A DNA stretch of 64,000 nt, taken from positions 51,522,001 through 51,586,000 of the forward strand of contig OZ024750.1 of assembly GCA_964016885.1 (NCBI GenBank), given 5' to 3'. Under the pieces are notes generated by a model. The model was not told the DNA's origin and made no database searches. It saw only the letters and a list, made by a program, of their open reading frames with translations. Shown in pieces: positions 1 to 64,000 of this stretch (positions are counted from its first letter, which is position 1; each line of letters starts with the position of its first letter). Source of the stretch: Eledone cirrhosa. Taxonomy: Eukaryota. A program made the position numbers and the translations under genes.

Positions 1-3000
1 TGCTGTCATGTACATAGCTACATTCCACGTGCTGTCATGTACATGGCTACATTCCATGTGCTGTCATGTACATGGCTACATTCCATGTGCTATCATGTAC
101 ATAGCTACATTCCATGTGCTGTCATGTACATGGCTACATTCCATGTGCTATCATGTACATAGCTACATTCCATGTGCTGTGATGTACATAGCTACATTCC
201 ATGTGCTGTCATGTACATAGCTACATTCCATGTGCTGTCATGTACATAGCTACATTCCATGTGCTGTCATGTACATAGCTACATTCCATGTGCTGTGATG
301 TACATAGCTACATTCCATGTGCTGTCATGTACATAGCTACATTCCATGTGCTGTCATGTACATGGCTACATTCCATGTGCTATCATGTACATAGCTACAT
401 TCCATGTGCTGTCATGTACATAGCTACATTCCATGTGCTGTCATGTACATAGCTACATTCCATGTGCTGTCATGTACATAGCTAACATAGCTACATTCCA
501 TGTGCTATCATGAACATAGCTACATTCCATGTGCTATCATGTACATAGCTACATTCCATGTGCTGTCATGTACATAGCTACATTCCATGTGCTGTCATGT
601 ACATAGCTACATTCCATGTGCTGTCATGTACATAGCTACATTCCATGTGCTGTCATGTACATAGCTACATTCCATGTGCTGTCATGTACATAGCTACATT
701 CCATGTGCTGTCATGTACATAGCTACATTCCATGTGCTATCATGTACATAGCTACATTCCATGTGCTGTCATGTACATAGCTACATTCCATGTGCTATCA
801 TGTACATAGCTACATTCCATGTGCTGTCATGTACATAGCTACATTCCATGTGCTGTCATGTACATAGCTACATTCCATGTGCTGTCATGTACATAGCTAC
901 ATTCCATGTGCTATCATGTACATAGCTACATTCCATGTGCTGTCATGTACATAGCTACATTCCATGTGCTATCATGTACATAGCTACATTCCATGTGCTG
1001 TCATGTACATAGCTACATTCCATGTGCTGTCATGTACATAGCTACATTCCATGTGCTGTCATGTACATAGCTACATTCCATGTGCTGTCATGTACATAGC
1101 TACATTCCATGTGCTATCATGTACATAGCTACATTCCATGTGCTGTCATGTACATAGCTACATTCCATGTGCTGTCATGTACATAGCTACATTCCATGTG
1201 CTGTGATGTACATAGCTACATTCCATGTGCTGTCATGTACATAGCTACATTCCATGTGCTGTCATGTACATAGCTACATTCCATGTGCTGTGATGTACAT
1301 AGCTACATTCCATGTGCTGTCATGTACATAGCTACATTCCATGTGCTGTCATGTACATAGCTACATTCCATGTGCTGTCATGTACATAGCTACATTCCAT
1401 GTGCTGTCATGTACATAGCTACATTCCATGTGCTATCATGTACATAGCTACATTCCATGTGCTGTCATGTACATAGCTACATTCCATGTGCTGTCATGTA
1501 CATAGCTACATTCCATGTGCTGTGATGTACATAGCTACATTCCATGTGCTGTCATGTACATAGCTACATTCCATGTGCTGTCATGTACATAGCTACATTC
1601 CATGTGCTGTGATGTACATAGCTACATTCCATGTGCTGTCATGTACATAGCTACATTCCATGTGCTGTCATGTACATAGCTACATTCCATGTTCTGTCAT
1701 GTACATAGCTACATTCCATGTGCTGTCATGTACATAGCTACATTCCATGTGCTGTGATGTACATAGCTAGATTCCATGTTCTGTGATGTACATAGCTACA
1801 TTCCATGTGCTATCATGTACATAGCTACATTCCATGTGCTATCATGTACATAATTACATTACATGTGCTGTGATGTACATAGCTACATTCCATGTGCTGT
1901 CATGTACATAGCTACATTCCATGTGCTGTGATGTACATAGCTGCATTCCATGTGCTGTCATGTACATAGCTAGATTCCATGTGCTGTGATGTACATAGCT
2001 ACATTCCATGTGCTGTGATGTACATAGCTACATTCCATGTGCTGTCATGTACATAGCTACATTCCATGTGCTGTCATGTACATAGCTACATTCCATGTGC
2101 TGTCATGTACATAGCTACATTCCATATTCTGTCATGTACATAGCTACATTCCATGTGCTGTCATGTACATAGCTACATTCCATGTGCTATCATGTACATA
2201 GCTACATTCCATGTGCTGTCATGTACATAGCTACATTCCATGTGCTATCATGTACATAATTACATTACATGTGCTGTCATGTACATAATTACATTACATG
2301 TGCTGTCATGTACATAGCTACATTCCATGTGCTGTCATGTACATAGCTAACATAGCTACATTCCATGTGCTGTCATGTACATAGCTACATTCCATATTCT
2401 GTCATGTACATAGCTACATTCCATGTGCTGTCATGTACATAGCTACATTCCATGTGCTGTCATGTACATAGCTACATTCCATGTTCTGTCATGTACATAG
2501 CTACATTCCATGTGCTGTGATGTACATAGCTGCATTCCATGTGCTGTCATGTACATAGCTACATTCCATGTGCTGTCATGTACATAGCTACATTCCATGT
2601 GCTATCATGTACACAGCTACATTCCATGTGCTGTCATGTACATAGCTACATTCCATGTGCTGTCATCTACATAGCTACATTCCATGTGCTGTGATGTACA
2701 TAGCTACATTCCATGTGCTGTGATGTACATAGCTACATTCCATGTGCTGTCATGTACATAGCTACATTCCATGTGCTATCATGTGCATAGCTACATTCCA
2801 TGTGCTGTCATGTACATAGCTACATTCCATGTGCTATCATGTACATAGCTACATTCCATGTGCTATCATGTGCATAGCTACATTCCATGTGCTGTCATGT
2901 ACATAGCTACATTCCATGTGCTGTTATGTACATAGCTACATTCCATGTGCTGTCATGTACATAGATACATTCCATGTGCTGTCATGTACATAGCTACATT

Positions 3001-6000
3001 CCATGTGCTATCATGTACATAGCTACATTCCATGTGCTGTCATGTACATAGCTACATTCCATGTGCTGTGATGTACATAGCTACATTCCATGTGCTATCA
3101 TGTACATAGCTATATTCCATGTGCTAACATGTACATAGCTACATTCCAGGTGCTGTCATGTACATAGCTACATTCCATGTGCTATCATGTACATAGCTAC
3201 ATTCCATGTGCTATCATGTACATAGCTACATTCCATGTGCTGTCATGTACATAGCTACATTCCATGTGCTATCATGTACATAGCTACATTCCATGTGCTA
3301 TCATGTACATAGCTACATTCCATGTGCTGTGATGTACATAGCAATATTCCATGTTCTATCATGTACATAGCTACATTCCATGTGCTGTGATGTACATAGC
3401 TACATTCCATGTGCTATCATGTACATAGCTACATTCCATGTGCTGTCATGTACATAGCTACATTCCATGTGCTGTCATGTACATAGCTACATTCAATGTG
3501 CTATCATGAACATAGCTACATTCCATGTGCTGTCATGTACATAGCTACATTCCATGTGGTGTGATGTACATAGCTACATACCATGTGCTGTCATGTACAT
3601 AGCTACATTCCATGTGCTGTGATGTACATAGCTACATTCCATGTGCTATCATGTACATAGCTCCATTCCATGTGCTGTGATGTACATAGCTACATTCCAT
3701 GTGCTATCATGTACATAGCTTCATTCCATGTGCTGTGATGTACATTGCTACATTCCATGTGCTGTGATGTACATAGCTACATTCCATGTGCTGTCATGTA
3801 CATAGCTACATTCCATGTGCTATCATGTACATAGCTACATTCCATGTGCTATCATGTACATAGCTACATTCAATGTGCTATCATGAACATAGCTACATTC
3901 CATGTGCTATCATGAATATAGCTACATTCCATGTGCTGTGATGTACATTGCTACATTCCATGTGCTATCATGAATATAGCTACATTCCATGTGCTGTGAT
4001 GTACATAGCTACATTCCATGTGCTATCATGAATATAGCTACATTCCATGTGCTGTCATGTACATAGCTACATTCCATGTTCTGTCATATACATAGCTACA
4101 TTCCATGTGCTATCATGTACATAGCTACATTCCATGTGCTGTCATGTACATAGCTACATTCCATGTGCTATCATGTACATAGCTACATTCCATGTGCTGT
4201 CATGTACATAGCTACATTCCATGTGCTGTCATGTACATAGCTACATTCCATGTGCTGTCATGTACATAGCTACATTCCATGTGCTGTCATCTACATAGCT
4301 ACATTCCATGTGCTGTGATGTACATAGCTACATTCCATGTGCTGTCATGTACATAGCTACATTACATGTGCTGTCATGTACATAGCTACATTCCATGTTC
4401 TGTCATATACATAGCTACATTCCATGTTCTGTCATATACATAGCTACATTCCATGTGCTGTCATGTACATAGCTACATTCCATGTGCTGTCATGTACATA
4501 GCTACATTCCATGTGCTGTCATGTACATAGCTACATTCCATGTGCTGTCATGTACATAGCTACATTCCATGTGCTGTCATGTACATAGCTACATTCCATG
4601 TGCTGTCATGTACATAGCTACATTCCATGTGCTGTCATGTACATAGCTACATTCCATGTGCTGTCATGTACATAGCTACATTCCATGTGCTGTCATGTAC
4701 ATAGCTACATTCCATGTGCTGTCATGTACATAGCTACATTCCATGTGCTGTCATGTACATAGCTACATTCCATGTGCTGTCATGTACATAGCTACATTCC
4801 ATGTGCTGTCATGTACATAGCTACATTCCATGTGCTGTCATGTACATAGCTACATTCCATGTTCTGTCATATACATAGCTACATTCCATGTGCTGTCATG
4901 TACATAGCTACATTCCATGTGCTGTCATGTACATAGCTACATTCCATGTGCTGTCATGTACATAGCTACATTCCATGTGCTATCATGTACATAGCTACAT
5001 TCCATGTGCTGTCATGTACATAGCTACATTCCATGTGCTGTCATGTACATAGCTACATTCCATGTGCTATCATGTACACAGCTACATTCCATGTTCTGTC
5101 ATATACATAGCTACATTCCATGTTCTGTCATATACATAGCTACATTCCATGTTCTGTCATATACATAGCTACATTCCATGTGCTGTCATGTACATAGCTA
5201 CATTCCATGTGCTGTCATGTACATAGCTACATTCCATGTGCTGTCATGTACATAGCTACATTCCATGTGCTATCATGTACACAGCTACATTCCATGTGCT
5301 GTCATGTACATAGCTACATTCCATGTGCTGTCATGTACATAGCTACATTCCATGTGCTATCATGTACATAGCTACATTCCATGTGCTGTCATGTACATAG
5401 CTACATTCCATGTGCTGTCATGTACATAGCTACATTCCATGTGCTATCATGTACACAGCTACATTCCATGTTCTGTCATATACATAGCTACATTCCATGT
5501 TCTGTCATATACATAGCTACATTCCATGTGCTGTCATATACATAGCTACATTCCATGTGCTGTCATGTACATAGCTACATTCCATGTGCTATCATGTACA
5601 TAGCTACATTCCATGTTCTGTCATATACATAGCTACATTCCATGTGCTGTCATGTACATAGCTACATTCCATGTGCTGTCATATACATAGCTACATTCCA
5701 TGTGCTGTCATATACATAGCTACATTCCATGTGCTGTCATGTACATAGCTACATTCCATGTGCTATCATGTACATAGCTACATTCCATGTTCTGTCATAT
5801 ACATAGCTACATTCCATGTGCTGTCATGTACATAGCTACATTCCATGTGCTATCATGTACATAGCTACATTCCATGTGCTGTCATGTACATAGCTACATT
5901 CCATGTGCTGTCATGTACATAGCTACATTCCATGTGCTGTCATGTACATAGCTACATTCCATGTGCTATCATGTACACAGCTACATTCCATGTGCTGTCA

Positions 6001-9000
6001 TGTACATAGCTACATTCCATGTGCTGTCATCTACATAGCTACATTCCATGTGCTGTCATGTACATTGCTACATTCCATGTGCTGTGATGTACATAGCTAC
6101 ATTCCATGTGCTGTCATGTACATAGCTACATTCCATGTGCTGTGATGTACATAGCTACATTCCATGTGCTGTCATGTACATAGCTACATTCCATGTGCTG
6201 TCATGTACATAGCTACATTCCATGTGCTGTCATGTACATAGCTACATTCCATGTGCTATCATGTACATAGCTACATTCCATGTGCTGTCATGTACATAGC
6301 TACATTCCATGTGCTATCATGTACATAGCTACATTCCATGTGCTGTCATGTACATAGCTACATTCCATGTGCTATCATGTACATAGCTACATTCCATGTG
6401 CTGTCATGTACATAGCTACATTCCATGTGCTGTCATGTACATAGCTACATTCCATGTGCTGTCATGTACATAGCTGCATTCCATGTGCTATCATGTACAT
6501 AGCTACATTCCATGTGCTATCATGTACATAGCTACATTCCATGTGCTGTCATGTACATAGCTACATTCCATGTGCTGTCATGTACATAATTACATTCCAT
6601 GTGCTGTGATGTACATAGCTGCATTCCATGTGCTGTCATGTACATAGCTACATTCCATGTGCTGTCATGTACATAGCTACATTCCATGTGCTATCATGTA
6701 CATAGCTACATTCCATGTGCTATCATGTACATAGCTACATTCCATGTGCTGTCATGTACATAGCTACATTCCATGTGCTGTCATGTACATAGCTACATTC
6801 CATGTGCTGTCATGTACATAGCTGCATTCCATGTGCTATCATGTACATAGCTACATTCCATGTGCTGTCATGTACATAGCTACATTCCATGTGCTGTCAT
6901 GTACATAATTACATTCCATGTGCTGTGATGTACATAGCTGCATTCCATGTGCTGTCATGTACATAGCTACATTCCATGTGCTGTCATGTACATAGCTACA
7001 TTCCATGTGCTATCATGTACATAGCTACATTCCATGTGCTATCATGTACATAGCTACATTCCATGTGCTGTCATGTACATAGCTACATTCCATGTGCTGT
7101 CATGTACATAGCTACATTCCATGTGCTATCATGTACATAATTACATTACATGTGCTGTCATGTACATAGCTACATTCCATGTGCTGTCATGTACATAGCT
7201 ACATTCCATGTGCTATCATGTACATAATTACATTCCATGTGCTGTGATGTACATAGCTGCATTCCATGTGCTGTCATGTACATAGCTACATTCCATGTGC
7301 TGTCATGTACATAGCTACATTCCATGTGCTATCATGTACATAGCTACATTCCATGTGCTATCATGTACATAGCTACATTCCATGTGCTGTGATGTACATA
7401 GCTACATTCCATGTGCTGTGATGTACATAGCTACATTCCATGTGCTATCATGTACATAGCTACATTCCATGTGCTGTCATGTACATAGCTACATTCCATG
7501 TGATGTCATGTACATAGCTAGATTCCATGTGCTGTGATGTACATAGCTACATTCCATGTGCTGTCATGTACATAGCTACATTCCATGTGCTATCATGTAC
7601 ATAGCTACATTCCATGTGCTATCATGTACATAGCTACATTCCATGTGCTGTCATGTACATAGCTACATTCCATGTGCTGTCATGTACATAGCTACATTCC
7701 ATGTGCTATCATGTACATAATTACATTACATGTGCTGTCATGTACATAGCTACATTCCATGTGCTGTCATGTACATAGCTACATTCCATGTGCTATCATG
7801 TACATAATTACATTCCATGTGCTGTGATGTACATAGCTGCATTCCATGTGCTGTCATGTACATAGCTACATTCCATGTGCTGTCATGTACATAGCTACAT
7901 TCCATGTGCTATCATGTACATAGCTACATTCCATGTGCTATCATGTACATAGCTACATTCCATGTGCTGTGATGTACATAGCTACATTCCATGTGCTGTG
8001 ATGTACATAGCTACATTCCATGTGCTATCATGTACATAGCTACATTCCATGTGCTGTCATGTACATAGCTACATTCCATGTGATGTCATGTACATAGCTA
8101 GATTCCATGTGCTGTGATGTACATAGCTACATTCCATGTGCTGTCATGTACATAGCTACATTCCATGTGCTGTCATGTACATAGCTACATTCCATGTGCT
8201 GTCATGTACATAGCTACATTCCATGTTCTGTCATGTACATAGCTACATTCCATGTGCTGTCATGTACATAGCTACATTCCATGTGCTGTCATGTACATAG
8301 CTACATTCCATGTGCTATCATGTACACAGCTACATTCCATGTGCTGTCATGTACATAGCTACATTCCATGTGCTATCATGTACATAATTACATTCCATGT
8401 GCTGTCATGTACATAGCTACATTACATGTGCTGTCATGTACATAGCTACATTCCATGTTCTGTCATGTACATAGCTACATTCCATGTGCTGTGATGTACA
8501 TAGCTGCATTCCATGTGCTGTCATGTACATAGCTACATTCCATGTGCTGTCATGTACATAGCTACATTCCATGTGCTATCATGTGCATAGCTACATTCCA
8601 TGTGCTGTCATGTACATAGCTACATTCCATGTGCTATCATGTACATAGCTACATTCCATGTGCTATCATGTGCATAGCTACATTCCATGTGCTGTCATGT
8701 ACATAGCTACATTCCATGTGCTGTGATGTACATAGCTACATTCCATGTGCTGTCATGTACATAGCTACATTCCATGTGCTGTGATGTACATAGCTACATT
8801 CCATGTGCTATCATGTACATAGCTACATTCCATGTGCTGTCATGTACATAGCTACATTCCATGTGATATCATGTACATAGCTACATTCCATGTGCTATCA
8901 TGTACATAGCTACATTCCATGTGCTGTCATGTACATAGCTACATTCCATGTGCTATCATGAACATAGCTACATTCCACGTGCTGTCATGTACATAGCTAC

Positions 9001-10837
9001 ATTCCATGTGCTATCATGTACATAGCTACATTCCATGTGCTGTCATGTACATAGCTACATTCCATGTGCTATCATGAACATAGCTACATTCCATGTGCTG
9101 TCATGTACATAGCTACATTCCATGTGCTGTGATGTACATAGCTACATTCCATGTGCTGTGATGTACATAGCTACATTCCATGTGCTGTCATGTACATAGC
9201 TACATTCCATGTGCTATCATGTACATAATTACATTACATGTGCTGTCATGTACATAATTACATTACATGTGCTGTCATGTACATAGCTACATTCCATGTT
9301 CTGTCATGTACATAGCTACATTCCATGTGCTGTGATGTACATAGCTGCATTCCATGTGCTGTCATGTACATAGCTACATTCCATGTGCTGTGATGTACAT
9401 AGCTACATTCCATGTGCTGTCATGTACATAGCTACATTCCATGTGATGTCATGTACATAGCTAGATTCCATGTGCTGTCATGTACATAGCTACATTCCAT
9501 GTGCTATCATGTACATAGCTACATTCCATGTGCTGTCATGTACATAGCTACATTCCATGTGCTATCATGTACATAGCTACATTCCATGTTCTGTCATGTA
9601 CATAGCTACATTCCATGTGCTGTCATGTACATAGCTACATTCCATGTGCTGTGATGTACATAGCTACATTCCATGTGCTGTCATGTACATAGCTACATTC
9701 CATGTGCTGTCATGTACATAGCTACATTCCATGTGCTATCATGTACATAGCTACATTCCATGTGCTGTCATGTACATAGCTACATTCCATGTGCTGTCAT
9801 GTACATAGCTACATTCCATGTGCTGTCATGTACATAGCTACATTCCATGTGCTGTCATGTACATAGCTACATTCCATGTGCTGTCATGTACATAGCTACA
9901 TTCCATGTGCTATCATGTACATAGCTACATTCCATGTGCTGTCATGTACATAGCTACATTCCATGTGCTGTGATGTACATAGCTACATTCCATGTGCTGT
10001 GATGTACATAGCTACATTCCATGTGCTATCATGTACATAGCTACATTCCATGTGCTGTCATGTACATAGCTACATTCCATGTGCTGTGATGTACATAGCT
10101 ACATTCCATGTGCTATCATGTACATAGCTACATTCCATGTGCTGTCATGTACATAGCTACATTCCATGTGCTGTCATGTACATAGCTACATTCCATGTGC
10201 TATCATGTACATAGCTACATTCCATGTGCTGTCATGTACATAGCTACATTCCATGTGCTGTCATGTACATAGCTACATTCCATGTGCTGTCATGTACATA
10301 GCTACATTCCATGTGCTGTCATGTACATAGCTACATTCCATGTGCTGTCATGTACATAGCTACATTCCATGTGCTATCATGAACATAGCTACATTCCATG
10401 TGCTGTCATGTACATAGCTACATTCCATGTGCTGTGATGTACATAGCTACATTCCATGTGCTGTCATGTACATAGCTACATTCCATGTGATGTCATGTAC
10501 ATAGCTAGATTCCATGTGCTGTGATGTACATAGCTACATTCCATGTGCTGTGATGTACATAGCTACATTCCATGTGCTGTCATGTACATAGCTACATTCC
10601 ATGTGCTGTCATGTACATAGCTACATTCCATGTGCTATCATGTACATAGCTACATTCCATGTGCTGTCATGTACATAGCTACATTCCATGTGCTATCATG
10701 TACATAGCTACATTCCATGTGCTGTCATGTACATAGCTACATTCCATGTGCTGTCATGTACATAGCTACATTCCATGTGCTGTCATGTACATAGCTACAT
10801 TCCATGTGCTGTCATGTACATAGCTACATACCATGTG
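1..10837. repeat. 29-bp tandem satellite (consensus TGCTGTCATGTACATAGCTACATTCCATG), about 370 copies, runs off the window start
   Basis: Directly visible periodicity; recurrent variants such as GTC/ATC/GTG and AATTAC. Confidence 0.99.
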
Positions 10838-11151
10838 GCGGATGTGTCGCAACCGATGGAGTGCCAATAACGAGCCCCACCTCATTACACACACATTACT
10901 CTATATACTTATAACCGTTCCACCAAAATTCGACATTTCCTTCTCCAGTTCATGATATATGTGTATCAATATCTGCCAAATTCGATATTTCATTTTCCAA
11001 TGATATATGCGAGCCAATATGTATGCAAACATCCATAGCCCCTAATGAAGCCGTTAAAGCGCCTACAACGTGTCTTAAACATTATTTTAACCCGGCGAAA
11101 CCCATCTCTTACCAGGTCTGAACACACCTGATTTCTTCCAGAGAAGGAGAG

Positions 11152-11322
11152 AATAATGATTTCTAGTATAGGCACAAGGCCAGTAATATGGGCGAGGGAA
11201 AAGTCGATTAAATCGACTCCAGTACGTGACTGGTACTTTATTTTATCGCCCCATAAGGATGAAAGGCAAAGTTAACCTCAGCGGAATTTGAACTCAGACC
11301 GTAACTCTATGCAGCAAAGCAT
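11152..11322 (-). mobile_element. tRNA-derived SINE copy (dominant family in this window; Meta/MESC-like core)
   Basis: Reverse complement contains B-box GAGTTCAAATTCC and the core TTTGCCTTTCATCCTT..GG.GATAAAATAAAGTACCAGT shared with many copies here. Confidence 0.8.
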
Positions 11323-11764
11323 GTACGTGTATATATATGTGTGTATATATATACACATACATGATACACACATACAACACACACAAACACACACACACAT
11401 ATATTTATATAACAAACTTGCGTAAAGTATAAGTACTATACCTCTTGATTGTATCATAATTATTAAATTAAATGAACTTTAAATAAAAATAATGACAACA
11501 ATAATAACAACAATAATAAAAAAGAAAAGGAAACAAAAGAAAAACGAATAGGAAAATATAGAGAAAAAAAGAGAAAGAGAAAGAAAAAAAGAACGGGAAA
11601 AGGAGGGGATGGCAAGAACTCTGGTGTCGCAGAAGAGATGGGAGTGGTGAATGGGGAGGGTGATTGGGCTTTTGGCCCAGGACAAGGGGGCAGAAGGGCT
11701 GTACCCCGCGGACAAGACCATAAAAGCATTCCCGCGGACAATGGCCAGTGACACCACGGACAAT

Positions 11765-11878
11765 CCGAGGTTAACTTTGCCTTTCATCCTTACGGAGTCG
11801 ATAAAATAAAGTACCAGTAATGTACTGGGTAATTGCTGGCCTTGTGCCTAAAGTAGAAACAATTATTATTATTATTAA
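11765..11878 (+). mobile_element. 5'-truncated SINE of the same family with (ATT)n tail
   Basis: CCGAGGTTAACTTTGCCTTTCATCCTTACGGAGTCGATAAAATAAAGTACCAGT...GTAGAAACAATTATT. Confidence 0.8.
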
Positions 11879-12104
11879 GTATTACATTTCATCTAGTTGT
11901 GTGCCGAAACAATTGTAAAGACTAAATGGTTTAAGAAATCTCTCCCATCTTAATATGTTATACCTGTTTTGTTATGTTTCAATGTGCAATGGGATTAACG
12001 TTATCAGCTTAATGCTCGGACACAGAAGGGATTTCCTGAGGTCAACTGAGGAGCTGTGACTGTCGTCAGATCATATTTAGAATATATATATGTATATATA
12101 TATA

Positions 12105-13191
12105 TAGGATAAAGTATGACCCCGACGGCAGAGCTCAAGCCGTTTCGACGGCTATTTCTGGACTAAATTCGGCTATTTATTTACCAGACAAAATATTCTA
12201 ATTTAGTCCAGAAATAGCCGTCGAAACGGCTTGAGCTCTGCCGTCGGGGTCATACTTTCTCCTATATATATATGGAGATTAGGAGAATAAAAAAATGAAA
12301 AACTAAGAGAAAGATATAAAAAAATATAAAATTGGAAAATGAGAAGTGATAAAAAACAAAGAGTATAGAGTCTAAAACAGCTGCTATTGGTTGGTGTTTT
12401 TTTTTTTTTTTTTGCTTACAACAAATTTTGACCAATCCTCTTGACACCTACAATTTTCCCATATACGGAAGTACCCCTTGAAAAGTTCGGCTATTTATTT
12501 ACCAGACAAAATATTCTAACTTTTCAAGGGGTACTTCCGTATATGGGAAAATTGTAGGTGTCAAGAGGATTGGTCAAAATTTGTTGTAAGCAAAAAAAAA
12601 AAAAAAAACACCAACCAATAGCAGCTGTTTTAGACTCTATACTCTTTGTTTTTTATCACTTCTCATTTTCCAATTTTATATTTTTTTATATCTTTCTCTT
12701 ATTTTTTCATTTTTTTATTCTCCTAATCTCCATTGATTTATCCATTCTATAACGTCCCTCCTCCGTTTTCTCCAGAAACCTTTTTTCGCCTACCTCTTCT
12801 GGCCTACTTTCATACACAATCCTTAGAATTTCCCGTATAGATTTCACTTTCAACACTTGACCGGCTCCACCTACTCCCTCATTGTTCTACAAGCAAGTTT
12901 AGCCACTCCTACCTCCCACCCACTTCCATGATAAACTTATTTGTGTTTAGAACAAATTTTGACTAATCCTCTTGACAACTACAATCTTCCCATATACGGA
13001 AGTATCCCTTGAAAAGTTCGGCTATTTATTTACCAGACTAAAAATTCTAATTTAGTCCAGAAATAGCCATCGATACGGCTTGAGCTCTGCCGTCGGGTCA
13101 TACTTTCTCCTATTACCCACTCTACTACCCTAAGTATTGTGTACTCTGGTGCATTATGGTCCATCTGGCTCCTTACCACAACTCCTTCGTT
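12105..13191. mobile_element. Rearranged Penelope-like/retrozyme-like non-coding element (U3-A8 hammerhead family): two hairpins plus a direct copy with 3' tail
   Basis: Inverted repeats 12105-12264 and 12272-12733; homologous to 39861-40852, 56638-56693 and 58592-58779; flanked by (TA)n. Confidence 0.75.
13004..13098 (+). ncRNA. Type I hammerhead, U3-A8 variant core, probably inactive copy (GATA instead of GAAA)
   Basis: ATCCC-TTGAAAA-GTTCGGCTATTT..AAATAGCCATC-GATA-CGGC ttgagctct GCCG-TC-GGGT. Confidence 0.65.
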
Positions 13192-13540
13192 ATATATATA
13201 TATTATCAAATGATTCTATGGACATACTTTATAGTATATTGCTCTGATTATTTAGTTTGTTAATTCATCATTGAGCCACATCGTGAATGGTTGCCAAAAC
13301 ATATATATCTGTGACTTTGTCTCGTTTGTGTATATTTAAATCTTTATATTTGATAATCTCCCATAGGGTTGAGATGCAATTTTGGCAATATTGGGCTGCG
13401 CTTTCTAGCAACCAGCCTACTCGCCGTAGGCACCAATCAAATTCTTTATGACTTGACCACTGCCACGTCACGGTTCTTAGCCATTTTGAATTCGTTTCTG
13501 GCAGGGATCATTTAGGAAAATTCTTTGTCCGAGTTCGTTT

Positions 13541-13621
13541 GTTTCCTGACGAGTTCGAAGCTCGAGAATTTATCCTTGATAGGATATTTCCGAAAGCGAA
13601 CGAAACCCTAAGGTTAGAAAC
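13541..13621 (+). ncRNA. Type I hammerhead ribozyme (one stem III mismatch)
   Basis: Stem I GTTTC/GAAAC, core CTGACGA, stem II GTTCG/CGAAC with long insert, GAAA, stem III CCCTAAGGT, TA. Confidence 0.75.
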
Positions 13622-13906
13622 GTAATCCTGATATGTGTATATGCATTTTTTCTTCTAACTTTAATTTTATACCTAATTGTGTATGGTTGACGGTATATTT
13701 AATCGATTTCCACGTGCTGGGTAAATATTCTATAGCGGTTGACAGCGAATAGATGACTGTCGTTTATTTATCCACTATTTCTTCATAGGTGCCTTTTAAT
13801 CTTATAGCATGGTTTAATTGTTGGTTTTTTTTGTGGTTGATTATGCTAATTGGGAGAGGAAATGGTGTATATATATTATCAAATGATTCTATGGACATAC
13901 TTTATA

Positions 13907-13940
<34 letters not shown>

Positions 13941-14086
13941 CGAAGGAAATGTGGTAAGGAACCAGGTGGACCATAACTCACCAAAGTACTCAATACTTGG
14001 GGTAGTAGAGTGGGTAGATATAGATATATATATATAGATATATATATACTCAATACTTGGGGTAGTATATAGATAGATAGGTAGAT

Positions 14087-14165
<79 letters not shown>

Positions 14166-14404
14166 TGTATCTTTATTAGCCACAGGGGCACAAAAGAAGG
14201 GGACAAATACAAAGGGGGAAGTTTACATACAATAAAAACGTGTAAAATATTATCACAAATGCAATTTAAAAATTAATCTATTTTTCCCCAATAGAGGGAG
14301 ACATTACATATGGGTAACACATACCCCCGAAAAAAAAATGTGCAACCCTCATCTCCAGGAGTACGAAGAGTTTGTACTCCTTTCCTCTCCTCTTTTTCCT
14401 CAAC

Positions 14405-17400
14405 CTACAGGCTGATATAGAGAGAAGGCCCATTCACTCGGGCCATTCTCGCCACTTTCACCCACCTTTCATAAAACTTGCCTGGGGTACAGCACCTCTC
14501 TCTCCATCCTGATTCTTCTTCCAAAATGGTATTTGAAAAAAGGAATCAGTTGTTGGCCGGAGAGAAAGGTGTCTGACCTCAGCCCTTTCAACCTTGTCTA
14601 CCATACAACCTTTTTCGCCATAGATATCACACAAAGGAAAACCGCCTCTCCTTCGTTTTTGAAGGAGGGTGGGGGTTTGATCATGACAATGGACTCGGTG
14701 GTCAACTGGATTGGTTCCATCCGCGACAATATTCGTTCCACATAGCCCCACAGGTCGGTGACGCCCGGGCACTGTATGAATGTGTGCGCTACTGTTTCTT
14801 CGTCTCGTACGCACCTCGGACAGATCTTTTTTGCAGGGTCCAGGCCCGGGCACCCATGTCTGTAGAGTTGTCTCGAACTGGTAGAGCTCCTTGTTAGCAC
14901 TGCCAGGCCAGGGACTTTGGGAAGTTGTCCATCGGTCCCGGGCGAAAGGTCCTACTGGCCAGTTCGTCTTCCTCTACGCCCAGAGTTTCACCGAGCACGT
15001 CGTCGCACTTGCTGCGGATCAACCCTCTATAGAATGACGAAGTGGAGTCTCCACTGATCGCAGGGTCCGCCTGCCAGACGGCTGTGAGCGCCTGAGCACA
15101 TTCGATGTGCCAGTCGCCCATTTTCCTCGGTCTTTGCTTGACCCTAGGACTGCAGCTCGGTCAGAGAGACGAGTCGTGGGAAGGCTCGCCTCACGAACGG
15201 GGCCCACACCGGTTGTCCGGTGAGGAATACGTAGAGAGGCCGCAGCCTCAGCGCGTGTTTGCGCATCGTCAGTCACGGCATCCCCAGCCCTCCGTTGGAA
15301 GGGCGTTGGCAGCAGATGGATCTTCTCACCAAAGGAGCCCGCCTCTTCCAAAGGAATTGGAAGAGTGCGCGCTCCATTTTGGCGAGCGTTTTGGCTGGAC
15401 AAGGCACGACGGTCAAGCGGTAGTAGATGGCGGACACTATAAAAGTGTTCGCCACCTCTGCTCGACCTTTCAAGGATAGTTTGCACTCGGCCTACTTCTG
15501 GGTAAGTGCAAACACCTTGGCCCACACCTTGTTCCACTTCTTCTCCACCTGGAGGTCCGGACCAAACCAGACCCCGAGCAGCTTTACTGGTCCTTCCGTC
15601 CAGCGTCCGACGACGCCATCGGAAGGCATCGGTTTGCCTCTCCACGATCCGAGTTGCAAACCGATGGACTTGTCCCGGTTCAGCTTCGCTCCTGTGAACC
15701 TTTCGTATTCCTTCAGTAAGGTGCCGACTTCCTCGATTTGCGAGGCGCTCGACACCATTACTGTCACGTCGTCGGCGTAGGCCGACGTCTCTTTCCGCAG
15801 TCCCGGTTCCAGAGGGATGCCCTGCAATAGCTCCAACTTTCGCAGTAGTGGCTCGAGAGTCAATACGTACAGCAGGGAGGAGAGAGGGCATCCCTATCGA
15901 ATGGATCGCGTGATATGGAACGGCTCCGAGAGGTAGCCGTTCACCTTAACCCTTGAGCAGATGTTGCTGTTATGCATTGCAGTAATCGAGCCCCTGAACA
16001 CGGGTCCGAAGCCTGCCGCCTCGAGCACTGCATCCAGGTAACGATGGTCAACCCTATCGAAAGCCTTAGACTGATCCAAGTTGATCAGGGCCCCAACGAA
16101 GCCGGGTTTACACCCTACCCTCTCTGTGATGTATCGCATGAGGTGGAGGTTGTCGTGTATGGACCTGGTCGAGATTGCGCATGTCTGCGCTTCTCCCACC
16201 AGGTTCTCGACGACAAGCGCCAGCCTCTTTGTCAACACCTTGGCCAAAATCTGTAACTCTGTGTTTAGCAGAGTTATGGGCCGGAAGTTGCCTATGTCAT
16301 CCCCCTTATTCTCGTCCTTCCTGACTAGTGTGACTACGCCCCCGGTCACAGAACTGGGAATTCTCCCATTCTGTTGCCAGTTGCAGTAGACCGCTTCCAG
16401 GAGACCAGAGAATAAGTCCGGCATTGCTACGTAAAATTCGTAGGGTAGACCGTCGAGACCTGGAGATTTGCGTTTGCCGCATTGGCTCAACGCGTCCCAT
16501 ATCTTAGCGGCTGAAATCGGCCTTTCGCAGAATTTGCCTCGCTGTCCGAGAGTCGCGGTAGGCCGTCGAGGTATGGACCGAAATCCATAGCCCCTCCCGG
16601 CGTGCCGCCCTGCCCGAACAGCTGAGAAAAGTGCCGCTGAAAGGCCGCACACATCTGGTTCGGCTCACGTATCACGCGTCCGTTCTGGTCCTTCAAAGAC
16701 CGAATCGTGGACTTGTTGCCACTTTTTGCCTCCGTCACTCGGGCCCAGCTAACAGCTTTGGCTCCCTCGTTTCCCAGAGCACGTATTTTGCTTCTGACGA
16801 CGCACCCCTCATGCTTTGCGTCGAAGAACTGGTCCAAGGCCATTCTCGTTGCTAGCACGCTGGCTACGTTGCCACTTCTAATTGCCTCTTCTACTTTATC
16901 TACCAGTTCTTTCTCGGTTCTATTTCTATCTAACGCTAATTCTTTACTAAAAATTAACGAGTCTAATCTAACTGCCCTCTTGAGAGAGTACCACCATCTG
17001 TTGTTGACAAAGGTCCCTGTCAAGTGCTGTTTAACTAAAGTGCTAATCCGTCTACTGTAGGCTTTGCATGTCGGTAACGACAAGTTCAGCTTCCAGTAGC
17101 CGGGTCCTTGTCTATGGGTTCTATCAAGGTTGATCGTGCAGGTCACTAGTTTGTGATCTGAATAGGCAACCATGAACATTTGTGGACAGCTTAACATGTC
17201 CCTATCCTTATTTCTAACTAGAACCCTATCTAGGTACGATCTAGATGTTCCGCTACGATCAGTCTACGTCCACAGTGGCACAGTCGGAAAATCTAGTCGA
17301 TATCTATCGGCCAGGTCAAATCGGCCGACTAACTGTTTGAGGATGTTACACCCCCATTTATCAGGACATGCTCCCACATAGTCCAAACGTGCATCTAGGA

Positions 17401-17832
17401 TTCCATTCCAGTCCCCCACTAAAAGCAAGGAGCGGGACGTTCCCAGAATGGTCTCTAGACGTTTGAAGAAGTCTGGCCGCGGTGTCCCGGATGGGGCATA
17501 TGCGGCCACCAGCCTGAAGGCTCCACCTTCACTACCGTCAACGTCTAGGACCACCAGTCGACCCTCCGGGTCCAGATGTACCGTCTGTGTTACGAGGCCC
17601 AGGTGTTTCCGCAGCAAAACGGCAACCCCGTCCCCCACCCCCCGGCTGACAGAGAGATGCGTAGATTTCAAAGTCATCGAAGATGGGGGCCAGCTGTCGC
17701 TCGCTGTGGATCCTGGACTCGCAAATGGCTACTACGTCCATACTGTGACCTGAGGTCGTTTAAGAGTTTGCCCTGTTTCCAGGGCATCCCCAGGCCGCGT
17801 ACATTCACACACCCAACTCTTATATTGGCCAT
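14405..17832 (-). pseudogene. Tx1 ORF2 (AP-endonuclease + reverse transcriptase + zinc motif), several frameshifts/stops
   Basis: Motifs CVNVRGL, AYAP, GDWN, YSDH, GPGYWKLN, KSPGLDGLPYEFY, FRPITLLN, LDQSKAFDRVDH, SAYADD, GGLGMP, CPRC..EETVAHTFIQC. Confidence 0.93.
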
Positions 17833-17869
17833 GTTGGTTCTGAAAAGTTAAAAGAGGAGAAGAAAACAC

Positions 17870-19595
17870 TCACCTCTTCGTCTCCCGGGGATCAGGCTGT
17901 ACGGTTTCCATGGGGGTGTTAGAGGAGTTGTCTGGGTGGGTGGTGGTTTCCGGCGGGGTGGGGACGGAGATGTTTGGTGGGGTGTGGGTGTTTGGGGTGA
18001 GGGTGTGGAAACTTTTTAAAAGGAAGCGGTTAATGGGTTTAACACAAGGATTACCCACGTCCTTAGGAAAGTTTTCCTTTAAAGACTTATAGGTGTCCGT
18101 AGGGACCTTAATCGTCTTTAAATTAGGTTTGTCTACACAGTTGGAAAAAGTTTTCCCTTCGGTTTTCACCGAAGGGTCGTTGGAGATGACCTCCATTAAA
18201 GTTTTGTTTTTACTGTTTATGTATGTGTAATGTTCTTGTTGTGTTGCGGTGGTTTTTGTCTGTTGTTCTTGTGGGAGCTTTCGTTTTGTTGTAGGTGTTT
18301 GTGTTTGGAGTGATGTCGTGGTTTTGTTTTCGGGATGGGGGGTTTTTGTTTGTAATGTTTGTGTTGTTTGTGTTGGTGGTTGTATGTTTGTAGTGATGTT
18401 TGTTGTTTTTTTTTTGTTCTTGTGGTGTCTTTTCTTCTTTCTTTTCGAACTTGGTGATGATGTGGGGGCCTCGTCCGTTGTGGTGTCTGTGTTATTTGGA
18501 AGGGGTATGTTTTGGGGAGCTGTTGTGTTTGTGGGTGTTTTTGCAGTGGTTTTAAGTGGAGTGGGGTTGGGTGGGACTGTGCTTGCAGGTTGGTTTGTTG
18601 TTCTTGTTTTGGTTGTGTTTGTGTGTTGTTGTTGTTGTTGTGGTGATGGTGGTGGTTGTTGTGTTGTTGTTTTGGGTGTTGGCAGTAGTGCCGCTTTTTT
18701 TATTTAACTGAGGACAGTAAGCGTTCAGGTGACCACTGCTTAAACAGTGGTAACATGAAGGGCGCCTACCCTCAACAGAAATGTTTATGTGTGAAATTCC
18801 ATCCAGAGGCACACGTTGGGGTATTTTAGCTATCCGTTCTGGCCTCATTTGGACCAGAACTTCCATGCTTGTACCATTGAATGTGCCTCTGGAGGACTTT
18901 CCCACCGAAATGATGGTGTCTTCGTCGAAATCGATGAAGCCAGTTAGAATCCACCAGACGTTTACTTTTGGTGCAATGTTCAAAATTTTTATTTTTTTAG
19001 TTCTTTTTCCCATATATGCGGGGAAAAAGATGTAAAGGGGGGACACAATCGGCGATACAGAATATTTTTGTGCTGTCAATTGGTCTTTCAACAACACCGA
19101 AATGCTTCCAAAAAGTTTCCCTTTTTGGATGAAGGCAATATCCTTCATGGAATTCTTCAGAACCAGTTCAATATCGTTTTGGGATAACTGAACTGGTTTT
19201 TTCGACACATTTGAGACCGTCCTTAAAATTACTGTTTTTAGAACAGTTTCTCAGCGTAACTGTTGAGGAGAAGTGATGCTGAAAGCACCACTCTCACCAA
19301 AAGTTACGTACTGTTTTGCATCGCTTAACATTTCCCTGGCATTGGAAATGTCAAGGTATGTGAACAGTTCCGTCTTTTGGACGGTTTGAGCAAAAGAAAT
19401 ATTTTCCTTGTTCGTGGAGTTGTTCGTGTTGCTGCTGTTGTTGGTGGTGTTGTTGTTATCATTGTTGTTGTTGTTGGTGGTGGTGCTGTTGTTGTTCTTG
19501 TTGTCATTATTGTTGTTGTTGTTGTTGTTGTTGATTATATGTTGCATGTTATTGGTGTTTGTGTTAGTGTTGATGTTACAATCAACGTCCGACAT
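17870..19595 (-). pseudogene. Tx1 ORF1 (gag-like, zinc knuckle), frameshifted, with Asn/Thr low-complexity tracts
   Basis: EGRRPSCYHCLSSGHLNAYC (CX2CX4HX4C); lies upstream of ORF2 on the same strand. Confidence 0.82.
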
Positions 19596-19648
19596 CGTGT
19601 TTTCAAAACTGACGACATTTTCGATGTCTTTCAATGAGGTGGTGAGAG

Positions 19649-19728
<80 letters not shown>

Positions 19729-19856
19729 TGATTGAGGCTGATCTGCTACTTGCAGCTAGAGATGGCAACATGAATGGACCTGTTATTTTTATTTTAAAAC
19801 ATTTTTTTCCAATTCCACCCCGCCCGTCCCTTCAATCTATCTTATTTCTTAGTCTT

Positions 19857-19892
19857 TCTTCTGATGAAGGACTAGCGTCCGAAATGTTAAGA
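19857..19892 (+). ncRNA. Minimal type I hammerhead (Penelope pLTR type) in a short element of about 19730-19975
   Basis: TCTT-CTGATGA-A GGAC tagc GTCC-GAAA-TG-TT-AAGA; homologue at 32539-32574. Confidence 0.7.
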
Positions 19893-19991
19893 CCCTCTTC
19901 CTGCTATTTCAAGCGTTAACCTAATATATTCCTTCCATATACTGTACCGATTGTGTTGTTATTTCTGTTTACCTTTTACATACACACACAA

Positions 19992-20089
<98 letters not shown>

Positions 20090-20119
20090 GGAAATAAAAT
20101 CATAATTTTATTTCTCGCC

Positions 20120-20354
20120 CTAGCACAGCTGATACATGTACAGATACAAAGTACATGCACACATACAACTCAGAACATACACATACACACATACAATAAG
20201 ATCCATACCTGCACACACATGCATGTATGCAGACAAGCATATATATCTAAATAGTTGAGGTTGTTTAAATTCCAATGCGAGACTCTTGTGTCTATGTGAG
20301 AAACCGACTCTCCCTCTATTGGTAAAAATTGGGGAATTTATAAAACCAGAAGAA
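20120..20354 (+). mobile_element. 3'-UTR-only fragment of the R4/Dong-like element, ending in (TACA)n
   Basis: Matches 23305-23529 and 25845-26062. Confidence 0.8.
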
Positions 20355-20375
20355 CATACATACATACATACATAT

Positions 20376-23300
20376 AATCATTCAACGCGATGAGACGCAT
20401 ATTTTGGTGTGGGAGACAATTAAATTTAAGATGAATACTATTTCCGGCAGTAATGCCACAACTACCAGTCATATTGAATAACTGGTTATTCTTCTAACTA
20501 TATCTACTGAAGACACCTTTTATTCGAATTCGAGGAGATATCCGACTAAATACATAATTCATTTTACAAGGATTTGCTACAAACAGCATGGCTGAACACA
20601 ACATCAAAAACAACAGCATTAACGAAGTACCGAAGAAAAACTAACTAGAGAAGAAACCGAAATTATAAATCACATTTCTCTTGGAGTTGCGAACTCAATG
20701 ATGATTTATTTAATTGTTATAAAATGGCAAAAAAACAATCCCTCCATTGGCTATATGAACAGAATGAAGCTACACTCAGAGCTAAATTATTTCACAGCAA
20801 AACAATTACACCGACAAGCGATGTTTGTTGAACGTAAAAATAAGATGAATATTATTAATGGTAAGTCCCCCACAACTAACATGGGATCAACCACACGTGC
20901 TACAGGTCGCCATGCTACTAGACTTCCTAGCAGCCAGGTCGAACAGTGTCTTGAAACAACTATGCCTGTAAGAAATTTGACACCACGTGTACCATCTAAG
21001 TCTACCTCGAATGCTGGGGAAAACACTATCGATAATAATAATAATCGAAGAAATAATAATAATAATCGAAGAAATTTGACACCACGTGTACCATCCGAGT
21101 CTACTTCGACTTTTGTGGAAAATACTATCGATAATGATAATAATCAAAAGTATAAACAATTGAAAATTTCCCTCATCGAAATCTTCCAGAGAGAAATTAA
21201 TTCTTGTATAAATATTTCTCTTGCTGAACGTGTTAAAACAACAATATTTAATTAATAAAAACAAATAATGAAATATAACGTATTATTGACGAAATAGGGG
21301 ATGAATATTTACGACGGATAAAAACTCCAACATTTTGGCAAATTAACGCCTGTTTATATGCCTTAGCAACGACAGTAAAGCATTATCTTGGTGATAGCAG
21401 AGATATTAACAAGAACAAAACACCACCAAAAATACCATCATATGAAACTAAAATATAAAAAAAGAGTGCTGACCTACGAAAAACCATAGGACATGTGACA
21501 ATGCTCCTTACATGCAAACAAACACAAAAAAACTTCATTCATCATCAATAAAGAGACGATGTTTGTTAACAGTAGAACCAGAACTCTCCAATATAAGCTG
21601 ATCACCCTCAAACAAGAATTGAGAGCTGTTAGCGAAAAACGCCGAAACCTGAAGAAGGTAGATGAGAGAAAAGTGCTTAATAAAAGATTCAGACGAAACC
21701 AAACATCAGTCTATAGAGATATGAAGGGCAAAATAATAAGTGTCACTGAGGCCCCATTCCAGAAAGACATAGATTCCTTTTGAAGAAACATATGGGCTGA
21801 AAAGAAGAATTTCAACCAAGATGCAGTGTGGCTAAGAGAAATCCAAAAGAACAATTGTTCCTACACTACAACAAAAACATACGAAATAAGTGACGGTACA
21901 CTTGAGACTGGGATAGGAAAACTCCAAGATAAGAAAACACCAGGAAGAGACATAATTGTCGGCTACTGGTACAAAAAACTGATATTCTATCGGAGGTATC
22001 TTACCGACCTCTACCAACAAGTTCTTAAGGGAGATACGCTTATACCAGAATGGTTGACATTAGCACAAACATTACTGGTCCCCAAGAACAAAGACACCGA
22101 CCTGGAAAAAAACTACCCAACCATAGCATGCCAGAACCTGATGTATAAGATGTATATAGCCTGCCTGAACCTATTCCTCCAAGATCACTGTGAAAATAAT
22201 AACATCATCACAGATGAACAAGCAACTGGAAAGAAAGGGGTTTGGAGATGTGCTGAACAACTCCTAATCAACAAAACTGCGATGTCGGAGGTTTGACAAC
22301 TTAGGACTACAGGAAAGCTTTCGATTCTGTTCCCCACTCTTGGATGATAGAGGCCCTTCGACATGCTAAAGTCCCATACATTATTATCAGAGACAGAGAG
22401 GCTGTCTTCTTCTTGGGCTACTATCCTAAAGACAGGGAAGGAGGGCTCTATTTTCACTGATAAAATAAAATATCGCAGAGGTATATTTCAGAGAGACAAT
22501 CTCTCTATGGTATTATTCATCCTGTCATAAAACCGCTTGTCGTTTCTGCTCAAGAAATGTGAAGGATACATCATTGGCTCACAGGAGGACAGAAATACCA
22601 ACCTAACCCATAATTTCTTTGTGGGCGATCTGAAACTCTATCCCAAGAACATGGATGGGATGAAGCGAAATCTTGACCTGGTTACAACATTCTCAAATGA
22701 TATAGGAATGGAGTTTGGCCAAGATAAATGCTCATATATGACTGAAAAGCGGGGAAAAACAACAACCCAATCTAGCAACATTTGTATCAATGGCCTAACT
22801 GTTTCACCAATATCTGTACAATGCAATCCGTAGGAAAGATAGCCCCGATAATAAACACATTAAAAGCTACAGCAATGTGGAAGACATATATTTCTTACAT
22901 ATACATAATATGAAAGAGTACTAGTGGAATGTTCCAGTAAAAACCCCAATAAAATGCAGGCATAACAGATCAGATATTATGATATGGTACAGGGAAAAGA
23001 AGGCATGCACAGTAGTGGAAGTTAGCTGTCCAGCAGATGCCAATATAATATCAAAGATTAGCGAAAAGGAGAATATTTATGCAGAACTGATGAGAAATTT
23101 GCAGATATTCCACCCTGATTATACCTTCAGATTTATGCCTGTGATTATTGGGGCACTGGGGTATGTTAGTAACTGCCTCAATACAAATCTTGAGAAGCTG
23201 GGCTTCACAGCAACAGAAAGAACACAACTAGTTAGGAAATTACAAGTACAAGCCTTTAATGCAACAGTAAAAATATGTAAAACATTCCAAAATATTTGCA

Positions 23301-23529
23301 TCTAATACCTGCATATACACATGTACATATACTAAGCATATACACATGCACACATACAACTCAAAACATCCACATCTACACATACAATAACATCCATATC
23401 TACACATGCATACAGACATATATACTTAGTTGATGTTGTTTAAATTCCAATGAGAGTGTCTTGTGTCTATGTTAGAAACCGACTTTCTCTCTATTGGGAA
23501 AGATTTGTGAAATTATAAAACCAGAAGAA
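20376..23529 (+). mobile_element. R4/Dong-clade non-LTR retrotransposon (RT + restriction-like endonuclease), decayed copy 1
   Basis: GYMNRMKLH N-terminal domain, KTPGRDIIVGYWYKK, THNFFVGDLKLY, IGMEFGQDKC, C-terminal RLE HNRSDIMIW..VVEVSCPAD..EKENIYAEL..PVIIGALG. Confidence 0.88.
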
Positions 23530-23615
23530 CATACATACATACATACATACATACATACATACATACATACATACATACATACATACATACATACATACAT
23601 ACATACATACATACA

Positions 23616-26062
23616 GCCAACACGATCAGTCGCATGTTTTGGCGAGGGAGACTATTTATTAGATTTAAGATGAATACTATCTCCGACAGTAATGCCACAA
23701 CTACAGTCAGGTTGAATAATTGGTTATTCTTCTAACTATCTCTTCTGAAGACACCTTTTATTCGAATTCGTAGAAATATCCGACTAAATACATAATTCAT
23801 TTTACAAGGATTTTCTACAAACAGCATGGCTGAACACAACATCAACAACAAAATTAAGGAAGTACCGAAGACAAATAACAAGGAAGATAATCAAACTTTA
23901 TTCAGTTGTAGCGACAGAAAAAACCGAAATTATAAATTGCATTTCTCTTGGAGTTGCGAACTTAATAATGATTTATTTAATTGTTATAAAATGGCAAAAA
24001 ACAATCCCTCCATTGGCTATATGAATAGAATGAAGCTACACTGGGACGAAATGCAGCCAGAGCTAAATTATTTCACAGCGAAACAATTACGCCAACAAGC
24101 GACGTTTGTTGAACGTAAAAATAAGATAAATATTATTAACTGTAAGTCCTCCACAACAAACATGTTATCCACAACACGTGCTACAGGTCGCCTGCTACCA
24201 GACTTCCTAGCAGCCAGGTCGAAAAGCGCCTTGAAACAACTATGCCTGTAAGAAACTTGACACCATCTGTTCCATCTAAGTCTACCTCGAATGTTGGGGA
24301 AAACACTATCGATAATAATAATAATCGAATAAATGTGACACCACGTGTACCATCCGAGTCTACCTCGACTATTGTGGAAAATACTATCGATAATGATAAT
24401 CAAAAGTATAAACAATTGAAAATTTCCCTCAGCGAAATCTTCCAGAGAGAAATTAACTCATGTATAAATATCTCTCTTGCTGAACGTGTTAAAACGACAA
24501 TATTTAATAAAAAACCAAATAAAGAAATACTACGTGTTATTGACGAAATAGGGGATGAATATTTACGACTGATAAAAATCCCAACATTTTGGCAAATCAA
24601 CGCCTGTTTATATGCCTTAGCAACGACATTATCTTGGTGATAGCAGAGATATTAACAAGAACAAAACACCACCAACAATACCATCATAAATAACTAAAAT
24701 AGAAAAAAAGATTGCTGACCTACGAAAAAACCAAAGGATACGTGACAATGCTCTTTACATGCAAAAAACACAAAAAAAATTCACTCCTCACCAACAAAGA
24801 GTGAAAAATAAAATAGAGACGATGTTTTGTAACAGTAGAACCATAACTCTCCAATATAAGCTGATCACCCTCAAACAAGAATTGAGAGCTGTTAGCTAAA
24901 AACGCCGATACCTGAAGAAGGTAGATGAGAGAAAAGTGCTTAATAAAAGATTCAGACGAAACCAAACATTAGTCTATTGAGATATGAAGGGAAAAATAAT
25001 AAGTGTCACTGAGGCCCCATCCCAGAAAGACATAGATTCCTTTGGGAAAAAAATATTGGGTGAAAAGAAGAATTTCAACCAAGATGTAGTGTGGCTGAGA
25101 TAAATCCGAAAGAACTATTGCTCCTACACTACAACAAAAACATACGGAATAAGTGAGGGTACACTTGAGACTGGGATAGGAAAACTCCAAGATAAGAAAA
25201 CACCAGGAAGAGACATGATTGTCGGCTACTGGTACAAAAAACTAATATTCTATCGGAGGTATCTTACAGACCTCTACCAACAAGTTCTTAAGGGAGATAC
25301 ACTTATACCAGAATGGTTGAAATTAGCACAAACGTTACTGGTCCCCAAGAACAAAGACACCCACTTGACAAAAAACTACCGACCCATTGCATGCCATAAC
25401 CTGATGTATAAAATGTATACAGCCTGCCTGAACCTATTCCTCCAAGATCACTGTGAAAATAATAACATCATCACAGATGAACAAGACGCTGGAAAGAAAG
25501 GGGTTTGGGGATGTTCTGAACAACTCCTAATCAACAAAACTGCGATGTCGGAGGTACGACAACTTAGGAGGAATATGACTACAGTCTGGCTGGACTACAG
25601 GAAAGCTTTCGATTCTGTTCCCCACTCTTGGATGATAGAGGCCCTCCAACTTGCTAAAGTCTCAGACATTATTGTCAGAGCCATAGAGAGGCTGTCTTCT
25701 TTTGGGGCTACTATCATAAGGTTAAATACAGAGAGGGAGGACTCTATTTTCACTGATAAAATAAAATATTGCAGGGGTATATTTCAGGGGGGCAGTCTCC
25801 CTGTGATATTATTCATCTTGTCATTAAACCCCCTTGTCTTTTCTCCATATACACATGTACAGATACAAAGCATATACACATGCACACATAACTCAAAACA
25901 TCCACATCGACACATACAATAACATCCATATCTACACATGCATGCATACATACATATCTACCTAGTTGATGTTGTATAAATTCCAATGAGAGAGTCTTGT
26001 GTCTATGTTAGAAACCGACTCTCTCTCTATTGGGAAAGATTTGTGAAATTATAAAACCAGAA
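23616..26062 (+). mobile_element. R4/Dong-clade retrotransposon, decayed copy 2, with the C-terminal RT/RLE part deleted but the 3' UTR retained
   Basis: Collinear with copy 1; NYRPIAC, WLDYRKAFDSVPHSW, RGIFQGGSLPVILFILSLNPL, then a jump to the 3' UTR. Confidence 0.88.
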
Positions 26063-27463
26063 CATACACACATACATACATACATGCATACATACATACA
26101 TACATACATACATGATGACTGCAAACACACCTAAGAGTATTGCAATCGCTTGTCAAATTACAGAAAATGGTGCACTTTTAGGTCATGGCCAAGCGACACG
26201 AACCTGTAACAAATCCTGAACAAGCAATGCCTGTCCTTTGAAGGTGTTTTAAGTGGGGAAAGGCCTTGCACTCAACCAATCCCACTCTCTGAGCATTGAT
26301 AACACTACCAGAAAAGGAGAACTGGTCAACATCATCGGATGCTTCCGAAGCCACAGGGTTTTTTTTCTGAGTTCCCCTCTCTTAGAAAGGTGTTGTGACA
26401 ACAACTGGGGTCCTTTCATTCCCAGGTATAAAAAAAAAATACTATTTGGATGGCCGTTGATTCTGCTGAGATTCTCCGCCCTTTGCCAGGTCTTGTATTT
26501 CAACCAGCAGATTGTCGAAATATCACCTTCCTCACCAAGCTAGCTTTGGTGAGGTTGCCGGTTTAGTCACCGACGACCCGACCGTGAGACAGTTAACTAT
26601 AGATCTTTGCTGATTCGAATCTCGGATAATCTATGTTAGATTTTCATTATTTTTATGATAAGTTTCCTAGAGACTAGGTCAAGGGTAACATCTAGGAAAT
26701 TAGCTACTTTAAGATTATGTTCGAATGTTATTTTTAAGCTCATAACGCTTAAAGAATGATCTTATACGTTTCCTTCTTCTTTCTAAATGATGACCATTGA
26801 AAATCTGTCTGATTTCTACGACGAAGAAGACTGGCACCAAATCTAGTATTTCAATATCTTTCTTAACTCTAATGTTCACCTCTCATCTATTTTATTATCT
26901 TAGCCCATAAATCAAACTGCTAGCTTCAAATGGATTTTATGTCCAACATCTTTTCATGAAAACAGACAGTTCCGTTTCCTAAAATGGTCCGCTTTAAACT
27001 ATAGAATAACTTCCTCTCAGTCAATGACATTTCTTACTCCGGTAGTACCATGAATACCTGAAGCCCATTGGCTACTGTACACTTCACTTCCTTCTCCTTC
27101 TCTTTCTACACAGACATACCTAAAAAGGTGTTAATTATTTCATTAATCTCTGATGAATTGTCGAATGCAGACATAATGCGAGTAAGTGATTAGAATATTC
27201 CTATGCAGCTCTTGTAGCTGATTATATATTCAGCAATAAAACATGTGTTAGATTATTTAATCAAATAAAACTCTTTTCAAATTTCTCCTTATTTCTTGCC
27301 TGTTTTTCCTAATACAATATTTTATACTAAATTAATCCGTGAATTCTAGGAACCTTGAACCATATTCGAAGATTTAAAATTTGGAAAATTATATTACATA
27401 ACTCCATTAACCACGTCGAGAAATAATATCTGGTAAGCTGTTCTTTCACTATTATTTAAATAA

Positions 27464-29408
27464 CACCGTGTAACAAAAAAAAACTTTTCTCTGTTCCTGG
27501 CTTGTAATCACTTGTTTGTGTTGCTTAGGTCCAAAATAAATAAAACAGTTAAAAGTTTGGGTTTGTAAAAATTCTAAGCTATTCACTAGAATTATTTGTA
27601 TGCTGGATTTTACGTTGTATGTAAGTTTAATTTGCTTATGTTAAATGATTTTTTTATATATGTTTCAGGTTAAATTAAAATTATAAAATAAAGAATAATA
27701 TCTAAAGAAAATTATAAAAGTGAAATAAAGTATAAAATTGTTAAAAAGTAGATTAAAGAGATTTATTGATACTGGATTTTCGCACCCTGAATAGAGGGTA
27801 AGTTGTGTTTTAACACGAATTAGTGTTCTTTTATATTATTTAAATATGTATTTCCCTTTTCAATATTTATTTTGTATTGCATATCAAATTTATTTTCCAA
27901 GACAAGTATTCTGATGAAGAGGAGGTGATGGATGCTGAGGACTTGGATTACCTGCCTGAGGTACCAAAAAAAGGTCCTCACTTCCCAAACCAAAAAGAAG
28001 TCAATGACTTGGTCAGGGATATGGGTCTGACCAAGTCCAATGCAGAGCTATTCGTCTCCAGGATGAAGCAGTGGAACTTGGTCAAGGAGGAGGTGCAGGT
28101 GACAAGTCAGAGAAGTCGACGCGAACCTTTCTCAGGCTTTTTCACTCTTAGGGATGGCCTCTGCTTCTGCCGTGACGTGCCTGGACTGTTTGACGTTATT
28201 GGGGTGCCGTTTGTGCCCAAGGAGTGGCGGCTATTTATAGACAGCTCCACCACAAGTTTGAAGGCTGTCCTCCTCCACAATGGAGTTCCCGACACTGCCT
28301 CTAGCTCATTCAGCCTGCCCGAAGGAAGATTACTACAGTGTGAAGGTCCTCTTGGAAGCTCTGCAATACAACCAGTAAAATTGGGAAATCATTGGAGACT
28401 TCAAGATGGTGGCTTTCCTGCTTGGACTCCAAGGAGGCCTTATCAAATTCCAATGCTTCCTCTGCCTTTGGGACAGCAGAGCCACCTCTGACCACTACAA
28501 AAGAAAGAACTGGGAGCAGCGAACAGAATTTGTAGTTGGGACTCGGAACGTCATGTGGGAGCCACTGGTTGATCCCAGGATTGTGCTCATGCCCCCACTG
28601 CACATTAAGTTGGGGTTGATGAAGCAATTTGTGAAGGCTCTCAACCAAGAATCAGCCGCTTTTAAGTACCTTCTTGAGTTCTTCCCCAAGTTATCTGAGG
28701 CCAAAATCAAACGTGGAATTTTTGTTGGACCTCAGATAAAGAAGGTGTTTGAGTCTACCGAGTTCTCCAATAAGCTCAATAGGATTGAGAGAACTGTTTC
28801 AAGGCAGTTGTTAAGGGCTTCCTGGGCAACCACAGAGCTGAAAACTACCAGCAACTGGTGCAGGATCTGATAAAGGCTTTGGCGCCAAGGGATGCAGGAT
28901 GTCGCTTAAACTTCATATGCTAGACGCTCACCTGGAAACATTCAAGGACAATACGGGCGCCTACTCAGAAGAACAAGGCGAACGATTCCACCAAGATGTG
29001 AAAGAGATAGAGCAGAGGTACCAGGGCCACTACAATGAAAAAATGATGGGGGAATATATCTGGGGTCTAGTGCGGGAATGCGACCTCGACTACAACCGCA
29101 AATCCAGGAAATCCAGTCATTTCTGACGTGTATAAGTTGCTTTATAAGTGTTATTTGTTTTTACTTGTTTGCTTTTGATAATCTTGTGTAATAAAATAAA
29201 TATATACTTCGTTGATTTAATTATATGAACTGATAAATTTAAAAAAAATGTGTTTTTACTTGAAAAATATGAAAATTTCGAAATATCAAACTCCTGGCCA
29301 CAAACCCAAACTTCTGATTAAATAATAGTGTTTTTTTTATAATAATGGGATATAACAAACCATGAAATGACACTTAGAACCGGGGAACAAAAAATATGTT
29401 ACACGGTG
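27464..29408 (+). mobile_element. Chapaev3-like (CMC superfamily) DNA transposon with decayed transposase
   Basis: TIR CACCGTGTAACA / TGTTACACGGTG; transposase at about 27900-29126. Confidence 0.85.
27901..29126 (+). pseudogene. Chapaev3-like transposase, frameshifted
   Basis: NDLVRDMGLTKSNAEL, EWRLFIDSS..SLKAVLLHNG, CFLCLWDSRA, PPLHIKLGLMKQFVKAL, GIFVGPQI, MSLKLHMLDAH, SEEQGERFHQD. Confidence 0.88.
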
Positions 29409-29490
29409 AATCATTCCACACAAATACGATTTAACCAACATAAAGTGAAAACTCACTTATCTGTAAATATATAAATGTGTGTGTGTGTGT

Positions 29491-29523
<33 letters not shown>

Positions 29524-30024
29524 ATAACTTCTCTTGATTTGCAATTAGAATCACGTTAACATTGCAATACAGCATGCGCTTTTCCTTTCATTCTTCCGTC
29601 ATTTATAAAATAAAGTATCAATAAGCACTGGAGTCAATTTAATCCACTTCCCTTTCCCTTCAAATTGCTGGCCTTGTGCCACAAGTAGAAACAATTATTA
29701 CACCCAATACTTTATGCTTATGAAGGTTAGCGATAATATAATTGACAACTACATTGTTTGTATGTCTTCTTCATTGCTTTGGTGTTTACACTCAAAGATC
29801 TGATAAGCTAAGGTTAATATCTATACATAATTTGTAACTAGAAAGATCACACAGTTCTTCTACTTCAGATGCACATATGTCTGACATATTCCTCTTGCTA
29901 ACTTTCTATATCACAATTCTTCACTGGAAATTATATTGGTAGATGTCAAATCAAATTTAATCATTTATCTAATGTTTGAAATGTGGCTGAGATTTCCACT
30001 TTGACTATTACATATAACTAATAC

Positions 30025-30290
30025 CGTGTGGCATTGTAGTTAGGTGTCTCAAGACTAGAAGGTCGTCATTTCCATTTTCCCGACTGTGCAGAGTATTGTA
30101 TTCTTGAGCAAGACACTTTATTTCACATTGGTCCTGATCACTCGGTTGGAAAAATTGTGTTGCGACAACACTGGTCCCGAGTTGTATCTATCGGCCCTTT
30201 ACTTTCCATTAGACAATATCGGTTCCATAGAGAGCGGAGACTTGCATCTATGGGTTACTTCTAGTTTGTACGCCGGAGGGACAAACCTAT
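30025..30290 (+). mobile_element. Degenerate tRNA-derived CORE-type SINE (second family; further pieces near 30533, 42165 and 55380)
   Basis: A-box-like start and CORE-like TTCTTGAGCAAGACACTTTATTTCAC, repeated at 42222-42250. Confidence 0.55.
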
Positions 30291-31204
30291 GTCCAGTTAT
30301 TCATGATTACATAAGCTATTGTCAGGCACTGACCTTTTTCTTATTACATGCACTGATGTTAGAGTATCAAATAGTAAACTAATATATTTTATTAATACTA
30401 ATTGATTTCATTTTTACAAACTAAATTATCACCAGAACTGTTTTGACTTGAGAGCTACAGTAAATATAACTACATTTCTAGTTCAGTAGAAAATAAATTA
30501 ATAATAAAGTGTTACTTCAATTGTGTGAAGATGTGTAGCTTGCTGGTTAGGGCGGTCGTCTCACGGTCGTAAAGTTGTGAGTTCGATTCCCGAAGACGCG
30601 TTGTGTCTCTTTTGGAGGGTTCTGGGGCGGGTGAGAAGCAGAAATGTGTCCTCAAACTGGAGAGCCGACTCAGATTCTTGCAACAGATTGGGCTTCCTTA
30701 GACCTAGGTCATGGTGTTGAATTGGGTGACAAATTAGAGAGAGTCAACACACGAGTAGACCATATCAAAATTTGAACTCAGAACACAAATAACCATATTA
30801 AATACTGCTATTTCAGTCGATACTCTACCAATTCCGACAATCCACTACCACCTTTGAAGTCGTTATTTTATTGTCCCCGAAAGAATGTGAAGCAAAGCTA
30901 AACTCGGTTGTGCTGGAACTCAGAACAGAACCGGAACAAATGCAACATAGCGTTTTGTCGTAGATTCTAATGGCTGCCATGTTGCTATTGATTATTTCAT
31001 ATAAGATATATTGATTTGTGACTTGGCTGGACAGAATCACACGCCAGCATCTTTATACGCCTTGTAGACGTGAGAAATGTAAAATCGATCAATTTCGATA
31101 TTTCTGATACTTATTTTATCGAGCTGAGTCCAAAGGTAATGAAATTTTCGCGTGATTGCAACTTCCAAAAACAACAAACCGAAGTACTGGAAATATATAT
31201 ATTA

Positions 31205-31650
31205 CTATCTCTCTCCTCCTCTCTCTCTCTACATTTCTACCTCTCTCTCTCCTTCTCTCTCTCTCTCTCTCCTTCTCTCTCTCCTTCTCCCTCTCTCTCT
31301 CTCTCTTTCTCTGTCTCTCTCTCTCACTCTTTCTCTCTCATTTCACTCTAAATACTGCTTCCTCCTTTTCTTTCTTTTCTGCCCCCCCCCCTCTTATTCT
31401 CTACTAATTGGCTTTTTCAACCCTTCACTCTCAACTTTCTCTTTCTTTCTTCCTCTCTCTCTCTCTATCTCTCTTCTTCTCTCTCTACATATCTCTCCTT
31501 TTCTTTTTTCTTTCCTCTTTTATCTATCCCTCCCTCATTCCTTCTTTTTCTCTTCCTACATATTTCTCCCTTTCTTTCATTCTCTCTCTATCCTTCTATC
31601 CATCCTTATTTTTCTCTCTCTACATACCTCTCTCTTCCTTTCTCTCCTGC
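31205..31650. repeat. (CT)n-rich polypyrimidine tract
   Basis: Visible low complexity. Confidence 0.9.
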
Positions 31651-31822
31651 ATAACTCTCCAAACAGCACCAACAGCTGCTATATATTTCAACTGTAGAAA
31701 TGCTTGTAAACTGTTGACTTTACGTTGAAGAGAATCAAAACTAAATCCATGAAGCCTTTAGCTCAACTTCCAATTGTTATTGCTAAACCATTGCTTTTAC
31801 TTCTTCCTATAAGTAAAGAAAG

Positions 31823-31975
31823 ACGGCGAAATGGTAGTCATCAGAATGTCGGATGTAATACTTTATGGTATTCTGTTCTCTGAGTTCAAATCCCACCGAG
31901 GTCAACTTTGCCTTTCATCCCTTTGAGGTCGATAAAAAGAAGTACCAGTCCAGTACTGGGGTGGATTCTTCCTCT
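31823..31975 (+). mobile_element. tRNA-derived SINE, dominant family
   Basis: B-box GAGTTCAAATCCC plus core. Confidence 0.75.
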
Positions 31976-32538
31976 CTCTCTGGAAGAAATCTGCTGCGCT
32001 CAGACCTGGAGGGGGATGGCCTCCGCTAAGCTTAAACTACCCCCCCCCCCCCCAAAAAAAATGCCGTATGTCAATATGGCGTCCCTACGACTCTATCATG
32101 AGTTACGGGACCATACATAAATACACAAGTAAAGAAAACGAAGAAGAAATGAGCCAATCTTTAGATCGGACCGAAGAAACAATGTTTCCATTGCACATGA
32201 TCAAAGGTCGAAATTCTTAATTTTTCAAATATTTGATGATTATAACTATTTTGAATACTATTATTTGCCCGAAATAATTGGACAAAATAAAATATTTTAC
32301 TCCAGATAGATGACTCTTTTATACTGAATAGGAGTATTTTAGAAATTTCTATTTTTGTGGGGCCTATAATACTTTTTATGTTTCTTTTATTTTTATATAC
32401 AATTTAAACAATATTTTTTTATTGAAACTCTTTCACTGTGACCTAAGAACGCGTGTGTTTTTTCTCAGCTTTTCCGCATTTTTTTTCCGATCCTTCCTCT
32501 TCTCACTCTTTCTATTTCATCTTTTATTTTTCATTCTA

Positions 32539-32574
32539 TCTTCTGATGAAGGACTAGTGTACGAAATGTTAAGA
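32539..32574 (+). ncRNA. Minimal type I hammerhead, diverged copy of the 19857 family
   Basis: TCTT-CTGATGA-AGGACTAGTGTAC-GAAA-TG-TT-AAGA with shared downstream TATTTCAAGCGTTAA. Confidence 0.65.
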
Positions 32575-32740
32575 CACTTTTCCAATTATTTCAAGCGTTA
32601 AGTTAATATACTTCTATGTACTTTGTCATTTACTTTATTTCTGATTTCTTTTAGCACACAGACACACAACTCTGTCATAGCAGTAATGTCTCTCTCACAT
32701 TCACAGATGTAGAACGAACTTCGCTCTCTCCATAATTCAT

Positions 32741-32829
32741 TGTCTGCTGATGAAGCCAACGCAGTTTGCGGCAAGTTGCAAAATGCACTTATCGCAACTT
32801 AAGCAATGGTAGAAACCCGGGTCTGGACA
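32741..32829 (+). ncRNA. Type I hammerhead with long stem II insert and palindromic stem III
   Basis: TGTCTG/TGGACA (2 wobbles), CTGATGA, GCCA/TGGT enclosing AAGTTGC/GCAACTT hairpin, GAAA, CCCGGG, TC. Confidence 0.7.
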
Positions 32830-33881
32830 TTACAGATGCACACGCCACATGGCAAATATACACTTTGTTAACACTCTGAGACAGGCTTTGATCAATAAAA
32901 GTTCATACCATACCTCATTCAGTGAGTAATGGGAGCAAACGGGAATATATATATAATAGACATCATACACCAGGCCTGTCTTCCTCCATTCTCCCTTCTT
33001 AACTTGTCTACGCCTCTGTGTCATTCTTCTTTGTCTGTTTTGGTCTACAGTCCAATTTGTTCTCTTCTGCTTCACTATTTCTTTCCTTACTATATTTTTC
33101 TCCTTTGGTTAAGGCCCCTACACCGTTCTCTCTCTTTTTTGTCAGCTGGCGCACTTTGGATAATTTTTCTTCTTATATATTCCTGGATTTTCAACCTAAA
33201 TTTCAATTTCAATTTGAGTTCAAATACCCAGTCGATTCTTCCCAGAACAAGGCAAATGAATTACTTCCCTTTTCCCAGCCCCGTTTCAACAACACAGAAT
33301 TACAACTAACTCCATTATGGCGATAGACACATGGAGTAGAACTGCTGCATTCCAGAAAGGAGTATACGTAGAAAATATATTTTATTTTCGTGTTGTTTTC
33401 CTGGAAAAAGCCCACTAAAGATCCAAGGCCTGATCCAGGTGTTAAACTGACTGTTGAAATATATACGTTCTTTTTTACGTAATTATTACTAACAGTCTGG
33501 ATTTTGGTGAAACTGCTTCTGGTTTGGATAATTATTGAATTTTTCTTTTCTCTCTTTAGCGACTCTCACAATTGTCAATTAATGTTAGCTGTATTAATTT
33601 CTGTCGATGACCATAATTAATTTGCGCCATATATCAATATCTTTGATGCCAATATTGGATGATTTGATGATCGTTAAGCCACTGATCATATTGAACTATT
33701 GTTGATTGCTATGATGAATTTGTTCATATTTTGCCACTTCACTACCGAATTCCATAGAGATATAATTTGCATCTGTTTAACTCTGAGTAGTATTGAGTAG
33801 GACAGTGACTGGCACCAGGCTGCACTTAAATATATTGCGTGAAGCACCTCGTGGTATTGTGATTTCGTCAACTTATTTATA

Positions 33882-34322
33882 TACTAGCCGAATTACCCGT
33901 GCCTTGCTGCGTTTCACACAGGTTTTTGTTTTGTTTTTTGTTCTAAGAAAATGATGATTGATTTTAAATCAGTGATATAATTTATGGAGAAAAAATAAAG
34001 GGAAAATGTTAAAAAAGTAGAGGCATTAACTAATAATTTTTGTTGTCATAATTCTTGTGATGTTTTGCCATAGATAAATGTCTAAATTAGCCAAATTTTA
34101 CTATAAAAGAGAGGTGCTTTTTCGTTGATTTATGTTTAATTAATAGAAAAACCCCGTGATAAAAGAGGTTCCAATACTCAAGTTATGAGCTTCCAAAATG
34201 TTCCCTATAGGGGGTTTAACCCCATTTAGGGTGTCTTAATATTATTGAAATTTGCTGAAATTTTGTGAATATGCATCATATCCTGTCATTTACCTATAGT
34301 TTAAATTTCATATAAATCGAAG
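33882..34322 (+). mobile_element. Possible non-autonomous Helitron/Helentron-like fragment
   Basis: Starts TACTAGCCGAATTACCCGTGCCTTGCTGCG and contains AAATTTCATATAAATCG, resembling such elements; 3' hairpin not seen. Confidence 0.3.
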
Positions 34323-34329
34323 GGAAAAC

Positions 34330-35110
34330 GTTTTCTCGGCATGGCGAAGCAGTTTCTCAACAGGAAGAGTGCTGGGTGGGTGTCAATCATGCCCAGTCGG
34401 CTCGTGAGGGTCTTGAGTTGCTGGAGCCTGGACATGATTGTGGAGCGGATGGCCGGCGGGTGGATCGATGACACGAGGATGAGAACATCCTCTTTGGGGG
34501 TCACCTGTACCTGGTGGAGAATGGATCGCACATCCGAGACGGAGGCTGAAAAGCTCTCAGCATTGTGGCTGACATTCACCACCTCCGACTTGGACGAGTT
34601 GACCTGGAGACCGATTCCCGCCAGAGCAGGAACCACCAATTGCAGGTCGTGGCATATAGTCTCTATGGGCCTGCCCAACATAGCATCATGCAGGTACCAA
34701 ACGTTGAGAGGCACCGTGATACTCCGGACAATGTAGTCTATACCAAGATCAAGCAGGAGGGGGCCCAAAGAGTCACCCTGTTGGACCCCAGTGCCTGAAG
34801 GTATGACCGTATCCCTAGCAAGGAGCATGCTCAGGATTCCATATCACAGGGAGGCCAGCGGGTAGGCAGAAGGGGCGCGGCTGAGGCAGACATAAGCAGT
34901 TAAAGGCATTGCTCATGTCAAGTTTGACAATGAGGTGCCTGGAGTCCCTGGATGCCAGTTCCAGTGGGCAGCTATTGAAGAACTGCCTGGTTCCATGTGC
35001 GGCCCCTTCACAGCCACCGGACGCGCCGGACACGCAGTTGCACCGGACTGAAGTCCTTACCCAGTTCAGGTGTGATGGACCTGTAGACCACCTTAGCAAC
35101 CAGCCTCCTC
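34330..35110 (-). pseudogene. Reverse transcriptase fragment of a CRE-clade-like non-LTR retrotransposon
   Basis: GASGGCEGAAHGTR, KLDMSNAFN, GVQQGDSLGPLL, VWYLHD (decayed YLDD), GLQVNSSKSE, ALFLLRNCF; GC-rich island. Confidence 0.78.
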
Positions 35111-35128
35111 CATCGATCCCAGTCATAC

Positions 35129-35320
35129 AATAATTGTTTCTACTTTTGGAACAAGGCCAGCAATTACCCAGTGCATTACTGGTACTTTATTTTATCGACC
35201 CCTTTAAGGATGAAAGGCAAAGTCAACCTCAGCGGGATTTGAACTCAGATCGTAAAGGGAAGTAACTATGCTGGAAAGCATGGCGTCCGACCCTCTACCG
35301 ATACTGCCAATCCACCGCCC
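35129..35320 (-). mobile_element. Full-length young SINE with target-site duplication TCATACAATAAT, followed by two older copies (to about 35680)
   Basis: A-box TGGCAGTATCGG, B-box GAGTTCAAATCC, core; TSD at 35123 and 35323. Confidence 0.87.
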
Positions 35321-36354
35321 TTTCATACAATAATGGTTTCCACTTTAGGTACAAGACCAGAAATTTGCAGGAAATGGTATACGTCGATCACTTCGATCCC
35401 AGTATGTGACTGGTATTTTATTTTATCAACCCCGTAAGGATGAAAGACAAAGCTTAACCTCGGCGGAATTTGAACTCTGTGCCACAAAGCACGTGGTCAG
35501 ATGTTCTACCAATATAACCAATCCACCGCCCTGTAATATAATATAATAACGGTTTCTAATGTTGGCACAAGGCCAGCAATTTAGGAAGGAAGGGAAAGCC
35601 TATTACATCAACCCCAGTTATTTTATCTATATCGGCAGAATAAAAGGCTAAGTCTACCTTAGCTAGGTTTGAACTCATCTGATATAAGAATAATATAGAA
35701 AAAGCCAAAGTATTGGACCTCCATCGGTTGCGACGATGAGTTTGATAGACGTAATAGCCTGCTTAGAATTGAACTTTCAAATGGCTGAGAGTTCCCAAGG
35801 AACGTGTACCCTTAATATCGTTCTCAGGGTGATTCGGCGTGATAGTATAACAAGGTTGACTCCTTTCAATTACGAATACAAATAATTATTTTTCCAGCTG
35901 TATGAATTGGAGCAGAGTGAAATAAAATGTATTTCTCTAAGTCGCAACACGGGAATCGAACTCACCATCAAGCCGAACACCCTAACTCCTAAGCCACGCA
36001 CCTTCGCAAAAAACTACATATTTATTGATTCTTATGAATTATATCTATCAAAGAAAAGTTTTTTTTAAAAAGTCTTGATAATGTTGCAGATATGAGGCTT
36101 CCGTTTTTGACCGATACAGACCGGGTTATTTATACCTTAGAAGTGTATTTAAGGAGAATATTATATTTCAGAGAGAAGTATTATTAGACAGTTCGATGAG
36201 AAACTATATATATCGGGTAAAATTAAGATTTTCTTTGCCTTTGTTTGGCTTCAAAAATAAATATTATTTGTCTGTATTTTCTGCTCTTTTACGTCCTGAA
36301 TTCTAATCCCACGGAGCTCGACTTTGCCAGACCTTCATCCTTTTCCAATTATTC

Positions 36355-36640
36355 CTGAGAGAGTCGTGGGGTAGAGTCCTCAAACACTCCTTTCAGTGGG
36401 TCCTGTCAGAAGCAAACGACTCCAATTGATCCGAGTGAATCCCCAAGCGAGACCAGCCAAGCTCATGGATGCTATTCAACCACTTTGCTCGGGGTCTACC
36501 CCTAGGTCTCCTGTCGGGTAGTTTTTGCCTGTAAAATCCGTCCAGCGATTCTTTGCTGGGATATTCTGACCACATAACCGCAATATCGGAGCTGTGATCT
36601 CTCAATTCGGAGAAGTAGCGGCTCTACATAGAGTAACTCT
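36355..36640 (-). mobile_element. 3' fragment of an RTE-like LINE nested inside a SINE
   Basis: RRPRGRPRAKWLNSI C-terminal motif; SINE halves at about 36285-36345 and 36648-36750. Confidence 0.65.
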
Positions 36641-37167
36641 CAGATCTCCGAGGTCGATAAAATAAAATACCAGTCAACTACTGGGGTTGATGTAATCGAT
36701 GTCTCCTTCCACCAAACTGCTCGCCTTATATCTAAATTAGAAACCATTATTTTGTTCTGTAACATTCTGCTCTGAGTTCAGACCCTACAACTTCAACTTT
36801 ACCTATCTTTTACCCTGCCTCGGGTCGATAAAATAGGGTACCATCCAAGAACTGAATGTGAAGACACGCGGCCTAAGGGCAATGTTGTTGGGCTTACAAG
36901 ACACGGTTCAAATACCACCGTGGCCAGCCTTGATTTTCATCCTCTTCTTTAACAATAAAATGAAGTCCCACTCAATTAATTATGCTTATTGCTGGCCTCT
37001 TGCCTAAATAAGTTCAAATCTCGCCAAGGTTTGCCTTTCATGCTTACGGGGCCGAGAAAGCGAGAAATTAAAATACCAGTCAAGTACTGGGATCGATATA
37101 ATCGACTCTACTCTACTCTCTCTCTCTCTCCAATAGCTGGCATTGTGCTTAAATTACAAAACATTAC

Positions 37168-37360
37168 ATAATTGTTTCTACTGTTGGCACAAGGCCAGCA
37201 ATTTTCCCAGTGCATTACTGGTACTTTATTTTATCGACCCCGTAAGAATGAAAGGCAAAGTTTACCTCGGCGGGATTTGAACTCAGATCGTAAAGGGGCG
37301 CAATTCTATGCTGCAAAGCATGGCGTCCGACCCTCTACCGATACTGCCAATCCACCGCCC
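37168..37360 (-). mobile_element. Full-length young SINE within a SINE cluster (about 36650-37570)
   Basis: Near-identical to 35129-35320. Confidence 0.87.
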
Positions 37361-38279
37361 TTTATATAATGGTTTAGCCTAAGATGAGGGATTGGTGGAG
37401 TGGGTGGAGCGTCGAAGGATTCTTAACAGTATTTGTTACGTTTTGGGTTCAAATCCTACCTAGATTATCTTTGCTTTCATCCTTTCAAGGTCGATACATT
37501 TAAGTGTCATTTAAGTACGTGACCTCACACGAAAATTGCTGGCCTTTTACAAAATTAGAAACGATTATATAATGGTTTAGTTATAATAGAACGGCCACAT
37601 CTACCACTTTCTTCAGTAAAAGTTCATCATTAAAAATAAAAGACTAAACTAACCCATTATAAAGAGAAGAGAATTCTTTAAAGATCTGCCATCATTTAAT
37701 GTATGTAGCACAAATCTTTCAGAGACACTAGCCTCTACAGTATATAAACAATCTCGTCCAGTCGAAAATACTATATCGACTAAAAGAAGACAGATTTAGC
37801 TCAGCTCTCTCCATAATCTAACACGTCTCCTCTAAATATAATTATGTAGTAAACAAAACGTCCTGTGTTTTTCTCTTTGCTAAATTCCCAAGACATCACA
37901 CCATAGTATGTGTAGTTTTGAAAATGTTTCCACCCATTAAATCATCAGAAACATATTATTTCTTTCATTTGTTTAGTTTGCTATTTGCAATATCGTTCTA
38001 TTATTATTAGTCATATTTGATGCCTAGATGCTGGCATTTCTTTCTCGGTTGACACCTAAATGTCTGGCTTTTACAGATCGAGATTTGTCTCTGACAAGAA
38101 GTACTATAACTCTTCTGACAGCGAAATTTGGCAAAAGGTTAGATTGCCAACAAACGTACAAGTGATCGTATTGACAGCAGAGTTTCCAGTTTCAGATTTT
38201 ATAGAACAGGAAAAATCTTGAATAGACATTTATATTTTAAAGTTGAACATATGTAAACTGATAATATGAACCGACCATC

Positions 38280-38686
38280 ACACATACACACACATACACA
38301 TACACATACATACATACACACACATACATACACACACATACATACATATACACACACACATACATACACACACATACACACACACATACATACACACACA
38401 CACATACATACACACACATACACACACAGACACATACATACACACACATACACATACATACACACACAAACACACACAGACATACATACAAACACACACA
38501 CATACACATACACACATACACACACACACACACATGCATACACACACACACACATACGAACACATACATACCCACACACAGACACATACATTACACACAC
38601 ATACATACACACACACATACGTACACTCTCACACACACACAGACACATACATACATACACACTCACACATACATACACACACATAG

Positions 38687-38742
<56 letters not shown>

Positions 38743-38763
38743 GAGTATGTGTGCGTGTTAAAG

Positions 38764-38828
<65 letters not shown>

Positions 38829-39222
38829 GAGAGTGAGATAAATTGTGTGTGTGTTTGTAGGGTTGTGTGTGGGCGTGGGGGTGAATGTGGGTGTTGATGA
38901 GGGGCTCTGCTCATGTGTGTGCGTGCGTTTGTGTGTGTATGCATGTGTGTGTGTGTGCGTTTATGTGTGTGTGTGCGTTTGTGTGTGTGTGTGTGCGTTT
39001 GTGCGTTTGTGTGTGTGTGTGCGTTTGTGTGTGTATGTGTGTGTGCGTTTGTGTGTGTGTGTGTGCGTCTGTGTGTGTGTGTGCGCGCGCATTTTTGTGT
39101 ATGTGTGTGTGTGTGCGCGCGTTTGTGTGTATGTGTGTGTGCGCGTGTTTGTGTGTGCGTGTGCGCGCATTTTTGTGTATGTGTGTGCGTGTGCGCGCTT
39201 TTGTGTGTATGTGTGTGTGTGT
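38280..39222. repeat. (CA)n-rich then (GT)n-rich compound microsatellites
   Basis: Visible. Confidence 0.92.
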
Positions 39223-39573
39223 TGCTATTTCCGGTTGCAAAACGTTTCAGAACACTAATAAATGAAGTCCTCGATACATTTCAAGCTACAGAGCAAATAC
39301 TGGTATTATGGGGACAGCCCTCCTAACACACAGACGCCTATACAAACATACATACATATGTGATATATATGTATATAGACACACAAACAAACACACACAT
39401 ATATAATAGCTATGTATATTGAAAAGCTGACGGGTAGCTCCATCTATCGGATTCCAGCAGAAGTAGCGGGGAGACAACTACCAATACATTTTTGGCTGTC
39501 ATCATAGGTGAAAAAAACTATACATTTTCGCCTGTTTCAAATCCCAGCAGAGATCAGGGGAAGCACTGTCCTG

Positions 39574-39615
<42 letters not shown>

Positions 39616-39636
39616 ATATATACATATATATATATG

Positions 39637-39721
<85 letters not shown>

Positions 39722-39874
39722 TTAGTATATCTAATGATATACGGTATGTTTACGAATAAATATTTGTAAGCCTTGTAGCTATGAATATTGGAAAGCAGCC
39801 GGCTAGCTAGCGCTCCCTAGCGGATTCCAGCAGAAGTATATATATATATATATATATATATAGGAACGAGTAGG

Positions 39875-39970
39875 ACCCCGACGGCTGAGCTCAAGCCGTT
39901 TCGACGGCTAATTCTGGACTAAATGAAAATGTTTATCCTGGTATTTGAATAGCCGAGCTTCTCAAGGGGT
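39875..39970 (-). ncRNA. Type I hammerhead with U3-A8 variant core, intact
   Basis: Minus strand: ACCCC-TTGAGAA-G..CGGCTA..TAGCCG.C-GAAA-CGGCT tgagctc AGCCG-TC-GGGGT. Confidence 0.8.
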
Positions 39971-40662
39971 AATTCCATATATGGAATATCAAATTTTCAT
40001 TTACTTCGTACGAGCTTTTATGTAGTTTGCACTAGAACTTTTGTATCGTGGCGGCACCCTTAGAGATAGTATTAGTATTCTTTTTCGGGACTCTGAATTA
40101 TTATTTCGTATTAGTTTACTTGTTTGCACTGGGTGGTTGCTGGCCTTGTGCCTGGGGTAGAAACCCTTATTTATTATTTCGTGGTAGTTTCTTTAGTATT
40201 TTGGCCCCTCACTTGTTGACCCGTCACCGTAAGATATACTCGTTTTTTTACTTATACCTCTTAAAAGGGTCGCATTATAATTCCGTCCCACCTATATATA
40301 TATATTTTTAGTCCAGCAGTACCAGTGAGAGACTTAGGTTGTAATAACCAGAAATTGTTTTTGTTTTTTTACATTTAATTGCTTTTTAACACTCTCAGTA
40401 TTTTTATATATATTTACCCCTTATTGTTCTACTTATTGTTCCGACTTCCTCCCCTCCCCTAGTATCTTCTTTGACCTCATGCCCAGCTGTAGTCGGCACT
40501 ATCAACGCATGAATGGGTCTCCTCCACCCCCTCTCCCTCTTTCTCCTACTGGCAGGTTTAGCTACCCCTTCCCTCCACAAATTGCCAACATAGAATTATT
40601 ATGTCTCAACAATGAACTTTTGACCAATCCTTGTGACAATCACTTTGACCATATATGGAATT

Positions 40663-40758
40663 ACTCCTTGAGAAGCTCGGCTATTCAAATACCAGGATAA
40701 AAATGTTCATTTAGTCCAGAATTAGCCGTCGAAACGGCTTGAGCTCAGCCGTCGGGGT
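40663..40758 (+). ncRNA. Type I hammerhead with U3-A8 variant core, intact
   Basis: ACTCC/GGGGT stem I, TTGAGAA 40668-40674, GAAA 40731-40734, GTC site 40751-40753. Confidence 0.8.
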
Positions 40759-40849
40759 CCTACTCGTTCCTATTACCCACTCTACTACCCTAAGTATTGA
40801 GTACTTTGGTGCGTTATGGTCCAACTGGTTCCTTACCACATTTCCTCCG

Positions 40850-40908
<59 letters not shown>

Positions 40909-40911
<3 letters not shown>

Positions 40912-42156
40912 GATGCGGACGGTATTTGAGGACAGATTTATGGTTTTAAAAAAATGCTTATATAATAACAGAAAAAAACTGTATTCTTATAAAAATAACA
41001 AACATAAAGCTAAATTATCAATTTAATAATTTCATTCAATAAACTACCTCTACATGTGGTTCAAATCGTTTTCAAGCTCGTTTTCAAGTGGTCCTTGTTC
41101 ATATCGGACATCACTCGAACCATGACGGCTTTCAAAGGATCTTTGGAGCTATTGGGGTGTTCGTTGAGATTTTTCTCAACAATGTTCCATACATACTAGT
41201 CCAGTGGATTGAGATCTGGAGAATTAGGAGGCCAAATGCTGGGGGTGATGTGATCATGCAATTTTACGCCCATTCATTCTTGTATCATTTGAGCATTGTG
41301 TGATGGTGCAGATCTTGTTAAAATACATAAGGCCTTCCATTGCATAGACTGTTGATCCAAGACTTAACAACTTTATCCAGAACCTCAATGTACGCAGCAG
41401 CATTCACCCTAAGGCCTTGTGGAAAAAGTGAGGAGGATCACATGTCCTTCATTGCTATCAACACCCAAAACCATGACACTTGCAGGAAATGTTGTGTGCA
41501 TTACTCTTGGAACCTCAAAAGGGACTGCACATAGCCACCTGTCATTTCTTCTGTTAGTTTGGTCGTCCTGGTCAGTCAAAGTTTTTCTCATCTGAGAAAA
41601 ACCACATCACACCATCTTCTGATGTATTTTTATGTTTCTTTAAATGTCTTTTGGATCTGATTAAACGGTTTTCTTTTGTTTTTTCTGATATGAATTGACC
41701 TCTCCTCTTCAGGTAAGATTTGTATCTGATGTCTTCATGCTCAACATTTCTCATTGTTTTTTTCTGACACACCAACATTTTTTGCAATTGACCTCATTGA
41801 TTTTCCTGGATTGTCATCAATGTTTTGCTTAACTTCTGGAATAGATTTAGGTGTCCTGATAGAATCAGAGCATTTGGAATCTTTTTTTACGTTTTGATAC
41901 AGGTAATACGCTTCCATCTTCTTTCTCTAACTCATACCGAATCTTGTGGACAAAAGATCTTGCAACTTTCAGAAAACGAGAAATCACTAAATCACCGTGC
42001 TTAGCCTTCAAAGCCACAATCACAACATACCTTTTCATTTCATTAGTAAGCATAGTTATTTTCATTGTTATTTTCTGAAATAGAAGTTCAATAAAAATTA
42101 GTCAAATATAATAATGACTAAAAATGCATGTGTCCTCAAATACCGTCCGCACCCTG
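40909..42156 (-). mobile_element. Tc1/mariner superfamily transposon (maT/DD37D-like), full length, decayed transposase
   Basis: TIRs CAGG(A/G)TGCGGACGGTATTTGAGGACA, TA flanks; WFFSDEKNF, NRRNDRW, FPASVMVLGV, WPPNSPDLNPLD. Confidence 0.9.
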
Positions 42157-42409
42157 TATATGATTTTGGATTCGTAATCGTGTGGTTGTGATTTCGATTC
42201 CCAGACCGGCTGATGGGTTATGTCCTTGAGCAAGACACTTTATTTCACGTTGCTCCTTCTACCTGGAGTTGCTACCGATAGAGAGTATTAGCAATTGGAA
42301 AGACCAATGGAAACAGTGATTCCTCGGTCCGATTTCACAAGCTCCACCCTACTTGATAAGCGAATGAGGTCTGGGATCTTGTCGATTGACAGTCGATATA
42401 TATATGTGC

Positions 42410-42506
<97 letters not shown>

Positions 42507-44155
42507 TGTATGTATGTATGTATGTATGTATCTGTGTGTGTTTGTGTGTGTGTGTGATTGAAAATGCTTGTAGGTAACAACTCACTATCAATAGAAAGCC
42601 ACTCAATACATTTGAGGTAGAGTTGCGATAATGGTTTGAAAGAGTTTGAAAAACTGCAGAAAGAAAATTTAAAAAGAATGTACGTTAGAGTGAGTACGGC
42701 AGCTTTCTACGTTAAAAGATACTTTGGCTCAATACTTCCATCACAATGCAACTGTAACCTAAGCCAATAGAACAGCCGAACTCCCACTGTCATCGCCTTC
42801 ATCTCTGTGGCCCTCTCCATCTCTCCGTATGGTGAGCAAATGGGGTCCCATATGCTGGCCTCATCACAGCCCCGGTGGACAGAATGGAGAAGGCGTTTCC
42901 CCGGAGGATGGTAAGGGAAATTCGCTGGAAGAGCCATTCCAACTCGCGAGGCTCACACCTGCAGCTGGCCAACTCAGCGCCTATGGTGGTGAGTAGGGAG
43001 GTAGCTCTAGTTACGGCCCTTTACATTCTGAGTACAAATCCCTCCGAGGTTAGCTGTTAATTTCATCCTTACAGAGGTCGATAAAATAAAGTACCAGTAA
43101 CACAGAAGATGATTTAATCGATTTCCCCTCCCCTTTAAATTAATGACTTTCTTCCAAAAGTGTTACTGCAGTCTTGTCCGTGGGGCACAGCCTCATTACC
43201 GCCCCACCCTAAGCCCAGAGCCCACTCACACTCCCCATTCTTCTGTGATATTAAAATCTTTGCTATTCCAACCCTTTTCCATTGCTTTTTTTATTTATAT
43301 ATATTTTCCTATTTTAAATTCCATTCTTTTTTCTCAATCTAAATTATCTTTTTTTTTTATTTTTCTATTAAACTGTATTTACCAGATATATTCCGTAAAT
43401 AGAAATATCTATAGATCCATTACATGGGGAATTCAAATCTTATTAATGCACAAGTCTAGACATTTGTGGGGAGGTGAAAGGGGATTAAATCACATCCAGT
43501 ATATGACTGGTACTTTCATGTCATCAATCCCGAAAAAAAAAAGAAAGACATAATTGACCTCGGCAAGATTGGAACTCAGAGTTGAGACAACCAGAACCAG
43601 TAGACAAAGAATTGATCAGGACTTCTAGCGATTCTGTCATTTCACCGCATTCCAAAAGTTAATATCGTTGCTTAAAAACCTTTATTGTAATTTCCTTCAT
43701 TTCCTTCCTCCTTCAAACCGTCCACAGTTGACTGGATTATTGCTACAACGAAATACTTATTAACTTTACATTAAATAGTCGGATTAATAGGTACACTAAG
43801 CGGTTTCGTCAAGATATAAAGTGGTTAAGAATGGCGACAATACAAGGCTACGCTGTTAAAATCAATGTATTTCATTCCTTAATATATATTACATAAAAGG
43901 CGACATCTATGAGAGGATGCTTCGAGAATGTTCCATAGCAATCATTATTTCCATCGGTTTTATTAGTTTCTTACAATTTACACTCACATCCATGTAATTA
44001 CAGTTGTCTTTCAAAGCTTCACATTCTGTATTATTTCGCCTATATTTAGGACGAGCACCGATTTCATATATGTAAACCACTTGTTCTTTTATTGATATTC
44101 TCCATTTGGCACCGAATATAATGTAGTGTAATATAATATCATATATTATAATGCA

Positions 44156-44187
<32 letters not shown>

Positions 44188-44253
44188 ATACGTATATATA
44201 TACATGCATATAAACATATATCCATATATATCCATATAATATATAAATATATA

Positions 44254-44497
44254 TACATATGAAAATGAGAAATTCATCGCTAGAACAGCCGCTAAAACAG
44301 CTAAATGCAGTCAAAGACAACGATGGGCAAAAATGCCTCAGATGGCAAAGACCAGCGGCCAGAGGTCAACAGAGAGACAATCTCTCTGTTGACCACTGGC
44401 CGTTGGTCTCGGAGGCATTTTTGCCCATCGTTGTCTTTGACGGCATTTAGCTGTTTTAGCGGCTGTTCTAGCGATTCATTTCTCATTTTCATGTGTA
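44254..44497. repeat. Long near-perfect hairpin (about 120-bp arms, 3-nt loop CAA)
   Basis: GAAAATGAGAAAT..GGTCAACAGAGAGA caa TCTCTCTGTTGACC..ATTTCTCATTTTC. Confidence 0.9.
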
Positions 44498-44697
44498 TTC
44501 AAATACACTTTTGCATTATCTCGATCAGAGACAACATTGTTTTAAATATATATATATATATATATATATTTATCTATCTTTGCACTCGGCCCTTGAAAAA
44601 ATTGATTCCACTTCATTTACTCTCATCTCGGGAACAGTTTTGGATAGCGCTAGTTCGTAATTTAAATTCAAGATTTTATATTCTTTGAATGAAAAGA

Positions 44698-44781
44698 ACC
44701 TTCTGACGAGAATCTTTCTTTGCAACGAAGGCCGTATGGACTCCGTTTATTTTTGAGATTCGAAACCGATTCGGTAAAGGT
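44698..44781 (+). ncRNA. Canonical type I hammerhead ribozyme
   Basis: ACCTT/AAGGT, CTGACGA, GAATCT/AGATTC, GAAA, CCG att CGG, GTA cleavage triplet. Confidence 0.88.
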
Positions 44782-44871
44782 CACTATAGTAAGTAAAGTT
44801 AATTTTTTTTTATTTATTTTGAAACTTTTTCCTTATTTGCTAAACCTTGATTATATATATATATATATATA

Positions 44872-45277
44872 TATGGAATAGAATGAAACGAAATTTCATT
44901 TCTCACTCTTAGTACGGCACTTACTTAAATGTAAGTATGTATACGTACATACATATATGTATACAGACATACAGTAGTATGTATATATATACATATATGC
45001 ACACATATATATATATGCACGTATCGGTTTACCGAACATTTATTATAATGCTCAGTTTGTTTGTAAACAAACAAACAGCCCGAATTACGCCGTACAGTGT
45101 TTAGGCAACCACGTCACCTTTTTGTTCAACACTGACACAGGAACGATGTACTAGTTTCAAGCTTATTATCTATCGTCAGCATCGTATACCTTCCTTCCAG
45201 ATGGTTGAACGTCTGAAAGTATATACTTTCCTTATGCATATTAACGGCTGAGCAGCCTAATTTGCATAGCGAGTGAT
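44872..45277 (-). mobile_element. Single monomer of the ~426-nt retrozyme-like family, with hammerhead at 45143-45185
   Basis: Homologous to 51355-51775; minus strand ACGATG-CTGACGA-..-GAAA-CTAG-TA-CATCGT. Confidence 0.8.
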
Positions 45278-46054
45278 ATATATATATCCATATATATATA
45301 TATTGTAGAAGATTCACGTCCAATGTGCTACGCAGTAGACTGATCTCAAAATCATGTGATCGTTAAACGAACCTGTTAACCACATCGCCATGGTTGCGTG
45401 TATCTACTTTCTATTCATACGTTCACCTCAACATCTGATATCATAGTGTTAAGTCTGAATATTTACCTCATCTTACATTTAAAATAAAGCCCTCAACCCC
45501 GCTGTGGGTGGTCTCCCCGCGTCCTACACATATTTACCACCCACAATAAATTAGCTATTAATATAAACACTGTCCACCGAAAGCAAAACACAGATGGATG
45601 TTTTTAAATCAATATATTTGTCGTAATTAGTTAAAGGAATAACAATTAAAAAATAGAAATAAAAACTCTTTAATATAAAAACAAAAAACATTGTAGTACC
45701 AAATAATCTCAATATACTAATATTCCTGGAAATAGAGTTTTTATCTGTAGAATAGTCCATTGAAATACTGAAACCTGTATTCGTGAGTGAATGAATAGAA
45801 TTATACCAAGGACAAACTGTATTATGGCTTATATAAGCGTCACGATCAAAGCCAACGCAATTCTGTCTTCAATAAGTCGTATTGCATTGATCTGCAAGGC
45901 ATACACAGAGTATCGTGACATCGAAGAGCTAACATTCTTTCGTAGAAGCAGTAGTAGCTTCTCTTTTTGGTCGACAAATGATTACATTTCACATTATTGT
46001 TGTGGGTGTTTCCTTTAGAAACCACACTACATCAAACTACACTTGTGCAATAAC

Positions 46055-46146
46055 TCCCTCTCTCCCCCTTTATCTCTCTCTCTCCCTTTATCTCTCTCCA
46101 TCTTTCTCTCTCTCTCTCTCTCTCTTTATCTCTCTCTCTCTCTTTA

Positions 46147-46177
<31 letters not shown>

Positions 46178-48221
46178 TTCTCTTTCTCTCTTTCTCTCTC
46201 TCTATTTCTCTCTCTCTCCCTCTTTCTATTTCTCCATATTTGTCTCCCTCTTTCTCTCTCTCCCTCTTTCTATCTCTCTCTCACTCTCTTCCTCTCTCAC
46301 CCTCTTCCTATCTCTCCCTTTCTCACTCTTTCTCTCTCTTTCACTCTCTCCCTCGCTCTATTTATCTACCTATCTGTCTATCTATCAATCCCTCTCTCCC
46401 TGTATCTCTATATCTCACTCTCTCACTGTCCCTTCCCCCCTCCCCATCTCCCCTTTACCTCCCCCCTCTCTCCCCCTCTCTCTCTCTCTCTCTGCCAAAG
46501 TAAATTGACATTACGAAATCTCAGAATGTTTCACTTAAAAGGTCACTTGTTAATTGTAAGGTTTATAGCGGAATATGGCGCATTCACTCCCACACACATG
46601 GACGTGCACACACACACACACGCACACACATATGAAACACACAAACATATGAATACATACTCACACACACATGTACACGCGCACACACACAAACACATCT
46701 GAATACATACTCACACACACACACAGACATATGAATACATACTCACACACACATGTACACACACACACACACACATGTACACACACACACACATATGAAT
46801 ACATACTCACACACAAACATGTACACACACACACATATGAATACATACCCACACGCACATACATATGCGAACGCACGCACATGCACACACGCACGCAAGA
46901 ACACATACATATATACATACGTACACATCCAAACAGGTACATGCATATGCACACACATACATATATTTACACTATTAGGATTTGTTCAACACGCTGACAC
47001 GTATGTGTGTGTGTGTGCGTGTGTGTGCATATGTGTCTGTGTGTGTGTGCGCGTGTATGTGCATATGGGTGTGTGTGTGTGTGCATATGTGTGTGTGTGT
47101 GTGCATAAGTGTGTGTGTGCGTGTATGTACATATGTGTGTGTGTGTGCGTGTATGTACATATGTGTGTGTGTGCGTGTATGTGCATATGTATGTGTGTGT
47201 GTGTATGCATATCTGTGTGTGCGTGTATATGGATATGTGCGTGTGGGTGCATATGTGTGTGTGCATATGTGTGTGTATGTGCATGTGTATGTGTGCATGT
47301 GTGTGTGCATATATGCGTGTGCATATGTGTGTGTGCATATGTGTGTGTGCGTGTATGTGCATATGTATGTGCGTGTGTGTGTATGCATAGGTGTGTGTGC
47401 GTGTATATGGATATGTGCGTGTGGGTGCATATGTGTGTGTGTGTGTGCATATGTGTGTGTATGTGCATGTGTGTGTGTGCATATGTGTGTGTATGTGTGT
47501 GCATATATGCGTGTGCATATGTGTGTGTGCATATATGTGTGTGCATGTGTGTGTGTATGTGCATATGTGTGTGTATGTGCATATATGTGTGTGTGTGCAT
47601 AGGTGTGTGTGTATGTGCATTTATGTGTGTGCATATGTGTGTGTATGTACATATATGTGTGTATGTGCATATATGTATGTGTGTGTGCATATGTGTGTGC
47701 GTATGTGCATATGTGTATGTATGTGCATATGTGTGTGTGTTTGCATATATGCGTGCTTATGTGCATATGTGTGTATATGTGCATATATATGTGTGTATGT
47801 GTGTGTGTGCGTAATGTGCATATATGTGTGTATTTTCATATGTGTGTGTATGTGCATGTGTGTGTGTGCATATGTCTGTGTGTATCTGCATATGTGTGTG
47901 TATGTGCATATGTGTGTGTATGTGACTGTGTGTGCGTGTGCATATGTGTGTGTGTATGTGCATGTGTGCGTGTGTGTATGTGCATATATGTTTGTGTGTG
48001 CGTGTATGTGCATATATGTTTGTGTGTATGTGCATTTATATATATGAGTATATAAATATAAACGCGTAAAGACACACACTTACAAAATTACTCACACACA
48101 TACATTCAAACAAACACAAACACACAGACACACACACACACACACACCTATACTCACACACAGCATAGCAAATGGAAAGCCAGCCGCTGTTTTACTATAG
48201 TTTTTCACCATCTCTTCCTTC

Positions 48222-48258
<37 letters not shown>

Positions 48259-48512
48259 ATACGCACACACAGACACACACACACACGCACACACACATAC
48301 ACACACACACGCACACACACATACACACACACGTACACACGCACACACGCACACATTGCGTGATGGACGGAAGTCGCTCAAATTTATATATAGGTTAGGC
48401 AGGCACACACATACACCATATATATATGCACACACGCACACACATACACACATGCATGCACACATACACATACACACACATATACATACATACACATTCA
48501 CACACACACATA

Positions 48513-48565
<53 letters not shown>

Positions 48566-48700
48566 TACATACAGAAACATACACGCTCACATACAAACAC
48601 ATACAAACACAAATATACACACATACATATTCACACAAACACATTTACACATATATACACATACACACACATATATACACACGCGTAATTTTACACAAAC
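46055..48700. repeat. Compound microsatellite block: (CT)n, (CA)n, (GT)n/GCATAT-interspersed, (CA)n/(TA)n
   Basis: Visible. Confidence 0.92.
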
Positions 48701-49057
48701 ATAGACTAATATGAGTGAAAAGTTGTTTTATGAAATTGTACTATTGATCATATAATGTGGTGTAGGTGTGTGAATATATGTGTGTGTATTTATAAATATA
48801 TATATATATATATATAAATGAAAGTTAGAGTTAATAACTCTTACTGAAACCATGTAATCAATAAGCTCCAAGTATAAATACTGAGCATTATAATAATAAT
48901 ATATATGTAGTAAGAAACACAGTAAATCAGTAAACCGTGTGTCTAATATTACGAGGGTTGAAAGACCACATTTGTTTGAAATATTTAACCATGAAGCAGA
49001 CAGGATGATAAAATAAAATTATATTATATTATACAAACCGCCTCAATAACAATTACA

Positions 49058-49137
49058 TCTCTCGGACAGATTGGGGATAATCTGTTTCGCCCTGAGTGTG
49101 TTTGTAACAGATAATCCTGGGCATCATCAGCGAGAGA
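49058..49137 (-). ncRNA. Canonical type I hammerhead (antisense arm)
   Basis: Reverse complement of 49292-49371 with intact core. Confidence 0.88.
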
Positions 49138-49291
49138 ATCTGATTAAATGCGACAAACACCTAGTATCAACGTTCACACAGAAAGATAAATTTATCCCCT
49201 CGTGCGCCGTAAGTCAAAAGTGGTATGAGTGTATTGGTTAGAAACAACAGTGTGAACGTTGGTACTAGGTGTTTGTCGCATTTAATCAGAT

Positions 49292-49371
49292 TCTCTCGCT
49301 GATGATGCCCAGGATTATCTGTTACAAACACATTCAGGGCGAAACAGATTATCCCTAATCTGTCCGAGAGA
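49292..49371 (+). ncRNA. Canonical type I hammerhead
   Basis: TCTCTCG/CGAGAGA, CTGATGA, GCCC/GGGC, GAAA, CAGATT/AATCTG, GTC triplet. Confidence 0.9.
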
Positions 49372-49535
49372 TGTAATTGTTATTGAGGCGGTTTGTATAA
49401 TATAATTTTATTTTATTTCATCATTCTGTCTGCTTCATGGTTAAATATTTCAAACAAATGTGGTCTTTCAACCCTTGTAATATTAGACACACGGTTTACT
49501 GATTTACTGTGTTTCTTACTACATATATATTATTA

Positions 49536-49595
<60 letters not shown>

Positions 49596-49617
49596 ATTTA
49601 TATATATATATATATAT

Positions 49618-50572
<955 letters not shown>

Positions 50573-50587
50573 ATATATATATATATA

Positions 50588-51297
50588 TAAATAAATGTAA
50601 TCTGAGTTTTTCGAATATTAATAATAACATTCGATTCGTTTGCAATTATGCAAAAAAGTCTTAATTTTATAGCCATGTCAGTAGAATGAACACTTCATTC
50701 TTGCTCTTGTGTTGGCACGCGAACAGAACTGCAGACATTAATGTTTCTGAGTATCAACCTTCATCAGTACAGCTCACTGTTCACCTGCCAACTGTATGAG
50801 CTAGTGAAAATATATGCTATTTTCAAAAATACACAGTGACTGATCGGCCTGATTTGCATATTAGCAGACTGGCTGATCAGTCAGGTCTGCATATCAGCAG
50901 ATCCACTGATCAGCCAGATTTGCATATCAGCAGACTGGCCAGTCCGTTTCCTGTATACGAGCGATAAATGGCCGGCTTTGCCAAATTCAAATAAATAAGA
51001 AAATTTCGCTCTACATGGCTGAATACAATAAATGTAATCTGCGTTTTTCGAATATTAATAATAACATTCGATTCGTTAGCAATTATGCAAATAAGCCTCA
51101 ATTTTATAGTCATGTCAGTGATAGGTGATACCCAGAAACATTAGTCTCTGCAGTTCTGTTTATATACCAACACAAGAGCAAGAAAGAAGGGTTCATTCTA
51201 CTGACATGGCTATAAAATTGAGGCTTGTTTGCATAATTGCAAACGAATCAAATATTATTATTAATATTCGAAAAACTCAGATTACATTTATTGCTTT

Positions 51298-51300
<3 letters not shown>
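50588..51300. mobile_element. Partial tandem plus inverted element; hammerhead at 50729-50772 (-)
   Basis: Minus strand CTGTA-CTGATGA-AGGTTGATACTCA-GAAA-CATTAATG-TC-TGCAG; direct repeat 50588/51027 and inverted copy 51120-51292. Confidence 0.75.
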
Positions 51301-51354
<54 letters not shown>

Positions 51355-51357
<3 letters not shown>

Positions 51358-51481
51358 GGAAAAGAATGAAACGAAATTTCATTTCTCACTCTTAGTACGG
51401 CTTGATACCTAAATATAAGTATGCATACGTACATACATATATGTGTACAGACGCACAGTAGTATGTATATATATATACATG

Positions 51482-51536
<55 letters not shown>

Positions 51537-52415
51537 GTATGGGTTTACAGAACATTTATTATTATGTTCGTTTTTTTGTAAACAAACAGCCCGAATTATG
51601 CCGTACAGTGCTCAGTAACCATCGTCGCCCTTTTGTTCAACACTGACACAGGAACGATGTACTAGTTTCAAGCTTATTAGCTATCATCAGCATCGTATAC
51701 ATTTCTGTCAGATGGTTGAACGTCTGAAAGTATATACTTTCCTTATGCATATTAACGGCTGAGCAGCCTAATTTCCACTTATCGTTTTCGGTATGCCCGG
51801 CCGACTAACCAACTCGATATGCAACTTAGGCTGCTCAGTCGTTAATATTCATAAGGAAAGTATACACTTTCAGACGTTCAACCATCTGACAGAAAGTATA
51901 CGATGCTGACGATAGCTAATAAGCTTAAAACCAATACATTGTTCCTGTGATAGTGAACAAAAGGGCGACGATGGTTGCCGAGCACTGTACGGCATAATTC
52001 GGGCCGTTTGTTTACAAACAAACCGAACATTATAATAAATGTTGGGTAAACCCATTCGTACATATATATATGTGTGCATATATATATATATATACAAACT
52101 ACTGTGCGTCTGTACACATATATGTATGTACGTATGCATACTTATATTTAGGTATCAGCCGTACTAAGAGTGAGAAATGAAATTTCGTTTCATTCTTTTC
52201 CATTTATCGTTTTAGGTATGCCCGGCCGACTAACTCACTCGATATGCAAATTAGGCTGCTCCTCCGTTAATATGCAGGAGGAAAGTATATACTTTCAGAC
52301 GTTCAACCATCTGACTGAAAGGTACACGATGCTGACGATAGCTAATAAGCTTGAAACTAGTTCATCGTTCCAGTGTCAGTGTTGAACAAAAGGGCGACGA
52401 TGGTTGCTGAGCAGT
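51355..52415. mobile_element. Retrozyme-like array: one inverted monomer plus 1.5 direct tandem monomers (about 426 nt); hammerheads at 51654-51696 (-), 51900-51942 (+, degenerate) and 52326-52368 (+)
   Basis: ACGATG/CATCGT stem I, CTGA(T/C)GA, AGCT aata AGCT stem II, GAAA, ACTAGT palindromic stem III; no coding capacity. Confidence 0.82.
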
Positions 52416-52509
52416 GTATGTGTATATATATATATATATACATACATTATTTTCTCTCTATATAAAGGTGTGATGTCAGTTGAGAAGATACCTTCACTTT
52501 CCATTATCG

Positions 52510-53700
52510 TTGTGTGACAGAATCAGTAGAGTGTCGGACAGGACAAAATGTGTTATTTAGTTACGGCTTATTATGATCTGAGTTCAAATCCTGCCTAGAT
52601 CAAGTTTATCTCCGCAACAAATACCGTAAAACGTTATACCCAACTCGGCCCTTTACGACCTTTTGGGATTGGCAGTATCAGTAGAGGGTCGGATGCTATG
52701 CTTTGCAACATAGAGTTATGGACCTTTATGGTCTGAGTTCAAATCCCGCCGAGGTTAGTTTTCTCTTTCATCCTTACGGGGTCGATAAAATAAAGTACCA
52801 GTAATGCACTGGGATAATTGCTGACTTTGTGCCAAAGGTAGAAACAATTATTTTTTACTCACGCGACCCTTCACGTTCGAAGTTCAAATCCCGCCAAGGT
52901 TAGCTTTGCTTTTCATCCTTACGGGGTCAATAAAATAAAACACCAGTAATGCACTGGGGTCGATTTAATCGACTTTCCCCCAAAAAAAGAATTGCTGGCC
53001 TTTTAGGGCCCTTTACGTTCTGAGTTCAAATCCCGCCGAGGTTAACTTTGCTTTTCATCCTTACGGGGTCGATAAAATAAAGTACCAGTAATACACTGGC
53101 GTAACTGCTGGTCTTGTGCCAAAAGTAGAAACAATTATAGCGATATTTTCAAATAATTGTTTCTACTTTTGGCACAAGGCCAGCAATTACCCAGTGCATT
53201 ACTGGTACTTTATTTTATCGACCCCGTAAGGATGAAAGGCAAAGTTAACCTCGGCGGGATTTGAACTCAGAATGGCAAGGGCCATAACTCCATGCGTGAA
53301 AGCATGGCGTTCAATAGTAATTTCATTTGTTTTGCCATTAAGGAAAAGAATTATTCAAATCCCATTCATTCATGAAATTACTAGAAACATTAAAAACTGG
53401 TGGGGGGGGGGGGGCGGTATATAAACCGATTGACAAAGCAAAGGTAAAGATGTGTAAAAATAAAATGAATAGGGATCAGGGACATTATATAAAGAAGGCA
53501 TATGTTATTATTAATGTTTAGATAGGGGCTGCGGATTGGCGGTATCGGTATAGCGTCGGACAACATGCTTTGCGGGATGTAGTTACCACCCTTTACGTTC
53601 AAACCCCGCTGAGGTTAGATTTGCATGTCCTCCTTACGGGGCTCGATAAAATAAAGTACCAGTAAAACACTGGGGTCGATTTATTTAACTTTCTCCTTCT
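52510..53700. mobile_element. Cluster of at least 6 SINE copies, including a tail-to-tail inverted pair (53018-53138 / 53153-53272)
   Basis: Repeated B-box plus core in both orientations. Confidence 0.87.
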
Positions 53701-53890
53701 CTGCAAATTTACTACTAATAATAATTGTTTCTGATAATGTTTGTGGTGTAGCCATAGCAACAAATAAATGCCTCGCTTCTAATCACTTTTTTATGCTTTT
53801 GTGATTTTTTTATTTTCATATTAAAAGTGTCACAATATTTAACATCCATACAATTCATGGTCCCACAAAACCTGATGGAGTTGAGAAGAC

Positions 53891-54154
53891 ACCATAATGA
53901 CATACGTCTCGTCCACGGTACCATAATGACATACGTCTTGTCTACGGTACCATAATGACATACGTCTCGTCCACGGTACCATAATGACATACGTCTTGTC
54001 TACGGTACCATAATGACATGCATCTTGTTCACGGTACCATAATGACATGAATCTTGTTCAAGGTACCATAATGACATGCATCTTGTTCAAGGTACCATAA
54101 TGACATGAATCTTGTTCAAGGTACCATAATGACATTTGTCTTGTCTACGGTACC
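53891..54154. repeat. 29-bp minisatellite (CGGTACCATAATGACATACGTCTTGTCTA-like), about 9 copies
   Basis: Visible periodicity. Confidence 0.95.
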
Positions 54155-54183
54155 AGACTTTCTTGATGAACTCATCCAGCTGC
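54154..54183 (-). CDS. Candidate 30-nt host micro-exon (QLDEFIKKV), product unknown
   Basis: ttttatttAG acceptor and TG|GTACCG donor on the minus strand; downstream acceptor tcttctcaactccatcAG at 53872. Confidence 0.3.
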
Positions 54184-54293
54184 CTAAATAAAATCAACAA
54201 ATCGATTTAGTAGTCCAGCATCCAGTGTGACAAGACTTCTACCTTGTTGGTTTAATGACATATACTCTGTCTTGATAACACTTATGTGTAGCC

Positions 54294-54799
54294 CAGGGTT
54301 TCCCAACCTGGGCGATATCGCCCACCGGTGGGCGATTTCAACTATCGGGTGGGCGATGAACGAATATTTAGGAAATGGTGGGCGATCTAAAATTTTGGAG
54401 GGCGACGAAGGATTTTCGGTAATTAAGTATGTTATTGATCATTTAATGGCCGGATTCGCTCTTGCCTAGTGTGTCTGCACTAGCTGCGTCGCATCAGCCT
54501 CAAGGATCACACTGAAAACTAAACATAGTGAGTTTGTTTACCATTTAATACATTTATCATTTTTCAAGTTTGTTTCATTGAGAAACATTTAGCAATCAAA
54601 AACTTCATTCTTCTCAATAACGTTTCAACTCCGAATCCCCATTTTGCAATATTTCATCTCAATAAATATTTCATGTTTTAAGCAACCGTTCTGAATAATG
54701 CTTTATTTTTGCATCCTTAAAATGACTGCACGGGTGGGCGATGGGAATGTTTGTGTGTGGAAAAGTGGGCGATAATGGCAAAAATGTTGGGAACTCCTG
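54294..54799 (+). mobile_element. Non-autonomous hAT (Charlie/Buster-like) element
   Basis: TIRs CAGGGTTTCCCAAC / GTTGGGAACTCCTG; 8-bp TSD GTGTAGCC/GTGTAGAC; subterminal TGGGCGAT repeats; residual C-terminus HQPQGSH*. Confidence 0.88.
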
Positions 54800-56239
54800 G
54801 TGTAGACCAATGTTTCCTGGCAGAGAAGTCGACTTTATGTTAGGATTGTTATTTCCTACATTGTTTTGAGATTCTTTAAGTTTCCTGTAAACTACAATAT
54901 GTTTCCGTGTATAAGATAAAGTTGCCGTCAAAAACCTTCTGCGTTCTATACACAGCATGAAACTATTAGATACTACAATAACTTTTTCCCAACATTTTTC
55001 TCCACAATAACGACACGTCTTATACAATGGTGCCTCTTATATTCCGAAAAGTACGGTATTTTCAGTTGCTGCGACTGTATCACTGTTTATTACTTTTACG
55101 TTGAAGTAAAGGGTTAAAGTTTGTCAACCATTATTATTATTGTTGCTTATTTCTTGAAGTTCTCTTGGGATTTGTACAATACAGAGTGTTGGCTTTCCTT
55201 TTAGTTGTTGTTGTTGTCATTGTTGCTGGTTTGTCTTTAGGACTAAGGTTGAGAAACGTAATTGGATCTGTTGAGAATATCTTCTTGCTAAGGGTGATAA
55301 GTTAACTTTCTGTTGTGTCAACAACTATACCGCCATACAGTCTATTTACATGTGATGGTCTGTGTTATTTTCTTAAGATGCACGATTGAAGACGGTGCAC
55401 AGCTAAGCTCGTGAGTTCGATTCTCAGGGCCGCCTTATGTCCGGGATCAAAAATATTTTATTTTAGTTCTAGTCCACTTAGCAGGAAAATAATTTGTGCC
55501 TGTCATTCAAAGAGCAAGCTATGTCACAGGCTGTGTAACGTCGAATCTCCCAGAGAACTATGTTAAGGACACACTTGTCTATGAAATTCTCAGCTACTTG
55601 TACGTTAATTTCATGAACATGCTGTTCCACCGTTGATCGCATCAACTGGAACACTCATCATCGTACCGGAGGGAAGTCCAAGGAATTATGAAGGACGAGG
55701 ATGGGGGAGAGGAAGATTCGTTAGAGCGTCCGACAAAACCTATTCATACCGGCTTTTTACGTTACGAGTACAAATCTCGTATATGTTTTTATTAGCTGGT
55801 AATTTGGCTGCTATTTCTAGCGGGTTCAAGAACTACATAAAGGCTCTCTCATTGGTTCAAATACTGTTAGAATGTTACACGGTATTCATTCCGTTTCTAT
55901 ACTTTATGAGTTCAAAAATCAGGTCTAAATTGACTGCTATTTCTAACAGGTTGAGCTACTATATAGAGGCTCCACCACCACCCCCACCATAATATGGTGT
56001 AATATGGTTGTCACCAATACACCAGCCAATAAGTACTACTATCAGTGAAATCACATCATCCAGAAGGTAAGAGACGGATATGAAAGTTGGTGGAACTAAT
56101 AGATTTATTGTCGCAGAGAAAATATTAATAAACGACTAAGAAGGAAATTGGAAAAATTGCTTAATAAAATATACTTAGAACTTGAGCCCATGTCGTATAT
56201 ACTGAATGCATGTACACACACATACATACACATATATGT

Positions 56240-56350
<111 letters not shown>

Positions 56351-56383
56351 TATATATATATGTACATATGTATATATATGTAC

Positions 56384-56414
<31 letters not shown>

Positions 56415-56530
56415 TATACACATACATACACACACACATATATATATATATACATATATATATATGTATATACATATATATATATGTATATATATATATA
56501 TGTGTGTACATATATATATGAATATATGTA

Positions 56531-56625
<95 letters not shown>

Positions 56626-56637
56626 GTGAAAATTTTA

Positions 56638-56693
56638 AACCCCGACGGCAGAGCTCAATCCATCGAAACGGCGTGAGCTCTGCCGTCGGGGTC
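56638..56693. mobile_element. Minimal fold-back remnant of the U3-A8 hammerhead family within (TA)n
   Basis: ACCCCGACGGCAGAGCTCA..CGAAACGGCGTGAGCTCTGCCGTCGGGGT. Confidence 0.75.
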
Positions 56694-57234
56694 AAACATA
56701 TATATATATATATATATATATAGTTAGGGAAGCAGAACATTGCTTATTGTGATCCAGTTCGTGGTTAAGAAAGCCAGTTTCATGGATGGTTTCAACGTAG
56801 GGTTAGGGTAACTCCACAAGTTTGTAAGAATTCCGTTCAATCTTGGAGTATAAAGTATAAAAGAGAAAAGAGAAAACACAGGTAAGCATTAAGAGAAGGA
56901 TTTTATCCAGGTATGTACGACCGTTTCATTGGTAAGTGCAACCTTATATTGCTATACTGCAAATAGCAGCCACTCAATTATAATTGTTGTTCACAGTCCA
57001 AATTTTCAAAATAGTGAGTAAGTTACTCTTGAAATAGTTCTTAATATATAGAGAAAAACATTTTTTGGGAATTGTATTTACTAGTATAGAGAGAGTGGAA
57101 TTAGAAGGTGAGGGGACAAACGGAATAGTATAGAGAGAGAGGAAGGGGGAGAGTATACAGTAAATAGAAATACAACATCGAAATCAAACAAGTCACGCAG
57201 TAGAAAATATATTTGGTATAACCCCATATTTAAC

Positions 57235-57400
57235 ACCTCTAATAGTACTAACCTACCCTCTCCCTTCTTTAGAATAATAAATAAGAACTTTCCAGATTCA
57301 TACAGATACAGCAAAATCCTTAACACTAAATCTATTAGACTATCTTACACTACGGCACCAAATATAGAGGCTCACATTAAGATGCTTAATGCTAAAAAGA
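57235..57400 (+). pseudogene. Possible Penelope-like ORF fragment (RT to GIY-YIG linker region)
   Basis: Translates RIINKNFPDSYRYSKILNTKSIRLSYT, resembling the PLE motif KHFP..H....IFN..T.K.SYS. Confidence 0.45.
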
Positions 57401-57661
57401 TACCAGAACACAAATTTACAACACTAACAATACAATCACCATTGAACACAACAGAATATCTAATACACAACCACCCGCTAATAGGCAAACAAAACGTAAC
57501 ACACTTGTACAGGCATCGCAGCCCACAAATAATGCCAAAGTTGCCCATGACAAGAATTGTAACTGCCACCTACCTGAAACCTGTCCATTACAAAATGAAT
57601 GCATGCAGTCTAACCTGGTTTACCAATGCACAGTGGAATCAGACAACCAGGTGATGATATG

Positions 57662-57753
<92 letters not shown>

Positions 57754-58145
57754 CATATCATCAGCACCGGCAGAAGTAACCGTAGCAACAGCAACAGCGA
57801 CAGAAGCAGCTAATAAATTAAACAACTTCAGTTAATTGTGTTTCATCTTTCTGATTTTATCTTTAAGTTTCGTTTTTTCTAGCTGGAAACTGGTTGTCAT
57901 GGTTGCACAGATTGCACATATGATGTTTCTATGGCGACTGATGTTGTGGGATGTGTGACCGTGCTATGGAGGGTGGTGGGGAGTGTGACTATTTGGTGGA
58001 ATAGCGATGCCGGGGGTGGAGGATGGAAGATCTTTTATTTGGTCTGTGCTGTCTATATCATTGGTAGTGCGGGCACATATGTAGACCTGTTAGTGTGTGT
58101 ATATTTGTATGAATGTATATACTTATATACATTCATATATATATA

Positions 58146-58229
<84 letters not shown>

Positions 58230-58326
58230 TGTGTGTGTGTGCGTGCGTTTGTGTGTGTGTGTGTGTGTAAATAAACAAGCTTGATGTATAATTATGTTTG
58301 ACATCTACACATACAGGCATATATAT

Positions 58327-58390
<64 letters not shown>

Positions 58391-58456
58391 TAAGTTATTC
58401 CGGGTTGAATCGGAGGTAACCACAGTAAGTAACGTACTCAATACATAGCAGTATAA

Positions 58457-58572
58457 AAGTTTTAATATAGATGAGATTCTACAGGACTAGAACTGTTTCA
58501 TTCTTTAGAAATCATCATTTCTAAAGAATGAAACAGTTCTAGTCCTGTAGAATCTCATGTATATTAAAACTT
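58457..58572. repeat. Near-perfect palindrome centred on a hammerhead core
   Basis: Minus strand reads TGATGA-TTTCTAAAGAAT-GAAA-CAGTTCTAG-TC-CTGTAG; 5' stem I strand replaced by the inverted arm. Confidence 0.75.
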
Positions 58573-58591
58573 ATATATATATATATATATA

Positions 58592-58779
58592 TAGGAAAAA
58601 GTATGACCCCGACGGCAAAGCTCAAGCCGTTTCGACGGCTATTCCCAGAAATAGCCGTCGAAACGGCTTGAGCTCTGCCGTCGGGGTCATACTTTTTCCT
58701 ATTTCCCACTCTACTACCCTAAGTATTGAGTACTCTGGTGCGTTATGGTCCATCTGGTTCCTTACCACAATTCTTTGTT
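58592..58779. mobile_element. Short fold-back plus tail of the U3-A8 hammerhead family (3' half of the ribozyme only)
   Basis: Arms of about 52 bp around CCCAGA, followed by the family tail. Confidence 0.82.
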
Positions 58780-58794
58780 ATATATATCTCTCTC

Positions 58795-58900
<106 letters not shown>

Positions 58901-58980
58901 GAAATATATATAATAAAACATATTTTGATTATGTGAATGTCTTCATTTATTAATATTTTGAATAATATATATATTTTATA

Positions 58981-59430
58981 TTCAAATTCAACCAAAAGAT
59001 CTACACCCAAAAAGAAGGAGCAGCCATTGGCGTCAGCATAGCTGGTGACGTTGCCAAACTTTTTATGATATGGTGGGAAAAGAGACTCAAAGATCTCCTT
59101 GGTGGGAGCTCTATAGACCTCGTCATGTACTCTCGTTGCGTAGACGATATTAATATAGTAATAAGGACACCCCCACAAGAGAGTACTAAGAAGTATGATT
59201 TAGAACGTAGCACAATGGAAAGCATCCAGCAGATAGCTAACTCCATACACCAGAGTATCACTGTAACTATCGACTACCCTTCCAAACACCCTAACAGTAG
59301 ACTACCTGTATTAGACACGGAACTCTGGATTAACACTATAGACGAGAGGGCCCAATTTCTCCACTCACACTACGCTAAAAAGCATTCCTGGTCAGATATA
59401 TATTCAATTAAGGTTAATAGTATGAAATAG
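58981..59430 (+). pseudogene. Penelope-like element reverse transcriptase fragment
   Basis: FKFNQKIYTQKEGAAIGVSIAGDVAKLFM, YSRCVDDI (decayed RYVDD), LPVLDTELW. Confidence 0.85.
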
Positions 59431-59917
59431 ATACTACAGGTCATTCTTAAATTGAGGAATTTATGTGGAGTGGTGCTACTGAAAATTATGGCTAGAGTAG
59501 AAAATTTACAAATAAAAAGACTTATGTGGCTTGCACGTACACTCACACCCACCTCCACAGATACACACACACATCCACACATACAAATTAAAGAATTAAT
59601 GTGGGGTGGTAATACTTAAAATAATGTTTAGAATCAAATACTTAGATAATTTAGAAAATTTAGAAATAAGACTTATGCTCTTTGTGAAAATCAGTCATAT
59701 GGAACTATTGTCATCTTGCCTGACGGTTTGAACTTTACAACACCACCTGCCTCTTTGAGATCAAATACCAACCTTGCTAGCATCTACAAACTGACCAATG
59801 AGAATTAAGACTATTCATGCTGACAACATTAAATTATTCCTAACAAGCTCATATGTCCCAAGGCTCTGATACCATCAACACTATAAAGACAGAGTTGGCA
59901 TATCTAAGAACTGACTA

Positions 59918-59973
59918 ACTGCCTGATGAGGTCATAGCCATTCAATGGCTATCATCGAAATATATATAGCAGT
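59918..59973 (+). ncRNA. Type I hammerhead downstream of the Penelope RT fragment
   Basis: ACTGC/GCAGT, CTGATGA, long stem II ATAGCCATT/AATGGCTAT, GAAA, TATATA, TA. Confidence 0.85.
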
Positions 59974-60027
59974 AAATAAAGGATTACGAGTTCATGCAAT
60001 TGACTTATGTTTCGTCACTATATAAAT

Positions 60028-60432
60028 ATATATATATTAATAAATGGAAACTATATTTATAAAACCATATTTATTTCATTATACATATTTCAGGGATACC
60101 ACATTAAATTATGGTATGCCTTCATCAGACAAAATACAATATATAATAGTTTTACAAATAGCTTTTATCTACTCCAAAAACTTGTCGAGTGCTTTATATC
60201 AGTTATAAAAATATTTACTTGTTGTATCCCAACAACTTTAAATAGAACTTTTGCATATATATATATATATATATATACATTTTTTTTTTCCCGGTATGTC
60301 AATATTTATTTATAAAACAAATCTGTATTTTATCTGATGAAAGCGCACCATAATTTGCCTTGGTTGCCCTTGAAATATGTATAATAAAATAAATATGGTT
60401 TTATAAATATAGTTTCCATTTATTAATATATT
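60028..60432. mobile_element. Inverted pair of the 50202 family; hammerheads at 60072-60136 (-) and 60326-60391 (+)
   Basis: Homologous to 50202-50572; CTGATGA/GAAA cores present. Confidence 0.78.
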
Positions 60433-60440
60433 GTATATAT

Positions 60441-60630
60441 GCGGTGGATTGGCAGTATCGGTAGAGGGTCGGACGCCATGCTTTGACGCATAGAGTTACG
60501 GCCCTTGCCATTCTGAGTTCAAATCCCGCCGAGGTCAACTTTGCCTTTCATCCTTACGGGGTCGATAAAATAAAGTACCAGTAATACACTGGGTATTTGC
60601 TGGCCTTGTGCCAAAAGTAGAAACAATTAA
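60441..60630 (+). mobile_element. Full-length tRNA-derived SINE (reference copy of the dominant family)
   Basis: A-box TGGCAGTATCGG, B-box GAGTTCAAATCC, core, AATT tail. Confidence 0.9.
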
Positions 60631-60900
60631 TAAATTGTATATATATAAATTAACGGTATAGAAAATATTGTAGCAAAAAGCCAACAGTATTCGATAACAT
60701 ATATGCGACTATAGCGTCAAAATGGGGAAAATAGTTAACGTAAGATGTGGGAAAATAATTCAAACTCAACTCAAAAAGAATCAGGATATAGATTCATCCA
60801 ACAGAATTTAGTGAAATCTAGGGAAAAATCAATAGAGTCTTAACTCATGATAAAATAAAGTTTAAAATACTCATCCTTCAATTTGGAAAAAACTTCAAAT

Positions 60901-60980
60901 GCTCTGTATAGTCTTGAAGACTATTTCACGAAAACTTTCAGTGGAGATGTTCACGGTTTAAATCCGATCCTCAGCAGAGC
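60901..60980 (-). ncRNA. Type I hammerhead ribozyme
   Basis: Minus strand GCTCTG/CAGAGC, CTGAGGA, CGGA/TTCG stem II, GAAA, TAGTC/GACTA, ATA triplet. Confidence 0.82.
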
Positions 60981-61048
60981 TCAACTCGATAACCAAAATT
61001 TCTCACTGATTAATATGCCAAAAGGGGAATTAAAAGCAGGCTAGTTCA

Positions 61049-61092
<44 letters not shown>

Positions 61093-61106
61093 TATACATA
61101 TGTATT

Positions 61107-61159
<53 letters not shown>

Positions 61160-61294
61160 ATTTACATATATATATATATATATATAAGCAAAGAGTGATT
61201 TAATATGTTGGTTACTCAACAAATTAATTTATAACAGATTCTAAGCACTCTACACAAATACATACACATATTCACAGGTCGCTCTCCCCCTCTT

Positions 61295-61342
<48 letters not shown>

Positions 61343-61344
<2 letters not shown>

Positions 61345-62170
61345 TGTGTGTGTGTATGCGTCTGTGTGTCTGCATGTGTGTCTGTGTGTCTGTGTGTCGG
61401 TGTGTGTGTGTATGTTTGTGTGCGTGTGTCTGTGTGTCTGTATCTGTGTGTGTATTTGTCTGTGTGTGTGTGTCTGTGTCTGTGTCTGAGTGTGTGTGTG
61501 TGTGTGTCTGTGTGTCTATGTCTGTGTGTGTGTGTGTCTGTGTGGCTGAGTGTGTGTGTGTGTGTATGTCTGTGTGTCTGTGTCTGTGTGTCTGTGTGTC
61601 TGTGTCTGAGTGTGTGCCTGTGTGTCTGTGTCTGAGTGTGGGTGGGTGTGTGTCTCTGAGTGTGTGTGTGTGTCTGAGTGTGTGGGTGTGTGTCTGAGTG
61701 TGTGTGTGTGTCTGAGTGTGTGTATGTGTGTCTGAGTGTGAGTGTGTGTGTGTGTGTGTGTGTCTGAGTGTGAGTGTGTGTGTGTGTGTCTCTGTATGAG
61801 TGTGTGTCTGTGTGTGTCTGTGTGTCTGTGTCTGAGTGTGTGTGTTTGTGTCTGTGGTTGAGTGTGTGTGTGTCTCTGAATGTGTGTATGTGTGTCTGAG
61901 TGTGAGTGAGTGTGTGTAAAAGAGAGTGGGAGAGAAAGATGTATGTGTGTTTGTGTTTGTATGTGTGTGTCTGAGTGTGAGTATGTGTGTGTGTCTCTGT
62001 CTGAGTGTGTGTCTGTGTGTGTCTGTGTGTATGTGTCTGAGTGTGTGTGTGTGTGTGTCTGTGGTTGTGTGTGTGTGTGTCTCTGAGTGTGTATGTGTGT
62101 GTGTCTGAGTGTGAGTGAGTGTGTGTGTGTGTAAAAGAGAGTGGGAGAGAAAGATGTATGTGTGTTTGTG
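61343..62170. repeat. (GT)n/GTCT/GAGT compound microsatellite
   Basis: Visible. Confidence 0.92.
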
Positions 62171-62239
62171 AGTATCAACTATAATTACACTCCCTCTTAG
62201 GTTGTATATATATATTGACATACACATATTTATCTGTTA

Positions 62240-62570
62240 TAACTCTATTAGACACACCTATATTATACACACCTATCTCAGTAACTGTATTATACACACC
62301 TATGGCAGTAACTCTATTATACACACCTATGTTATACACACCTATGTTATACACACCTATGTTATACACACCTATGTTATACACACCTATGTCAGTAACT
62401 CTATTATACACACCTATGTTATACACACCTATGTTATACACACCTATGTTATACACACCCATGTTACACACCCATGTTATACACACGTATGTTATACAAA
62501 CCTATGTTATACACACCCATGTTATACACACCCATGTTATACACACCTATGTTAGATGCACCTATCTCAG
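62240..62570. repeat. 15-bp minisatellite (TATACACACCTATGT) with CAGTAACTCTAT interruptions
   Basis: Visible. Confidence 0.92.
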
Positions 62571-62595
62571 TAACGCAGTGGAGTTCTTACTTCAG

Positions 62596-62665
62596 TGATG
62601 TTGTTACAATAGGAAGATCACTTTCCAATCAGAAGGATTTGAGTCCCAACCCTATATTACCCCAG
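62596..62665 (+). CDS. Candidate 70-nt host exon (DVVTIGRSLSNQKDLSPNPILPQ), product unknown
   Basis: ttcttacttcAG acceptor, open frame, CAG|GTATAG donor; unique sequence between two satellites. Confidence 0.4.
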
Positions 62666-64000
62666 GTATAGTCCCAACCCTATATTACCCCAGGTATAGT
62701 CCCAACCCTATATTACTCTAGGTATAGTCCCAAGATTATATTACCCCAGGTATAGTCCCAACCCAATATTACCCCAGGTATAGTCCCAACCCTATATTAG
62801 TCCAGGTATAATCCCAACCCTATATTAGTCCAGGTATAATCCCAACCCTATATTACCCCAGGTATAGTCCCAACCCTATATTACCCCAGGTATAGTCCCA
62901 ACCCTATATTACGCCAGGTATAATCCCAACCCTATATTACCCCAGGTATAGTCCCAACCCTATATTACCCAGGTATAGTCCCAACCCTATATTACTCCAG
63001 GTATAGTCCCAACCCTATATTACGCCAGGTATAGTCCCAACCCTATATTACTCCAGGTATAGTACCAACCCTATATTACTCCAGGTATAGTCCCAACCCT
63101 ATATTACTCCAGGTATAGTCCCAACCCTATATTACTCCAGGTATAGTCCCAACCCTATATTACTCCAGGTATAGTCCCAACCCTATATTACTCCAGGTAT
63201 AGTCCCAACCCTATATTACCCCAGGTATAGTCCCAACCCTATATTACTCCAGGTATAGTCCCAACCCTATATTACTCCAGGTATAGTCCCAACCCTATAT
63301 TACTCCAGGTATAGTCCCAACCCTATATTACTCCAGGTATAGTCCCAACCCTATATTACTCCAGGTATAGTCCCAACCCTATATTACTCCAGGTATAGTC
63401 CCAACCCTATATTACTCCAGGTATAGTCCCAACCCTATATTACTCCAGGTATAGTCCCAACCCTATATTACTCCAGGTATAGTCCAAACCCTATATTACT
63501 CCAGGTATAGTCCCAACCCTATATTACTCCAGGTATAGTCCCAACCCTATATTACTCCAGGTATAGTCCCAACCTTATATTACCCCAGGTATAGTCCCAA
63601 CCCTATATTACTCCAGGTATAGTCCCAACCCTATATTACCCCAGGTATAGTCTCAACCCTATATTACACCAGGTATAGTCCCAACCCTATATTACCCCAG
63701 GTGTAGTCCCAACCCTATATTACCCTAGGTATAGTCCCAACCCTATATTACTCCAGATATATTCCCAACCCTATATTACACTAGGTATAGTCCCAACCCT
63801 ATATTACACCAGGTATAGTCCCAACCCTATATTACCCCAGGTGTAGTCCCAACCTTATATTACCCTAGGTATAGTCCCAACCCTATATTACTCCAGATAT
63901 ATTCCCAACCCTATATTACCCCAGGTATAGTCCCAACCCTATATTACCCCAGGTATAGTCCCAAGATTATATTACTCCAGGTATAGTCCCAACCCTATAT
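62642..64000. repeat. 28-bp tandem satellite (GTATAGTCCCAACCCTATATTACTCCAG), runs off the window end
   Basis: Visible periodicity. Confidence 0.98.

Follow-up and report, generated by a model that had tools for sequence, protein, structure and literature searches.

A Hydra-clade Penelope-like element of Eledone cirrhosa with a U3-A8 hammerhead terminal repeat, a ribozyme that is probably weak and dispensable in cis for copying

The locus analyzed here lies in a 64,000-nt stretch of the Eledone cirrhosa genome (3.0 Gb), referred to below as the window, and raises the question of what a hammerhead motif with U3-A8 in place of the canonical C3-G8 does for the mobile family that carries it. We consider it probable, with some reservation, that the locus is a fold-back copy of a Hydra-clade Penelope-like element with a type I U3-A8 hammerhead as terminal repeat, and that this ribozyme is likely weak and likely unneeded in cis for copying. 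The role of the hammerhead in Penelope-like elements has been called unclear (PMC8557442), and the family amounts to a natural experiment on it: one lineage appears to have passed through U·G, U-A and C·A and back to U-A at positions 3 and 8. Each core state left tens to thousands of dated copies, and four natural RNAs can be compared with their genomic success.

The focal insertion and the element it belongs to

As originally predicted, stems I, II and III, the GAAA and the GUC are all present in hammerhead register, forming a type I motif at 40663-40758 (Table 1). Stem I pairs ACTCC with GGGGT (40663-67 with 40754-58), the C>T change being private to the forward arm, as the inverted arm has ACCCC. 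G10.1-C11.1 is found at 40675/40730, GAAA at 40731-34, and the 6 bp of stem III (40734-39/40747-52) enclose the loop TGAGCTC, with the palindromic GAGCTC that had been noticed there. The TTGAGAA core occurs in both arms, at 40668-74 and, on the minus strand, at 39965-39959; the inverted arm carries a complete U3-A8 motif and stops at the "short" 3' end (CCTA), in (TA)n, and 66 of 98 sampled insertions have an inverted short-ended arm like that of the focal copy.

Table 1. Features of the focal insertion and of related copies in the window.
Feature	Position	Strand	Basis or remark
Inverted arm	39860..39984	-	blastn, 97.6% over 125 nt, reverse copy of 40649-40773
5'-truncated 3' UTR of Penelope-like element	39987..40662	+	88-96% alignment to other copies
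Stem I, 5' strand	40663..40667	+	ACTCC in focal copy, ACCCC in family
Core positions 3-9, TTGAGAA (U3, N7 = G, A8)	40668..40674	+	sequence and genome variants
Stem II and long variable loop	40675..40730	+	G10.1-C11.1, small internal loop, CGGCTA/TAGCCG; RNAalifold consensus
TTAGTC initiator-like motif inside loop II	40711..40716	+	5'-end distributions, TYAGTY consensus
GAAA, 6-bp stem III with palindromic GAGCTC loop, GTC triplet	40731..40753	+	C17 = 40753
Stem I 3' strand and distal stem I, to "short" 3' end at CCTA	40754..40773	+	
79-nt "tail", beginning of element 5' UTR; "long" 3' end in (TA)n	40774..40852	+	
Short fold-back copy without 5' core	12104..12265		
Older TTGAAAA-subfamily copy, GATA replacing GAAA	12874..13192	+	
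Tail-only fragment	13938..14016	-	
Very short fold-back remnant without 5' core	56633..56693		
Typical short fold-back copy with tail, beginning just downstream of the inferred start site, without 5' core	58591..58773		

The focal copy lacks an ORF. Because other copies aligned with its 3' UTR continue into an RT/GIY-YIG ORF, and because this ORF is immediately preceded, in tandem copies, by the hammerhead and the 79-nt tail, the locus is, judged by its organization, a 5'-truncated fold-back Penelope-like insertion with the inverted arm and optional tail known for such elements. The element unit measures ~3.3-3.5 kb, with the ATG of full copies 190 nt after the cut site and two alternative 3' ends (short and long), both ending in (TA)n. 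Its single ORF (717 aa from the ATG) contains an RT with YRDD followed by a C-terminal GIY-YIG-like VIYQC..AYIGLT, as well as SDKTGN (DKT), RLRWR (RWR, with R for the K of RWK), the CxCX5C linker CNCPDRSIC and the CxxC/CxH arrangement around E and N (CNLC..E..N..CKH); compared by eye, it is colinear with Hydra-1_Obim and no CCHH finger was seen in it. We retrieved 2,067 protein homologs, the best match carrying PF01541 (GIY-YIG), while a Pfam scan of six ORFs gave no match for the family's own ORFs and a PDB sequence search returned nothing informative.

These features are shared with the Hydra clade as described for Hydra-1_Obim and others by Craig et al. 2021 (PMC8557442; clade features and (TA)n targeting are defined in its section 11), which reports DKT, RW[K/R], CxCX5C, CxxC/CxH around E and N, a C-terminal GIY-YIG, (TA)n insertion, partial tandems, an inverted 5'-truncated arm, an optional tail and a type I hammerhead at the 3' end. 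The Hydra-type insertion traits are all found here ((TA)n target, pseudo-LTR, inverted arm, tail), and what had been described as an amplified mobile family can be identified more completely, by sequence comparison, as an autonomous Hydra-clade Penelope-like element. It differs from the published Hydra elements (PMC8557442) in its ~50-nt stem II domain, 5-6 bp stem III, 79-nt tail and longer unit (theirs is generally <3 kb). The clearest departure is in the hammerhead itself, as 26 of 26 Hydra rows in File S2 of that paper are canonical CUGANGA with short loops, while the focal family has U3-A8, C3·A8 or U3·G8; a canonical hammerhead is reported there as universal in Hydra, though not as a clade-defining trait, and in the focal family C3-G8 occurs in 7 of 3,566 matches.

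Since 148 of 148 scored tblastn candidates from a genome search are 94-100% identical, many of them having a frame open over 784 codons and some arranged in tandem at a spacing of ~3.54 kb, the family appears to be young and is probably active. Head-to-tail arrays of the youngest subfamily with a period of ~3.54 kb and open frames (L211-L213, G000:C2:320548748-320559606, and L217/L221) are candidate source loci. A non-LTR retrozyme, a non-autonomous element of non-coding tandem monomers with a hammerhead in each (bioRxiv 10.64898/2026.07.22.740005), was rejected as an identity, since the repeat unit carries an ORF. Other Hydra-like families with 33-48% protein identity were found at L032:3971-6358, L027, L038, L039 and L043, with canonical hammerheads belonging to other families in several loci. 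Near-identical 9-kb blocks (98-99%) with the element and other retroelement ORFs, at L033, L034, L036 and L041 (C27 and C20), are segmental duplications, and therefore some copies are not independent insertions.

The original prediction counted at least four loci using the variant in the window. Related loci do exist, among them two of the TTGAAAA subfamily (12478 and 13009) and the tail fragment placed at 13940-14016, but besides the two focal arms only 13009 has a full-length motif, a mutated one with GATA, which makes three; locus 12478 has the 5' half only. An Rfam scan of the window (E<=1) returned 144 matches and 0 to hammerhead families, in agreement with the expectation that CUGANGA searches miss the variant. 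Several neighboring features deserve mention. A palindrome of TTGAAAA-subfamily sequence with arms of ~250 bp (12270-12735, centered near 12520) lies beside two other copies as a complex multi-jump insertion. A different family has left an inverted pair of canonical CTGATGA type I hammerheads at 49059-49138 (-) and 49291-49372 (+), a (TA)n-flanked fold-back with a 7-bp stem I, a long stem II and a stem III of 6-7 bp, which Rfam also misses. Another canonical hammerhead-like type I motif, CTGACGA with a long stem II, is located at 44696-44783 (+). At 57214-57644 (+) lies what is left of another Hydra-like ORF, which has 38-43% identity to the family protein and terminates in (TA)n.

Core positions 3 and 8 across the genome

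An exact pattern with positions 3, 7 and 8 left free gave 3,566 genome matches in which 10.2 is a pyrimidine and 2,216 in which it is a purine (5,782 in total), against 0 for the reversed control patterns. The motif is far beyond chance, and the claim of a U3-A8 core in an amplified mobile family is borne out. The accompanying statement that only N7 differs while U3 and A8 are kept holds within the window but not genome-wide: C3·A8 accounts for 1,464 of the 5,782 matches, all of them in the 3,566-match set, and U3·G8 marks a distinct older subfamily, with G8 in 11 of 11 copies of a G8-enriched sample. Position 8 is not A in 58 of the 3,566, divided by eye into 25 U3·G8, 7 C3-G8, 1 A3·G8 and 25 with C or T. 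Canonical C3-G8, the state named beforehand as contrary to the prediction, makes up those 7 of 3,566 fully scored matches. All of the 100 matches listed from the 2,216 are U3-A8, and with the second set judged from these 100, the complete motifs are ~73% U3-A8 and ~25% C3·A8.

Is C3·A8 then a property of the template or of single copies? At position 3, 20 inverted arm pairs comprise 13 U/U, 5 C/C and 2 discordant pairs, and since C3 is common to both arms in 5 of the 7 C-bearing pairs, it was apparently mostly in the template. C3 contributes 75,083 of a summed depth of 176,932 at 40668 in Logan contigs; there, no variant at position 3 or 8 reaches 8% in the oldest CCGG-loop subfamily, as expected of U3-A8. 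Trees were built with the core removed, for 111 copies and separately for 39 chosen copies. They form a ladder of U3·G8, U3-A8, three C3·A8 grades and then a U3-A8 clade (support 100/98) that is nested in the C3·A8 grade and includes the youngest subfamily along with the focal copy. Missing element flanks in several rows make the root weak. Divergence from the subfamily majorities falls roughly in ladder order (6.7%, 4.3-4.4%, 3.3%, 2.7% and 2.0-2.8%, in non-random samples), and 0 of 79 complete copies are chimeras between subfamilies across the inferred strand-transfer region. Comparison of the subfamilies in this way shows a succession of U3·G8, U3-A8, C3·A8 and again U3-A8, one change at a time, with the stems and the other core bases fixed. 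It consists of only three substitutions, all transitions, the last one reverting C3 to U3.

The U3-A8 core is by itself not new. It had been called a rare tolerated variant; in Penelope hammerheads it was published in 2014, with ~1,300 matches in Schistosoma (Cervera and de la Pena 2014, PMC4209133), and natural U3-A8 covariation was reported, with earlier in vitro activity cited, by Perreault et al. 2011 (PMC3088659). The Schistosoma Cercyon hammerheads share with the focal family the U3-A8 covariation in a pseudo-LTR, a long helix II, a conserved G10.1-C11.1 and a palindromic loop III (PMC4209133). However, the U3-A8 hammerheads of both papers were found by a minimal descriptor with little or no helix III, while the focal helix III is stable, and the focal lineage, unlike them, appears to have passed through amplified non-Watson-Crick 3-8 states. 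No report of an amplified C3·A8 lineage appeared in the literature searched, a search with the key biochemical papers outside it, and the available text of PMC7151607 and PMC3884650 gives no cleavage rates for U3-A8, C3·A8 or U3·G8. What is new, as far as sequence comparison goes, is the dated natural series of core states, including an amplified one that is predicted to be dead, together with a predicted start site that splits the ribozyme.

The hammerhead fold and a competing hairpin

The RNAalifold consensus of 15 real copies has stems I, II and III in type I order, with the structure paired in 84.9% of cells. Of the covariation proposed as a check, three pairs show two-sided change, but all of them come from a single old copy, 21 of 500 shuffles score as high, and stems I and III are invariant. 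The same copies are well paired in a rival fold, the hairpin AGCCGU-CGAA-ACGGCU of the internal CGGCU/AGCCG repeat (95.4% of cells, one two-sided change). Because the two-sided changes are few and from one old copy, and because this rival is so well paired, covariation offers modest support only for the hammerhead fold. The lowest-energy prediction for the focal copy is the rival hairpin (-27.1 kcal/mol, against -23.1 kcal/mol with the hammerhead imposed as a constraint; shuffle z = -0.37), which is favored by 1-9 kcal/mol in this and several other subfamilies, and the hammerhead is the favored prediction in the young and TTGAAAA subfamilies. The youngest and most intact subfamily is U3-A8, has the 10.2-11.2 pair repaired and has the hammerhead as its lowest-energy fold.

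The bases expected of a catalytic core are conserved beyond this. Over nine subfamily majorities, U4, G5, A6, A9, G12, A13, A14, A15.1-U16.1 and H17 (the GAAA and GUC) are invariant and N7 is variable, taking all four bases among the genome matches. In the 5' half, 17 of 21 columns do not vary, against 44 of 189 upstream columns (~40 of these being end gaps), and the four that do are 3, 7, 8 and 10.2; distal stem I and loop II vary among subfamilies. These patterns bear on the possibility that the motif is a catalytically dead fossil, retained as promoter sequence and as a structured element for RT binding or priming, with no subfamily able to cleave. The preference of the focal and several other subfamilies for the rival hairpin, its better pairing across copies (95% vs 85% of cells), the fact that canonical C3-G8 was never amplified (7/3,566) and the overlap of the hammerhead 3' half with the inferred leader and promoter would all suit a fossil. 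We nevertheless hold it to be quite unlikely, since invariance of U4-G5-A6, A9, GAAA and GUC around a free N7 is the pattern of a catalytic core, two-sided changes number 3 for stem II against 1 for the rival fold, and loop II and distal stem I vary freely.

The GAGCTC of loop III is retained while neighboring loop bases change, which fits a role in dimer or end-to-end pairing; hammerhead dimers are discussed in PMC4209133. The TTGAAAA subfamily rules out a shifted register (CUGA-GA, lacking N7), since it has no G there, and no locally permuted hammerhead was seen by eye within the leader.

Copy ends, the predicted start site and the role of cleavage

Most copies lack the 5' half of the motif. 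The 3'-half pattern has 49,288 genome matches against 5,782 for the 5' half, a rough ratio given the different pattern lengths, and among 99 consecutive copies on C1, 83 begin within 24 nt upstream of 40728 and 13 hold the whole core. For 98 tail-anchored arms, the start lies 35-45 nt upstream of the cut site in 55, nearer to it in 33, at 51-60 nt in 2 and beyond 100 nt in 8, and the 66 inverted partners have an identical 5'-end peak. The upper edge of these short-copy ends is sharp and falls on A40713 within TTAGTC, which has the equivalents TCAGTC or TTAGTT in other subfamilies. All subfamilies conserve TYAGTY within an otherwise variable loop II. TYAGTY is the initiator consensus, with A as +1, of Drosophila (PMC6483594), an origin that weakens its use here. 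An internal promoter is known from Penelope (PMC2377424), and that of Drosophila virilis Penelope, like the one proposed here, lacks a TATA box and has its initiator within the terminal repeat (Schostak et al. 2008, PMC2377424). In that element transcription starts upstream of an intron ending at the helix I 5' end, so the ribozyme lies wholly downstream (PMC2377424, PMC4209133), while the start of the focal family would fall inside loop II. We thus regard A40713 as the likely transcription start of the element RNA. An AT-rich TATTCAAA / TATTTAAA, at window positions 40682-40689 and equivalents, lies 29-31 nt upstream of this start and overlaps the stem II 5' arm; it is a possible TATA-like element.

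For the short copies, the ends could also mark a pause of the RT on a long RNA, at stem II or at an inner hairpin, with no transcription start involved, an explanation with an appreciable although minor chance of being correct. An AU-rich hairpin does have its 3' edge near 40716 in several subfamilies, and the ends spread over ~10 nt. However, the edge falls on the identical A in subfamilies with different inner hairpins, and a stem II block would stop the RT ~10 nt earlier. Longer copies were taken from 50 loci selected by their ORF (3 of them duplicates and 4 with no alignment across the ORF start), which yielded 25 distinct copies reaching upstream of the cut site; only 1 of them stops at the inferred start site and 24 pass into the upstream pseudo-LTR, which argues against a simple structural roadblock.

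With a start at A40713, inside loop II, the 5' leader would hold only the 3' half of the hammerhead. The element RT may then prime internally at two sites of the leader, which lie 20 and 99 nt past the GUC, before running off the RNA 5' end, so that approximately nine in ten copies would be fold-back stubs of 60-140 nt. Long copies of the focal type would come from tandem read-through or from circular RNA, where a 3' UTR precedes the leader. The fold would persist chiefly because it serves the RT as an RNA element and lets the leader pair with the 3' end, and the U3-A8 subfamilies would at most cleave 3' ends slowly. With their tight 5' ends, the ~50,000 stubs support internal priming near the RNA 5' end on the scale of the genome, and they predict the start to the base. 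The closest parallel is PAc (Poseidon, Anolis; Frangieh et al. 2024, PMC11167929), which has, like the focal family, a hammerhead near the ORF 5' end and AT-rich targets, and in which two internal RT start sites define the tail and insertion in vitro is reported not to need the hammerhead. PAc differs in having a canonical hammerhead core that overlaps the start codon, while the focal hammerhead ends 190 nt before the ATG and would be split by the inferred start.

That cleavage is probably weak and dispensable in cis is suggested because positions 3 and 8 changed singly while the stems stayed fixed, and because a natural CUGANAA hammerhead from Schistosoma, on a different, minimal scaffold, did not cleave (PMC8490949). 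Its dispensability in cis is also likely because roughly a quarter of the complete motifs carry a core mismatch that is predicted to be inactive; we infer that cis cleavage was not needed during the C3·A8 phase. Penelope insertion in vitro was likewise unaffected by hammerhead mutants (PMC11167929). Several observations speak against this reading. The lineage reverted from C3 to U3, as far as the tree can be followed, the youngest U3-A8 subfamily, with its repaired 10.2-11.2 pair and predicted minimum-energy hammerhead, fits selection for a working ribozyme, and a succession of only three transitions may be due to chance. Moreover, C3·A8 RNAs could be cleaved in trans by co-expressed U3-A8 RNAs.

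The same start site allows a different use of the ribozyme, to which we give a small weight. A start in loop II would put one half of the hammerhead in the 5' leader and the other half 3.4 kb away at the 3' end; the leader half would be held off as the AGCCGU-CGAA-ACGGCU hairpin until the ends joined via the palindromic GAGCUC of loop III, and the hybrid core would decap and circularize the RNA, which would turn from an mRNA into a template. Tuning of the 3-8 pair to less than its canonical strength (as U·G, U-A or C·A, but never C-G) would set the frequency of this event, and the ~50,000 stub copies would be failed strong-stop products.

Against a weak and dispensable ribozyme stands finally the model of Cervera and de la Pena, in which a fully functional and required hammerhead cuts tandem transcripts at the GUC and the unit-length RNAs circularize and template the long copies, which exceed one unit. 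U3-A8 would then be an equivalent pair, with C3·A8 rescued in trans through the palindromic loop III or an element protein. This model is unlikely to our mind, yet several observations favor it: U3-A8 is natural and active in vitro (PMC3088659), the PAc hammerhead is protein-assisted (PMC11167929), GAGCTC is kept while flanking loop bases change, the youngest subfamily is predicted to fold as a hammerhead, and the passage of 24 of 25 ORF-bearing copies from the leader into the upstream pseudo-LTR is what a circle would give. Tandem read-through, however, explains the long copies too, and about a quarter of complete motifs coming from C3·A8 sources, in three subfamily grades, counts against it. 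The ends at the cut site point both ways. Of the 98 arms, 7 have their end at most 1 nt from G40754, where 1.7 would be expected (Poisson p = 0.002), as required cleavage would predict. But among 100 of 1,375 junctions, selected for short forward arms and classified by eye, the 9 of the cut-site class do not exceed the numbers at other microhomology-favored positions (7 each at +14 and -8), and 6 of the 9 share a GG microhomology with the inverted arm.
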